Source: a virus | Lineage: Duplodnaviria > Heunggongvirae > Uroviricota > Caudoviricetes | Virus record (IMG/VR): IMGVR_UViG_2563366941_000003 | Direction: 5' to 3' (one strand) | DNA: 11,809 bases | Part shown: piece after piece, positions 1 through 11,809 of the stretch | Layout: every line of letters starts with the position of its first letter | Position numbering within the stretch: the first letter of the stretch is position 1 | The notes under the pieces: model-generated | Told to the model about the DNA's origin: nothing | Databases searched by the model: none | What the model saw: only the letters and a program-made list of their open reading frames with translations | Made by a program: the position numbers and the translations under genes

Positions 1-128
1 AACTGCAGTTGCCATGTTTTACGGCAGTGAGAGCAGAGATAGCGCTGATGTCCGGCGGTGCTTTTGCCGTTACGCACCACCCCGTCAGTAGCTGAACAGG
101 AGGGACAGCTGATAGAAACAGAAGCCAC
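1..128 (-). CDS. insA: IS1 InsA (transposition regulator / transposase N-terminal part), 5' portion only; 3' end lies outside the window
   Basis: GTG start at 126-128 (minus). Translation [42 protein letters not shown]... matches the InsA zinc-finger N-terminus as I recall it. Confidence 0.8.
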
Positions 129-183
129 TGGAGCACCTCAAAAACACCATCATACACTAAATCAGTAAGTTGGCAGCATCACC
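1..183 (-). mobile_element. IS1 insertion sequence, terminal 183 bp including the ~23-bp terminal inverted repeat (element continues beyond window start)
   Basis: Reverse complement of 1-183 reads GGTGATGCTGCCAACTTACTGATTTAGTGTATGATGG...GTGGCTTCTGTTTCTATCAGCTGTCCC, which I recognise as the IS1 end and insA start. Identity asserted from memory, not from a search. Confidence 0.85.
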
Positions 184-228
184 GAGGCCATCTTCACTAA
201 AAATTTCACGTAATTCTTCGATTTTCAT
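184..228 (-). pseudogene. 5' fragment (15 codons, MKIEELREIFSEDGL) of a gene interrupted by the IS1 insertion
   Basis: ATG at 226-228 (minus) preceded by a GGAAGGA Shine-Dalgarno ~9 nt upstream. The frame runs straight into the IS1 inverted repeat and stops 8 codons inside IS1. Identity of the disrupted gene unknown. Confidence 0.35.
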
Positions 229-354
229 CAACAGAATCCTTCCAGATAAATAGCACTCCCCCTGTTCGGGGTCCATCCCTCTTCTCCCTGCGCGCTACTT
301 AAGTATTTTTGATTCTATTCTGGCACCGTCCAAAACTTCAAACACGTTGAAAAT

Positions 355-382
355 AAAAACAAAAAACCCGCCGAAGCGGGTA
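355..382 (-). terminator. Rho-independent terminator of the two-gene cassette
   Basis: Minus-strand RNA ACCCGC-UUCG-GCGGGU hairpin (GC stem, UUCG tetraloop) followed by a U6 run, 4 nt after the stop of the 386-1489 gene. Confidence 0.65.
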
Positions 383-385
383 TAC

Positions 386-1489
386 TCAAACAATCTGGAA
401 AATATTTCTTGGATTTGTAATAGGTCTGTTGATGGAGAACAACTCACGAATTAAATCTTGGCTCAAGCCAGTTTTCATAAGAATTCTTAGCCAGGTTGCA
501 TCATCCAGCATTTCAATCGCCTCGGCCAGCATGCCGGGTTCTTCAGGGCGCAAAAGTTCATCACCAGGTTCAACTCTCGTATACCCTCTGGAATTAAGAT
601 GCATATAGCCAGTTCTTGCCTGTTCCTGGGTCAATAAGCCTAATGCGCTGGCTCGATAAATACACATTTTAAGGCTGATTTTCCATCTAAGTTTAAATTC
701 AACCAGAGCATTCCAGTCGAATTGCTTACCTCGTATTCGTGGAAATTCTTTAATGAAAGATAACCTGGGAACTAATAAGGCGCTCGAAAAGTGATCGGCT
801 TGTGATTCCGTAAGTTTATCACCTGTCGTTATGCCCTCATGCATTACTAAATGCCCTAATTCATGACCTAAATCAGAGCGAAATCTACATATGCTTTTTT
901 TAACATTGTTCCTGATGATAACAGGCCTGTTATTGTGAACAGTAAAAGCATCAACACGATCATCGACTCCCGTAACATGCGCAACGATTACCCCTAAACT
1001 CTCCGCCAATTTAACCATTGATGATATAGGGCCAAGACCTAAATTCCAGGCACGGCGACAATCTTCTGCCACTCGCTCAATATCATTCGGAGTAAGTAAT
1101 TCAGCCCCTGGGTGCTCCGGTATGTTAACGTCAGGAAATTCGATTTCACCTTCAACAGCAGAAATTATAATATTAAGAATCTCAGCCCTGGCCAATACAC
1201 TATTAGTCAGCGTTTGAGTCCTGGACTTCTTACTCCGAAAATGGCAGACATCACTTTCCAGAGCGTATTTTCGTTCAGTAAAAAGAAAACTGGACTTAAT
1301 CATAAGCGCTGAAGATATTAACTCAAGACATTGCTCCGATGGCCTGCACCCCTTCTCCAGTTTGCTAACGAATTGCTTTGTCTTGCCAATTTTTTCGGCT
1401 AACTCTTCACAAGAAAGCCCAACAGCCATTCTCGCTAGTTTGAGCTTATCACCCCGATACTCAGTGAAGTTATTCACCTGATGTTCCAT
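386..1489 (-). CDS. Fusion protein: N-terminal XRE-family HTH + ImmA/IrrE-type (M78, COG2856-like) zinc metallopeptidase + ~130-aa C-terminal domain of unknown function
   Basis: ORF track 386..1492; ATG at 1487-1489 (GTG at 1490-1492 is an alternative). HTH-like segment LSCEELAEKIGKTKQFVSKLEKG near the N-terminus. HExxH zinc motif HELGHLVMH mid-protein. Overlaps the upstream gene by ~20 nt, suggesting translational coupling. Confidence 0.75.
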   Translation of the reverse strand: MEHQVNNFTEYRGDKLKLARMAVGLSCEELAEKIGKTKQFVSKLEKGCRPSEQCLELISSALMIKSSFLFTERKYALESDVCHFRSKKSRTQTLTNSVLARAEILNIIISAVEGEIEFPDVNIPEHPGAELLTPNDIERVAEDCRRAWNLGLGPISSMVKLAESLGVIVAHVTGVDDRVDAFTVHNNRPVIIRNNVKKSICRFRSDLGHELGHLVMHEGITTGDKLTESQADHFSSALLVPRLSFIKEFPRIRGKQFDWNALVEFKLRWKISLKMCIYRASALGLLTQEQARTGYMHLNSRGYTRVEPGDELLRPEEPGMLAEAIEMLDDATWLRILMKTGLSQDLIRELFSINRPITNPRNIFQIV

Positions 1490-2120
1490 CACTGCTCACA
1501 TCCAAATCTTTATCCTTCGTACGCCGACGAAGAGGCACCTTATTAATCTCCGCTTCGTCAGGGAGTGTGTTATAATCAAGAGGCATAAGCGGCATCGATG
1601 CTGTAGATTGATGAGAAACTATACTAATCTGAGCACCATAAGTATTAAATCCAACAAGAGCTACCTCCCAACGAGGCAGTGTGGACTCTAATTCACCATC
1701 GCCCTCTTCGGATAAAAAAGGCTCAGCTATGACTCGCCATGTAATATCTTGCTCAGCCTCAACATCACCAAACAATGAGAGCTGCTCATACTCTACTTTA
1801 TTTCGACGCAGACGATGTTTCTTTTTGGGGTTATTAATGCAATCTTTGGTAAATTGTAGCGGAACTTTATTTAAAGCAACTACATAGTCCAACCCCTTGG
1901 AAATCATCTCAAGGCCAGGAATTGCATCTTCATTTTGAATAAGATGATTTCTGACCCAATCATAAGCCCTTACACCTTCAGACCAGTTGCTGTCTAATGC
2001 GTGCTTATGATAGTACAGCTGCTCAAGTACGTTAGCGATCTCCGCCAACAAGTGGCGAACATAGTTTTCAGCAAGATAAGGTTGAAATTCCCAACAAGGA
2101 GCTAACTGATTTTCATTCAT
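1470..2120 (-). CDS. Hypothetical 216-aa protein, first gene of the cassette; candidate toxin/effector partner of the HTH-peptidase
   Basis: ATG at 2118-2120, stop at 1470-1472. No motif I can recognise. Basic patch NPKKKHRLRRNK and an acidic C-terminal half. Read as coding from ORF length, overlap with the downstream gene and promoter/terminator context only. Confidence 0.65.
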   Translation of the reverse strand: MNENQLAPCWEFQPYLAENYVRHLLAEIANVLEQLYYHKHALDSNWSEGVRAYDWVRNHLIQNEDAIPGLEMISKGLDYVVALNKVPLQFTKDCINNPKKKHRLRRNKVEYEQLSLFGDVEAEQDITWRVIAEPFLSEEGDGELESTLPRWEVALVGFNTYGAQISIVSHQSTASMPLMPLDYNTLPDEAEINKVPLRRRTKDKDLDVSSDGTSGE

Positions 2121-2149
2121 TTCAAGTTTCGCTTTTTTTAGAATTCGTA

Positions 2150-2190
2150 AACCACATATTTTCGCATTTTTCTATTTTTGTCAACCAGAC
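2150..2190 (-). promoter_or_regulatory. Candidate sigma70 promoter for the two-gene cassette
   Basis: Minus-strand TTGACA (plus coordinates 2179-2184), 17-bp spacer, then AAATAT (2156-2161), ~35 nt upstream of the ATG at 2120. The -35 is perfect, the -10 is weak. Confidence 0.4.
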
Positions 2191-2195
2191 TAATG

Positions 2196-2217
2196 CAAAA
2201 ACCCGCCGAAGCGGGTT
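2196..2217 (-). terminator. Rho-independent terminator downstream of hok
   Basis: Same ACCCGC-UUCG-GCGGGU hairpin as at 355-382, followed by U5 on the minus strand. A further GC stem (about 2258-2281) lies in the hok 3' UTR. Confidence 0.6.
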
Positions 2218-2285
2218 AAGTGCGGGTGCGTTGAGGATGCCTGGCACATCAGAGGTGGCGGGAGATTACTCCCCCGCCGGGTCTC

Positions 2286-2441
2286 TTACTCCTCAGGTTC
2301 GTAAGCTGTGAAGACAGCGACCTCCGTCTGGCCGGTTCGGATTCGTACCTCGCAGAGGTCTTTCCTCGTTACCAGTGCCGTCACAATGACGGTTAAACAG
2401 ATGACGATCAGGGCGATTAACATCGCCTTTTGCTGCTTCAT
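2286..2441 (-). CDS. hokD: Hok/Gef-family type I toxin (51 aa membrane peptide)
   Basis: MKQQKAMLIALIVICLTVIVTALVTRKDLCEVRIRTGQTEVAVFTAYEPEE, with the Hok hallmark hydrophobic N-terminus and the LCEV...R..G..EVA.F.AY core. GGGGAA Shine-Dalgarno 8 nt upstream. Closest to HokD/RelF as I recall it; family assignment is firm, paralog less so. An in-frame upstream ATG at 2496-2498 gives the 70-aa track ORF (mok-like leader frame). Confidence 0.85.
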   Translation of the reverse strand: MKQQKAMLIALIVICLTVIVTALVTRKDLCEVRIRTGQTEVAVFTAYEPEE

Positions 2442-2678
2442 AGCCTGCTTCCCCTTGCCTTTCGGCACGTAAGAGGCTAACCTACATTTGTGAGACATAG
2501 ATTGGGCCTCAGATTAATGTTAAGCGTCTTGCAGGACGCGAAATGTTAACTGGGGCTTTTCTCTATCTGCCTTTCAGTGTTCATGCCTGAGACAGATAGC
2601 CTCAAGCACCCGCAGCCATTCTACTTAACTCACGTCACCTCGCCAATATGAAATCAATCAGAAAGGTGATCCATAAAA

Positions 2679-3365
2679 TCACTCCTTCTCTTCTTTTCCG
2701 TAGTGGAGTTGGCCAATTTTGATAAGAGGGCGTCCCTGAGATTTGCGGTGTAGATTGGTATCGCGCAGAGAATACACACAGCCACAATATTCCTGCTGAT
2801 AGAATTTTTCGCGCTTGCTGATTTCAATCATACGGGACGAGCCGCCCTGCTTGCGCCAGTTATAATCCCAGTACACCATACCCGGATAATGCGCAACAGC
2901 TCGCCGCCCACACTCGTTAACCTGCTGCATATTTTTCCAGCGTGAAATGCCCAGTGAACTGCTGATCACACTGAAACCATTTTCAGCAGCGTACAACGCT
3001 GTCCGCTCAAAACGCATGTCAAAACACATGGTACAACGGATCCCCCTCTCAGGCTCCCATTCCATTCCTTTGGCACGTTCAAACCAGTTGTCGGTGTCGT
3101 AATCAGCATCGATAAACGGCACGCCGTGTTGTTCAGCAAAGCGAATATTTTCATCCTTACGAATTAAATACTCTTTCTGAGGATGAATGTTCGGGTTGTA
3201 GAAAAAGATGGTGTAGTCGATTCCCGAGGCCTGAAGCGCCTCCATCACTTCACCGGAACATGGAGCACAGCAAGAGTGCAGTAGTAGTTTGTTTGCCCCG
3301 TTTGGGAGCTCCAATTTAGGCCGTTTGAAATCAGCAATAGTCATAAATATTTTTATTGGGGTCAT
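2679..3365 (-). CDS. queH: QueH-like (DUF208) epoxyqueuosine reductase homolog
   Basis: N-terminal [11 protein letters not shown] signature plus CTMCFDMRF and EYCGC cysteine motifs typical of DUF208/QueH Fe-S proteins. Start ambiguous between ATG 3363-3365 and ATG 3342-3344; neither has a clear Shine-Dalgarno. Confidence 0.65.
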
Positions 3366-3518
3366 GAAAATAGCACAGAGTGTAGCATCAGAGCAGGGCT
3401 ATCGGGAATATATGTCTAAATCTGGTAATATCTGGTTTTGACGCAAAGCGGACAACCACGCTGGCTCTACCCTGCGCCATGAAAATGTCAATTCACATCT
3501 GAACTAATGCTCTTTAAT

Positions 3519-3944
3519 CTAGTAACGTCTAAAATACCTAACATTTCCTTGATAAAATGCCAGTACACGCTGCATAGCTTCGCTCTTCCGGCACTCGCGA
3601 CAGATTATATTCAGGCGCCTGTCGTAGCGGCGTATTTCGCCGTCTGGTAACGACCAGATAAGGTCCGGATCAACCACTGCAGGTTTCTTCACCTTTGCCC
3701 TTGAGAGTTTTTTGCGAGCATTTTGCCAGTCCTTACGCGCCTGTTCAGACGGGAATAACCCGTAACCAGAGTTGTATACATCGCCACTGGCAACCAGCTC
3801 TCTGGCGAGAACACTCATCAGATATCTTGTCGCACCTGTCTTGGCTTCCAGTTGCCGCAACGTCTCGCGACCGCTCAGACGTACAAGTTCAACAACCTGC
3901 CCTTTAATTTTTTCCCGCTCTTCTTGTGTAAATACTTTTGCCAT
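3519..3944 (-). CDS. Hypothetical phage protein (141 aa), possible DNA-binding fold
   Basis: ATG at 3942-3944 with GGAGG Shine-Dalgarno 6 nt upstream; the track start at 3959 is a TTG. Immediately follows the stop of the upstream gene (3960-3962). No recognised motif. Confidence 0.55.
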   Translation of the reverse strand: MAKVFTQEEREKIKGQVVELVRLSGRETLRQLEAKTGATRYLMSVLARELVASGDVYNSGYGLFPSEQARKDWQNARKKLSRAKVKKPAVVDPDLIWSLPDGEIRRYDRRLNIICRECRKSEAMQRVLAFYQGNVRYFRRY

Positions 3945-3959
3945 AAGCGCCTCCGGCAA

Positions 3960-4730
3960 TCACTTTTCCGATACAACACGGCGGGAAGAATCAGTAATCT
4001 GTCGAACAATATCCCGGTGCTTGTTCAGCTCCCGCAGCGCGGCGCAGACTCGCTCCCACTTCTGAACATCACTTTTCGCCCTGCGCAGCGCCAGGTTTGC
4101 CCTGCGAAGGGACGGAAAAATCAGCTCATCTGCTTGCGTTTCGGTAAACGATGGCAACGGCTGCACAATGTCCGCCACAGTTTCTGTTTTAATTTCTTCC
4201 TGTGTTGCGGCTTCCCGGACTGGTAACGCAGCACCTGCTGGCTGAGGAAAGGCCTTACCATCACTTTCCGTTACCAGCGCGGCTTTCGGCTCTGCTGGTA
4301 AATTATCGCCCGGCATGCAGTAACGAAATTTACCGTTCTGATTAACGCGTGCCAGCCGCCCCGTTGCGGTTACCACCGCCAGCGTGGAAGCAACCTTGCG
4401 AGTACTGACACCGAACTTACCCGCCAGTTCCTCACACGTTTTAGCCCCATCCTGACCGATAAACTCAATCATCATGTCTGCGGTAACTTTTTGTTCGACC
4501 TCCCCGGTCAGCATATCCTGTGCTTCAGATTTTACTGGCCGCTCTTCGGTTACCCGGGATTCACCTTCGCCAGCCAGAAACCAGGTGTGACCAGTTTTAT
4601 CAACGACGCCTTTTCTTTTGAGTTCCCACAGCTCGTTGAGAACCTCTTCACGACTGATATCAAGTCGCGCGGCCAGTTCTACCGATGTGGCTTTTCCCAT
4701 TGCTTTCAGTGCGTCAAATACGGTTTCCAT
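3960..4730 (-). CDS. Hypothetical prophage protein with two winged-helix-like repeats
   Basis: ATG at 4728-4730 with GGAGG Shine-Dalgarno 8 nt upstream; the track start at 4748 is a TTG. Two internally similar HTH-like segments (around [28 protein letters not shown] and [22 protein letters not shown]). Confidence 0.6.
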
Positions 4731-4763
4731 TAAAATTTCCTCCGACAAAATCGTTTCTCAGAT

Positions 4764-5429
4764 TCAAATAAAACCAGCTGCCTTCCGGCGTTCGTATTCC
4801 TGTTTCAGCCGTTCAATTGGCGTTGGCCCTTGCGGGTGTTTCGCCCCTTCCAGTTGTCGTCGCACTGGCGGAACACTCATCCCGTTACCAACATGCTTTG
4901 CCCATTTCGTCAGTTGCCGTTCCGCAAGTCGTTTTAACTCACCCTGCGTCATCTGGCGCTCAATCCCTCTGGTACGCATTTCGAGGCAGATGTGGTACAG
5001 CACAGGCTGAGGCCACGGATATTTGTCGCTTCCGTCATATCGCCAGGACTCATCACGCCAGCGGCGGTACTCCTCCATCACAGCATCCACCGTCAGGCCA
5101 AATGGATTGGCCCCGCTTTCTGAAATCAGCGCCACAAACTCAGCCAGGTCCGGAGGCCATGTTTCACCCGCCCGGCAGCGGTCCATGCACTGGCGGCAGA
5201 CCTGTCGGATTTGCTGCTCAGTCATCGCGCCAATCTGTGCAATCCAGAGCTTCGAAGGTGCGGCCCCGTTCTTCTGGGTCCAGCGGTTCGAATAAACCTC
5301 CCCCATGAGTTCCCACAGCTTCCAGACCGTTTCCGTCGCTGATAAATCCGTTTTCACGTTCCCACTGCTCACGTGCTGCCCGAATTTCCTGAACTGCCCG
5401 TGATGCGGTGCCACCTGGTGCTGCTGCAT
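4764..5429 (-). CDS. Lambda P-like replication protein (DnaB helicase loader)
   Basis: Recalled lambda P aligns over MTEQQIRQV..., WPPDLAEFVALISE and YPWPQPVLYHI. Strong AAGGGGG Shine-Dalgarno 6 nt upstream of the ATG at 5427-5429. Confidence 0.75.
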   Translation of the reverse strand: MQQHQVAPHHGQFRKFGQHVSSGNVKTDLSATETVWKLWELMGEVYSNRWTQKNGAAPSKLWIAQIGAMTEQQIRQVCRQCMDRCRAGETWPPDLAEFVALISESGANPFGLTVDAVMEEYRRWRDESWRYDGSDKYPWPQPVLYHICLEMRTRGIERQMTQGELKRLAERQLTKWAKHVGNGMSVPPVRRQLEGAKHPQGPTPIERLKQEYERRKAAGFI

Positions 5430-6258
5430 GGTTTACCCCCTTGCTGACTGGCTTAACCTGCGCCCTGACGTGATTTACGTGACGGGCGAATTTCTGCTCC
5501 CACTGAACCTGCGTGAAAACTTTCCCCTCCGCTGCCCAGTAGTCCCGGAAAGCGGCAAGTTCAGCAGGTGTAAATTCCGGCTCCGGCAAAGCCATCCCCC
5601 ACAACGCAGCCCGTCGTCGAAAATCCGGCGACGGATGCCAGTCATCGACCATCGGAAATTTCCCGATGGGTTCGCTCAGTCCATCCAGGGATGCAGGTTC
5701 TGCTGCCTGCAACGGCGTACCACTCGACTCACTGGTCGGAGCACTCTCGCGCACGTGCGCGTTATGTGTGGGGTTTAATTCTTTATCTGTATCTTTATCT
5801 GTCGTGACTCGTCGTGACATGTCGTGACATATGCGTGACTCGTCGTGACACCCCTCATTCTGTTTTCGTAATTTTTCCCTCTCGCGCTGCGCTCTCTTGC
5901 GCTCTGCCGGGGATTTCGCGGTTTGTGAAACGTTGCCATTGTCCTCTTTCAGTACCTGGCGTTTTTCCCATCCGGTGATTAAATCTCCATCAAGTACCCG
6001 CCCCTGCATTGCCTGTAAAATTGAATCAATTACTTCTTCCGTCACATCAAGCGCACTTGCTAAATCTTCCGTCGTGACATCAATGTGACCACGTAGTGAC
6101 ACGCCGTGACATGTCGTGACATTTCGTGACGCGCTCACCAGAAGGTGGATATACACTGCCATCACTGTTGCAATTGGCTGCCCTGACACCCTGGCAATTG
6201 TTCGCCACTTAGGGTCATTTGGCATGTCATGCCATAATCTGAGCCAGGCGTTAGCCAT
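5218..6258 (-). CDS. Replication initiator (O-like): N-terminal replisome-organiser domain + DnaT-like C-terminal domain; 3' end uncertain
   Basis: ATG at 6256-6258 with GAGGTG Shine-Dalgarno; GTG at 6262-6264 is the track start. C-terminal segment GKFPMVDDWHPSPDFRRRAALWGMALPEPEFTPAELAAFRDYWAAEGKVFTQVQWEQKFARHV closely matches the E. coli DnaT C-terminal region as I recall it. The open frame runs 212 nt past the P start. Confidence 0.7.
   Translation of the reverse strand: MANAWLRLWHDMPNDPKWRTIARVSGQPIATVMAVYIHLLVSASRNVTTCHGVSLRGHIDVTTEDLASALDVTEEVIDSILQAMQGRVLDGDLITGWEKRQVLKEDNGNVSQTAKSPAERKRAQREREKLRKQNEGCHDESRICHDMSRRVTTDKDTDKELNPTHNAHVRESAPTSESSGTPLQAAEPASLDGLSEPIGKFPMVDDWHPSPDFRRRAALWGMALPEPEFTPAELAAFRDYWAAEGKVFTQVQWEQKFARHVNHVRAQVKPVSKGVNHAAAPGGTASRAVQEIRAAREQWERENGFISDGNGLEAVGTHGGGLFEPLDPEERGRTFEALDCTDWRDD
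5801..5850. repeat. Iteron cluster 1: five GTGAC-core repeats at 10-11 bp spacing, flanked by an AT-richer tract (5776-5800); candidate replication origin inside the initiator gene
   Basis: GTGAC at 5804, 5814, 5824, 5835, 5845. Lies in the linker region of the O-like gene, as lambda ori does; the AT-richer tract is on the P-proximal side. Confidence 0.6.
6071..6130. repeat. Iteron cluster 2: six GTGAC-core repeats at 10-11 bp spacing within the 5' part of the initiator gene
   Basis: GTGAC at 6074, 6085, 6096, 6106, 6116, 6126. Same core and phasing as cluster 1, about 220 bp away. Confidence 0.45.
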
Positions 6259-6329
6259 ACTCACCTCTTCTGATACCGAATCTTTTTACTCACAAATTGC
6301 CGGAAGTGATCCGGTATGAATATTGCGAG

Positions 6330-6755
6330 TCAATGCACAGCCACAATATTTCCTGCAGGGCCACCACGATTCATCTGGTTGAAACCAGCGATCGCCACTG
6401 CGACAAAATCATCAGCGTCTCTCACCAGTCGTTCCCGCGTCTCCACCAGCTCCCGAAAATAAGCTGAACTGTGGCTGCGCATTCGGGCCACCAGCAGAGG
6501 CGGCATTGCTTTTTCGATCGCTGGTAACAACGCCTGAATTTTTTTAACCGCATCAGGAGTGTCTTTCTCCACCCAGCGGAAAATTTTCTGGGTATTGCGA
6601 GCCAGGGCTTCCGGATGGCTGTCGTCATATAATTCCGGGAACGTCATACCAAGCTCAAAATAAGCCCGGGTTATTTCAGCTGCCGGAACTTTTTCACCGT
6701 CCGGATGCGCCCAGGCATTCATCGCCATGCGGATGTGCTCATGCCTGATTTTCAT
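6330..6755 (-). CDS. ydaT: YdaT-family protein (Rac prophage CII-like / toxic protein)
   Basis: MKIRHEHI... N-terminus and ...IVAVH C-terminus at ~140 aa match the YdaT family as recalled. Overlaps ydaS by 17 nt. GGAG Shine-Dalgarno. Confidence 0.7.
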   Translation of the reverse strand: MKIRHEHIRMAMNAWAHPDGEKVPAAEITRAYFELGMTFPELYDDSHPEALARNTQKIFRWVEKDTPDAVKKIQALLPAIEKAMPPLLVARMRSHSSAYFRELVETRERLVRDADDFVAVAIAGFNQMNRGGPAGNIVAVH

Positions 6756-7014
6756 GAATCAACTCCGATGCATTTGGTGTGTTAGCCTTGAATCCAACAG
6801 GTAAGCCGTCGGTTGGATTCGGGTAAATATCAGGCCGGAGTTCATGAGGTGTAACCTCGAAATTCGTTACTTCAGCAACACGTAATGCTTTTTCAGGGCT
6901 GAATCTTTCATAGCCCCCCAGCACTCGACTTACATGCACCTGAGATAAACCCGTTAGCTTCCCAAACTGTAGCTGGGTGATATGTTTCTCTTTTAAATAG
7001 TCTCTTAAGTTCAT
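6739..7014 (-). CDS. ydaS: YdaS-family Cro-like HTH regulator
   Basis: ATG at 7012-7014 with AAGG Shine-Dalgarno; the track start at 7020 is TTG. HTH segment QLQFGKLTGLSQVHVSRVL. ELRPDI motif shared with K-12 YdaS as recalled. Divergent from the repressor gene. Confidence 0.7.
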   Translation of the reverse strand: MNLRDYLKEKHITQLQFGKLTGLSQVHVSRVLGGYERFSPEKALRVAEVTNFEVTPHELRPDIYPNPTDGLPVGFKANTPNASELIHENQA

Positions 7015-7121
7015 AGCCAACCTTCTACGTTATGCCTCGAGCAAATATTAGCCCTGCTAATTTTAAAGATCAATAGCCAGACTATCTTTGATAATATTGG
7101 TAAAACAAATAAACTCTATGT
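7015..7121. promoter_or_regulatory. Divergent promoter/operator region of the immunity switch
   Basis: 107-bp AT-rich intergenic region between the divergent cro-like and repressor genes. Inverted repeats TTAGC-N3-GCTAA (about 7048-7060) and AAAGAT-N13-ATCTTT (about 7065-7089). racR ATG has no Shine-Dalgarno, possibly a leaderless transcript. Confidence 0.4.
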
Positions 7122-7583
7122 ATGAAAAAAACACGCGAAGTGATTGCAACTCCAGAAGCGAGCAAGAATTTAAAAGCCGCATGGAATGCAAGAAAAAAAG
7201 AGCTGAAGCTGACTCAAGAGCTGGCGGCTGAGTTGTTGGGATTCGAATCTCAAGGCACCGTTAGCCAGTATCTGAACGGCAAGATACCGGTAAATACCGA
7301 CGCTGCGCTAAAATTTGCGGCTCTGTTAAAGGTAAAACCAGAGGACATTCGAGAAGACCTTAAAGACTTAATGAATTATGTAAGATCATCAGATACTTAT
7401 GATGATAACTTTTCAGGCAAAGGATGGAGGCTGGTCAATGAAGAACAGGCAGAGTTACTTAACCTCTTCGAGATTCTACCTGCGTCAGAAAAAGCCAAAC
7501 TCCTTAACCAGCTACGTGGACTAAACAAGCTCTACGAGGAAGCCTTCGAGAACATGCTGGCACTAAAGAAACGTAACCAGTAG
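7122..7583 (+). CDS. racR: RacR-like prophage repressor (XRE-family HTH)
   Basis: HTH segment LTQELAAELLGFESQGTVSQYL. Position and orientation match racR relative to ydaS/ydaT in Rac. 153 aa with no S24 peptidase domain. Symbol assigned by synteny plus family resemblance. Confidence 0.6.
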   Translation: MKKTREVIATPEASKNLKAAWNARKKELKLTQELAAELLGFESQGTVSQYLNGKIPVNTDAALKFAALLKVKPEDIREDLKDLMNYVRSSDTYDDNFSGKGWRLVNEEQAELLNLFEILPASEKAKLLNQLRGLNKLYEEAFENMLALKKRNQ

Positions 7584-7609
7584 CCACCGCTCACTACCCC
7601 ATCCACAAC

Positions 7610-7640
7610 AAAAAAACCGACGTCTTAGTCGGTTTTTTTG
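7610..7640 (+). terminator. Rho-independent terminator after racR (potentially bidirectional)
   Basis: A-run, CCGAC-GTCTTA-GTCGG hairpin, then T7 (7633-7639). Confidence 0.7.
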
Positions 7641-7736
7641 TGCCATAACTTCTGCAAATCAGCTGTATAACTAATATTTTTCCCTTGAAAAAACATTTAC
7701 ATAGTTACCAAATCAAAAATATCATACGCCATACTG

Positions 7737-7765
7737 TTGACTTAAAATATCCGCGTTACTAATAT
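7737..7765 (+). promoter_or_regulatory. Candidate sigma70 promoter for the plus-strand early operon
   Basis: TTGACT (7737-7742), 17-bp spacer, TAATAT (7760-7765), about 70 nt upstream of the ATG at 7837. Confidence 0.5.
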
Positions 7766-7836
7766 TTCTATCAAGAACAGCACGGCGCTGTAGGTTTTAG
7801 TTCCGCCACCCGGCGTTAAGGGGAAATGAGGTCAGC

Positions 7837-7992
7837 ATGGATACTATCGAGCTTGGCAACAACGAATCTCTGGTGTACGGCGTGTTTCCCAACCAGGACG
7901 GCACATTCACCGCGATGACGTATACCAAAAGCAAAACGTTTAAAACCGAAAATGGTGCCCGTCGCTGGCTGGAAAGAAACTCAGGTGAGTGA
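7837..7992 (+). CDS. Small protein (51 aa), YdaF/YdaG-like Rac early protein
   Basis: Not in the ORF track (below 60 aa). ATG 7837 with GAGG Shine-Dalgarno 5 nt upstream. Translation MDTIELGNNESLVYGVFPNQDGTFTAMTYTKSKTFKTENGARRWLERNSGE; stop TGA 7990-7992. Size and position match the small genes next to racR in Rac. Confidence 0.5.
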   Translation: MDTIELGNNESLVYGVFPNQDGTFTAMTYTKSKTFKTENGARRWLERNSGE

Positions 7993-7993
7993 T

Positions 7994-8122
7994 ATGGATT
8001 TCGACACAATCATGGAAAAGGCTTACGAAGAATACTTCGATGGTCTTGCCGAAGGCGAAGAAGCTCTCAGCTTCAGTGAATTTAAACAGGCGCTTTCCAG
8101 TTCGGGAAAATCTAACGGCTGA
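7994..8122 (+). CDS. Small protein (42 aa), YdaF/YdaG-like Rac early protein
   Basis: ATG 7994, one nt after the upstream stop (coupled). Translation MDFDTIMEKAYEEYFDGLAEGEEALSFSEFKQALSSSGKSNG; stop TGA 8120-8122. Confidence 0.45.
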   Translation: MDFDTIMEKAYEEYFDGLAEGEEALSFSEFKQALSSSGKSNG

Positions 8123-8151
8123 TAAGCGAAACAGCACCGCGAGGAATCAGT

Positions 8152-8370
8152 ATGCAGAAACGAGAACCCGTCATCATCGCGCCAGACTATACCGATGATG
8201 AACTTTATGAGTGGATGCGCCAGAAAATTAATGCAGTGCAGGATCTGAAATGGGCCAATGAAGCCAGGACTAAGCAGGCTGAAAATCTGTCCGCTCTGGA
8301 GCAGGATATCACCAGGCTGGAAAAAGCAGCGGCATTAAGCATTGCCAGAATGGTTACATACCCACGTTAA
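8152..8370 (+). CDS. Hypothetical protein (72 aa)
   Basis: ATG 8152 with GAGGAA Shine-Dalgarno 5-6 nt upstream; hydrophilic with a predicted helical C-terminal half. No family recognised. Confidence 0.55.
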   Translation: MQKREPVIIAPDYTDDELYEWMRQKINAVQDLKWANEARTKQAENLSALEQDITRLEKAAALSIARMVTYPR

Positions 8371-8392
8371 TAGCTAACCAACGAGGCTAATA

Positions 8393-8794
8393 ATGGAATT
8401 TAAAGATTTACCAATGCCATTCCAGGAAATGGCAGCGAATGTGGTTCGCTCTCAACTGGCGACTCTTGACCTGAGTACTGTAGAAAAGGAAACCATCGAT
8501 ACTATATCCGGTAACGTGCGTCGTGCCTTTATAGGTCTGTATGAAGAGAAGCGCCTATTCGGCGGACAGAATTCGCCTGAAAACAAGAATCAAGCAAATG
8601 ATGAGAAGCTGAAACACATTATCGCCTTACTTTTGGAAGACGCAAAACGTCTACAGCAACTGGAACCAAATGCAGGCACAGAGGCCCGCATTTGGATTGC
8701 CATGAAATCACTCAAATGTGAAAGCAGTGATTATTTCAAAACAACAATTAAAACTACTCAACTTTCGGGAGAGCTACTGAAGAAATTGCCATAA
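8393..8794 (+). CDS. Hypothetical protein (133 aa), AT-rich gene
   Basis: ATG 8393 with GAGG Shine-Dalgarno 6 nt upstream. No family recognised. Visibly AT-richer than the flanks (by eye). Confidence 0.55.
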   Translation: MEFKDLPMPFQEMAANVVRSQLATLDLSTVEKETIDTISGNVRRAFIGLYEEKRLFGGQNSPENKNQANDEKLKHIIALLLEDAKRLQQLEPNAGTEARIWIAMKSLKCESSDYFKTTIKTTQLSGELLKKLP

Positions 8795-9032
8795 GAGCAT
8801 GGTCTTTCTCTTGTTCTGCAAGATGAGCATTAATACCTGGTATGGTTTTTTCAAATTTATCTATCTGTTGAATAACAACTTCGCGGTATACGTTTGTTTT
8901 TGTACCACCAAGCGCAGCCGTTAATGCAGAAAGCATATTTAGTATCATATCAGTGCGATATGAAAGAATCCTGATAGCTTCATCTTGTTCTTCAATAATA
9001 GATTGCAGGGCCTCAATTTGCTTTTTATCCAT
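8754..9032 (-). CDS. Hypothetical protein (92 aa), convergent with and overlapping the 3' end of the 133-aa gene
   Basis: ATG 9030-9032 with AGGAGG Shine-Dalgarno 5 nt upstream; the track start at 9071 is GTG. Helical/coiled-coil-like N-terminus MDKKQIEALQSIIEEQDEAIRIL. The 3' end overlaps the 8393-8794 gene by 41 nt. Confidence 0.5.
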   Translation of the reverse strand: MDKKQIEALQSIIEEQDEAIRILSYRTDMILNMLSALTAALGGTKTNVYREVVIQQIDKFEKTIPGINAHLAEQEKDHALMAISSVALPKVE

Positions 9033-9603
9033 TTCACCCTCCTGAGGGTTGGTAATTAAGGAGTTCTCCACTGGTCAGGTGGAGTGCGTGCGCCGGACAC
9101 GGGTGAGCATCCGGCACTGACAGTTTACTGAAAGGATATGTCCCTGAAAAGTCAGGGCATAACGCGAAAGCGCACGGCGAAATTGGTCTCTCTGTACGGT
9201 GTCGTTAAATTTAGTTCGACCGTGCGCTTCCGGTTGTGGCACTCCGCGAAATGGCGCGGCGGTAAGTATGGCTGGGGTTTCCTCCATTGCTCCAGAAAAT
9301 GCACCGGGTTGTCAGGTTGACCATACGCTTAAGTGACAACCCCGCTACAACGCCCTCTGTTATCAATTTTCTGGTGACATTTGGCGGTATCAGTTTTACT
9401 CCGTGACTGCTCTGCCGCCCTTTTTAAAGTGAATTTTGTGATGCGGTGAATGCGGCTATGCGCACGCGGAACAGTTAAAGCAGTAAGGCGGTATTTTACG
9501 GGCGTAACGAGCATCAACTAACCCGGCGTTAATTGTTAACTGGTTAACGTCACCTGGAGGCACCAGGCACTGCATCACAAAATTCATTGTTGAGGACGCG
9601 ATA

Positions 9604-9792
9604 ATGGAAACGTTATTACCAAACGTTAATACGTCTGAAGGTTGTTTTGAAATTGGTGTCACTATCAGTAACCCTGTATTTACTGAAGATGCCATTAACA
9701 AGAGAAAACACGAACGGGAGTTATTAAATAAAATATGCATTCTTTCAATGCTGGCCCGTTTACGTCCGATACAAAAAGGATGTGCACAATGA
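9604..9792 (+). CDS. Hypothetical small protein (62 aa), in the position occupied by kil-type genes in Rac/lambda
   Basis: ATG 9604 with GAGG Shine-Dalgarno 8 nt upstream. Stop overlaps the next start (ATGA at 9789-9792). Function assigned by position only. Confidence 0.45.
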   Translation: METLLPNVNTSEGCFEIGVTISNPVFTEDAINKRKHERELLNKICILSMLARLRPIQKGCAQ

Positions 9793-9980
9793 ATACAGCA
9801 TTTGCACTTGTTCTGACAGTTTTTCTTGTTTCCGGAGAGCCAGTTGATATTGCAGTCAGTGTTCACAGGACAATGCAGGAGTGTATGACTGCAGCAACCG
9901 AACAGAAAATTCCCGGTAACTGTTACCCGGTCGATAAAGTTATTCACCAGGATAATAACGAAATCCCGGCAGGTCTTTAA
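9789..9980 (+). CDS. Small secreted/membrane protein (63 aa) with N-terminal signal-peptide-like segment
   Basis: ATG 9789 overlaps the upstream stop. MNTAFALVLTVFLVSGEPV hydrophobic leader followed by a Cys-containing hydrophilic tail. The track's 81-aa ORF includes an unlikely upstream extension. Confidence 0.5.
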   Translation: MNTAFALVLTVFLVSGEPVDIAVSVHRTMQECMTAATEQKIPGNCYPVDKVIHQDNNEIPAGL

Positions 9981-10072
9981 AACAGTTCCGTAATAAATAT
10001 CCGGTTTCATTCTTATATGCCAGCAATGGCAGGGATTTGTTCACCCTTAAATCTGTAATGAGGTAAAACAAA

Positions 10073-11809
10073 ATGAGTAAAGTCTTTATTTGCGCCGCCA
10101 TTCCGGACGAACAGGCAATAAAGGAAGAAGGTGCAGTCGCTGTAGCCACTGCCATTGAAGCCGGTGATGAACGTCGCGCCCGCGCAAAATTTCACTGGCA
10201 ATTCCTGGAACATTATCCGGCTGCTCAGGACTGCGCTTATAAATTTCTTGTCTGCGAGGATAAACCCGGTATACCCCGCCCTGCCCTAGATTCCTGGGAT
10301 GCTGAATATATGCAGGAAAACCGCTGGGATGAGGCGTCTGCTTCCTTTGTCCCGGTTGAGACTGAATCAGATCCGATGAACGTCACTTTTGACAAGCTGG
10401 CCCCTGAAGTACAGAACGCTGTCATGGTTAAGTTCGACACATGTGAAAACATCACCGTTGATATGGTGATTAGCGCGCAGGAACTGTTGCAGGAAGACAT
10501 GGCAACATTCGACGGACATATCGTTGAAGCGTTGATGAAAATGCCAGAAGTTAACGCCATGTATCCGGAGCTTAAGCTGCATGCCATCGGGTGGGTTAAG
10601 CATAAATGTAAGCCTGGTGCCAAATGGCCCGAAATTCAGGCAGAGATGCGCATCTGGAAAAAACGTCGCGAAGGTGAACGCAAGGAAGCCGGAAAATACA
10701 CGTCTGTTGTTGATCTCGCCCGCGCCAGAGCCAATCAACAGCACACTGAAAATTCAACAGGAAAAATCAACCCGGTCATTGCTGCCATTCATCGCGAATA
10801 CAAGCAGACATGGAAAACACTGGATGACGAACTGGCCTACGCTCTCTGGCCTGGTGATGTGGATGCCGGAAACATTGACGGCAGCATCCATCGCTGGGCA
10901 AAAAATGAAGTTATCGACAACGACCGCGAAGACTGGAAGCGTATCTCGGCATCAATGCGCAAACAGCCTGATGCCCTTCGCTACGACCGCCAGACTATTT
11001 TTGGCCTTGTCCGTGAACGTCCGATCGACATTCACAAAGACCCTGTGGCACTGAACAAATACATTACTGAATACCTGACTACAAAGGGCGTGTTTGAAGA
11101 TGAAGGAACAAATCAGAGCGCAACTGATACTCTCTCGTCGCCAGTACCAGAAACTGATGCAGTGGAAACGGCAATTCCGGACAACGAAAAAACCGAATGC
11201 AAAGTGGAAGTCGAACCATCTGTAGAACGTGAGGGGCCGTTCTACTTCCTCTTCACCGACAAGGATGGCGAAAAATACGGTCGCGCAAACAAACTTTCTG
11301 GTCTGGATAAGGCGCTGTCTGCTGGGGCTACTGAAATCACGAAAGAAGAATATTTCGCCCGCAAAAACGGTACATACTCAGGTTCACAACAAAATACTGG
11401 TGCATCTGACACGACCGCACAACCAGGGTCAGTAAAAGTTACCGCTGACGAAGTAAACAAAATTATGCAGGCAGCCAATATCAGCCAGCCTGACGCCGAT
11501 GAACTGCTTGCAGTATCACGTGGTGAATTTGTTGAAGGGATTAGCGACCCGAATGATCCGAAATGGGTTAAGGGGAACCAGACCCGCGATTCTGTGAACC
11601 AGAACCAGCAAGAAACGGAACAGAACGACCAGAAAGCGGAACAAAACAGCCCAAATGCGTTACAAAACGAGCCAGAAACGAAACAGCCTGAATCAGTGGC
11701 GCAACAGGAAGTGGAAAAAGTCTGCACCGCCTGCGGTCAGACCGGCGGCGGCAACTGCCCTGATTGTGGCGCGGTAATGGGCGACGCAACATACCAGGAA
11801 ACATTCGAT
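10073..11809 (+). CDS. recE: RecE-like exodeoxyribonuclease VIII, N-terminal 579 codons (3' end beyond window)
   Basis: ATG 10073 with an in-frame TAA 9 nt upstream and GAGG Shine-Dalgarno. Frame open to the last base of the window; missed by the ORF track because there is no stop. Segments LLAVSRGEFVEGISDPNDPKWVKG and C..C...NCPDCGAVMGDATYQETFD match the non-catalytic region of Rac RecE as I recall it. The N-terminal ~400 aa differ from K-12 RecE. Confidence 0.6.
   Translation, partial: MSKVFICAAIPDEQAIKEEGAVAVATAIEAGDERRARAKFHWQFLEHYPAAQDCAYKFLVCEDKPGIPRPALDSWDAEYMQENRWDEASASFVPVETESDPMNVTFDKLAPEVQNAVMVKFDTCENITVDMVISAQELLQEDMATFDGHIVEALMKMPEVNAMYPELKLHAIGWVKHKCKPGAKWPEIQAEMRIWKKRREGERKEAGKYTSVVDLARARANQQHTENSTGKINPVIAAIHREYKQTWKTLDDELAYALWPGDVDAGNIDGSIHRWAKNEVIDNDREDWKRISASMRKQPDALRYDRQTIFGLVRERPIDIHKDPVALNKYITEYLTTKGVFEDEGTNQSATDTLSSPVPETDAVETAIPDNEKTECKVEVEPSVEREGPFYFLFTDKDGEKYGRANKLSGLDKALSAGATEITKEEYFARKNGTYSGSQQNTGASDTTAQPGSVKVTADEVNKIMQAANISQPDADELLAVSRGEFVEGISDPNDPKWVKGNQTRDSVNQNQQETEQNDQKAEQNSPNALQNEPETKQPESVAQQEVEKVCTACGQTGGGNCPDCGAVMGDATYQETFD

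Follow-up and report, generated by a model that had tools for sequence, protein, structure and literature searches.

The window analysed here, the whole stretch of 11,809 nucleotides, starts inside a copy of the insertion sequence IS1 and runs from there into a lambdoid prophage, raising the question of which gene the element interrupts, and whether it simply landed in that gene or is also linked to the loss of neighbouring DNA. The first-pass annotation had proposed an insertion that inactivated the gene downstream of a two-gene cassette in the rightward operon. The interrupted open reading frame is rem, in its 57-aa form, cut after codon 15. Comparison with IS1-free relatives, together with a scaffold that reaches the other side of the element by a join over a gap, points to an IS1-associated deletion of 4,224 bp in a lambdoid prophage next to ompW, a reading to which we give a probability of roughly 0.8.

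The reverse complement of positions 1-183 is the left end of IS1, of the IS1A type, with 183 of 183 nucleotides identical to IS1A of E. coli K-12, the element portion thus lying on the minus strand. Its left terminal inverted repeat (IRL; 23 bp, GGTGATGCTGCCAACTTACTGAT) occupies 161-183 on that strand, as read from the sequence and from the IS1A alignment. The 5' part of insA covers 1-128, also on the minus strand, with a GTG start at 128-126 and 42 codons plus 2 nt in all, a placement transferred via the alignment from the K-12 annotation of insA1 in IS1A; insA is transcribed in the same direction as rem, both being on the minus strand. From base 184 onwards the DNA is not IS1, the break falling exactly at 183/184, and the IS1-free prophage relatives found among 5,426 complete E. 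coli genomes begin to align at base 184, with identity of up to 100%. The meeting of the IS1 terminal repeat with the gene at 183/184, as first annotated, is therefore borne out.

This left junction was absent from all 5,426 complete E. coli genomes, and exact-pattern scans of the GTDB species representatives, IMG/VR and the JGI metagenomes returned no copy of it. Contigs with the junction were retrieved by exact look-up of the product of the 39-aa junction ORF, which gave 24 contigs from two NCBI assemblies and several ENA metagenome assemblies produced with different assemblers. All of them share an identical junction and, apart from KE136617.1, they end 52-188 bp into IS1. An artefact, in which the IS1 at the window edge would come from chimeric assembly or vector contamination, might be suspected from the start of the window inside a repeat at a scaffold gap, and from one metagenome contig with the same junction that looks chimeric on its other side. 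Such an origin is nevertheless extremely improbable, as authentic IS1A sequence continues through 183 bp, the insA start included, and the identical junction stands in 24 independently assembled contigs; having been assembled so many times, it can be regarded neither as a one-off misassembly nor as vector contamination, and the earlier call of an authentic chromosomal IS1 is upheld. The suspicious contig (k141_57572 of the MEGAHIT metagenome ENA ERZ27252993; L010 4580-4665), where the junction stands beside iraP, was itself set aside as a probable chimera. Here window-equivalent 44-363 is attached to the chromosomal ddlA-iraP/phoA-promoter region via about 25 nt of partial similarity (tttgtttttattttcaacgtgtttga), and the join is probably a product of assembly because no complete E. 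coli genome has it.

On the other side of the junction, codons 1-15 of rem (MKIEELREIFSEDGL) occupy 184-228 on the minus strand, assigned to the 57-aa Rem variant (PF27490) from the translation, the intact allele of E. coli 042, the homologues and the Pfam name. The ATG lies at 228-226, the frame is open to base 184, and a Shine-Dalgarno-like GGAAGGA, read from the sequence, is found at 237-243 on the same strand, 8 nt upstream of the start codon. E. coli 042 is among the IS1-free relatives in which this 15-codon frame continues as a 57-aa ORF, MKIEELREIFSEDGLYAVRVENGGITYTALIPDDHVVLSVEAFIEYLERLGFKVVRE, and the 15 retained codons and the DNA upstream of them are identical to the intact 57-aa rem allele. 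The credible gene start put forward earlier is confirmed in this way: its short frame is kept in IS1-free relatives, where it opens a conserved 57-aa rem with 77 homologues. In the window the frame runs on into the element, forming a fusion ORF at 157-228 on the minus strand, by translation, with 15 Rem codons, 8 IS1-encoded codons (GDAANLLI) and a TAG at 159-157; a product of 39 aa is obtained by gene callers, which extend the ORF to the in-frame ATG at 276-274.

Two signals upstream of rem deserve mention, both on the minus strand. A sigma-70 promoter-like site, TTGAAG-18-TAGAAT, lies at 312-341; it is a consensus match only, and the number of promoter-like sites in this upstream region is not above the shuffle expectation. 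An intrinsic-terminator-like hairpin (ACCCGCTTCGGCGGGT followed by a T run) is located at 366-381, between the cassette and rem.

The identification of the gene relies on several comparisons. In a large protein collection, all 77 homologues of the 57-aa ORF are tagged Pfam PF27490, a family that another tool names 'Rem'; the ORF also matches phrog_340 (E=1.4e-17), and the relatives detected by tblastn coincide with genes that carry the annotation rem in Rac-SA53 and in PPompW phages. An alignment of 20 members of 57 aa from E. coli and Salmonella has 15 invariant and 24 nearly invariant columns with the length kept, and this column conservation and constant length fit a real protein. Thus, both a sequence match to the PF27490 family and the same genomic position were found: the interrupted gene shares its N-terminus with rem of the K-12 Qin prophage and PF27490, and it occupies the same place relative to hokD as the annotated rem of Rac-SA53 and PPompW phages. 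It differs from the long Rem variants of 86-95 aa, which resemble the 57-aa variant over approximately the first 25 residues only. This limited likeness explains why RefSeq/PGAP lists a 25-codon pseudogene, 'incomplete, missing C-terminus', at window 184-258 (L001 5971-6045), in place of the intact and conserved 57-aa Rem-family ORF; that the likeness stops after about 25 residues suggests a mosaic joint within the gene.

Searches of the 57-aa Rem against local Pfam-A and NCBIfam gave no match (for Pfam, none at E<=1), and nothing was found among PDB sequences below E=0.5. The AlphaFold (AF2) model is mediocre (pLDDT 70.6, pTM 0.37), with a helix-strand-strand-helix arrangement, and Foldseek with this model returned no match with E<1. 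One source names a homologue (P0023) a 'HicA-like toxin'; this label was rejected, as no HicA/YcfA sequence or fold match was obtained. Whatever its role, rem is certainly inactivated, with 15 of the 57 residues left under either reading, insertion or deletion.

The window represents the early half of a lambdoid prophage, running from an exonuclease gene through immunity and replication to the region downstream of replication. The rightward operon is on the minus strand of the window and comprises, in order, YdaS/YdaT, the DnaT-like and P replication genes, DUF1627, DUF977, QueH, hokD, the two-gene cassette, the hairpin at 381-366 and rem. Positions 184-11809 are 100% identical to prophages of ECO_2_R, MSB1_7C, VR50 and others, and these IS1-free prophages sit beside ompW; since the relatives integrate there, the prophage of the window is assigned to the PPompW type (PMC8112680). 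In the IS1-free relatives, rem is followed by a 90-aa ORF, DUF968, rusA, Q, a Ser/Thr kinase, a PP2C phosphatase, a truncated methyltransferase gene, three tRNAs and the lysis genes.

The far end of the element lies outside the window and is present in scaffold KE136617.1 (GCA_000407745.1, 1.7 Mb; hereafter L004), which has 0 mismatches to the window over 10,276 comparable nt. Window base 1 is the last base ahead of a run of 280 N in this scaffold, and the window begins inside IS1 because that gap lies within the element. The sequence resumes after the gap with the final 221 bp of IS1, 100% identical to IS1A and ending in the right inverted repeat (IRR, ...AAGTTGGAGTCATTACC; L004 10755-10777), and with the IRL in the window both 23-bp terminal repeats of IS1 are present. 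Altogether, 404 of the 768 bp of the element are visible (183 left and 221 right), at 100% identity to IS1A and with the insA start and the 3' end of insB included, the remaining middle 364 bp falling in the gap written as 280 N. The visible parts and the 280 N amount to 684 bp, against 768 bp for one IS1, which, with the same isoform on both sides, fits a single IS1 bridging the two flanks.

Where GATGGCCTC followed by TATGCTGTGCGC... of rem would be expected, the right end of IS1 adjoins AACCCAGTAGGGAATGC... (AACCCAGTAGGG...). This right flank matches the IS1-free prophage of ECO_2_R (L002) from position 4776 downward, at 99.9% over 2,223 nt, and window base 184 corresponds to position 9001 of the same prophage. 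The interval between the two flanks in L002 measures 4,224 bp and is missing between them in L004; in strains 118UI, VR50 and ML35 the same interval is 4,224-4,225 bp long. It holds rem codons 16-57, the 90-aa ORF, DUF968, rusA, Q, the Ser/Thr kinase and the PP2C phosphatase, and the far edge of the deletion is 7 nt past the stop codon of the PP2C phosphatase gene. Thus, as seen across the scaffold gap, the flanks are collinear with one ancestral locus, the interval between them is lost and IS1 stands at the joint, as in an adjacent deletion. An IS1 at the right-hand site, past the PP2C gene, was likewise not found in the 5,426 complete E. coli genomes; as none of these genomes has IS1 at either site, both junctions seem to belong to one lineage. 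No ORF of at least 30 aa spans the right IS1 junction, and the exact 89-aa methylase fragment adjacent to it was not among the representatives in the protein search.

The sequences bordering the element bear on how it arrived. The 8-9 bp target duplication suggested in the first-pass annotation, with GAGGCCATC at 184-192 as its 9-bp candidate (no strand assigned), occurs in one copy only: the 9-mers flanking the two IS1 ends differ, being GATGGCCTC (that is, GAGGCCATC on the rem strand) at one end and AACCCAGTA at the far end in L004, hence there is no target-site duplication (TSD). The lack of a TSD speaks against a simple insertion, not against the element being IS1. The remainder of the gene, expected earlier beyond the far IS1 end, does not appear in L004 either, where DNA from 4,224 bp further on follows through the join over the 280-N gap. 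The proposed inactivation of rem and its position downstream of the cassette in the rightward operon consequently hold, while the simple insertion, judged by L004, does not.

A simple insertion would imply a 9-bp duplication of GAGGCCATC, an intact remainder of rem and of the nin/Q region, and a wrong join in KE136617.1, which would presuppose, for instance, another IS1 4.2 kb on with an unplaced contig separating the copies. Taken by itself, the left junction agrees with such an event, L004 is the only sequence that bridges the IS1, with its halves joined over a 280-N gap of estimated size inside a multi-copy repeat, and IS insertions in rem occur elsewhere with the remainder probably intact (an IS1 fusion, P0042, and an ISEc23 insertion in strain N25 with the 90-aa ORF beyond). 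However, the scaffold sets the right end of IS1 directly against DNA 4.2 kb downstream, the gap estimate suits one IS1 (684 against 768 bp) and not two copies plus 4.2 kb, and both IS1 halves are of the same isoform. Moreover, another IS1 past the PP2C gene would have to have arrived by a separate event, and none of the complete genomes shows an IS1 there. A simple insertion is on these grounds quite unlikely.

For the favoured IS1-associated deletion, it can be proposed that IS1 would have inserted first at one of two sites, in rem or just past the PP2C gene. One end of the element may then have attacked a nearby target in the same molecule, by intramolecular transposition, and the DNA between IS1 and the target would have been lost, leaving an adjacent deletion with IS1 at the joint and no TSD. 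Strain N10 (NZ_CM165902.1) offers a supporting parallel in the same prophage, where an IS3-family element lies just upstream of rem (L015 ~3000; window-equivalent 257/258) and a truncated terminase small-subunit gene follows on its far side, indicating a large IS-associated deletion. The two prophages are alike in having an IS within 75 bp of the same spot and in the loss of everything from rem on; they differ in the IS family and in the size of the deletion, which is far larger in N10 and extends into the terminase gene.

The same final structure, with one IS1, no TSD and the interval lost, would also result if IS1 had inserted twice in direct orientation, in rem and immediately beyond the PP2C gene, and the two copies had then recombined in a RecA-dependent manner. 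IS1 is abundant in E. coli, the median being 10 matches to an IS1 end per genome, but two insertions 4.2 kb apart plus a recombination are less parsimonious, and the searches of the 5,426 complete genomes, of the GTDB representatives, of IMG/VR and of the JGI metagenomes yielded no genome with a single insertion. This route is conceivable though rather unlikely; as the final sequence cannot separate it from an adjacent deletion, the order of events given above is a reconstruction.

Adjacent deletions promoted by IS1 were reportedly described in the gal region of E. coli by Reif and Saedler in 1975. As in those deletions, the IS is kept at a novel joint with one original flank and one formed by nearby sequence, the DNA between is lost and no TSD surrounds the element; the difference is that the event is here deduced from comparative sequence across a scaffold gap. 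IS-mediated adjacent deletions are treated as a standard mutation class (PMC4300727), and PPompW prophages of STEC O145:H28 have been described as defective through IS-mediated deletions (PMC8112680). The latter are of the same prophage type and share the integration site ompW with the window, but another IS and another interval are involved, as the present deletion extends from rem through Q to PP2C and does not concern the lysis cassette, and the host lineage is different, the window being about 90% identical to those prophages. Both IS1 insertion and IS1-promoted deletion are classical and the junction was already in public assemblies, so no new mechanism is described. The deletion at rem would be ordinary, textbook prophage decay, and its value is mostly for annotation: it corrects a simple insertion to an IS1-linked 4.2-kb deletion removing Q, which is useful when prophages of this lineage are scored for inducibility or for the carriage of defence systems.

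Regarding the consequences, the late antiterminator Q would have been lost, presumably with its promoter and its target site. Without Q, going by general lambdoid biology, activation of the lysis and structural genes would be impossible. Provided that the deletion is real, it probably prevents late-gene expression, so that neither lysis nor particles would be expected, and the prophage would stay locked in the chromosome, keeping its immunity, replication, hokD, QueH and RosmerTA genes. L004 has a second gap, of 2,500 N, at 14817-17316 in the lysis region, within the DUF1327 gene.

As for the cargo, the two-gene cassette between hokD and rem (window 386-2120, minus strand) matches the PADLOC models RmrA and RmrT. 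The RmrA product has 368 aa with HTH_3 and Peptidase_M78 domains (E=6.2e-105), and the RmrT product has 216 aa (E=4.6e-25). RmrT and RmrA make up the RosmerTA defence system, and the cassette is accordingly a predicted anti-phage toxin-antitoxin system of the RosmerTA type, which the prophage carries as cargo. Terminator-like hairpins that are nearly identical to each other stand on either side of it, at 2217-2200 and 381-366 on the minus strand. The epoxyqueuosine reductase (QueH) gene is located at 2679-3365 on the minus strand, among the genes downstream of replication, in a slot that appears to be a variable cargo position, as strain 042 has different small genes there.

Other IS events are found around rem. 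In strain N25, ISEc23 (IS66 family) lies in rem codon 7 (L014 ~3000; window-equivalent 208/209), with the 90-aa ORF still beyond it; this insertion and the IS3-family element of N10 are independent events in the same prophage, both no more than 75 bp away from the site of IS1. Two rem::IS1 fusions were also noted, P0042 at codon 43 of the 57-aa variant (L016 6001-6210, GCA_037639355.1) and P0058 of Shigella flexneri in a long rem variant. In P0042 the Rem residues are followed by read-through of the IS1 right end, GNDSNLLIVFYVQIMPDDFVMQLHRF, and P0058 has the same peptide with one substitution, the IS1 being in the opposite orientation to that of the window in both. Of the events counted, three involve IS1 (in the lineage of the window, in P0042 and in P0058), one ISEc23 and one an IS3-family element.

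A rather doubtful but wider idea is that the 5' end of rem and the 100 bp upstream of it might be favoured as an insertion site by several IS families in ompW-type lambdoid prophages, and that deletions removing Q there might be repeatedly selected, locking in useful cargo such as RosmerTA, hokD and QueH. If so, the IS1 deletion would be one case of a prophage domestication driven by IS elements that occurs convergently at a defined hotspot, and not a random hit. Further N-terminal replacement fusions are represented by P0045 and P0012.

Follow-up and report, generated by a model that had tools for sequence, protein, structure and literature searches.

The stretch of DNA analysed here (11,809 nucleotides, referred to as the window) belongs to a lambdoid E. 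coli prophage and carries a cassette of two overlapping genes, with all features of the cassette lying on the minus strand. The upstream gene (1470..2120) codes for a protein of 216 amino acids and is referred to as rmrT, the predicted toxin gene. The downstream gene, rmrA, codes for the predicted antitoxin or sensor, and its open reading frame can be read as 386-1492 (368 amino acids) or as 386-1489 (367 amino acids). RefSeq places its start at the ATG at position 1489, which yields an overlap of 20 nt between rmrT and rmrA (386..1489) and agrees with the gene arrangement originally predicted for this locus. Upstream of rmrT lies a region comprising the putative promoter, a candidate operator and the 5' leader (2121..2186).

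A scan of the window for terminators called hairpins at 2217-2200 and 381-366, in line with the expectation of terminators on both sides. The former is the terminator of hok and coincides with the upstream copy (2197..2216) of a 20-nt direct repeat, AAAAACCCGCCGAAGCGGGT; the latter is the cassette's own terminator and coincides with the downstream copy (362..381), the two copies being identical over all 20 nt. Because of this repeat, the inserted cassette of 1,835 bp may be drawn either as 382..2216 or, equally validly, as 362-2196. Both hok and sok adjoin it. GC content amounts to 41.5% in the cassette versus 48.6% in the rest of the window, and it is below that of every window of the same size outside the cassette (minimum 43.1%); an AT-richness previously judged by eye is thereby confirmed by computation.

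Related PPompW phages display an empty site at the hok terminator, and the 20-nt repeat is single-copy in phages with such an empty site. Removal of the cassette in silico restores a continuous alignment to phage LC567818.1, with 94% identity across the junction. The cassette is hence a discrete insertion, and the hairpin of the hok terminator (2197..2216) marks its insertion point. Near-identical cassettes are found in 237 of 5,426 complete E. coli genomes, with rmrT and rmrA present together in every one of these 237 carriers. Orthologous cassettes occupy other prophage slots (tail and lysis regions) and a Tn7-like element, and a cassette of 83% identity in a tail-gene slot displays the same terminator after rmrA. 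The description of the locus as a self-contained accessory cassette of the prophage is thus supported by its discrete insertion, its own upstream region and its own terminator. The comparison with empty sites shows how the module is packaged, with a terminator and a plausible promoter of its own, and that it moves among prophage slots.

The original prediction attributed to the cassette a promoter of its own with a perfect −35 box. The TTGACA hexamer is indeed present at 2184-2179 and is kept in all orthologous cassettes. However, the best −10 element by eye, AAATAT (2161-2156, spacing 17 nt), matches the consensus in only 3 of 6 positions, and a consensus promoter scan called no promoter at TTGACA 2184-2179. 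For these two reasons a promoter belonging to the cassette, lacking a strong consensus match, is considered plausible. In the leader (2121-2186), the pattern AAAAA(T/A)GCGAAA occurs twice as a direct repeat. Among orthologues with 54-83% protein identity, conservation extends from GGTTGACA up to the ATG, with divergence setting in directly upstream. The region 2121-2186 may serve as an operator.

RmrA displays Pfam matches above cut-offs to HTH_3 (E 5e-07; nt 1304-1444) and to Peptidase_M78 (E 6e-11; nt 647-964), corresponding to an XRE-type helix-turn-helix (HTH) and an M78 zinc-peptidase domain. The zinc-binding and catalytic motif HELGH is located at residues 209-213 (nt 851..865), with H209, E210 and H213 as key residues, and alignment of RmrA sequences points to E228 (nt 806-808) as the third zinc ligand. 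These four residues are invariant across 8 aligned RmrA sequences, including that of the verified RosmerTA system of E. coli OLC-716. The region C-terminal to the M78 domain is conserved as well, in line with the predicted combination of an HTH, an HExxH peptidase core and an additional C-terminal domain. RmrA is further matched by the PADLOC model RmrA PDLC03943 over residues 12-351 (E 6e-105) and shares 29% identity with the verified RmrA over 301 aligned residues (E 2e-35). Matches to the PADLOC models of CapP (E 1.6e-14) and CapH (1.5e-4) and to CapP in the PDB (7t5t) are also found. The reading of this HTH/ImmA-IrrE fusion as the antitoxin in a pair of the RosmerTA type is supported by the match to PDLC03943.

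The 216-amino acid protein had been regarded as a possibly new effector. It is, however, matched over its full length by an existing RosmerTA toxin model, PADLOC RmrT PDLC03929 (E 4.6e-25, residues 7-209 on profile positions 5-195 of 198), and it is also assigned to PHROG 5786. A search for related loci with a shallow alignment recovered 2 loci. The exhaustive profile search yielded a coherent family of proteins of about 200 amino acids and of narrow distribution, in which all 60 aligned members match PDLC03929. In five relatives of RmrT an HTH/M78 gene follows directly downstream, mostly overlapping (four at 17-28% identity, and one from Xenorhabdus at 54%). The gene pair is present in 8 of 8 contexts with enough flanking sequence, in one of which the HTH and peptidase parts form two separate genes, and every RmrA partner tested has PDLC03943 as its best match.

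RmrT is an acidic, soluble protein (pI 4.9, GRAVY −0.54) with a disordered C-terminal tail. No transmembrane or membrane-anchoring segment was found, the maximum Kyte-Doolittle mean over 19 residues being 0.84. Judged by its sequence, RmrT is therefore not a membrane toxin, and a membrane-depolarising mode of action as in the Gordonia phage Kita system (see below) is ruled out by the absence of a hydrophobic segment. The polar residues D43, R51, E110, Q113, R129 and E133 are conserved in the family, a set which suggests that RmrT may be an enzyme. A nuclease of the PD-(D/E)xK type was also considered, but the catalytic D...(D/E)xK motif of such enzymes is missing: no (D/E)xK is present and no Lys is conserved at a frequency of at least 60% in the family. 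While profile searches detected HTH_3 and Peptidase_M78 in the fusion protein, the 216-amino acid protein matched nothing in Pfam and NCBIfam, and a Pfam scan with relaxed thresholds, covering the 60 members of the family, returned scattered chance matches only. A sequence-profile search of the PDB with the family gave no hit either (best E 0.23). An AF2 model built from 60 sequences reached a pLDDT of 83.7 and supersedes a poor one from 14 close sequences (pLDDT 61). Structure prediction of this protein was thus successful, but the fold search with the model returned no PDB or viral-structure match.

Both proteins match PADLOC RosmerTA models, therefore PADLOC would call the locus RosmerTA. 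The cassette is an already catalogued kind of system that is recognised by existing defence models. A check of the locus with PADLOC had been proposed along with the original prediction, and the outcome contradicts the idea of an undescribed module, given that the models PDLC03929 and PDLC03943 cover them full length. Based on these data, we consider it likely, with a probability of roughly 0.78, that the cassette represents a RosmerTA-type two-gene toxin-antitoxin or abortive-infection module of the subtype RmrT-PDLC03929 / RmrA-PDLC03943, and that a lambdoid prophage of E. coli carries it as a mobile moron of 1.8 kb.

Phage protection by RosmerTA has been shown for other subtypes only (Millman 2022 preprint; Ernits 2023). 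The verified RosmerTA of E. coli OLC-716 protects against phage, and its rmrA-deleted version was not transformable (Millman 2022 preprint). It resembles the present cassette in having two overlapping genes with the toxin first, an antitoxin of about 370 amino acids with XRE HTH, M78 domain and C-terminal region, and identical HExxH...E residues; both of its genes are likewise recognised by the RosmerTA model set. In contrast, the matching models are PDLC03935/03949 there and PDLC03929/03943 here, and no homology between the two toxins could be detected (BLASTP, E 7; probability of 0.3% in hhalign). The RosmerTA of Gordonia phage Kita is phage-borne and defends against specific coliphages (Ernits 2023), and it too combines a protease antitoxin of the RmrA type with a toxin without known domain. 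The Kita toxin, however, is membrane-localised and depolarises the membrane (Ernits 2023), whereas the RmrT described here is acidic and soluble. Because the sequence of RmrT is related neither to that of the verified toxin of E. coli OLC-716 nor to that of the membrane-acting toxin of Kita, we infer toxicity and phage defence of the predicted pair from the partner and the architecture. A toxin-antitoxin system in a prophage of E. coli E101 makes clpP essential, with T46S as suppressor mutation (Rousset 2020 preprint). It was considered as a member of the present subtype and rejected; it probably belongs to the OLC-716 subtype, because the OLC-716 toxin has T46 while RmrT has W46 in this position.

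Other known systems share parts of this architecture. The pairs CapH/CapP (of CBASS), ImmR/ImmA and DdrO/IrrE also combine an XRE HTH with an M78/COG2856 metallopeptidase, but they consist of a separate repressor and protease controlling another operon, whereas RmrA is a fusion protein paired with a toxin. No CBASS, ICE or SOS-like regulon was found among the genes neighbouring the cassette. PD-lambda-2, which defends E. coli against phage, likewise contains a toxin-like gene that is followed by one for an HTH-peptidase fusion. It differs in comprising three genes, the first being HigB-like, and in that toxicity resides in the fusion protein (Vassallo 2022). The present cassette, by comparison, has two genes and an upstream protein without relationship to HigB, and natural lesions suggest that this upstream protein is the toxin (see below).

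It may be argued that the cassette serves addiction only, i.e. that it is a true toxin-antitoxin pair which, as hok/sok next to it, stabilises the prophage without excluding other phages. Its position next to hok/sok and its constant association with mobile elements would fit such a role. However, both RosmerTA systems tested so far protect against phages, and the slots taken by the cassette are typical moron positions, in which defence genes of prophages are often grouped together. Addiction and defence are not mutually exclusive, and we regard a role in addiction alone as unlikely. Reversed polarity, with a toxic HTH-peptidase protein that is neutralised by the 216-amino acid protein, appears less probable still. 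It has been proposed for classical Xre/COG2856 pairs and reported for PD-lambda-2, where the fusion is toxic on its own and the upstream gene relieves this toxicity (Vassallo 2022). The only two lesions seen in the cassette, an IS5 insertion and an internal deletion, both fall into rmrT while rmrA is undamaged, in agreement with RmrT as toxin and RmrA as antitoxin. In the two natural E. coli genomes concerned, an intact peptidase gene of identical sequence adjoins a broken 216-amino acid gene, a constellation that would be lethal under reversed polarity and hence counts against it. Moreover, it is the deletion of rmrA that was unobtainable in the verified RosmerTA (Millman 2022 preprint), and the gene order is the same in both systems. 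An ImmA-like anti-repressor function, in which RmrA would cleave the prophage repressor with the 216-amino acid protein as cofactor, draws on the repressor-like protein at 7122-7583 (153 amino acids; HTH_3 only, no Peptidase_S24) and on literature precedent in ImmA/ImmR and IrrE/DdrO, yet it is hardly credible, as RmrA brings an HTH of its own and invariably occurs together with RmrT, and as the empty site in closely related prophages, together with orthologous cassettes in tail and lysis regions of unrelated prophages and in a Tn7-like transposon, speaks against an induction switch whose protease belongs to, and is needed by, the element's own immunity region.

For the predicted RosmerTA module we hypothesize the following sequence of events. 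The operon would be transcribed in the lysogen from its own promoter and repressed by the HTH of RmrA, probably at the conserved GCGAAA repeats, with soluble RmrT being held inactive. Infection by another phage may then perturb RmrA, the M78 peptidase acting as the signal-responsive element by analogy with ImmA/ImmR, IrrE/DdrO and CapP/CapH. The substrate of the peptidase could be either RmrA itself or RmrT, with cleavage at a conserved site. In RmrA the invariant linker motif F84-R85 is a candidate for this site, in RmrT the helix E110-x-x-Q-L-x-L-F. RmrT set free in this way would arrest or kill the cell before the cycle of the invader is completed. A search of the literature for a mechanism of RosmerTA found none, nor were any papers found that cite the RefSeq accessions of the two proteins or PDB entry 9vzy. 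As a tentative extension, which is possible and on balance doubtful, the RmrT family PDLC03929 may comprise enzymes of a fold and activity unseen among toxins, controlled by the M78 peptidase through site-specific cleavage at one of these two sites and not through simple sequestration.

The value of the cassette as a new catalogue entry is small, with both genes already known to PADLOC and the cassette itself present in about 4% of the complete genomes of E. coli. It offers a clear-cut and frequent natural instance of a RosmerTA toxin family that is soluble and without known fold match. Knowing how RmrT acts and which signal the peptidase responds to would close a genuine gap in the understanding of RosmerTA systems as a whole. 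If RmrT is indeed controlled by cleavage, RosmerTA would gain a protease-gated mechanism of activation.

At the sequence level, the minus-strand genes rmrT and rmrA form a cassette of an already known kind. RmrT (216 aa; 1470–2120, minus strand) matches the RmrT model PDLC03929 of PADLOC-DB (E 4.6e-25, residues 7–209 to profile positions 5–195 of 198), and RmrA matches the RmrA model PDLC03943 (E 6e-105, residues 12–351). These are the two parts of RosmerTA, a system with a Zn-peptidase in the antitoxin and no known function for the toxin, for which a version with rmrA deleted could not be transformed (Millman et al., 2022). The PADLOC comparison suggested with the original prediction thus confirms a RosmerTA-like toxin-antitoxin or defence cassette, but the module is not undescribed, as had been proposed: each gene is recognised by defence-system models already in use.

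The open reading frame called for rmrA begins at a GTG (386–1492, minus strand, 368 aa); RefSeq places the start at the ATG at 1489, yielding 367 aa and, as anticipated for the two minus-strand genes, an overlap with rmrT (20 nt). Numbered from the GTG at 1492, the protein matches Pfam HTH_3 at residues 17–63 and Peptidase_M78 at residues 177–282, both above curated cut-offs; other RmrA residues are numbered from the ATG. Together with the HELGH motif at residues 209–213, these matches support the proposed fusion of an XRE-type HTH with an HExxH zinc-peptidase, and the metallopeptidase site is intact as judged from its residues. RmrA of E. coli OLC-716, source of a verified RosmerTA system, displays 29% identity across 301 residues (E 2e-35) and has in common H209, E210, H213, E228 (a putative third ligand) and the linker pair F84-R85. 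This pair (window about 1235–1240), located between HTH and peptidase, is invariant in 8 of 8 aligned RmrA sequences, a set that takes in the verified OLC-716 RmrA at 28% identity, and may be a site of cleavage or regulation. The best match in a PDB profile search is 9vzy_A (E 2e-11), a solved 393-residue 'HTH cro/C1-type domain-containing protein' of the same HTH and M78 architecture, for which a literature search found no accompanying paper.

For RmrT, profile searches found no Pfam or NCBIfam match, but the protein falls in PHROG 5786, whose function is unknown; the effector is thus uncharacterised yet already catalogued. A word-indexed search returned only 21 close clusters, all Enterobacterales. 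A profile search run exhaustively over 1.84 billion representative proteins yielded 65 relatives at E ≤ 1e-3, nearly all 190–225 aa long; 60 of these align coherently, and all 60 match PDLC03929. Conserved positions are D43, W46, G49, R51, Y53, P87, P98, E110, Q113, W128, R129 and E133. From the alignment of 60 sequences, AlphaFold2 produced a confident model (pLDDT 83.7, pTM 0.73), in which two long helices pack against a sheet of six strands; residues 108–115 form a short conserved helix, and the C-terminal tail is of lower confidence. No convincing structural match was found in the PDB (every Foldseek E ≥ 0.08) or among BFVD viral predictions (every E ≥ 0.016). Several type II restriction enzymes (NaeI, BglI, SwaI, BcnI and 3ndh) turn up repeatedly in the weak Foldseek matches. 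No D...(D/E)xK motif is conserved among the aligned relatives, and a nuclease-like fold is kept only as a weak lead from the model. A nucleic-acid-directed enzyme appears conceivable but doubtful, with the remaining weight spread over other targets in the cytoplasm. Action on the membrane is unlikely; RmrT of phage Kita is membrane-depolarising (Ernits et al., 2023), whereas RmrT in this cassette is acidic (pI 4.9), hydrophilic and devoid of a transmembrane segment by hydropathy.

Compared with the OLC-716 proteins (supplementary table of Millman et al., 2022), the toxins display no similarity (BLASTP E 7; hhalign probability 0.3%), and the OLC-716 pair maps to the PADLOC sub-models PDLC03935 and PDLC03949, whereas the pair studied here maps to PDLC03929 and PDLC03943. 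A similar RmrA next to a dissimilar RmrT agrees with the view that common RmrA pairs with diverse RmrT toxins (Ernits et al., 2023). Literature searches found no paper testing the PDLC03929-type RmrT subtype and none citing the RefSeq accessions of rmrT or rmrA. A prophage Zn-peptidase toxin-antitoxin system renders clpP essential, with T46S as suppressor mutation (Rousset et al.), which suggests that ClpP restrains some RosmerTA toxins. That system appears to be of the OLC-716 subtype, since T46 is found in the OLC-716 toxin and W46 in RmrT of the window. By analogy with the family and with ImmA/ImmR, IrrE/DdrO and CapP/CapH, RmrA would autoregulate the operon via its HTH, neutralise RmrT and respond to infection via its peptidase domain, whereupon RmrT would be freed and the cell would be stopped.

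RmrT members at 17–28% identity are each directly followed by an HTH/Peptidase_M78 gene, mostly overlapping. Such distant pairs are found in a Tn7-like element, adjoining a DNA polymerase gene, adjoining methyltransferase genes (with HTH and peptidase on two genes) and in a P22-like prophage beside a cI-like repressor; closer orthologous pairs are located between tape-measure and minor-tail genes, between Q and holin in Serratia prophages, and in Xenorhabdus. In the relative beside methyltransferase genes, a metagenomic one (L008, 2910–4036), the two adjacent genes encode an HTH part of 152 aa and a peptidase part of 223 aa; RmrA is naturally split there, or else a frameshift divides it. All six partners tested best match PDLC03943, so toxin subtype and antitoxin subtype travel together.

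In cassettes with toxins 54–83% identical, the upstream DNA is kept from GGTTGACA to the start codon, and the DNA just upstream of GGTTGACA diverges completely, which sets the 5′ border of the mobile unit. The conserved stretch speaks for a working promoter and operator, and contains two AAAAA(T/A)GCGAAA direct repeats as candidate RmrA operators. As to the promoter originally proposed, TTGACA is present (2184–2179, minus strand), but a consensus promoter scan found no acceptable −10 to pair with it; by eye, the best candidate is AAATAT with a 17-nt spacer. A terminator scan located hairpins with T-runs on both sides, as expected (2217–2200 and 381–366). The cassette located among tail genes, 83% identical, terminates with the same ACCCGCTTCGGCGGGTTTTTT terminator, hence the downstream terminator is the cassette's own. 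Gene identities, conserved pairing and autonomous packaging are evident from these comparisons of sequence.

Of 5,426 complete E. coli genomes, 237 carry rmrT and 237 carry rmrA, with 224 records at ≥ 99% identity, carriers including E. coli 042, ABU 83972 and VR50; none was found among the deposited phage genomes of the phage collection. The tables of matches contain two lesioned cassettes, a small number (n = 2): FDAARGOS_1249 (NZ_CP069459.1) has IS5 inserted in rmrT, PS1Thumoskin9 (NZ_CP180607.1) has an internal deletion in rmrT, and rmrA is intact and identical in both. The direction is the one that a toxin role of the 216-aa protein predicts, and argues against a reversed toxin/antitoxin polarity as reported for PD-lambda-2 (Vassallo et al., 2022).

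The surroundings are those of a lambdoid prophage, with a Hok-family toxin gene and a sok RNA match adjoining the cassette, as first described. A hokD/mok-type ORF (2286–2498, minus strand; Hok models, PHROG MokW-like) and an Rfam sok match (2436–2611; 120 bits) place a type I toxin-antitoxin system (2286–2611, minus strand) directly upstream of RosmerTA. Just past hok, a 228-aa homologue of the epoxyqueuosine reductase QueH (2679–3365, minus strand; Pfam E 1e-65, PHROG 3217) represents a tRNA-modification gene among the phage's cargo; the small genes found at this place in E. coli 042 are different ones. The backbone comprises O/P-like replication, cII/YdaT-like and cro/YdaS-like genes, a repressor and DicF. 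The DicF sRNA match (9369–9420, plus strand; Rfam, 77 bits) and a DUF1482 gene (9735–9980, plus strand) indicate a Qin/Dic-type immunity and cell-division-inhibition region. The repressor-like protein (7122–7583, plus strand; 153 aa) has an HTH only and lacks an S24 autoprotease domain, and faces YdaS-like (cro-type; 6739–7020) and YdaT-like (cII-type; 6330–6755) genes on the minus strand; the window gives no evident route for its inactivation at induction.

The cassette is AT-rich, as had been noted by eye: its GC content is 41.5% versus 48.6% in the remainder of the window, below every equal-sized window outside it (minimum 43.1%). Its two terminators carry the identical 20-nt sequence AAAAACCCGCCGAAGCGGGT (362–381 and 2197–2216), a perfect direct repeat corresponding to the hok terminator hairpin. 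In PPompW and Stx2a-converting phages, the sequence that lies past the cassette in the window comes straight after the hok (gef) terminator, and removal of 382–2216 in silico results in a single continuous 94%-identical alignment over the junction. The cassette is therefore a 1,835-bp insertion bounded by a duplicated terminator. At least 120 IMG/VR contigs carry the 20-mer, and a single one among them (L026) has it twice (2816–2835 and 4651–4670), exactly 1,835 nt apart, around the same cassette. The duplication most likely stems from recombination via a common portable terminator rather than being a transposition footprint.

What remains of interest is a confidently modelled RmrT fold without known relative, in an experimentally uncharacterised toxin subtype, within a family whose mechanism is not established for any system. 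Shared portable terminators may serve as recombination joints that move morons among prophage slots.

Follow-up and report, generated by a model that had tools for sequence, protein, structure and literature searches.

Cassettes flanked on both sides by the hokD terminator: a probable cargo slot in lambdoid prophages of Escherichia

In the Qin/Rac-like lambdoid prophages of Escherichia, the 20-mer AAAAACCCGCCGAAGCGGGT probably acts as intrinsic terminator for the hok mRNA, and the segment 382-2216 of the window (the whole stretch of 11,809 nt that was analysed) is then a moron placed at that terminator. The position would be a reusable slot: crossovers within the terminator would let cassettes enter, leave or replace one another. 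The host element of the locus is a Qin/Rac-like lambdoid prophage of E. coli.

The repeat, the cassette and its neighbours

All local genes lie on the - strand, and the following features were assigned.

1-183, - strand: left end of IS1 (inverted repeat and InsA N-terminus, by Pfam), inserted in the rem-like gene and outside the cassette
184-276, - strand: N-terminal part of a rem-like ORF (MKIEELREIFSEDGL...), truncated by IS1 and recognised by similarity to empty alleles
312-341, - strand: predicted promoter-like site TTGAAG-18-TAGAAT, from a consensus scan only, upstream of rem and just downstream of T_L
362-381, - strand: left terminator copy T_L, by terminator score and fold, 4 nt past the rmrA stop codon
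386-1492, - strand: rmrA, RosmerTA antitoxin with an XRE-type HTH and an M78 (ImmA/IrrE) zinc peptidase with the HELGH motif, by PADLOC and Pfam
1470-2120, - strand: rmrT, RosmerTA toxin (PADLOC RmrT, 4.6e-25)
2156-2189, - strand: predicted cassette promoter region, read from the sequence: TGGTTGACA (-35 at 2184-2179), 17 nt, AAATAT
2197-2216, - strand: right terminator copy T_R, the hok intrinsic terminator, 69 nt past the hokD stop codon
2217-2611, - strand: hok/sok type I toxin-antitoxin module, by Pfam, Rfam and RefSeq: 3' region of the hok mRNA, hokD (2286-2441), mok in an overlapping frame (to 2498), and sok region

An exact search of the 11.8-kb window found the 20-mer exactly twice, at 362-381 and 2197-2216, with a spacing of 1835 nt from start to start. 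No third copy was found in the window when up to 3 mismatches were allowed. An earlier note on this DNA had described an identical 20-nt repeat at both cassette ends. The identity and the right-hand position were exact, whereas the left copy lies at 362-381 and not at 361-380, a shift of one that is explained by an extra A preceding the left copy. The repeat is exactly 20 nt long: the preceding base is a on the left and c on the right, the following base a and t, and no further similarity was found between the flanks of the two copies, so that the sequences diverge directly outside the repeat, as had been noted. No other long exact repeat lies in 184-2700, and for the 20-mer dinucleotide shuffles gave an expectation of 0 matches. 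On these two grounds, a chance origin of the repeat was ruled out.

Both copies score as intrinsic terminators on the - strand, with ACCCGC-UUCG-GCGGGU followed by a U-run. This is a terminator of the cUUCGg-tetraloop type, a perfect hairpin with a 6-bp stem and a 4-nt loop, and the hairpin was predicted to fold in both copies with -10.9 and -15.1 kcal/mol (z-scores -3.0 and -3.6). The description of the repeat as a terminator hairpin with an A/U tract was therefore correct. The hok/sok module was identified by a Pfam match of hokD to HOK_GEF (3e-23), by the RefSeq annotation hokD and by the Rfam family RF01794 for sok at 2436-2611 (120.5 bits, E 3.5e-28). It is the owner of the original terminator copy; T_R is the sole copy of the 20-mer in all empty-site alleles.

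Between the two 20-mers, directly downstream of hokD, lie the predicted promoter, rmrT and rmrA. The rmrT gene is upstream of rmrA in the same operon, with an overlap of about 20 nt. The rmrA product matched PADLOC RmrA (6.2e-105), Pfam Peptidase_M78 (6.4e-11) and HTH_3 (5.2e-7); RefSeq puts the start of this gene at 1489. The rmrT product had no known domain and no Pfam or NCBIfam family match. By its sequence, the cassette is of the RosmerTA type, a two-gene anti-phage toxin-antitoxin system, and a defence activity of the present allele would be expected. Neutralisation of toxicity and protection against phages have been published for other alleles (Millman et al. 2022; Ernits et al. 2023). 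The cargo shares with these systems an antitoxin RmrA of HTH and Zn-peptidase domains and an adjacent toxin RmrT of unknown fold. This likeness concerns the cargo and not the repeat.

The predicted cassette promoter has a perfect -35 element (TTGACA), a weak -10 element (AAATAT) and a spacing of 17 nt; the consensus scan did not call it. It is conserved in an 80%-identical cassette (L127), where the homology stops just upstream of the -35 element at window position 2187, and the motif TGGTTGACAA was also found in other RosmerTA cassettes (L154, L207). The GC content is 0.40-0.44 over 301-2100 (cassette) and 0.46-0.52 over 2101-3300 (hokD/QueH). From the sequence, T_L would end the cassette transcript and, in the lysogen, would stop transcription from the predicted constitutive cassette promoter from reaching rem, ydfU, rusA and Q, and so shield these genes.

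The rem-like ORF was 89-97% identical to the rem-side flank of the empty alleles, where rem adjoins the hokD terminator and is annotated in L003 and in the phages mEp460 and PPompW. In the window, the translation of 3-128 on the - strand matched Pfam Zn_ribbon_InsA (3e-22), and 1-183 recurs about 76,000 times in E. coli genomes. The cassette-bearing relatives all align only from position 184 onward, and the IS1 junction was found in 0 of 5,426 complete genomes. A role of IS1 in the cassette was ruled out, since its end lies 178 nt outside T_L and is missing from all other carriers.

Empty and filled sites at the hokD terminator

Relatives were compared with the window for a site with a single terminator, and such sites were observed directly. 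In L003, window 184-381 aligned to 2290-2484 and window 2196-2676 to 2464-2943, and the two alignments overlap only on a single 20-mer. The relatives thus have one 20-mer with the flank 184-361 on one side and the flank from 2217 onward on the other. The same structure was found in L008, L015, L074, L076, L083, L093, L102, L113, L115 and L117 (at least 11 IMG/VR loci), and a single terminator with both flanks abutting also occurs in the phages HannyBb, mEp460 and PPompW and in one Rac-like record. More generally, hokD and rem, or a 273-nt gene in place of rem, are parted by one terminator only in L003, L015, L002, about 90 IMG/VR loci, mEp460 and HannyBb. Precise empty sites of this kind support the earlier suggestion that the cassette entered at the terminator downstream of hok or was exchanged through it. 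The further wording that this duplicated the terminator is right in that two copies result; it leaves a crossover in the terminator and a staggered cut side by side.

Among 113 hokD loci in IMG/VR, 94 had one copy of the terminator and 18 had the order copy, cargo, copy. The distances were analysed in 121 oriented hokD loci. When the anchor gene was at the empty distance there was always one copy, and when the allele was longer there was always a second copy. In the longer alleles the anchor distance equalled the empty distance plus the copy-to-copy period, within a few bases. The loci L092 and L103 are empty counterparts of the Doc allele L116, with an outer flank common to all three. The complete genomes of E. 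coli (5,426) were searched for a near-isogenic empty allele with a synthetic query of left flank, terminator and right flank. None was found there, and the best empty sites were 92-96% identical in the flanks, so that these genomes document no recent gain or loss.

The earlier note had set its reading against the case that the 20-mer is a widespread generic terminator. It is indeed widespread, with exact matches in at least 120 IMG/VR contigs, mostly with unrelated flanks and from environmental samples. This does not overturn insertion or exchange at the terminator, since the series of filled and empty alleles is direct evidence. The abundance of the 20-mer would also suit a coincidence, in which every cargo carried its own terminator and this chanced to be identical to the optimal cUUCGg hairpin that follows hokD. 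So would L244, a Doc cassette that has the left copy but neither hokD nor the right copy. We regard such a coincidence as highly improbable. The second copy was present in 18/18 filled alleles, several unrelated cargos had it at 20/20 identity, and a filled allele differs from an empty one by a single cassette-plus-terminator unit, within few bases. In addition, the 80%-identical RosmerTA cassette L127 lies outside the slot, in a nin region that has no hokD, and is bounded by different terminators. Its homology to the window covers only 386-2187. This assigns the 20-mer to the slot instead of the cassette family, and the proposal that the terminator is part of the cassette was ruled out.

No window-type cassette was found bounded by the 20-mer at a site other than hokD; the inspected copies with at least 90% identity were all beside hokD. 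Among GTDB species representatives the junction of hokD and terminator was confined to Escherichia and Shigella, apart from two MAGs that are likely contaminated. None of the named phages among 50,697 phage records had the cassette.

Cargo junctions and possible routes of exchange

Six cargo classes were found across all loci examined. All abut the terminator on both sides, and their inner ends are unrelated.

Cargo 1: RosmerTA of the window type, 1835 nt
Cargos 2 and 3: RosmerTA variants with no nucleotide similarity to the window type, 1835 nt (L154) and 1865 nt (L207)
Cargo 4: pair of an HTH protein and an ImmA-like peptidase, 1348 nt (L138/L232)
Cargo 5: toxin-antitoxin module of the Phd/Doc type, 840-847 nt (L116 and others; TIGR01550, 3.8e-35)
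Cargo 6: lipoprotein-like gene, 665 nt (L005 and others)

Other prophages thus hold different cargo at the same point between two bounding copies, which supports the view of the cassette as a discrete, exchangeable unit. The left backgrounds, of which there are at least 8 different ones, begin exactly at the A-tract of the terminator. For the Doc cassette, at least 5 different left backgrounds set in precisely at the left copy, and the window-type cassette was found in two, one with rem (L001) and one without (L126, 94% identical). In L126 the left copy starts with CAAAA, as in the empty alleles without rem, and the right copy starts with AAAAA, as in the window, which places a breakpoint inside the terminator. 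The base with which the left copy starts varies together with the left background and not with the right copy.

These junctions have to be weighed against a single ancestral duplication. In that case the terminator was duplicated once together with a first, RosmerTA-like cassette, the interior was later replaced, and whole blocks then spread by ordinary homologous recombination in long conserved sequences outside the slot, namely hokD at one end and the 273-nt gene with DUF968 at the other, with no special role for the terminator. The lipoprotein alleles L004 and L005 have kept a 72%-identical remnant of the rmrA 3' end beside the left copy, so in at least that allele the cargo replaced an earlier interior and did not newly enter at the terminator. 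It also fits that RosmerTA-type modules dominate the slot, and the identical cassette in mosaically different phages is what block transfer through long flanks would give. We nevertheless think a single ancestral duplication unlikely. Five sets of cargo with mutually unrelated inner ends all abut the terminator on both sides, the many left backgrounds begin exactly at its A-tract, and the breakpoint of L126 lies inside the left copy. Replacements that always end at the inner edges of the terminator would again imply recombination at the terminator.

Alternatively, a trans-acting enzyme could recognise the hairpin and insert non-autonomous cassettes, either by duplicating a 20-22-nt target or by an attC-like recombination. 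Such an enzyme could be a transposase, a recombinase specific for hairpins or a structure-specific nuclease encoded in the nin region. Exact repeats of 20-22 nt flank several unrelated cargos on both sides (window, L116, L138 and L154), the site is a perfect hairpin, and RusA is encoded in the neighbourhood of the locus, with NinG and NinB in relatives. We consider it quite unlikely that such an enzyme acted here. The cassette ends have no terminal inverted repeats, the ORFs of the cassette are RmrT and RmrA with no recombinase or transposase gene, and in the annotation of the 21-kb locus integrases and transposases are lacking outside unrelated IS elements. A duplication of 20 nt would be unusually long for a transposase, a 6-bp stem with a 4-nt loop is far smaller than an attC site, and the first base of the left copy follows the left background. 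A transposon with a target-site duplication was ruled out, as terminal inverted repeats and transposase are both absent.

We therefore return to crossovers within the terminator as the probable explanation. The moron 382-2216 would consist of its own promoter, rmrT, rmrA and one terminator copy, which gives the order terminator, cassette, terminator. Crossovers inside the 19-22-nt terminator that is common to all partners would lead to gain, loss and exchange of cassettes and would also reshuffle the downstream phage modules. The short-homology recombination would presumably be carried out by phage functions of the RecET/Red type or by host functions. It could proceed by unequal exchange between phage genomes or through a circular intermediate of the cassette and one terminator.

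Several points run counter to the crossover reading. Twenty bases are short for efficient homologous recombination, and junctions at module boundaries could partly reflect selection for intact transcription units and not a preference of recombination. The failure to find a near-isogenic empty allele in the complete genomes, the position of all inspected window-type cassettes beside hokD, which gives no example of movement between different terminators, and the rmrA remnant in the lipoprotein cargo weigh on the same side.

A further-reaching proposal is that temperate phages use the short terminator hairpin as a portable site of recombination. With a copy at either end, any unit of promoter, genes and terminator could be released as a circle and then be taken up at any other copy, perhaps assisted by structure-specific enzymes of the nin region (RusA, NinG/Rap) or by RecET. 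As the 20-mer is common in phage genomes, many such re-entry sites would exist. We put this forward tentatively and regard it as rather doubtful.

Relation to known systems and meaning for lambdoid prophages

Morons of lambdoid phages were reportedly described by Juhala and colleagues in 2000. The cassette resembles a moron of lambdoid phages (Cumby et al. 2012, PMC3594210) in being an independent transcription unit, with its own terminator and a predicted promoter, between genes that are adjacent in related phages. Its GC content is lower than that of the surroundings, and expression from the repressed prophage to the benefit of the host would be expected. The moron definition is silent on a terminator that is the second copy of that of the upstream gene, and on a position reused by many cargos with junctions there.

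The integron cassette consists of an ORF and an attC site, an imperfect palindrome of 57-141 nt, with an IntI integrase nearby. By analogy, both have a repeated hairpin element at the 3' end of the cassette, and filled and empty sites differ by one cassette and one element. In contrast, the hokD slot has no integrase, its element is a perfect 20-nt terminator hairpin, and its cassettes have their own predicted promoters. An integron-like attC was ruled out by the size of the element and by the lack of an annotated integrase in the 21-kb locus.

A direct precedent is offered by the PeSLs of T4-type phages, where recombination between repeated promoter/stem-loop cassettes leads to filled and empty alleles and to mini-circles (2010, PMC2839356). 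There too, non-essential genes lie between repeated terminator stem-loops, each beside a promoter; one sister genome has a gene and one element more than the other, a single element stays at the empty site, and recombination between the repeats is the proposed mechanism. The PeSLs differ in that about 100 bp including a sigma-70 promoter are conserved, whereas the hokD slot shares only the 19-22-nt terminator and has unrelated adjacent promoters. The hokD slot is found in temperate lambdoid prophages and has defence or toxin-antitoxin modules as cargo. Mini-circles have been shown for the PeSLs; the hokD slot is known here from genome sequences.

A fixed backbone position that holds alternative anti-phage systems, depending on the strain, is also a feature of the P2/P4 hotspots (Rousset et al., bioRxiv 2021.01.21.427644) and the defence islands of E. 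coli (PMC10121019). The prophage and satellite hotspots differ from the hokD slot in being defined by conserved flanking genes. An incomplete literature search retrieved no description of a hokD hotspot, nor of terminator-flanked morons in lambdoid phages specifically. Cargo and concept are known; the slot is apparently undescribed.

The hokD terminator marks a compact cargo slot in common lambdoid prophages of E. coli and Shigella that can be found from the sequence alone by its two terminator copies. About 1 in 6 of the sampled hokD loci had a toxin-antitoxin or defence cassette in the slot, which makes it a possible source of new defence genes; the uncharacterised pair of HTH protein and peptidase and the small lipoprotein are examples. 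The slot also bears on the origin of mosaic joints in phages, for which recombination at short shared 'linkers' and random illegitimate joining followed by selection have to be distinguished. Dozens of joints inside one 20-nt element favour the linker model. If the terminator is indeed a portable recombination site, lambdoid phages would have an integron-like trade of defence cassettes that is light on recombinases, and the PeSL idea would extend from T4-type phages to prophages.

The terminator repeat and the genes around it

Within the window of 11,809 nt, the sequence AAAAACCCGCCGAAGCGGGT was found in exactly two copies, at 362-381 and 2197-2216, confirming that an identical 20-mer stands at both ends of the cassette. 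The earlier note had placed the left copy at 361-380, which is off by one because an extra A precedes this copy. When up to 3 mismatches were allowed, no further copy appeared in the window, and no match was obtained in 200 dinucleotide shuffles. As had been noted, the flanks diverge at once: identity ends at both edges without any other likeness, and the 20-mer is the sole long exact repeat within 184-2700. All local genes are encoded on the minus strand, where each copy reads ACCCGC-UUCG-GCGGGU followed by a U-run. Both copies are predicted to be intrinsic terminators by a consensus scan, and the predicted hairpins fold with -10.9 and -15.1 kcal/mol (z-scores of -3.0 and -3.6). In the direction of transcription, the region is organised as follows.

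2679-3365, - strand: QueH, first in transcription order
2286-2441, - strand: hokD of a hok/sok module (Pfam HOK_GEF 3e-23; Rfam sok E 3.5e-28)
2197-2216, - strand: right terminator copy, 69 nt past the hokD stop codon
Between the right copy and rmrT, - strand: promoter-like sequence pattern TGGTTGACA-17-AAATAT
1470-2120, - strand: rmrT (PADLOC RmrT 5e-25)
386-1492, - strand: rmrA (PADLOC RmrA 6e-105), with HTH and M78 zinc-peptidase domains
362-381, - strand: left terminator copy, 4 nt past the rmrA stop codon
Beyond the left copy, - strand: promoter-like site followed by the beginning of a rem-like ORF

From the matched PADLOC models and the expected HTH and M78 zinc-peptidase layout of RmrA, the pair is predicted to be RosmerTA, a published toxin-antitoxin anti-phage system. 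Its GC content is 0.40-0.44, compared to 0.46-0.52 on the hokD/QueH side. From 184 on, the window is colinear with E. coli 118UI (99.97% identical), in the early-right operon of a Qin/Rac-like lambdoid prophage that also carries a RecE-type exonuclease gene. The order there is YdaS, YdaT, O-like, P, DUF1627, DUF977, QueH and hokD, followed by the cassette, a rem remnant, a 273-nt gene, DUF968 (ydfU), RusA and Q. Positions 1-183 correspond to an IS1 end (InsA zinc-ribbon/N-terminal domain, 3e-22) with its junction at 183/184 inside the rem-like ORF. Since this junction was absent from all 5,426 complete E. coli genomes, the IS1 insertion is, judged by its distribution, specific to the source strain and has nothing to do with the cassette.

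The 20-mer occurs exactly in at least 120 IMG/VR contigs. Of 124 copies in loci from the IMG/VR scan, 17 were adjacent to hokD and all others had unrelated flanks; by this spread the 20-mer is a generic terminator. The earlier note had regarded a widespread 20-mer as an argument against its proposal of insertion or exchange. The 20-mer is indeed widespread, but the conclusion stands, because the allele series described in the next section is direct evidence. In some 36 viral contigs that are unrelated and come mostly from environmental samples (L013, L017, L038, L068, L091, L097, L098, L109 and ~28 others from IMG/VR), the 20-mer is directly followed by a conserved Shine-Dalgarno segment, TATTGCCYGGAG, and a start codon. 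The ORFs downstream are diverse and often long, and L098 has two such units. The combination resembles a hairpin-plus-RBS element that is widespread in intergenic regions. Some hokD terminators (L163, L194, L222, L200; IMG/VR) contain a second small hairpin within the loop, e.g. AAAAAACCCGCCGAAacgctgagagatcacagcgatggGCGGGT, a form that is, as read from its bases, a nested-hairpin variant.

Filled and empty alleles differ by one discrete unit

Among related prophages, where the earlier note had suggested looking for an empty site, a precise one was found in strain 95-3322 (locus L003). Window 184-381 aligned to 2290-2484 (90% identity) and window 2196-2676 to 2464-2943 (94% identity), and the two alignments overlap in a single 20-mer only. 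The same rem-terminator-hokD arrangement was present in many IMG/VR prophage contigs and in isolated phages such as HannyBb and mEp460, the PPompW prophages and one Rac-like record; in the phages, the PPompW prophages and the Rac-like record the 2.5-kb query shrinks to ~650 nt. The cassette was found in none of 50,697 phage records. No recent gain or loss event was caught, since no empty allele with a flank identity above ~96% occurred in the 5,426 complete E. coli genomes.

We then collected 121 loci with the hokD-proximal flank, oriented as the window, and used rem, the 273-nt gene or DUF968 as anchor. In loci with a locatable anchor, one terminator copy was observed when the anchor lay at the empty distance. 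All longer alleles contained a second copy, and in each of them the distance to the anchor matched, within a few bases, the sum of the empty distance and the copy-to-copy period. Filled and empty alleles differ by a discrete unit consisting of the cassette and one terminator copy, and this one position serves several unrelated cargos.

Cargos between two terminator copies at the hokD slot, with copy-to-copy period
Window-type RosmerTA cassette: 1835 nt
RosmerTA-like pair of L154, no nucleotide similarity to the window type: 1835 nt
RosmerTA-like pair of L207, no nucleotide similarity to the window type: 1865 nt
HTH protein and 158-aa ImmA-like peptidase (L138/L232): 1348 nt
Small antitoxin and Doc toxin (L116, L230, L186, L196, L107; Pfam Fic 1.6e-11, TIGR01550 3.8e-35): 840-847 nt
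130-aa lipoprotein-like gene (L004/L005 and five others): ~665 nt

The inner ends of the cargos are mutually unrelated, and in each class the terminator adjoins on both sides. Repeat identity was 20-22/20-22 in several cargo alleles. For the Doc allele of L116, matching empty sites that share its outer flank were found in L092 and L103. The window-type cassette was present in 237 of the 5,426 complete E. coli genomes (224 at 99% identity or more) and the Doc cassette in 125. In the GTDB species representatives, Escherichia and Shigella were the only genera with the hokD-terminator junction, apart from two MAGs assigned to other taxa, which are likely contamination.

In the IMG/VR subset of 113 loci, 94 had one copy, 18 had copy-cargo-copy and one was an odd variant. 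That generic terminators should meet at the cassette by coincidence is extremely improbable, as the second copy was present in 18 of 18 filled alleles and an 80%-identical cassette in another lambdoid nin region without hokD (L127) has other terminators, aaaaaacccgcATATAgcgggttt and aaaaaacctctaacttagaggctttt. Between L127 and the window, homology covers only the stretch that starts at the rmrA stop codon (386) and ends shortly past the -35 element (2187). Because the L127 cassette uses other terminators, the 20-mer is ruled out as a part of the RosmerTA cassette and belongs to the hokD slot. Among inspected copies of at least 90% identity, no window-type cassette was terminator-bounded at another site.

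Several variants were observed besides. The sequence TGGTTGACAA, the -35 element with 3-4 extra bases (window 2179-2189), recurs at the promoter end in L154 (two copies), L207 (one exact and one near-copy, TGGTTGACAC) and L127, in RosmerTA cassettes otherwise without nucleotide similarity, and could be an operator for the RmrA HTH domain. A third RosmerTA type, with an rmrA ~70% identical, lies on the opposite side of hokD, between DUF977 and hokD and with no terminator copy before hok, in E. coli 2015C-3163 (L130, 2782-4540) and similar STEC genomes; RosmerTA modules are therefore associated with hokD at two positions. The lipoprotein alleles hold a ~110-nt remnant, 72% identical to the rmrA 3' end, beside the left copy (L004 2091-2200, L005 2092-2209), which suggests a partly overwritten RosmerTA cassette. 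Their right copy is degenerate (GAAAAAACGCCGAAGCGGGT) with a broken stem, and hokD transcription may read through. In E. coli SMN013SH2 (L244, 2000-2720), the Doc cassette stands with its left copy in a rem-less background, hokD and the right copy are missing, and the 5' 130 nt of the cassette are swapped for unrelated sequence with a different terminator. In E. coli O104:H4 C227-11 of the 2011 outbreak lineage (L247, 1357-1986), the Doc cassette fills the slot and a RelE/ParE-family toxin and HTH pair follows in opposite orientation directly past the left copy, giving three consecutive TA modules: hok/sok, Phd/Doc-type and RelE-type. Two draft contigs of Escherichia albertii NBRC 107761 (L235, L239) stop at or close to the terminator. 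L239 reads ...caccagactaatgc before it, with only the last ~13 nt in common with the window cassette end. This hints at a further cargo or at a short junction sequence common to both.

Joints within the terminator

The left-hand backgrounds vary (rem-plus, rem-less and several others), and all of them start directly at the terminator A-tract, in empty alleles as well as beside the left copy of filled ones. The window-type cassette was found in two backgrounds, rem-plus (L001) and rem-less (L126, 94% identity). In L126, the left copy begins with CAAAA, like the empty rem-less alleles, and the right copy, which follows the ...ctaatgc end of the cassette itself, begins with AAAAA, like the window. 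This indicates that the joint between background and cassette lies inside the 20-mer. The Doc cassette was joined to at least 5 different left backgrounds exactly at the left copy. The mosaic joints are located in the terminator.

One ancestral duplication whose interior was replaced later, with spread through the long flanks, would fit the rmrA 3' remnant of the lipoprotein alleles. We consider it unlikely, since numerous inner ends and outer backgrounds, independent of one another, all meet the terminator. A hairpin-specific enzyme that makes a target duplication is very unlikely: the cassette has no inverted repeats and no recombinase gene, and in the left copy the first base tracks the left background and not the right copy. 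We know of no precedent for a target duplication so long.

Given the discrete unit, the reused position and the joints in the terminator, we infer that cassettes would be gained, lost and exchanged by crossovers inside the shared 19-22 nt. This may proceed through a circle made of the cassette and one terminator, or by unequal exchange between the genomes of phages; phage RecET/Red-type or host recombination functions are the probable agents. The proposal of the earlier note, that the cassette is a discrete, possibly exchangeable unit inserted at or exchanged through the hok terminator, is supported by the series of empty and filled alleles.

Precedents and a proposed role of the second copy

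The nearest documented precedent is the PeSL of T4-type phages, where repeated promoter/stem-loop terminator cassettes flank variable ORFs, a single element is left at the empty site in sister genomes and mini-circles were detected (PMC2839356). In contrast, the hokD slot shares only the ~20-nt terminator, its phages are temperate and its cargo consists of TA or defence modules. We found no published description of the hokD slot in a literature coverage that is incomplete, so an earlier one is possible. RosmerTA as cargo, the moron or defence hotspot as concept and, as the likely mechanism, recombination at repeated terminator elements all belong to known kinds. What appears to be new is the particular slot, bounded by terminators and placed after hokD in lambdoid prophages of Escherichia. 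By the logic of morons, the accessory transcription units of lambdoid phages, the second copy would keep transcription that starts at the cassette promoter out of rem, ydfU, rusA and Q in the lysogen.

What the first reader, a model, noticed from the sequence alone, without database searches (positions are those of the whole stretch)
2679..3365. Prophage-borne QueH-like epoxyqueuosine reductase
The cysteine signature [11 protein letters not shown] plus CTMCFD and EYCGC identifies a DUF208/QueH-type Fe-S protein. Enterobacteria normally use QueG for this step, so a queH-like gene inside a lambdoid prophage is an accessory metabolic gene. It could modify host tRNA queuosine status during infection or lysogeny. 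There are no accompanying queC/D/E or tgt-like genes in the window, so a DNA 7-deazaguanine modification pathway is not supported here.
Basis: partly seen in the sequence, partly recalled or inferred. Interest (0 to 1): 0.45.

Follow-up and report, generated by a model that had tools for sequence, protein, structure and literature searches.

The report
Prophage-carried QueH tRNA queuosine reductase
This is an intact, ordinary copy of QueH, the vitamin-B12-independent enzyme that finishes the tRNA base queuosine, carried as cargo by a lambda-like prophage found in about one in five E. coli genomes; public databases already name it QueH, so it is real but not new.

Summary
The minus-strand ORF 2679-3365 encodes a canonical QueH: Pfam PF02677 at 221 bits over the full profile, and all six family cysteines present. 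Its CCAPC motif is the family norm, and the best sequence and fold matches are T. maritima QueH. The real start is probably the ATG at 3344 (221 aa), identical to RefSeq WP_000150294.1.

The gene sits in a Qin/Rac-like lambdoid prophage at ompW, directly after DUF977 and before hok/sok. It is in 995 of 5,426 complete E. coli genomes, all of which also keep host queG. Prophage alleles show dN/dS of about 0.05.

Its nearest relatives (85-91% identity) are ordinary chromosomal queH genes of Klebsiella, Enterobacter, Erwinia, Providencia and Proteus. This points to a captured housekeeping gene; an extended -10-like box lies upstream in both the prophage and the chromosomal loci.

The complete prophage has no tgt/dpdA/queACDEF gene, so DNA modification is not supported. 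The most likely role is cobalamin-independent reduction of epoxyqueuosine to queuosine in host tRNA, backing up B12-dependent QueG. That role is inferred, not shown.

RefSeq already annotates the gene as QueH, but PHROGs and phage annotations call it unknown. Interest is modest.

The parts
2679..3344 (-). queH coding sequence, most likely form (221 aa, identical to RefSeq WP_000150294.1, 'epoxyqueuosine reductase QueH'). The longest ORF extends to 3365 (228 aa).
   Evidence: ORF list. Pfam PF02677 at 221.5 bits. RefSeq annotation and start in L001 and L003. N-terminal alignment with chromosomal homologs. The extension is unconstrained. dN/dS is 0.05-0.07 among prophage alleles.
3255..3278 (-). 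Codons for HSCCAPCS (residues 30-37 of the 228-aa ORF). Cys32 and Cys33 correspond to T. maritima Cys9 and Cys10. Cys36 sits at the position of T. maritima Asp13.
   Evidence: HMMER alignment to 7lc5. Among diverse family representatives these columns are Cys in 70/74, 71/74 and 69/75 sequences. Deposited PDB variants C9S (9d86) and D13N (9dco) show these positions were probed.
3018..3038 (-). Codons for RCTMCFD (residues 110-116). Cys111 and Cys114 correspond to T. maritima Cys87 and Cys90 (CxxC motif).
   Evidence: alignment. Both columns are Cys in 81/83 representatives, and Arg110 is invariant in 83/83.
2778..2792 (-). Codons for EYCGC (residues 192-196). Cys194 and Cys196 correspond to T. 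maritima Cys169 and Cys171 (CxC motif).
   Evidence: alignment. Cys196 is Cys in 66/69 and Gly195 is Gly in 70/76 representatives. CGC is invariant in 32 close homologs.
3345..3459 (-). Conserved 5' leader that travels with queH; this is the left part of the roughly 0.8-kb cassette. It has no Shine-Dalgarno sequence.
   Evidence: It is conserved in phage HannyBb although the upstream gene there is different (A1). In prophages without queH, homology ends at about 3431-3444. No Rfam match at E <= 1.
3379..3387 (-). Extended -10-like box TGCTACACT, a candidate own promoter about 35 nt upstream of ATG 3344.
   Evidence: The same position reads TGCTACAAT (L102), ACTACAAT (Enterobacter L099) and TGCTAAAAT (L013) in chromosomal loci whose surrounding sequence is otherwise not alignable (A5). 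The consensus promoter scan did not report it, so this is inference from conservation only.

Best explanation
The gene encodes a catalytically competent QueH, the cobalamin-independent iron-sulfur epoxyqueuosine reductase. A lambdoid phage captured it from the chromosome of an Enterobacter/Klebsiella-like relative, and it is now carried as optional cargo directly after the replication-module gene DUF977. In the cell it would reduce epoxyqueuosine (oQ) at position 34 of tRNA-Asp, -Asn, -His and -Tyr to queuosine (Q). This is the same reaction as host QueG but without vitamin B12, which E. coli cannot make de novo. Lysogens therefore have two routes for the last step, and Q formation becomes independent of B12 supply.

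Shown here: family membership, intact ligand residues, purifying selection, prophage location, coexistence with queG, and chromosomal origin. Inferred: enzymatic activity, expression in the lysogen from the conserved extended -10-like box and/or from early-operon read-through, and the B12-independence benefit.

The confidence of 0.6 is for the whole statement including the B12-back-up benefit. That the protein is a genuine, functional QueH I put at about 0.9.
For: Family membership: Pfam QueH at 221.5 bits over the full profile. All six family cysteines are present, plus Cys at the T. maritima Asp13 position, which is Cys in 69/75 diverse representatives. The best PDB sequence hits are T. maritima QueH at E 8e-22. 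An AlphaFold model (pLDDT 76) has T. maritima QueH as its top five Foldseek hits, with TM 0.70 on the target, well ahead of other AANH-fold enzymes.

Selection: dN/dS is 0.046-0.067 among prophage alleles with dS up to 0.29. The protein is 100% identical in 80 of 80 retained IMG/VR loci.

Origin: the gene is 85-91% identical to chromosomal, non-phage queH genes of Enterobacter (L099), Erwinia (L010, between purL and glrK), Providencia (L004, next to tmcA/purC/bamC/dapA) and Photorhabdus.

Redundancy: queG is in 5,426 of 5,426 E. coli genomes and is intact in prophage-carrying strain VR50.

Literature: QueG and the last step of Q synthesis in E. coli depend on cobalamin (PMC4646009). QueH is described as cobalamin-independent (PMC5615194). 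Coexisting QueG and QueH with different cofactor needs are reported for S. aureus (PMC13443448).

Expression signals: the leader with an extended -10-like box is shared with chromosomal loci. No terminator-like site separates queH from the upstream early genes.
Against: There is no experimental evidence for this ortholog, and neither activity nor expression could be tested here. No Shine-Dalgarno sequence precedes either ATG. The promoter scan found no sigma-70 consensus promoter upstream. NCBIfam gave no hit. The structure model has only moderate confidence (pLDDT 76). It is not known whether oQ and Q differ in any way that affects E. coli fitness, so the selective benefit is conjecture. The gene borders a cargo slot rich in defence systems, which hints at a conflict-related role instead.
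Confidence: 0.6

Rival explanations
1. The gene serves the phage rather than the lysogen. It is expressed with the early-right operon after induction and raises Q at the expense of oQ, tuning decoding of NAU/NAC codons (His, Asn, Asp, Tyr) in favour of phage genes or to reshape host responses.
For: queH lies inside the early-right transcription unit, between the replication genes and Q, with no terminator-like site upstream. In Shewanella, phage infection induces queG, shifts oQ to Q, and Q favours NAU-rich genes (bioRxiv 10.64898/2026.03.05.709803). Prophage late genes are slightly richer in NAU codons than a host core sample: 0.574 against 0.526.
Against: The NAU difference is small and comes from one prophage compared with 44 host genes. 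Any decoding difference between oQ and Q is undocumented. Only one isolated phage in INPHARED carries a close copy. The conserved own-promoter-like box fits constitutive or lysogenic expression at least as well.
Confidence: 0.2
2. queH is a phage-host or phage-phage conflict gene. For example, it could alter tRNA anticodon chemistry to blunt Q34-directed anticodon nucleases or to handicap superinfecting phages, as part of the defence cargo slot it borders.
For: The slot after queH holds RosmerTA in this window (RmrA E 6e-105, RmrT E 5e-25), Kiwa and an NgoMIV-type restriction-modification pair. Across 80 IMG/VR loci with identical QueH the downstream cargo varies. In prophages without queH the same position holds other unknown two-gene cargo.
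Against: QueH matches no PADLOC defence model. It is 85-91% identical to housekeeping chromosomal genes with non-defence neighbours. It is a single-gene cassette with no partner. Its position is fixed next to DUF977 while the defence cargo varies independently, which suggests neighbourhood rather than a functional unit.
Confidence: 0.08
3. The gene contributes to 7-deazaguanine modification of phage DNA.
For: Phages commonly borrow Q-pathway genes (FolE, QueC/D/E, DpdA) for DNA modification (PMC6884629).
Against: No tgt/dpdA, folE or queA/C/D/E/F gene is annotated anywhere in the complete prophage from integrase to tail fibre, in the window, or in the 16.7-kb stretch of phage HannyBb that was examined. 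QueH acts after base insertion, on an epoxide known only in tRNA. Hutinet et al. found no QueA/QueG/QueH in their DNA-modifying viruses.
Confidence: 0.02
4. The gene is a neutral passenger, hitch-hiking with a successful prophage and not used.
For: No ribosome-binding site and no consensus promoter were found. Host QueG already performs the reaction.
Against: dN/dS of about 0.05 at dS up to 0.29 shows sustained purifying selection inside the prophage lineage. 985 of 995 genomes keep at least 80% of the gene. The cassette is retained across several downstream cargo configurations and in an isolated, viable phage.
Confidence: 0.05

Closest known systems
Thermotoga maritima QueH (PDB 7LC5/7LC7/9DEU), the structurally characterised epoxyqueuosine reductase
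   Same: Same Pfam family. About 31% identity over the whole domain. Cys9/10, Cys87/90 and Cys169/171 are all conserved. It is the top fold match.
   Different: T. maritima has Asp at position 13, where this protein, like about 92% of diverse family members, has Cys. This protein also has about 20 extra residues at each end.
Chromosomal queH of Enterobacter/Klebsiella (87-91% identity) and of Erwinia, Providencia and Proteus (85-86%)
   Same: Near-identical length and sequence. An extended -10-like box sits at the same distance upstream in the Enterobacter-type loci L099, L102 and L013.
   Different: Those copies sit among housekeeping genes with no phage genes nearby. This one sits between DUF977 and hok inside a lambdoid prophage, and synonymous sites between them are saturated.
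E. coli QueG (YjeS), the host's own epoxyqueuosine reductase
   Same: Same predicted reaction, oQ34-tRNA to Q34-tRNA. It coexists with queH in every queH-positive E. coli genome.
   Different: The two are not homologous. QueG needs cobalamin plus two [4Fe-4S] clusters (PMC4646009), while QueH is cobalamin-independent (PMC5615194).
Organisms with both QueG and QueH: Staphylococcus aureus (PMC13443448) and Acinetobacter baylyi ADP1 (the latter from my memory of Zallot et al. 2017, not re-read here)
   Same: Two redundant last-step enzymes with different cofactor needs in one cell.
   Different: In those organisms both genes are chromosomal. Here the second enzyme arrives on a prophage and is present in only about 18% of strains.
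Phage 7-deazaguanine DNA-modification clusters (DpdA with FolE/QueC/D/E)
   Same: They are viral carriage of queuosine-pathway genes.
   Different: There is no DpdA/Tgt and no preQ0-synthesis gene here. QueH is a tRNA-specific late step that was reported absent from those viruses.

Membership tests
QueH / DUF208 (Pfam PF02677) epoxyqueuosine reductase | Full-length match to the family profile above the curated threshold | tested here: met
   221.5 bits against a cut-off of 23.5, E 1.1e-65, profile positions 1-174 of 175.
QueH / DUF208 (Pfam PF02677) epoxyqueuosine reductase | Six conserved cysteines in three motifs (CC, CxxC, CxC) that hold the [4Fe-4S] cluster and the adjacent iron | tested here: met
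   Cys32/33, Cys111/114 and Cys194/196 align with T. maritima Cys9/10, 87/90 and 169/171. The assignment of these residues to particular metal sites comes from my memory of Li et al. 2021, which could not be retrieved.
QueH / DUF208 (Pfam PF02677) epoxyqueuosine reductase | Residue at the T. maritima Asp13 position, which depositors probed by a D13N mutant | tested here: met
   It is Cys36 here. The same column is Cys in 69 of 75 diverse representatives, and T. maritima's Asp is the exception. The D13N and C9S mutant entries are listed.
QueH / DUF208 (Pfam PF02677) epoxyqueuosine reductase | QueH fold (an adenine-nucleotide alpha-hydrolase-like Rossmann core) | tested here: met
   AlphaFold model with pLDDT 76.4 and pTM 0.76. 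The top five Foldseek PDB hits are T. maritima QueH, at E 4.5e-10 to 7e-9, TM 0.70-0.73 on the target and 0.55-0.58 on the query. The next hits (TtuA, LarE, argininosuccinate synthase) are at E 1e-5 or weaker. Model confidence is only moderate.
QueH / DUF208 (Pfam PF02677) epoxyqueuosine reductase | Converts oQ-tRNA to Q-tRNA (complements a queG deletion) without cobalamin | not testable with these tools
   This needs genetics plus LC-MS of tRNA nucleosides. Purifying selection (dN/dS 0.05) and 85-91% identity to housekeeping QueHs make it likely.
QueH / DUF208 (Pfam PF02677) epoxyqueuosine reductase | The substrate pathway (tgt, queA) is present in the same cell | not tested
   Only queG was checked directly. 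That tgt and queA are core E. coli genes is established knowledge (PMC5372724).
Phage 7-deazaguanine DNA modification system | DpdA/Tgt-like DNA transglycosylase encoded by the phage | tested here: not met
   None is annotated in the complete VR50 prophage, and none is among the window's ten main ORFs by Pfam.
Phage 7-deazaguanine DNA modification system | preQ0 synthesis genes (folE, queD, queE, queC) encoded by the phage | tested here: not met
   Same evidence.
Known anti-phage defence systems (PADLOC-DB 2.0) | Match to a defence-protein model | tested here: not met
   QueH has 0 PADLOC families, while its neighbours RmrT and RmrA hit strongly.
Prophage moron / lysogenic-conversion cassette | Present or absent between otherwise related prophages at a fixed site | tested here: met
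   DUF977 is in 4,093 genomes, and queH follows it in 975. Prophages without queH carry other cargo at that site. The cassette is shared with HannyBb in a different upstream context.
Prophage moron / lysogenic-conversion cassette | Own promoter and own terminator | tested here: inconclusive
   A conserved extended -10-like TGCTACACT is present, but there is no consensus promoter and no terminator-like site flanking queH.

The most novel reading that the evidence does not exclude
The prophage uses QueH to control the oQ-to-Q switch in the host's tRNA anticodons. This would be lysogenic conversion at the level of tRNA modification: it would change translation of NAU-rich genes, or the vulnerability of Q34 tRNAs to anticodon nucleases, as part of phage-host or phage-phage conflict. 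It would be the first phage-borne enzyme dedicated to the tRNA (not DNA) branch of the queuosine pathway, sitting at the edge of a defence cargo hotspot.
Probability: 0.12. Interest if true: 0.65.

Novelty: already known. Interest (0 to 1): 0.27.

Why it matters
As an identification it adds little. RefSeq already names this exact protein QueH in about a thousand complete E. coli genomes, and the sequence is a canonical family member.

Its modest value lies elsewhere. About 18% of E. coli strains carry a second, B12-independent route for the last step of queuosine synthesis, delivered by a prophage. This makes strain-dependent Q/oQ status, and its dependence on cobalamin supply in the gut, directly testable.

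It is also a counter-example to the statement that viruses carry no QueA/QueG/QueH. Phage-centred annotation hides it: PHROG 3217 is labelled 'unknown function', and phage HannyBb lists the gene as a hypothetical protein.

Tried and rejected
- **NCBIfam:** no hit for QueH, although RefSeq names the protein. The name must come from another rule, and I did not resolve which.
- **Rfam:** nothing in the queH leader even at E <= 1, so no riboswitch or known RNA element. The gathering search of the whole window found only sok and DicF.
- **Promoter/terminator scan of 2100-4000:** no promoter upstream of queH on the minus strand, and no terminator between DUF977, queH and the hok promoter. The extended -10-like box is therefore based on conservation only.
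- **PADLOC on QueH, DUF977 and DUF1627:** no credible defence match.
- **Papers not held:** Zallot 2017 (PMC5495094), Li 2021 (DOI and PMC8884141) and Miles 2011 (PMC3088584) could not be retrieved. Metal-site assignments and the A. baylyi double-mutant result therefore rest on my memory.
- **Literature searches for queH with prophage, phage or E. coli pathotypes:** they returned author-name artefacts or unrelated papers. No prior discussion of prophage-borne QueH was found in the held library.
- **NAU/NAC codon bias, prophage against host:** a small difference (0.574 against 0.526), judged inconclusive.
- **DNA-modification reading:** rejected after checking the complete prophage.
- **Distant 'phage' hits in INPHARED** (unannotated faecal contigs, and 280-kb 'Staphylococcus' and 330-380-kb 'Acinetobacter' phage records): not used as evidence for viral QueH, because they look like bacterial or unverified sequences.
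- **dS against chromosomal homologs:** saturated, so the capture could not be dated.

Full report
**1. The observation**

The window has a 228-codon ORF on the minus strand at exactly 2679-3365. Its translation contains the three quoted motifs: [17 protein letters not shown] and EYCGC.

The family assignment is not a matter of a few cysteines. The protein matches Pfam PF02677 (QueH) at 221.5 bits (cut-off 23.5, E 1.1e-65) over profile positions 1-174 of 175. The only solved structures it matches by sequence are T. maritima QueH entries, at E 8e-22 over residues 27-203. PHROGs places it in phrog_3217, labelled 'unknown function'. NCBIfam gave no hit.

**2. Ligand residues and fold**

I aligned the protein with T. 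maritima QueH and 82 representatives of 50%-identity clusters taken from an exhaustive HMMER search; that search found 4,774 family members at E <= 0.001. In this alignment Cys32/33, Cys111/114 and Cys194/196 coincide with T. maritima Cys9/10, Cys87/90 and Cys169/171.

The one apparent deviation is Cys36, where T. maritima has Asp13. This turns out to be the family norm: 69 of 75 sequences have Cys there, and T. maritima is the exception. The PDB holds C9S and D13N mutants of the T. maritima enzyme, which shows that these positions are considered functionally critical. The assignment of particular residues to the [4Fe-4S] cluster and the neighbouring iron is from my memory of Li et al. 2021, which I could not retrieve.

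An AlphaFold model built on 32 close homologs has moderate confidence (pLDDT 76, pTM 0.76). Its five best Foldseek hits in the PDB are all T. maritima QueH, with TM 0.70-0.73 normalised on the target. Other adenine-nucleotide alpha-hydrolase-fold enzymes follow at E-values at least a thousand-fold weaker.

**3. Start codon**

RefSeq starts the gene at the second ATG (window 3344, 221 aa, WP_000150294.1). I agree, for three reasons:
- The N-terminus from Met8 aligns with chromosomal homologs: [14 protein letters not shown] against Erwinia MTNPAFKRAKLELP.
- The seven extra codons differ at 4 of 6 residues between the window and phage HannyBb, against 7 of 221 for the rest of the protein.
- The upstream ATG is not an ATG in any chromosomal homolog.

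Neither ATG has a Shine-Dalgarno sequence.

**4. Genomic setting**

The window is 100% identical over 184-11809 to chromosomes of many E. coli strains. In strain VR50 the element is a complete lambdoid prophage at ompW. Its gene order is: integrase, excisionase, exonuclease, ydfD, dicB, (DicF), ydfC/B/A, repressor, YdaS, YdaT, a DnaT-like O protein, P, DUF1627, DUF977, queH, hokD, two cargo genes, DUF968, rusA, Q, a kinase/phosphatase pair, tRNAs, lysis genes, terminase, head and tail genes, and a truncated ompW at the far end.

Pfam and Rfam on the window agree with this picture.

**5. Distribution and linkage**

- queH is in 995 of 5,426 complete E. coli genomes, nearly always as a single chromosomal copy, and 985 genomes hold at least 80% of it.
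- 975 genomes have it directly downstream of DUF977. DUF977 itself is in 4,093 genomes.
- About 741 genomes have hok adjacent.
- IMG/VR holds at least 190 viral contigs with the gene. The 80 retained all encode a 100% identical protein.
- Only one isolated phage in INPHARED carries a close copy: Escherichia phage HannyBb, at 95% identity. It is annotated there as a hypothetical protein.
- The exact protein is on at least 1,000 contigs and is named 'MULTISPECIES: epoxyqueuosine reductase QueH [Enterobacteriaceae]'.

**6. Origin**

The nearest non-E. coli relatives are named QueH in other Enterobacterales. Identities to the window protein are: Klebsiella 90-91%, Enterobacter 87-90%, Erwinia 85.5%, Proteus and Providencia 85-86%, and Photorhabdus 80%.

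Where I examined the context, it was chromosomal and free of phage genes:
- Enterobacter ludwigii: on a 1.9-Mb contig.
- Erwinia: between purL and glrK/glrR/glnB.
- Providencia: beside tmcA, purC, bamC and dapA.
- Photorhabdus, and two unnamed 85-90% relatives.

So 'Enterobacteria use QueG' is true of E. coli but not of the order as a whole. The prophage gene looks like a captured housekeeping gene.

The captured unit is about 0.8 kb, roughly window 2671-3459. HannyBb shares just this segment although its upstream gene differs. Prophages without queH lose homology at about 3431-3444.

Outside the ORF, the only piece alignable with the chromosomal loci is a short box about 35 nt upstream of the start. 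It reads TGCTACACT in the prophage, TGCTACAAT or ACTACAAT in the Enterobacter-type loci, and TGCTAAAAT in L013. This has the form of an extended -10 promoter. It is an inference from conservation; the consensus scan did not call a promoter there.

**7. Is the gene maintained?**

Pairwise dN/dS among prophage alleles is 0.046-0.067, with dS up to 0.29 (window against HannyBb: 40 nucleotide differences but only 7 amino-acid differences). That is strong purifying selection within the prophage lineage and argues against a decaying passenger.

**8. Relation to the host pathway**

A queG fragment from VR50 matches all 5,426 genomes at 80% coverage or more, and queG is annotated intact in VR50 itself. 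Every queH-positive E. coli therefore has both reductases.

QueG is a cobalamin enzyme with two [4Fe-4S] clusters, and the last step of Q synthesis in E. coli and Salmonella was shown long ago to depend on cobamide (Payne et al. 2015, PMC4646009, citing Frey et al. 1988). QueH is described as cobalamin-independent (PMC5615194). In S. aureus, QueG and QueH coexist and are expressed differently, which the authors interpret as reflecting cofactor availability (PMC13443448).

E. coli cannot synthesise cobalamin de novo (general knowledge). The most economical functional reading is therefore a B12-independent back-up for oQ reduction in lysogens. This is inference: I have no activity or expression data.

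**9. Rival readings**

- **(a) Phage-benefit role during lytic growth.** The gene lies in the early-right unit with no upstream terminator. A 2026 preprint shows that in Shewanella, phage infection induces queG, shifts oQ to Q, and favours NAU-rich genes. However, the NAU enrichment of this prophage's late genes is slight (0.574 against 0.526).
- **(b) Conflict role.** The slot after queH holds varied defence cargo: RosmerTA in this window, Kiwa and an NgoMIV-type restriction-modification pair. The mix varies among loci with identical QueH. Against this, QueH matches no PADLOC model and is near-identical to housekeeping genes.
- **(c) DNA modification.** Rejected (section 4).
- **(d) Neutral passenger.** Contradicted by section 7.

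**10. Novelty and verdict**

The identification is correct but already public: RefSeq names this protein QueH in about a thousand complete genomes. I found no paper in the held library that discusses prophage-borne QueH. Hutinet et al. 2019 state that no QueA/QueG/QueH homologs were found in the viruses they analysed. The prophage location is thus an under-noticed fact rather than a new kind of system.

I rate it 'already known', with modest interest (0.27). The interest lies mainly in the testable prediction that about 18% of E. coli strains make Q independently of B12, and in the low-probability reading that a prophage manipulates the oQ/Q switch.

Noticed in passing
window 386-2120 (-): Two overlapping ORFs, 1470-2120 (216 aa) and 386-1492 (368 aa, HTH plus Peptidase_M78), match PADLOC RmrT (E 5e-25) and RmrA (E 6e-105). 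Together they form a RosmerTA anti-phage toxin-antitoxin system carried as prophage cargo downstream of hok.
   Followed up: partly
window 2286-2646 (-): A hok/sok type I toxin-antitoxin locus: a mok/hok ORF at 2286-2498 (Pfam HOK_GEF), an Rfam sok match at 2436-2611 (120 bits), a promoter-like site at 2646 to 2618 directly after the queH stop, and a terminator-like hairpin at 2217-2200.
   Followed up: partly
L014 6466-8105; L016 5896-7535; L015 5872-7882: The slot right after queH is a variable defence-cargo site. It holds Kiwa (KwaA E 1e-101, KwaB E 2e-159) in two genomes and a Dcm methyltransferase plus NgoMIV-type restriction enzyme in O157:H7 Z885. In the Kiwa loci the first ~100 nt of the hok locus remain before the insertion, and in L014 hokD lies about 3.3 kb further on. 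Among 80 IMG/VR loci, about 56 have hok, of which 7 also have RosmerTA genes, and 21 have the restriction-modification pair.
   Followed up: partly
L103 4124-6103; L104 4302-5489: In related prophages without queH, the position after DUF977 holds unknown two-gene modules with no PADLOC hit. One protein has a weak, sub-threshold HEPN/RES N-terminal domain match. These are possible uncharacterised defence cargo.
   Followed up: partly
window 9369-9420 (+): A DicF antisense sRNA (Rfam RF00039, 77 bits, full length) lies in the dicB/ydfD region of the prophage.
   Followed up: no
window 1-183: The best E. coli matches cover 184-11809 at 100% identity but not the first 183 bases. The window's left end therefore belongs to a different variant or junction than in the listed genomes.
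   Followed up: no
window 4764-5429 and 5218-6264 (-): The longest ORFs for the lambda-P-like and DnaT-like O-like replication genes overlap by about 210 nt. RefSeq uses a later start for P (462 nt), so the longest-ORF coordinates overstate P.
   Followed up: no
phrog_3217; L002 8001-8687: Phage-centred annotation does not recognise this gene. The PHROG family is labelled 'unknown function' and its profile begins at residue 41 of the ORF. Phage HannyBb lists the gene as a hypothetical protein.
   Followed up: yes
INPHARED records CAKLQH020000001.1, CAKLQF020000001.1, OR844989.1: 'Phage' records of 280-380 kb (Acinetobacter phage MD-2021a, Staphylococcus phage SA 1306 Kay) carry QueH homologs. 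They look like bacterial chromosome fragments or unverified bins rather than phages.
   Followed up: no

Follow-up and report, generated by a model that had tools for sequence, protein, structure and literature searches.

The DNA window analysed here, i.e. the entire 11.8-kb stretch, is a lambdoid E. coli prophage integrated beside ompW. Its replication initiator gene (5218..6258, minus strand, 346 aa), recognized from the open reading frame and its translation and from PHROG and Pfam matches, is preceded by a YdaT/cII-like gene, a YdaS/cro-like gene and a divergent cI/DicA-like repressor gene, and followed by a lambda-P-like helicase loader gene, DUF1627, DUF977 and QueH. The queried initiator gene (window 5218-6264) is 100% identical to the gene in strain 118UI, which carries the RefSeq label 'DnaT-like ssDNA-binding domain-containing protein'. 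The loader gene (4764..5225, minus strand) lies directly 3' of the initiator gene and overlaps its stop codon; its product matches Pfam Phage_lambda_P (5e-16) and phrog_109 'P-like helicase loader' (2e-63) and is labelled 'replication protein P' in RefSeq. The replication module, in part or as a whole, was found in 2,564 of 5,426 complete genomes of E. coli and also in many Proteobacteria.

The PHROG searches assigned the initiator to the category 'replication initiation protein' (phrog_1408, 2e-116; phrog_3729, 9e-93), with additional weak matches to phrog_4880 'replisome organizer' (4.5e-5) and phrog_10469 'DnaD-like helicase loader' (4.8e-7). It begins with an N-terminal domain that resembles a winged helix, continues through a basic helix and a disordered linker, and ends in a DnaT-like C-terminal domain. 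The latter (aa 201–267; 5458..5658, minus strand) was identified by Pfam DnaT (PF17948, E=1e-17, 64 bits) and partially matched by the NCBIfam DnaT model (7e-28, under the cutoff). For the N-terminal 135 aa no family was found in Pfam or NCBIfam, and for the N-terminal domain no sequence match to solved structures was found; its close relatives bear the NCBI name 'phage replisome organizer'. An AF2 model of aa 1–170 (alignment of 40 sequences, mean pLDDT 74) predicts a winged helix for aa 1–105 (5944..6258, minus strand), with helices at aa 4–11, 16–25, 29–45, 63–70 and 74–84, a wing at aa 85–93, and pLDDT >90 across most of aa 11–40 and 61–90, followed by a long basic helix (aa 117–135) and then by the linker, which is modelled with low confidence. 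The Foldseek comparison of the N-domain model with the PDB returned weak matches only (E >0.2), every one of them a winged-helix DNA binder, including the RepA_N initiator structures 4pta, 4pql and 5kbj (E about 0.8–2, insignificant), and HTH_Crp_2 weakly matched aa 57–86 (E=0.03). These weak matches, together with the model, suggest that the N-terminal domain is a winged helix. The initial annotation had called the initiator 'O-like', which holds for the architecture but not for the family: Pfam Phage_rep_O gave no match (at E<=0.01 for the whole protein and E<=10 for the N-domain), and neither the whole protein nor the N-domain matched Pfam Phage_rep_org_N.

The coding sequence of the initiator carries two arrays of short direct repeats. 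Array B (5803..5849, minus strand; gene nt 410–456, codons 137–152) comprises five copies of GTCACG in the linker region, while array A (6073..6130, minus strand; gene nt 129–186, codons 43–62) comprises six copies of GTCAC(G). On the plus strand the GTGAC cores begin at 5804, 5814, 5824, 5835 and 5845 in array B (spacings 10, 10, 11 and 10) and at 6074, 6085, 6096, 6106, 6116 and 6126 in array A (spacings 11, 11, 10, 10 and 10), in exact agreement with the initial annotation, which had counted eleven repeats at 10–11 bp spacing in two clusters, the first with five (array B) and the second with six (array A). The second cluster had been placed about 220 bp from the first, within the region coding for the N-terminal domain; the arrays are separated by 224 bp of clear sequence (229 bp start-to-start). 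The extended core, GTCACG in gene sense, is present in 5/5 copies of array B and 4/6 of array A. The repeats consist of an asymmetric core of 6–7 bp at each 10–11 bp. A single inverted copy of the core (6041..6045, plus strand) lies about 30 bp 3' of array A in gene sense, where it codes for ..DVT... The abundance of GTGAC in the window is unremarkable (22 copies vs 18 expected), and 11 of the 16 plus-strand copies fall in the two arrays. No 5-mer reaches more same-strand copies per 60 nt than GTGAC at 6074, with 6, vs a maximum of 4 for any 5-mer in 300 dinucleotide-preserving shuffles. Tandem Repeats Finder reported period-10 arrays at 5801–5849 and 6096–6130. No DnaA boxes or promoters above chance were found in or near the arrays.

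Array B is located in the part of the protein predicted to be disordered (pLDDT below 50–60 in the AF2 model), and directly 3' of it in gene sense follows a purine-rich AT tract (5773..5802, minus strand; ACAGATAAAGATACAGATAAAGAATTAAAC), the presumed DNA-unwinding element, which contains a period-6/12 repeat. The GC content of 0.325 at 5760–5799 is the regional minimum, compared with about 0.5–0.65 nearby. Array B and the AT tract together span codons 137–162, between the N-domain and the DnaT-like domain. Just past the AT tract lies a perfect 14-bp GC palindrome (CGCGCACGTGCGCG, 5748..5761), and similar palindromes are present in two related loci (L003 and L004), both with a C-module of the DnaT type. 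In the lambda origin, a palindrome flanks the AT-rich region, and the palindrome found here is reminiscent of that arrangement.

Combination of tblastn and pattern scans yielded 86 loci from Gamma-, Beta- and Alphaproteobacteria and from phages (e.g. Aeromonas pAEv1818, Pseudomonas phi1 and Ralstonia Firinga); 83 of these loci had sufficient length for analysis. Zones were anchored on a conserved DPK motif, and an array was defined as at least three copies of one NNNACG core. By this definition array B (linker zone) is present in 60 of the 83 loci, array A (N-domain zone) in 46 and both in 38; both are conserved, each at its homologous site, in prophages from Escherichia, Aeromonas, Pseudomonas, Bordetella, Acidovorax and Ralstonia, among others. 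The composition of the DNA that follows array B is likewise conserved. In the 59 relatives compared, the mean AT content after array B is 0.60 (40 nt) vs 0.42 in the N-domain, the sense-strand purine fraction in the same 40 nt is 0.72 vs 0.54, and AT is higher after array B than in the N-domain in 55 cases; the tracts themselves are of the type (GATAAA)n, (GAGACA)n or (GAGAAG)n. The next gene 3' of the initiator encodes a DnaB-type helicase in Firinga; for pAEv1818 and phi1 its annotation reads replicative helicase or replication protein P. The earlier description of the first cluster as lying in the linker region beside an AT-richer tract, in the manner of the lambda origin, thus agrees with both the local composition and the layout seen in 60/83 relatives, and the comparison with related replication modules that had been proposed at that time revealed that array B and its AT tract recur at the junction of the N- and C-terminal domains and travel with the N-domain. 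As judged from these sequence features, array B and the AT tract are likely to constitute the replication origin, which would make this a prediction of the origin for a replication module widespread in E. coli and Proteobacteria.

The cores of the two arrays co-vary. Among the 38 loci with both arrays, 36 have one core common to both (GTCACG in 23, CGAACG in 7, GTGACG in 3, GCAACG in 2 and GTAACG in 1), vs a maximum of 27 matching loci in 100,000 label permutations, although the permutation and Fisher values overstate independence, because the sequences share ancestry. Across the protein alignment the core classes are intermingled, implying that switches occurred repeatedly and independently. 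One such switch can be followed in a pair of loci with 68% nucleotide identity, from Erwinia (L107, GTCACG) and Enterobacter (L110, GTAACG), where GTCAC is replaced by GTAAC at the aligned repeats of array A, at its inverted copies and in array B; these changes are mostly synonymous (Val GTC to GTA), and hence leave the peptide unchanged. Another locus (L143) looks transitional between core classes, with three CGAACG and three GTGACG copies in array A and GTGACG in array B. An inverted copy likewise occupies the homologous position in many relatives, and its sequence follows the core class (CGTGAC with GTCACG, CGTTGC with GCAACG, and CGTTAC in L110). Since concerted switches of the core are hard to explain otherwise, the comparison supports the view that array A is a further array with the recognition specificity of array B, in line with the suggestion of the initial annotation that the second cluster may be another array bound by the initiator.

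Could the repeats simply reflect a constraint on the protein, or be junk generated by slippage, with no function at the level of DNA? The peptide encoded across array A (ASRNVTRGHxDVT) is fairly conserved in the GTCACG class, with R56 nearly invariant and G57 invariant in the homologue alignment, and the number of repeats does shift by slippage. Against this, the period of 10–11 bp causes the core to be read in all three frames, as S-R, V-T and C/G-H, and therefore the arrays do not correspond to a codon or peptide repeat. Codon usage was compared between the array A loop, delimited by landmarks, and the rest of the gene in 21 genes of the GTCACG class, in which the spacers between the array A cores vary. 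GTC accounts for 46 of the 55 valine codons in the loop vs 23 of 156 elsewhere (p about 1e-20, kinship ignored), ACG for 47 of 59 threonine codons vs 16 of 84, and GGT for 22 of 23 glycine codons vs 22 of 119. The three reading frames, the synonymous bias that keeps the core and the synonymous switch of the core in the Erwinia/Enterobacter pair rule out the codon or peptide repeat, so that repeated codons alone, which the initial annotation had considered as the possible trivial explanation, do not account for the arrays. Moreover, array A occurs at two positions of the protein and in either orientation, always with the core of array B, and the concerted changes extend over five core classes. 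On the evidence of codon choice and covariation the arrays are under selection at the DNA level, and an origin of the repeats in protein constraint or slippage only is highly improbable.

The arrays are also inherited together with one particular domain. Megablast matches to the initiator gene break at 5780–5805 of the window, i.e. within array B and the AT tract. Phage Evi possesses the same N-domain with another C-domain, and has five copies of the repeat in array B and four in array A; Pseudomonas phages combine other C-domains with the same arrays. Conversely, Rac-SA53 (with a DUF1376 N-domain) and PPompW_14040 (with yet another N-domain) share the DnaT-type C-domain and exhibit different linker repeats, GTTCAAACACC/GTTTGAACACC and TTTGGGT. 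Since the arrays follow the N-domain and other N-domains bring other repeats, the repeats belong to the N-domain module. It is worth considering whether the arrays might be bound by some other factor, such as a protein of the host or a regulator from a neighbouring phage gene, and function in processes such as packaging, recombination or control of transcription, given that several HTH proteins (YdaS-like, YdaT-like and DUF1627) are encoded nearby. This we regard as very unlikely, as the arrays co-occur with the N-domain across very different neighbourhoods and hosts, the core changes with the N-domain lineage, a different N-domain on the same C-domain is accompanied by different repeats, and the succession of array, AT tract and helicase loader gene corresponds to the layout of an origin.

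Array A encodes a loop and a β-hairpin (aa 44–62, pLDDT about 70–75) between the predicted helices 29–45 and 63–70. The length of this loop varies among the homologues, with indels in multiples of 7 codons, i.e. two repeat units. The array is found at the same place in prophages of Aeromonas, Pseudomonas, Bordetella, Acidovorax and others, whereas in a Xanthomonadales-like branch it is located about 45 nt further upstream, in a different loop, and in two loci (L154 and L149) it is inverted. Its copy number ranges from 2 to 10, and in 22 of the 60 relatives with array B it is absent or reduced (<3 copies), which indicates that it is not essential. No further clusters of the core were found within 1.5 kb on either side of the arrays in the relatives, including those with array B only. 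The initial annotation had offered a duplicated origin as one explanation of the second cluster; this is not supported, as no AT-rich or purine-rich tract was found beside array A, and the AT content after it (0.45, vs 0.65 after array B) is that of the background. The variability in copy number, position and orientation, and the lack of array A in about a third of the relatives, argue for an accessory array and not a second origin.

We consider it probable that both arrays are iterons bound by the initiator, with array B and the AT tract as the origin and array A as an accessory array that acts by looping or wrapping to array B. The initiator's own winged-helix N-terminal domain would recognize both arrays. 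At array B, initiator molecules would become aligned on one face of the DNA at intervals of 10–11 bp and would open the AT tract, whereupon the C-terminal domain, together with the P-like loader, would recruit the host DnaB helicase. Array A, which lies about 230 bp upstream in the sequence for a tolerant loop at the surface of the DNA-binding domain, would draw extra initiator, and the resulting complex could join that at array B by looping or wrapping of the intervening DNA, thereby stabilizing and tuning origin firing. Binding by the N-domain, activity of the origin and the sign of the effect of array A are what we infer in this scheme; with respect to the last, cooperation with the origin is favoured, a role in negative control being nearly as likely. 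A rigid loop is disfavoured by the inverted orientation of array A in L154 and L149, and by a distance between the arrays that varies among the relatives without a conserved helical phase (R=0.27); inverted orientation and variable distance would be equally compatible with titration or a roadblock.

Or perhaps array A restrains the origin instead of assisting it? As an element of negative control, it could titrate or 'handcuff' the initiator, in the manner of the additional iterons of P1 (incA) or F (incC). Or, with protein bound to it in the 5' part of the initiator's own gene, it could obstruct transcription that starts at the early promoter, which would result in autoregulation of the initiator and loader genes and in less transcription through the origin; a site of autoregulation was among the options named in the initial annotation. 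We rate this as possible. Array A has the core of the origin array and no unwinding element, it is dispensable in many lineages, its copy number, position and orientation vary, and its helical phase relative to array B is not conserved; the control iterons of P1, F and RK2 typically exhibit all of these traits. Array A is also situated on the transcribed path from the cro-like promoter region to the origin. On the other hand, lytic phage replication is usually not copy-limited, no promoter-like site overlaps array A, and the distance between the arrays stays at 191–297 bp despite the presence of array A at two different positions of the protein; this narrow band suggests a distance-dependent interaction with the origin and not simple titration.

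A further role that might be envisaged for array A is that of a barrier to the fork or the helicase, at which bound initiator would stall the leftward fork, leading to unidirectional replication or to a switch from theta to rolling-circle replication. A precedent is found in phage SPP1, where gp38 firmly bound at the second site was proposed to stall forks (PMC6316719), and array A flanks the unwinding element on a single side, past array B. A barrier seems unlikely, though, because the orientation of array A is not fixed (L154 and L149), many relatives are devoid of it, and array B would block the fork equally.

Comparison with well-characterized replicons helps to place the preferred scheme, in which array B is the origin and array A its accessory. 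Origins embedded in initiator genes are textbook knowledge (lambda, SPP1 and pSK41). The four lambda iterons are about 19 bp long and dyad-symmetric, each of them is bound by a dimer of O, and they are spaced about two turns apart. Here the repeat is instead an asymmetric core of 6–7 bp per 10–11 bp, and the initial annotation was correct in describing the repeat unit as much shorter than the 19-bp iterons of lambda. In lambda the origin lies inside the initiator gene O (PMC6022878), and the likeness extends to the position of the origin midway in the initiator gene, where the linker is encoded, and to the arrangement in which the iterons are nearer the 5' end of the gene and an AT-rich, strand-asymmetric tract is nearer its 3' end (PMC6022878, PMC7466680). 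As in lambda, the iterons of mosaic relatives accompany the N-terminal domain, and a P-like loader gene comes next. In contrast to lambda O, the initiator does not match Phage_rep_O and has a DnaT-like C-terminal domain, and its gene contains a second array in the region coding for the DNA-binding domain, which lambda lacks.

In SPP1, gp38 binds direct repeats in its own gene (oriL) beside an AT-rich DNA-unwinding element, and there is a second binding region, oriR (PMC6316719). The pairing of direct repeats with an AT-rich unwinding element in the organizer gene, along with a second region for the same protein, resembles the present case, but the second site of SPP1 is a full origin with its own unwinding element, 13 kb away, whereas array A lies only about 230 bp from array B in the same gene and is devoid of such an element; in addition, the initiator has no Pfam match to Phage_rep_org_N. 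In plasmid pSK41 the Rep boxes are central in rep and are bound by the N-terminal domain, the origin-encoded middle of the protein being a dispensable linker (PMC5703833). The central position of the origin in the initiator gene and the weak structural matches (E about 0.8–2) are shared with pSK41 and the RepA_N initiators, while a sequence-family match is lacking and RepA_N plasmids have a single cluster of boxes. P1 (incA), F (incC) and RK2 possess a second cluster of initiator-binding repeats outside the minimal origin, without an unwinding element, and in P4 (ori and crr) both clusters of short repeats are needed and are kilobases apart. Array A resembles the control iterons in that it is composed of the origin repeat, lies outside the minimal origin and is devoid of an unwinding element, but differs in location, since control iterons are intergenic or 3' of the gene, and array A is inside the coding sequence of the initiator's DNA-binding domain.

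No description of this two-array arrangement was found in the open-access literature searched (GTCACG iterons, Stx-phage replication and second iteron clusters). The Eru replication types of Stx phages are unrelated modules. New in the present system are the very compact iteron, with a 6-bp core at each helical turn, the second array, which forms part of the sequence encoding the initiator's own DNA-binding domain, and the existence of at least five specificities within one family, with both arrays switching in step. The family thus offers a natural system for the co-evolution of initiator and origin specificity and for a coding sequence that carries a second code at the level of DNA; as the repeats can be recoded synonymously, the functions of DNA and protein should be cleanly separable in experiments.

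The location of array A within the gene allows for yet another, rather doubtful role, which is that of a cis-capture device: nascent initiator could be loaded co-translationally onto the DNA that encodes it, as the sites are confined to the gene's first 190 nt and the N-domain is complete when the ribosome reaches the region of array B. If this were the case, replication would be preferentially cis-acting and defective or competing genomes would be denied the protein, and switches in the specificity of the protein and of its sites would be genetically locked together.

Array B is itself prone to changes of length. A scan of viral contigs retrieved near-identical copies of the E. coli type only, which are informative for the copy number and not for covariation; among 78 such contigs array B has five copies in 60, four in 15, six in 2 and three in 1. 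The gain or loss of one unit causes a frameshift just after the N-domain (e.g. in L025 and L067), while a change by two units keeps the frame. Frameshifts due to slippage of the array B repeats explain the many truncated proteins of 150–165 aa that are deposited in databases as 'partial replisome organizer'. About 20% of the E. coli copies of the gene are frameshifted in this manner, and a corollary of the doubtful cis-capture reading would be that the length of array B could act as an on/off switch of prophage replication.

The linker array of the initiator gene, array B (window 5803–5849), is polymorphic in copy number: among near-identical E. coli-type contigs, five copies of the core are present in 60, four in 15, six in two and three in one, with the variation located in the array B zone of loci L025, L067 and L046. 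A change by a single unit (10–11 bp) shifts the reading frame of the initiator directly after its N-terminal domain, so that the protein ends in ..SRQIKIQIKN* in L025 and in ..TSHDR* in L067, and a change by two units (21 bp) leaves the frame intact. Such gain or loss of units explains why many 'replisome organizer' proteins are truncated; the variation itself could reflect either prophage decay or a slippage switch.

A long ORF of the lambda-P-like helicase loader (window 4764–5429, minus strand) extends to 5429 and overlaps the 3' end of the initiator gene by approximately 210 nt in a different frame. The Pfam P match begins at residue 55 of this long ORF, at a point that precedes the RefSeq start (5225), and a single profile of 482 aa (phrog_15931) extends across both the initiator and the P-like protein as if they formed one polypeptide. 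It may be that the loader's start is annotated incorrectly, or that O and P are made as a single product through fusion or frameshifting.

Array A, the cluster within the region coding for the N-terminal domain, has variants in relatives. The locus L143 exhibits a hybrid array A (gene nt ~120–200), with three copies of CGAACG followed by two or three of GTGACG, and a GTGACG-type array B (gene nt ~355–385), a combination that resembles an intermediate stage in a switch of specificity. L154 carries five inverted copies of the core with 9-bp spacing in the region coding for another loop of the N-terminal domain (gene nt ~65–105).

Relatives that combine the same DnaT-like C-terminal domain with other N-terminal domains possess linker repeats of their own (L004 3070–3150; L005 3055–3260): ydaU of Rac-SA53 (DUF1376) has GTTCAAACACC/GTTTGAACACC, and PPompW_14040 several copies of TTTGGGT(G/T), presumably their respective iterons. 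Just past the AT tract there is a perfect 14-bp GC palindrome, CGCGCACGTGCGCG (window 5748–5761), which recalls the palindrome flanking the AT-rich region of the lambda ori. Similar palindromes are present in L003 and L004, which indicates that this element travels with the DnaT-type C-terminal module. Among metagenomic homologs of the N-terminal domain, some are short (178–193 aa; P0050, P0080, P0084, P0102, P0111 and P0119) and carry in their C-terminal part, instead of a DnaT-like or other replication domain, domains of HNH endonucleases (PF01844/PF14279).

Elsewhere in the prophage, three further GTGAC copies on the plus strand (9333, 9374 and 9403; window 9333–9407), spaced by 41 and 29 bp, show no periodicity and are probably due to chance. 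Short tandem repeats with a period of 20–21 (2.1–2.3 copies) occur outside the replication region, at window 831–875 and 11600–11647. The prophage also carries a homolog of QueH, epoxyqueuosine reductase (window 2679–3365, minus strand), and its record from strain 118UI adds hokD, dicB and ydfB/C (L001 5069–5224), genes typical of Qin/Rac-like cryptic prophages.

Follow-up and report, generated by a model that had tools for sequence, protein, structure and literature searches.

A two-gene accessory cassette with a small reverse-oriented gene in the sieB-equivalent slot of a dicBF operon in a Qin-like Escherichia coli prophage

The 11,809-nucleotide stretch of DNA analysed here (the window) carries an accessory cassette of two genes, A and B, in a slot that is prone to recombination and lies after ydfC, ahead of the leader of the small RNA DicF. 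The prophage with this locus is of the Qin-like lambdoid type, integrated at ompW in E. coli, and the operon is of the dicBF early-left type (pL equivalent), under repressor control. The cassette appears to be a prophage moron. Our overall reading, to which we give a probability of roughly one half, is that of an accessory A+B cassette in the dicBF operon in which B is reverse-oriented lysogen cargo in the slot of sieB.

The gene order is ydfA, ydfB, ydfC, A, reverse B, DicF, dicB and ydfD, and RefSeq, Rfam and alignment with K-12 agree on a Qin-type dicBF operon by this order. The published layout of that operon runs from ydfABC through a long untranslated region with dicF to dicB and ydfD (PMC5069750; PMC10448788). 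Identical loci are annotated in RefSeq, including one in strain VR50, and in the alignment with K-12 Qin the genes ydfA, ydfB, ydfC, DicF, dicB and ydfD are collinear, at 93–98% DNA identity and with the same ydfC-dicF leader. The first-pass annotation had taken the locus for a Rac-type one, an assignment replaced by the Qin/dicBF type on the DicF match (Table 1). In K-12 Qin, ydfC is directly followed by the leader, whereas 656 extra bases with A and B intervene here. The immunity type, too, differs from that of Qin in repressor and right operon, the repressor gene product here having 153 aa (HTH_3) and being accompanied by YdaS/YdaT-like genes.

Table 1 Features of the locus (positions in the window).
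Feature	Position	Strand	Description
ydfA	7837-7992	+	DUF1391 (Pfam, E 7e-28); promoter-proximal; context, outside cassette
ydfB	7994-8122	+	promoter-proximal; context, outside cassette; ydfA and ydfB together span 7837-8122
ydfC	8152-8370	+	72 aa; core operon gene, outside insert; RefSeq 'protein YdfC'
Accessory cassette	8391-9046		656-bp indel relative to K-12 Qin, between ydfC and DicF-precursor leader
Gene A	8393-8794	+	133 aa; co-oriented with operon, modular
A N-terminal helical hairpin	residues 1-52 (8393-8548)	+	conserved; PHROG and tblastn matches, allele alignments
A low-complexity linker	residues 56-68	+	
A C-terminal module	residues 69-133 (8597-8791)	+	PHROG and tblastn matches
A/B tail-to-tail overlap	8754-8794		41 nt
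Gene B	8754-9032	-	92 aa from ATG; RefSeq WP_000358769.1; sieB-equivalent slot
B translation-initiation region	9037-9063	-	Shine-Dalgarno AGGAGGG at 9043-9037
DicF-precursor leader	9047-9368	+	conserved, structured; right-hand flank of slot
Long stem of leader	9158-9180 pairs with 9216-9238	+	
Candidate sigma-70 promoter for B	9122-9150	-	TTTTCA, 17-nt spacer, TAAACT; 5'UTR ~83 nt
DicF sRNA	9369-9420	+	Rfam RF00039, 77 bits, E 5e-16

The insert had initially been described as holding three genes, none of a recognised family. All three open reading frames are present, each with a ribosome-binding site as noted at first (Shine-Dalgarno sequences GAGGA for the 72-aa gene, GAGG for A and AGGAGGG for B), but the K-12 Qin alignment contains a single clean gap that holds exactly A and B. 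The 72-aa gene belongs to the core of the ydfABC-dicF-dicB operon and does have a family: it shares 97% DNA identity with K-12 ydfC over the gene in a pairwise alignment, lies between ydfB and the DicF leader, and matches phrog_1744 (E 3e-39) in PHROGs. Since ydfC is missing at many loci that keep A and B, it is independent of them. The AT-richness that had been read by eye over 8393-9071 stands for the stretch as a whole (G+C 40.8%; the window has 47.5% and the next 320 nt have 53%), but does not extend to the 5′ third of gene A (44%); the end point 9071 is explained by a longer GTG open reading frame of gene B that reaches this position. By G+C, 8549-9046 falls in the lowest 1.4% of equal-sized windows, and gene B itself has 37.3%. 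The complete cassette was found in 124 of 5426 complete E. coli genomes and parts of it alone in a further set of 1433, and the frames of A and B are intact and near-identical in 52 viral contigs.

Gene A is a chimera of exchangeable modules, a widespread N-terminal one and a C-terminal one that also exists stand-alone. Its matches in PHROGs divide by module, as do its tblastn matches in phages, and alignment of its alleles gives a conserved N-terminus and a variable C-terminus. The C-terminal module is 60% identical to a stand-alone 71-aa protein of a Salmonella prophage, and in the AlphaFold2 model pLDDT is 80–88 at residues 1-50 and low elsewhere. Gene A is probably co-transcribed with ydfABC from the repressed promoter, so that it would be produced only on derepression.

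Gene B is a real gene and not a chance open reading frame: it is kept open in four diverged lineages with dN/dS of 0.21–0.25, is 72% and 45% identical to homologues in Salmonella and 28% identical to an E. coli allele, and matches phrog_18692 in PHROGs (E 1e-62). It would be a different matter if the open reading frames of the cassette were decaying remnants or chance frames devoid of function, as the absence of the cassette from two-thirds of related prophages and of A and B from any annotated family might indicate, but a dN/dS of about 0.22 across E. coli and Salmonella, the conserved frames in the 52 contigs and the strong Shine-Dalgarno sequences make this extremely improbable. The product of B is a small acidic soluble three-helix protein and a member of a tiny orphan family, with a predicted pI of 5.1, no transmembrane segment in sequence prediction and a pLDDT of 78 for the three helices (AlphaFold2). 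The family is called a narrow orphan because an exhaustive HMM search returned just 21 cluster representatives among 1.84 billion proteins; tblastn of B against sequenced phages gave zero matches, and the RefSeq accessions of A and B were mentioned nowhere in a literature search. A soluble acidic protein of this kind fits a phage-made inhibitor or anti-defence protein equally well as a defence protein, a point against our reading of B.

A and B overlap tail-to-tail by the 41 nt first noted. The suggestion that this arrangement allows antisense interference gained no support from comparison with Salmonella, where an equal overlap occurs in Rac-like and P2-like prophages with different partner genes, the B homologues there facing either a 71-aa protein or an unrelated 171-aa HTH protein. 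Its recurrence there is explained by a shared block of DNA that runs on for about 25 nt beyond the B stop codon, and with partners that differ it does not speak for a circuit dedicated to antisense control. The overlap results from an upstream open reading frame running into the B module, and is not a dedicated control device; as a regulator it was rejected on allele reassortment.

The same reassortment bears on the model in which A and B form a cognate toxin-antitoxin or effector-immunity pair, with the C-terminus of A as effector, B as its neutraliser and the overlap as antisense control. In its conserved N-terminus, variable C-terminus and small variable neighbour, A does resemble polymorphic toxin-immunity and toxin-antitoxin loci, and the C-terminal module of A and a B homologue also adjoin, with their 41-nt overlap, in the Salmonella Rac-like prophage. 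The genes here are convergent instead of co-directional, however, and no fixed pairing holds across genomes: A at 89% identity is found beside an unrelated, non-overlapping 61-aa gene, and an A allele of 124 aa has either a 73-aa partner or none. The HTH protein faced by the P2-like B homologues shares just the last ~30 residues with A, a tail similarity that coincides with the DNA block past the B stop codon. Moreover, A and B are not hydrophobic and have no toxin or antitoxin domain or family match, the sole hint being a RelB-like match (E 0.014) far below the cutoff. The alleles of A and B reassort and therefore form no cognate pair; the model was rejected on this ground, and we consider it decidedly unlikely. 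B moves between prophages independently of A.

The right-hand flank of the slot is an RNA leader that Rac-like and P2-like prophages of Salmonella share at 72% nucleotide identity. RNAalifold gave 65 pairs, 14 of them with compensatory changes, with G-U pairs on the plus strand; the fold z-score is -2.6, and an Rfam search of both strands of the leader returned no family. In K-12 experiments the RNase III cut giving the 190-nt DicF species maps to this leader (PMC10448788). A minus-strand open reading frame of 70 aa within it (9075-9287) was rejected as a gene, on frame-breaking indels in relatives and on the plus-strand RNA covariation.

B may be transcribed from a weak promoter antisense inside this leader. 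The candidate scores 8.3 bits, the top minus-strand site in a position-weight scan, and its position is kept in most copies; it is absent from the list of a stricter consensus promoter scan, is also present in K-12, which is without B, and sits in DNA conserved for plus-strand RNA structure. In the K-12 operon, where the sense strand alone was examined, an internal promoter was not found (PMC10448788). With a separate antisense promoter in the leader, B could be expressed in the lysogen even when the operon is silent. In the B initiation region, an upstream CUCCU (complement of 9059-9063) is able to pair with the Shine-Dalgarno sequence: columns 7-11 pair with 32-36 in RNAalifold, 6 of the 16 copies showing an A-U/U-A swap, and on the minus strand the site is only weakly sequestered in the minimum-free-energy fold (z -1.5). 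On derepression, B would be expected to fall through convergent transcription and the pairing of sense with antisense RNA across A, B and the leader.

A search for a canonical terminator after B found none; inside A, 57 nt past the B stop codon, lies a 12-bp hairpin (8668-8697) without a U-tract that is perfect on the minus strand alone. This hairpin, together with the convergent, overlapping genes, might point to a minus-strand RNA over A, and perhaps ydfC, as the active product, one that silences leaky or incoming homologous early transcripts and cuts read-through into toxic dicF/dicB; the antisense RNA STnc6030 of prophage BTP1, which mediates exclusion, is a precedent (PMC7067206). Against it, the B frame is under purifying selection and its Shine-Dalgarno sequence is conserved across unrelated alleles, from which it follows that the protein matters and that RNA effects are additional at most. 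We regard an RNA as the active product as very improbable.

Comparison with related prophages bore out the idea that the slot holds cargo, its content being accessory and allelic. About one-third of related prophages have the slot filled, each by one of at least six unrelated reverse genes, and about two-thirds have it empty. Of 104 sampled viral contigs, 65 have nothing in the slot and 34 have cargo of one of five types, and every cargo gene begins 54–60 nt from the same leader motif, with a Shine-Dalgarno sequence; six slot types were distinguished among 83 loci. The start site and Shine-Dalgarno sequence of B are common to at least five unrelated cargo genes of other prophages, and Cronobacter phage phiES15 and phage pAEv1818 display the same architecture with another reverse gene family. 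A literature search found no description of this slot. As in morons, the cassette is present in some and absent in other collinear phages, as both the clean K-12 indel and the mostly empty slots illustrate, and deviates in base composition (G+C 40.5%, against the window figure given above; GC3 of B 26%). Antisense orientation to the lytic genes has been described as a mark of moron loci with transcription of their own in lysogens (PMC7067206). The slot is like prophage morons and P2/P4 hotspots in its conserved flanks with interchangeable unrelated cargo, in being missing in close relatives, in lower G+C and in running against the lytic genes. Unlike in P2/P4-type hotspots, the cargo here consists of single small genes of 61–95 aa without recognisable defence domains, all of which use one start site and Shine-Dalgarno sequence abutting an sRNA-precursor leader.

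The placement of the insert in a sieB-equivalent position holds for B on the Rac and lambda layouts and fails for ydfC, which lies outside the insert. The sieB gene of K-12 Rac runs on the opposite strand, meets the DUF1391 gene ydaF tail-to-tail (overlap 4 nt) and lies immediately before the DicF-type sRNA KilS and kilR, a division inhibitor; that of lambda abuts N, also tail-to-tail. Likewise, B is a reverse gene inside an early-left operon, convergent with the upstream early gene and placed before the DicF leader and dicB. The likeness is one of position: B has no sequence similarity to SieB and no SieB match in Pfam, NCBIfam or PADLOC at E up to 1, and, at 92 aa, soluble and acidic, it is no membrane protein like Rac SieB (162 aa, 489-nt CDS). 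Rac also lacks the hairpin-rich 5′ part of the DicF leader that lies upstream of B.

Searches of Pfam, NCBIfam, PADLOC and PHROGs with YdfC, A, B and other slot alleles returned only PHROGs without an assigned function. A and B, described at first as of no recognised family, match none in Pfam, NCBIfam and PADLOC. In PADLOC-DB 2.0 the top E-value for A, B, YdfC and five other slot alleles was 0.014 or worse, and sequence and fold searches tied A and B to no defence, exclusion, toxin, anti-defence or structural family. A defence or exclusion role for the cassette is accordingly put forward as a position-based hypothesis: B is reverse-facing where relatives carry sieB, which makes it a reasonable candidate phage-conflict gene. 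We consider it possible, though doubtful, that B is a small soluble protein of the inhibitor type that helps the lysogen in phage-phage conflict, through exclusion or abortive protection; such a protein would bind a phage or host protein, unlike the membrane protein SieB.

Alternatively, B, and perhaps A, might be the phage's own counter-defence or host-takeover protein, an acidic inhibitor made at infection or induction. Small acidic soluble proteins are typical of phage inhibitors, for example anti-restriction and anti-CRISPR proteins, and among the eight reverse-slot proteins examined, seven have a pI below 6 and all are of 61–95 aa and without transmembrane segments. The neighbours, DicF, DicB and an exonuclease, are host-directed early functions, and the allelic turnover is consistent with an arms race. 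The reverse orientation decouples B from the early promoter, however, the positional equivalents of known function, Rac and lambda sieB, act for the lysogen, and B matches no known family, and we judge this alternative unlikely.

A more general reading of the slot as a hotspot, which we hold to be quite unlikely, would place a reverse slot before DicF/KilS-type leaders in prophages of Enterobacteriaceae, namely lambdoid ones of DicA type and some of the P2-like ones. The slot would be filled by unrelated one-gene conflict factors: sieB, members of the B1/B3 three-helix family and those of at least four further families of 61–95 aa. These would have a shared antisense promoter, 5′UTR and Shine-Dalgarno sequence and be reciprocally coupled to DicF/DicB through convergent transcription and double-stranded RNA processing, with the cargo expressed in the lysogen and DicF/DicB on derepression. 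If this reading were true, the B1 family would represent a new soluble factor that brings about exclusion or abortive infection as a single protein.

Should B prove to be without a phenotype, A and B would be ordinary mosaic accessory genes. A role of B and its slot-mates in phage-phage or phage-host conflict would add several single-gene factors of very small size to the known repertoire; very common prophages of E. coli and Salmonella would then contain a hotspot that is easy to search for, with the conserved RNA leader as its anchor. In about one-third of dicBF-type prophages, toxic DicF/DicB can be transcribed only through a convergent gene, which may alter DicF/DicB expression in pathogenic strains compared with K-12.

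The DNA between positions 7000 and 9500 is identical to chromosomal prophage DNA of many E. coli strains, and in strain VR50 this prophage adjoins ompW. The RefSeq gene order at the VR50 locus (HTH repressor gene, ydfA, ydfB, ydfC, two hypothetical genes, dicB, ydfD, exonuclease, xis and int), along with the Rfam match to the DicF sRNA, demonstrates that the locus is a dicBF-type early-left operon as in the cryptic prophage Qin, not the Rac-type locus proposed in the first-pass annotation. The two hypothetical genes correspond to a plus-strand gene (A) and a minus-strand gene (B). In the dicBF operon, the DicA-repressed promoter dicBp drives ydfA, ydfB and ydfC, a long untranslated region with dicF, then dicB and ydfD; RNase III releases DicF as a 190-nt species, RNase E as one of 53 nt (PMC5069750; PMC10448788). 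Elsewhere, the window carries a hokD/sok type I toxin-antitoxin locus (2286-2611, minus strand; Rfam sok, 120 bits), annotated as hokD at the identical VR50 locus, and an epoxyqueuosine reductase (QueH) gene within the prophage (2679-3365, minus strand). The minus-strand stretch 386-2120 encodes a 368-aa protein that, with an N-terminal HTH and a HELGH motif, looks like an ImmA/IrrE-type metallopeptidase; together with the overlapping 216-aa hypothetical gene preceding it, it may be a further accessory or defence-like pair.

Alignment with K-12 Qin gave 97% identity through ydfC, followed by a single 656-bp gap (window 8391-9046), after which identity resumes. Genes A and B, and no others, lie in this gap. 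The 72-aa gene, counted earlier as part of a three-gene insert, is YdfC (phrog_1744, E 3e-39) and lies outside it; since A and B directly follow a ydfA-like gene at many loci devoid of ydfC, ydfC and the A/B cassette are independent. All three ORFs were recovered with ribosome-binding sites, and the 41-nt tail-to-tail overlap of A and B was confirmed at 8754-8794. The previous end coordinate, 9071, stems from a longer GTG-start version of the gene B ORF. Positions 8393-9071 are indeed AT-richer (40.8% G+C vs 47.5% for the window), most evidently in gene B (37.3%; GC3 26%), but not in the first third of gene A (44%). We put the probability that the anatomy described here is correct at about 0.85.

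Principal features of the locus and of the phiES15 counterpart
Feature	Position	Strand	Basis and details
ydfC, 72 aa	8152-8370	+	ORF list and sequence; Shine-Dalgarno GAGGA
Gene A, 133 aa	8393-8794	+	ORF list and sequence; Shine-Dalgarno GAGG
Gene B, 92 aa from ATG	8754-9032	-	ORF list and sequence; Shine-Dalgarno AGGAGGG
Best candidate promoter for B	9150-9122	-	TTTTCA, 17-nt spacer, TAAACT; 8.3 bits
Leader long stem	9158-9180 with 9216-9238	+	RNAalifold, 16 copies
DicF sRNA	9369-9420	+	Rfam, 77 bits
phiES15 95-aa reverse ORF	2735-3022 (L213)	-	unannotated; same slot; homologous to annotated 93-aa pAEv1818 gene

The whole cassette was found in 124 of 5426 complete E. coli genomes, with partial matches in 1433, mostly to the first 160 nt of gene A. 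An allele table drawn from 83 loci revealed several forms of the slot between ydfC and the DicF leader: A1 (133 aa) with B1 (92 aa), as in the window; A1 at 89% identity with B2 (61 aa), which is unrelated to B1 and has no overlap; A3 (109 aa) with B3 (91 aa; 28% identity to B1, E 6e-6); A4 (124 aa) with either B4 (73 aa) or no reverse gene; A6 (135 aa) with B6 (77 aa); and neither gene, as in K-12. In a second sample of 104 viral contigs, picked solely by a motif in the right-hand flank, the slot was empty in 65, an adjacent reverse ORF was absent in five, and 34 carried a reverse gene (11 B4, 9 B1, 7 B3, 5 B6 and two copies of a new 69-aa gene), in every case with a Shine-Dalgarno sequence and a start 54-60 nt from the motif. 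The Cronobacter phage phiES15 and phage pAEv1818 share the layout with another reverse family (93-95 aa). In some relatives, a further small reverse gene, of the ECs_2282 family (putative zinc-binding protein; L004, 1980-2180, minus strand), stands in for ydfA/ydfB in the interval from the repressor gene to ydfC, which suggests a second cargo slot within the same operon.

Gene B is a real gene but an orphan. Homologues occur in Salmonella (72% and 45% identity) and E. coli (28%), pairwise dN/dS is 0.21-0.25, and an exhaustive search of 1.84 billion representatives with the family HMM returned only 21 clusters. Its product, like other slot proteins, is acidic (pI 5.1) and devoid of transmembrane segments. 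The Salmonella homologues keep the 41-nt overlap with different partners: a 71-aa protein in a Rac-like prophage, and in P2/186-like prophages a 171-191-aa HTH protein unrelated to A except for the last 30 or so residues. DNA homology among B loci covers the right-hand flank and B and ends about 25 nt beyond the B stop codon; the upstream ORF just runs on into the B module as far as the same stop codon. Toxin-antitoxin or effector-immunity pairing of A and B was rejected given the varying Salmonella partners and the A1/B2 and A4/none combinations. Those combinations, with the shared block past the B stop, likewise argue against the overlap as a purpose-built regulator. Slightly further along the same early region, the Salmonella P2-like prophages with a B homologue carry a C4-type antisense immunity RNA (L089 4026-4113, L090 4034-4121, L091 3874-3961; 76-77 bits).

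Gene A is a chimera, its PHROG and tblastn hits dividing between two modules. The N-terminal one, which spans residues 1-52 or reaches 69, is widespread among Stx phages and other lambdoid phages, and the first 35 residues exist in two exchangeable versions; the central and C-terminal module (69-133) occurs elsewhere, sharing 60% identity with the stand-alone 71-aa Salmonella protein. In the AlphaFold2 model, residues 1-55 form a helical hairpin with good confidence, and the remainder is helical at low confidence. Family searches with gene A gave no match of known function.

The leader, 320 nt from the B start to DicF, is about 72% conserved in Salmonella Rac-like and P2-like prophages. RNAalifold analysis of 16 distinct copies predicted 65 pairs, 14 with compensatory changes and several as G-U pairs present on the plus strand only; the start of the reported 190-nt DicF species would fall within the 3' arm of the long stem. 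The leader is a processing scaffold of the DicF precursor. The 'long untranslated region' (9047-9368, plus strand, 53% G+C; L086, L089-L091 and Rac, L214) is a conserved structured RNA, covered by no Rfam family, and Rac has a shorter form upstream of KilS. The sRNA behind it (9369-9420 and equivalents in L005, L007, L058, L089 and L213) exists in alleles with similar terminator hairpins and different seeds, of DicF type, the KilS type of Rac (CATTGCTGTGTGTAGT) and others. Across the dicF-dicB spacer (9418-9636, plus strand), the Rfam model of the Salmonella sRNA STnc100 matched at 31 bits, below its gathering score of 47.

All cargo genes adjoin the leader with one common Shine-Dalgarno sequence, and their expression signals must therefore sit antisense in the leader. 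The best promoter candidate for B is conserved in position; it was absent from the output of a stricter consensus scan. The 5'UTR of the resulting transcript would measure about 83 nt and contain two hairpins and a CUCCU able to pair with the Shine-Dalgarno sequence. No canonical terminator was found after gene B. At 8668-8697, 57 nt beyond the B stop codon, lies a 12-bp hairpin that is perfect on the minus strand only and may be a 3' structure of the B transcript. It lies within gene A, where the encoded peptide PNAGTEARIW is conserved; in three of five copies examined (window, L057 and phiES15) the imperfect pairs are minus-strand G-U wobbles and plus-strand A-C mismatches. Since the promoter candidate is weak and occurs in K-12 although K-12 lacks B, and a canonical terminator is missing, we go no further than to infer expression of B in lysogens; the odds that B is a cargo gene with independent expression are about even.

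K-12 Rac has the order racR, ydaG, ydaF (DUF1391), reverse sieB, the sRNA KilS and kilR, with sieB overlapping the tail of ydaF on the opposite strand by 4 nt; in lambda, N and sieB abut tail-to-tail. Gene B occupies this same reverse slot, so the positional analogy with sieB holds for B, which, unlike its counterparts, is not a member of the SieB family. The cassette matches the moron concept in its orientation against the lytic genes, its absence from close relatives and its deviant composition (PMC7067206). Protection of the lysogen by B, through exclusion or defence, is a tentative proposal, less likely than not; the alternative that B is an inhibitor serving the phage seems somewhat less likely still. 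The cassette itself is a genuine, well-delimited accessory unit, and the cargo slot that it fills recurs in a prophage operon that is very common.

Follow-up and report, generated by a model that had tools for sequence, protein, structure and literature searches.

The window, by which we mean the whole 11,809-nt stretch of DNA analysed here, contains a long interval in which no convincing gene can be recognised, and the question is what this interval does. A preliminary description, made from the letters alone, had placed it at 9072-9603, between an insert and "kil-like/recE genes", and suggested a structured RNA, a regulatory region for the downstream operon or the decayed remnant of racC/sieB-type genes. 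The right border of that interval is correct, but the left border needs to be shifted to 9033, since the annotation of E. coli VR50, a 100%-identical genome, starts the minus-strand gene on the left at the ATG of position 9032 and not at the GTG of position 9071; the non-coding span is then 9033-9603. The VR50 annotation carries no CDS across it and no ORF is conserved among its relatives, in agreement with its being described as ORF-poor. Positions 9033-9045 (minus strand) belong to the leader, with its ribosome-binding site, that precedes the inserted gene at 8754-9032, and homology to the Qin prophage of E. coli K-12 picks up again at 9046. From there to 9603 (plus strand) the sequence is the untranslated ydfC-dicF-dicB region of the dicBF operon, with 90% nucleotide identity to K-12 Qin from the end of ydfC to the start of dicB. 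The region is widespread, and sequence related to positions 8900-9800 was found in 4731 of 5426 complete E. coli genomes.

The window comes from an intact-looking lambdoid prophage integrated beside ompW. Its genes are arranged in the order YdaS/YdaT, HTH repressor, ydfA, ydfB, ydfC, two extra genes, the interval, dicB, ydfD, exonuclease, xis and int, and the assignments of ydfA and ydfC are supported by PHROG matches. K-12 Qin has the same small RNA (sRNA) with the same untranslated flanks, followed by dicB-ydfD and preceded by ydfABC and the same arrangement of a DicA-like repressor. However, it has been truncated by IS2, while the prophage beside ompW retains its exonuclease, xis and int genes, and the apical hairpin of the folded domain described below as module A has been replaced between the two, as have two loop regions. 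K-12 also lacks the two extra genes (8393-8791, plus strand; 8754-9032, minus strand), which make up a 675-bp insert between ydfC and the untranslated region. Both match PHROG families of unknown function, and PADLOC gave no match to a defence system for either.

The gene on the 3' side of the interval (ORF 9604-9792) matches the Pfam family DicB (PF05358) over its full length (E value 4e-38), and the second downstream gene is ydfD (Pfam DUF1482/YdfD, E value 9e-26), with the recE-like exonuclease gene coming only after it. The earlier label "kil-like/recE" therefore holds in the functional sense of a division inhibitor, but the gene is dicB rather than kilR, and ydfD stands between it and the exonuclease gene. 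The prophage is Qin-like, and not Rac-like, in its dicBF operon.

An Rfam scan of the whole window, the kind of covariance search that the preliminary description had recommended, detected DicF (RF00039) within the interval, at 9369-9420 on the plus strand, with 77.0 bits against a gathering score of 48 (E value 5e-16; model positions 1-52 of 52). The 53-nt RNA occupies 9368-9420, its 5' end being set by homology to the K-12 annotation (b1574), and 52 of its 53 bases are identical to those of K-12, the exception being an A for G at 9379 in the single-stranded 5' part. Its position also corresponds to that of the type locus in the VR50 and K-12 annotations, between ydfC and dicB in an operon of a lambdoid prophage controlled by a DicA-type repressor. 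The proposal of a structured RNA was thus well founded, with DicF lying among conserved processing and structural elements, and the interval is very probably the long untranslated region of a Qin-type dicBF operon, encoding DicF together with flanking processing stems. As this is the known dicF locus, the element itself is not new. DicF is known as a small RNA that inhibits cell division and, with Hfq, represses ftsZ, xylR, pykA and manX, and the RNA, its targets and the way RNase III and RNase E generate it have been the subject of work since 1989-1990 and once more in 2016-2023.

The minimum free energy (MFE) and centroid folds of DicF coincide, and consist of 15 unpaired bases, helices of 7 and 5 pairs, and then U5. 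The two helices (9383-9389/9413-9419 and 9391-9395/9405-9409) form a two-part hairpin which, with the T5 tract at 9421-9425, constitutes an intrinsic terminator at 9383-9425 on the plus strand (-15.9 kcal/mol, z = -2.6), and compensatory GGUGG/CCACC variants of it are present in relatives. A simple terminator scan of the interval returned no site because its rule permits loops of only 3-8 nt; the terminator was recovered by Rfam and by folding. Immediately upstream on the same strand, a smaller hairpin at 9358-9379 (UGUUAUCA-AUUUUC-UGGUGACA; arms 9358-9365/9372-9379; fold z = -2.3) pairs with the 5' seed of DicF. In this folding model the RNase E cut at about 9367/9368 would fall within the A/U-rich loop of the hairpin, and the pairing suggests that the long form of DicF masks its seed.

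The biogenesis of DicF has been worked out in K-12, where the operon is transcribed from a DicA-repressed promoter upstream of ydfA, giving a transcript of 1,146 nt when it stops at the dicF terminator and one of 1,608 nt when it reads through to ydfD (PMC10448788, PMC9438474). RNase E generates the 5' end of the 53-nt RNA, whose 3' end is set by the terminator (PMC10448788, PMC5069750), the 5' end of a 190-nt species depends on RNase III (PMC10448788), and a 72-nt form is the RNase III product of the read-through RNA (PMC5069750, PMC9438474). When these lengths are mapped onto the window, counting 190 nt back from the 3' end of DicF leads to about 9226-9232, which is the 3' strand of a stem-loop at 9165-9232, and counting 72 nt forward from 9368 leads to 9439, in the middle of the 5' arm of a long-range stem (9428-9448/9568-9588). 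The two published RNase III events were assigned to these stems, the two longest, because the expected product ends fall inside them, and the placing of each cut on a particular stem, judged from product lengths, would be accurate to about 5 nt either way. The RNases involved and the product sizes are carried over from the K-12 experiments by homology, so they should be read as predictions for this prophage; sizes or precursor stability may differ here, given the four extra bases in the apical hairpin of module A and the 675-bp insert upstream.

Applied to the window, the K-12 pathway would run as follows. Transcription would begin upstream of ydfA, at the promoter under repressor control, and pass through the interval on the plus strand, and the majority of polymerases would halt at the intrinsic terminator (9383-9425). 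Cleavage by RNase III at stem 9165-9232 would leave a species of about 190 nt, made up of a four-way-junction domain (9233-9351) and DicF, from which RNase E, cutting near 9367/9368 in the A/U-rich loop, would free the 53-nt, Hfq-dependent DicF with its 5' seed exposed. Polymerases that read through the terminator would produce the dicB-ydfD message, and RNase III cleavage of the 21-bp stem 9428-9448/9568-9588 in that RNA would yield the 72-nt DicF and a dicB mRNA starting just 5' of its Shine-Dalgarno sequence. Host RNase III likewise cuts stem-loops in the polycistronic transcripts of other phages, as in the lambda N leader and at sites R1-R5 of the T7 early mRNA, where the cuts separate functional RNAs and reshape the 5' end of the downstream message. 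Those sites have no sequence relationship to the stems described here, and for dicB such an effect on translation would be a matter of analogy.

The 3' element, referred to here as module B (9428-9588, plus strand), is closed by the 21-bp long-range stem, detectable as an inverted repeat of 19 nt with 95% complementarity, and encloses three hairpins at 9452-9467, 9525-9551 and 9553-9567 (plus strand). MFE and centroid folds agree (z = -3.7). Among 14 diverse homologues, 94.6% of pair cells are paired. Compensatory change is seen in 7 pairs, where shuffles give 2.6 +/- 1.3 and only 3 of 500 reach the observed value. We infer that the long stem is the RNase III site that would provide both the 3' end of the 72-nt DicF (about 9439) and the new 5' end of the dicB mRNA. 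The start signals of dicB (9592-9606, plus strand) comprise a GAGGA Shine-Dalgarno sequence at 9592-9596 and the ATG at 9604-9606; the long-range stem stops 3 nt 5' of the former, and the MFE fold extends onto it (9420-9423 with 9592-9595). The 3' RNase III cut may affect the translation or stability of dicB mRNA.

The 5' stem-loop (9165-9232, plus strand) pairs 9165-9181 with 9215-9232 below an apex at 9182-9214 (-26.7 kcal/mol, z = -2.3). Among 41 relatives 95.9% of its pair cells are paired, the base being conserved while the apex varies freely. It is the probable RNase III site giving the 5' end of the ~190-nt species, although its approximately 16 pairs with two bulges are short for a classical RNase III substrate.

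All four hairpins named in the preliminary description lie at the positions it gave. Two of them are parts of larger conserved folds: CCGCG-AAATGG-CGCGG (9244-9259, plus strand) is helix P2 of module A, and CGTTAA-N11-TTAACG (9527-9549, plus strand) is helix B2 of module B, within the enclosed hairpin 9525-9551. The other two sit in the more variable 5' spacer (9046-9157), which some relatives have exchanged as a whole. Hairpin GCCGGA-N12-UCCGGC (9092-9097/9110-9115; 9092-9115, plus strand) has an almost invariant stem and a variable loop among relatives with the same spacer, and folded alone it is no more stable than its shuffles (z = +0.1). Hairpin CCCUGA-AAAG-UCAGGG (9142-9157), which with a 4-bp extension spans 9137-9161 on the plus strand (fold z = -4.9), is only partly kept, with a compensatory CUCUGA/UCAGAG version in some relatives, the loss of two pairs in the K-12 type and GCCUG...CAGGC in its place in others. 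The same spacer contains, in the MFE fold, a further hairpin at 9066-9084 (plus strand; CUCCACU-GGUCA-GGUGGAG), and at that position relatives have other sequences that, judged by eye, appear to form hairpins too, e.g. CCACACG...CGUGUGG. The DicF terminator hairpin, the 21-bp long-range stem and stem 9165-9232 did not figure in the preliminary description.

The hairpins are therefore real, but "hairpin-rich" does not apply to their number, as perfect G+C hairpins occur at chance level. For a stem of 5 the count is five, where dinucleotide shuffles give 2.8 +/- 1.9 and a count of five is reached in 85 of 500; for a stem of 6 it is two against 0.95. Folding energy, on the other hand, is better than chance (z = -2.2 for 9046-9430, z = -3.7 for the stretch 9360-9625), as is that of hairpin CCCUGA-AAAG-UCAGGG. 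The comparison for the interval drew on IMG/VR and genome collections and took in 41 non-redundant homologues of Qin type, in which 93.8% of pair cells hold standard pairs against 34-46% when the partners are slid. Most of the changes are wobble-compatible, and both sides of a pair have changed in 15 cells against 4.1 +/- 1.6 in shuffles. This covariation is supportive rather than decisive, since the sequences are closely related to each other; genuine compensatory changes come from the deeper relatives compared for modules A and B. In all three comparative sets, 93-95% of cells are paired against 30-58% with partners slid, and the pairings are conserved in relatives, with compensatory changes, a point that the preliminary description had proposed to check.

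The 5' domain of the 190-nt DicF precursor (9233-9351, plus strand), module A, folds as a four-way junction in both MFE and centroid structures (-48.2 kcal/mol, z = -2.1). On the plus strand, helix P1 pairs 9233-9240 with 9344-9351, helix P3 (9261-9305) carries a variable apical hairpin at 9272-9295, and helix P4 pairs 9306-9314 with 9334-9342. Among 69 distinct homologues 92.9% of pair cells are paired, and both-side changes occur in 30 cells against 5.2 +/- 2.0 in shuffles; the apical hairpin is retained with at least six different stem sequences. Module A has no match in Rfam even at E <= 10, and an assignment to C4, IsrK or other phage RNA families was rejected on that account. A tRNA-like origin was also rejected, as ARAGORN found no tRNA gene in the window and no tRNA-clan match appeared at E <= 10 in 9000-9650; the cloverleaf-like topology is a resemblance only.

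The pieces of the interval also occur separately in other phages. Module A is present in P1/P7, in Stx2c phages, in Ayreon and in Salmonella F1055, and the cassettes on its 3' side differ: they include the canonical DicF, a short variant, a changed-seed variant with a compensated stem, and several that are unrelated. Across 39 distinct downstream variants a U-run follows in every case, nearly always right after a terminator-type hairpin. DicF thus occupies a swappable sRNA slot between the conserved modules A and B.

One parallel is the leader of the ban operon of P1/P7, where a "dicF-like region" is already labelled in GenBank (AF234172, feature 68791-68892). Its module A is about 80% identical to that of the window, with compensatory changes in P4 and P3, although P1-type copies lack the outer P1 stem. 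An intrinsic terminator (GCCCAUCUUCGGGUGGGC followed by U6) comes about 25 nt after module A, and the body of this sRNA is unrelated to DicF, RF00039 being unmatched. The order continues with tRNA genes, module B and tciA/terB-tciB-tciC, whereas the window has no tRNA genes between its modules; tciA/terB-tciB are annotated by homology as tellurite/colicin resistance or cell-division inhibition genes. In P1 the module A unit lies behind the C1-controlled P1ban promoter and starts about 20-90 nt from it, so that there the long RNA would be a primary transcript and not an RNase III product, and the 190-nt species of K-12 corresponds to this would-be primary transcript.

It is possible, though we hold it only tentatively, that module A represents the 5' domain conserved throughout a wider family of temperate-phage long sRNAs or leaders, with a function of its own and followed by an exchangeable seed-plus-terminator cassette, of which DicF would be one of at least eight versions. 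On this proposal the K-12 190-nt species would be the ancestral full-length RNA, and in P1 the C1-controlled ban promoter would give rise to it directly. If so, module A would not be a mere processing by-product, and its function might be, for example, to stabilise or mask the sRNA until its release by RNase E, or to affect terminator read-through.

Module B has relatives of its own. It gives a sub-threshold Rfam match to STnc100 (RF02076; 30.9 bits against a gathering score of 47, model positions 21-154 of 206, E value 7e-5), and its copies in K-12, P7 and RCS47 score 34-43 bits, also below 47. The outer stem and a CCNGG-AGGCA-CCNGG hairpin are common to both, and we treat module B as a distant relative of STnc100 and not as a member. 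STnc100 has been linked to the prophage sRNA PasD and is prophage-borne (bioRxiv 10.64898/2026.05.13.724894). STnc100/PasD are stand-alone sRNAs described near Q and the lysis genes, whereas module B sits in the early-left operon as an mRNA leader and probable RNase III target.

A further version is found in Rac-type elements (Rac-SA53, Shigella phage 75/02 Stx and pPE4), which have the same order as here: a DicA-type repressor, small genes, a terminator-bearing sRNA, module B, a small division inhibitor and recE. They have Kil in place of DicB and a different sRNA cassette, and a bulged A and two wobble pairs occur in the 3' arm of their long stem. The kilR leader of this type is the architecture that the preliminary description had in mind. 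In Qin-, Rac- and P1-type phages alike, the small gene that comes after an STnc100-like module B is either a division inhibitor or annotated as one.

In another reading, A and B would be cis-acting transcription-control RNAs (nut/put-like antiterminators or a riboswitch-like attenuator) that set how often the DicF terminator is read through into dicB, exo, xis and int. The U-run behind module A in all 39 downstream variants would suit such a role, and in an intact phage the expression of exo, xis and int does require read-through of the DicF terminator. In addition, P7 and RCS47 carry the canonical boxA-like sequences UGCUCUUAC and UGCUCUUUC immediately 5' of the inner stem of module B, while F1055, Ayreon and some IMG/VR contigs carry GUGCUCUCUU and GUGCUCUCAG 5' of module A, and hairpin 9142-9157 has CCCUGAAAA in common with lambda boxB. 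However, the window itself has no boxA on the plus strand within the interval or near the promoter (YGCTCTTWA matches number 9 against 9.9 expected), and the boxB-like hairpin is not retained in relatives. With boxA at chance frequency, this hairpin unconserved and no N homologue annotated in VR50, a lambda-type nut site was rejected. So was a classical riboswitch, as by inspection no antiterminator pairing of module A with the terminator's 5' arm was seen to be conserved across cassette types. The put RNA of HK022, a V-shaped pair of stem-loops of about 70 nt with a triplex in stem I, lies just downstream of PL or PR and binds the zinc-binding domain of the RNA polymerase beta' subunit; compared by description only, it bears no evident likeness to the modules, module A being about 120 nt long with four helices. 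The stems are, moreover, already accounted for by the published RNase III processing, and we consider transcription control by the modules improbable.

Still less probable is an independent control region that would drive dicB and the exonuclease genes from a promoter and operator of its own. The repeat CGTTAA-N11-TTAACG at 9527-9549 does look operator-like, about 55 nt 5' of dicB, and an additional promoter upstream of dicB was suggested by one older study, as cited in PMC10448788. But a promoter scan of 9033-9603 on both strands gave no sigma-70-like site, and in K-12 no internal promoter was detected by primer extension or RT-PCR (PMC10448788). The repeat acts like a hairpin of RNA: in a Klebsiella phage it reads CGGUAG.../...CUGCCG, which makes two pairs compensatory, and it is part of a larger RNA fold that is conserved. 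This reading is largely refuted, and the "regulatory region" of the preliminary description survives in a different sense. The interval is not an upstream control region, as it is the interior of one operon with no internal promoter predicted here or found in K-12, but it does gate downstream expression, via the DicF terminator and the RNase III stem, which stops 3 nt short of the Shine-Dalgarno sequence of dicB.

That the interval should hold a small protein gene or a decayed one (a remnant of racC, sieB or kil, or else the ORF of 60 aa at 9138-9320) is the most doubtful of these possibilities, even though ORF 9138-9320 matches phrog_8854 over its full length (E value 5.5e-34) and several phage records annotate a "hypothetical protein" across homologous DNA, since its ATG is present in only 3 of 41 representative homologues, K-12 having ATT instead, and its AAGGA motif stops just 1 nt before the ATG. 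In most relatives the frame is broken by an early stop, after 15 codons in ten and after 2 codons in nine, or by a frameshift; indels are not multiples of three, and the variable columns (36/34/28 by codon position) have no third-position excess. Six-frame translation of the interval, a check proposed in the preliminary description, gave 12 segments of at least 25 aa; no Pfam match was obtained for the 6 scanned, phrog_8854 was the sole PHROG match among the 10 scanned, and nothing resembling sieB, racC or kil was seen. The suggested racC/sieB-type remnant thus falls away, and phrog_8854 is best read as a repeated mis-annotation of a conserved RNA region.

For annotation, a Qin-type dicBF untranslated region means that this stretch, left blank by PGAP in VR50, deserves the dicF label, that the next gene should be named dicB and not kil, and that overlying "hypothetical protein" calls, including phrog_8854, are probably spurious. 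It adds little new biology, as DicF, its targets and how RNase III and RNase E produce it have already been studied. The added value is comparative and modest, in that two RNase III-type stems are placed on the sequence. The architecture of module A, sRNA and module B, with a swappable DicF slot and modules that recur in P1/P7 and Rac-type phages, goes beyond the literature consulted and is a modest lead. This modular view would offer a testable handle on the reason for the 190-nt species, and on how phages control toxic division inhibitors.

The interval between module A (the four-way-junction RNA, 9233-9351) and module B (the STnc100-like RNA with its long-range stem, 9428-9588), which here holds DicF (9368-9420), is a slot for a variable small RNA. 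Window positions 9358-9425 were compared with the corresponding segments of 12 relatives (L009, L029, L006, L033, L109, L100, L106, L073, L038, L056, L133 and L135), and at least eight distinct cassettes, each consisting of a seed plus a terminator, were found 3' of module A, while module A itself is nearly invariant. One version of the cassette is a DicF whose 5' seed is altered and whose GGUGG/CCACC stem is compensated.

The 8-mer GCGCACG(G/C) or its complement occurs four times (9086-9093, 9170-9177, 9220-9227 and 9460-9467), which would allow other long-range pairings to form, such as one between the first and last copies; the last is unchanged in 14/14 module B homologues. The long stem-loop 5' of module A (9165-9232) is absent from one IMG/VR relative (L019, 1631-1760, minus strand), where the deletion appears to have joined one CGCGAAA repeat (window 9164-9170) to the other (9245-9251). 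A 60 aa ORF at 9138-9320 (plus strand) matches phrog_8854 (E 5.5e-34) and is not kept among relatives; this PHROG is probably a family of spurious ORF calls across the RNA upstream of dicF.

Relative to K-12, the window has an insert of 675 bp (8371-9045) after ydfC and before the dicF leader, which holds two convergent, overlapping genes, one of 133 aa (8393-8791, plus strand) and one of 92 aa (8754-9032, minus strand). Both fall in PHROG families of unknown function, and neither was matched by PADLOC. Any promoter for the minus-strand gene would need to be located within the conserved dicF leader, where promoter prediction returned none.

The RefSeq record of E. coli VR50 (NZ_CP011134), identical to the window, carries no ncRNA feature for dicF despite an Rfam score far above threshold, whereas the K-12 annotation includes one. 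A dicB-dicF locus is also present on contig JAGZPX010000007.1, which bears the label of a Veillonella parvula MAG, most likely through a binning error or Escherichia contamination. Elsewhere in the window are a hok/sok type I toxin-antitoxin (2436-2611 and 2286-2441, both minus strand; Rfam sok match, 120.5 bits), for which the VR50 genome annotates hokD, and, in the replication/nin-side region, a prophage-borne gene (2679-3344, minus strand) with the annotation epoxyqueuosine reductase QueH.

The boxA-like motifs GUGCUCUUACC, AUGCUCUUUCC, GUGCUCUCUUC and GUGCUCUCAGC adjoin the modules in relatives of the P1 type and in some lambdoid ones (L010, 2495-2510; L011, about 4020-4040; directly 5' of module A in L133, L134, L038 and L073); the corresponding places in the window read CGUGCGCUUCCGG and GUGAAUUUUGU. 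In P1 (L139, from AF234172; 2582-2760 of L139) and P7 (L010, 1075-1215 and 2501-2616), the C1-controlled P1ban promoter is followed directly by module A and then an intrinsic terminator, and module B lies immediately 5' of tciA/terB-tciB. Part of this arrangement already carries the GenBank label 'dicF-like region'. These positions give the order module A, small RNAs (tRNAs in P1 and P7), module B and then genes whose annotation, assigned by homology, is tellurite/colicin resistance or division inhibition, an order that parallels Qin and Rac.
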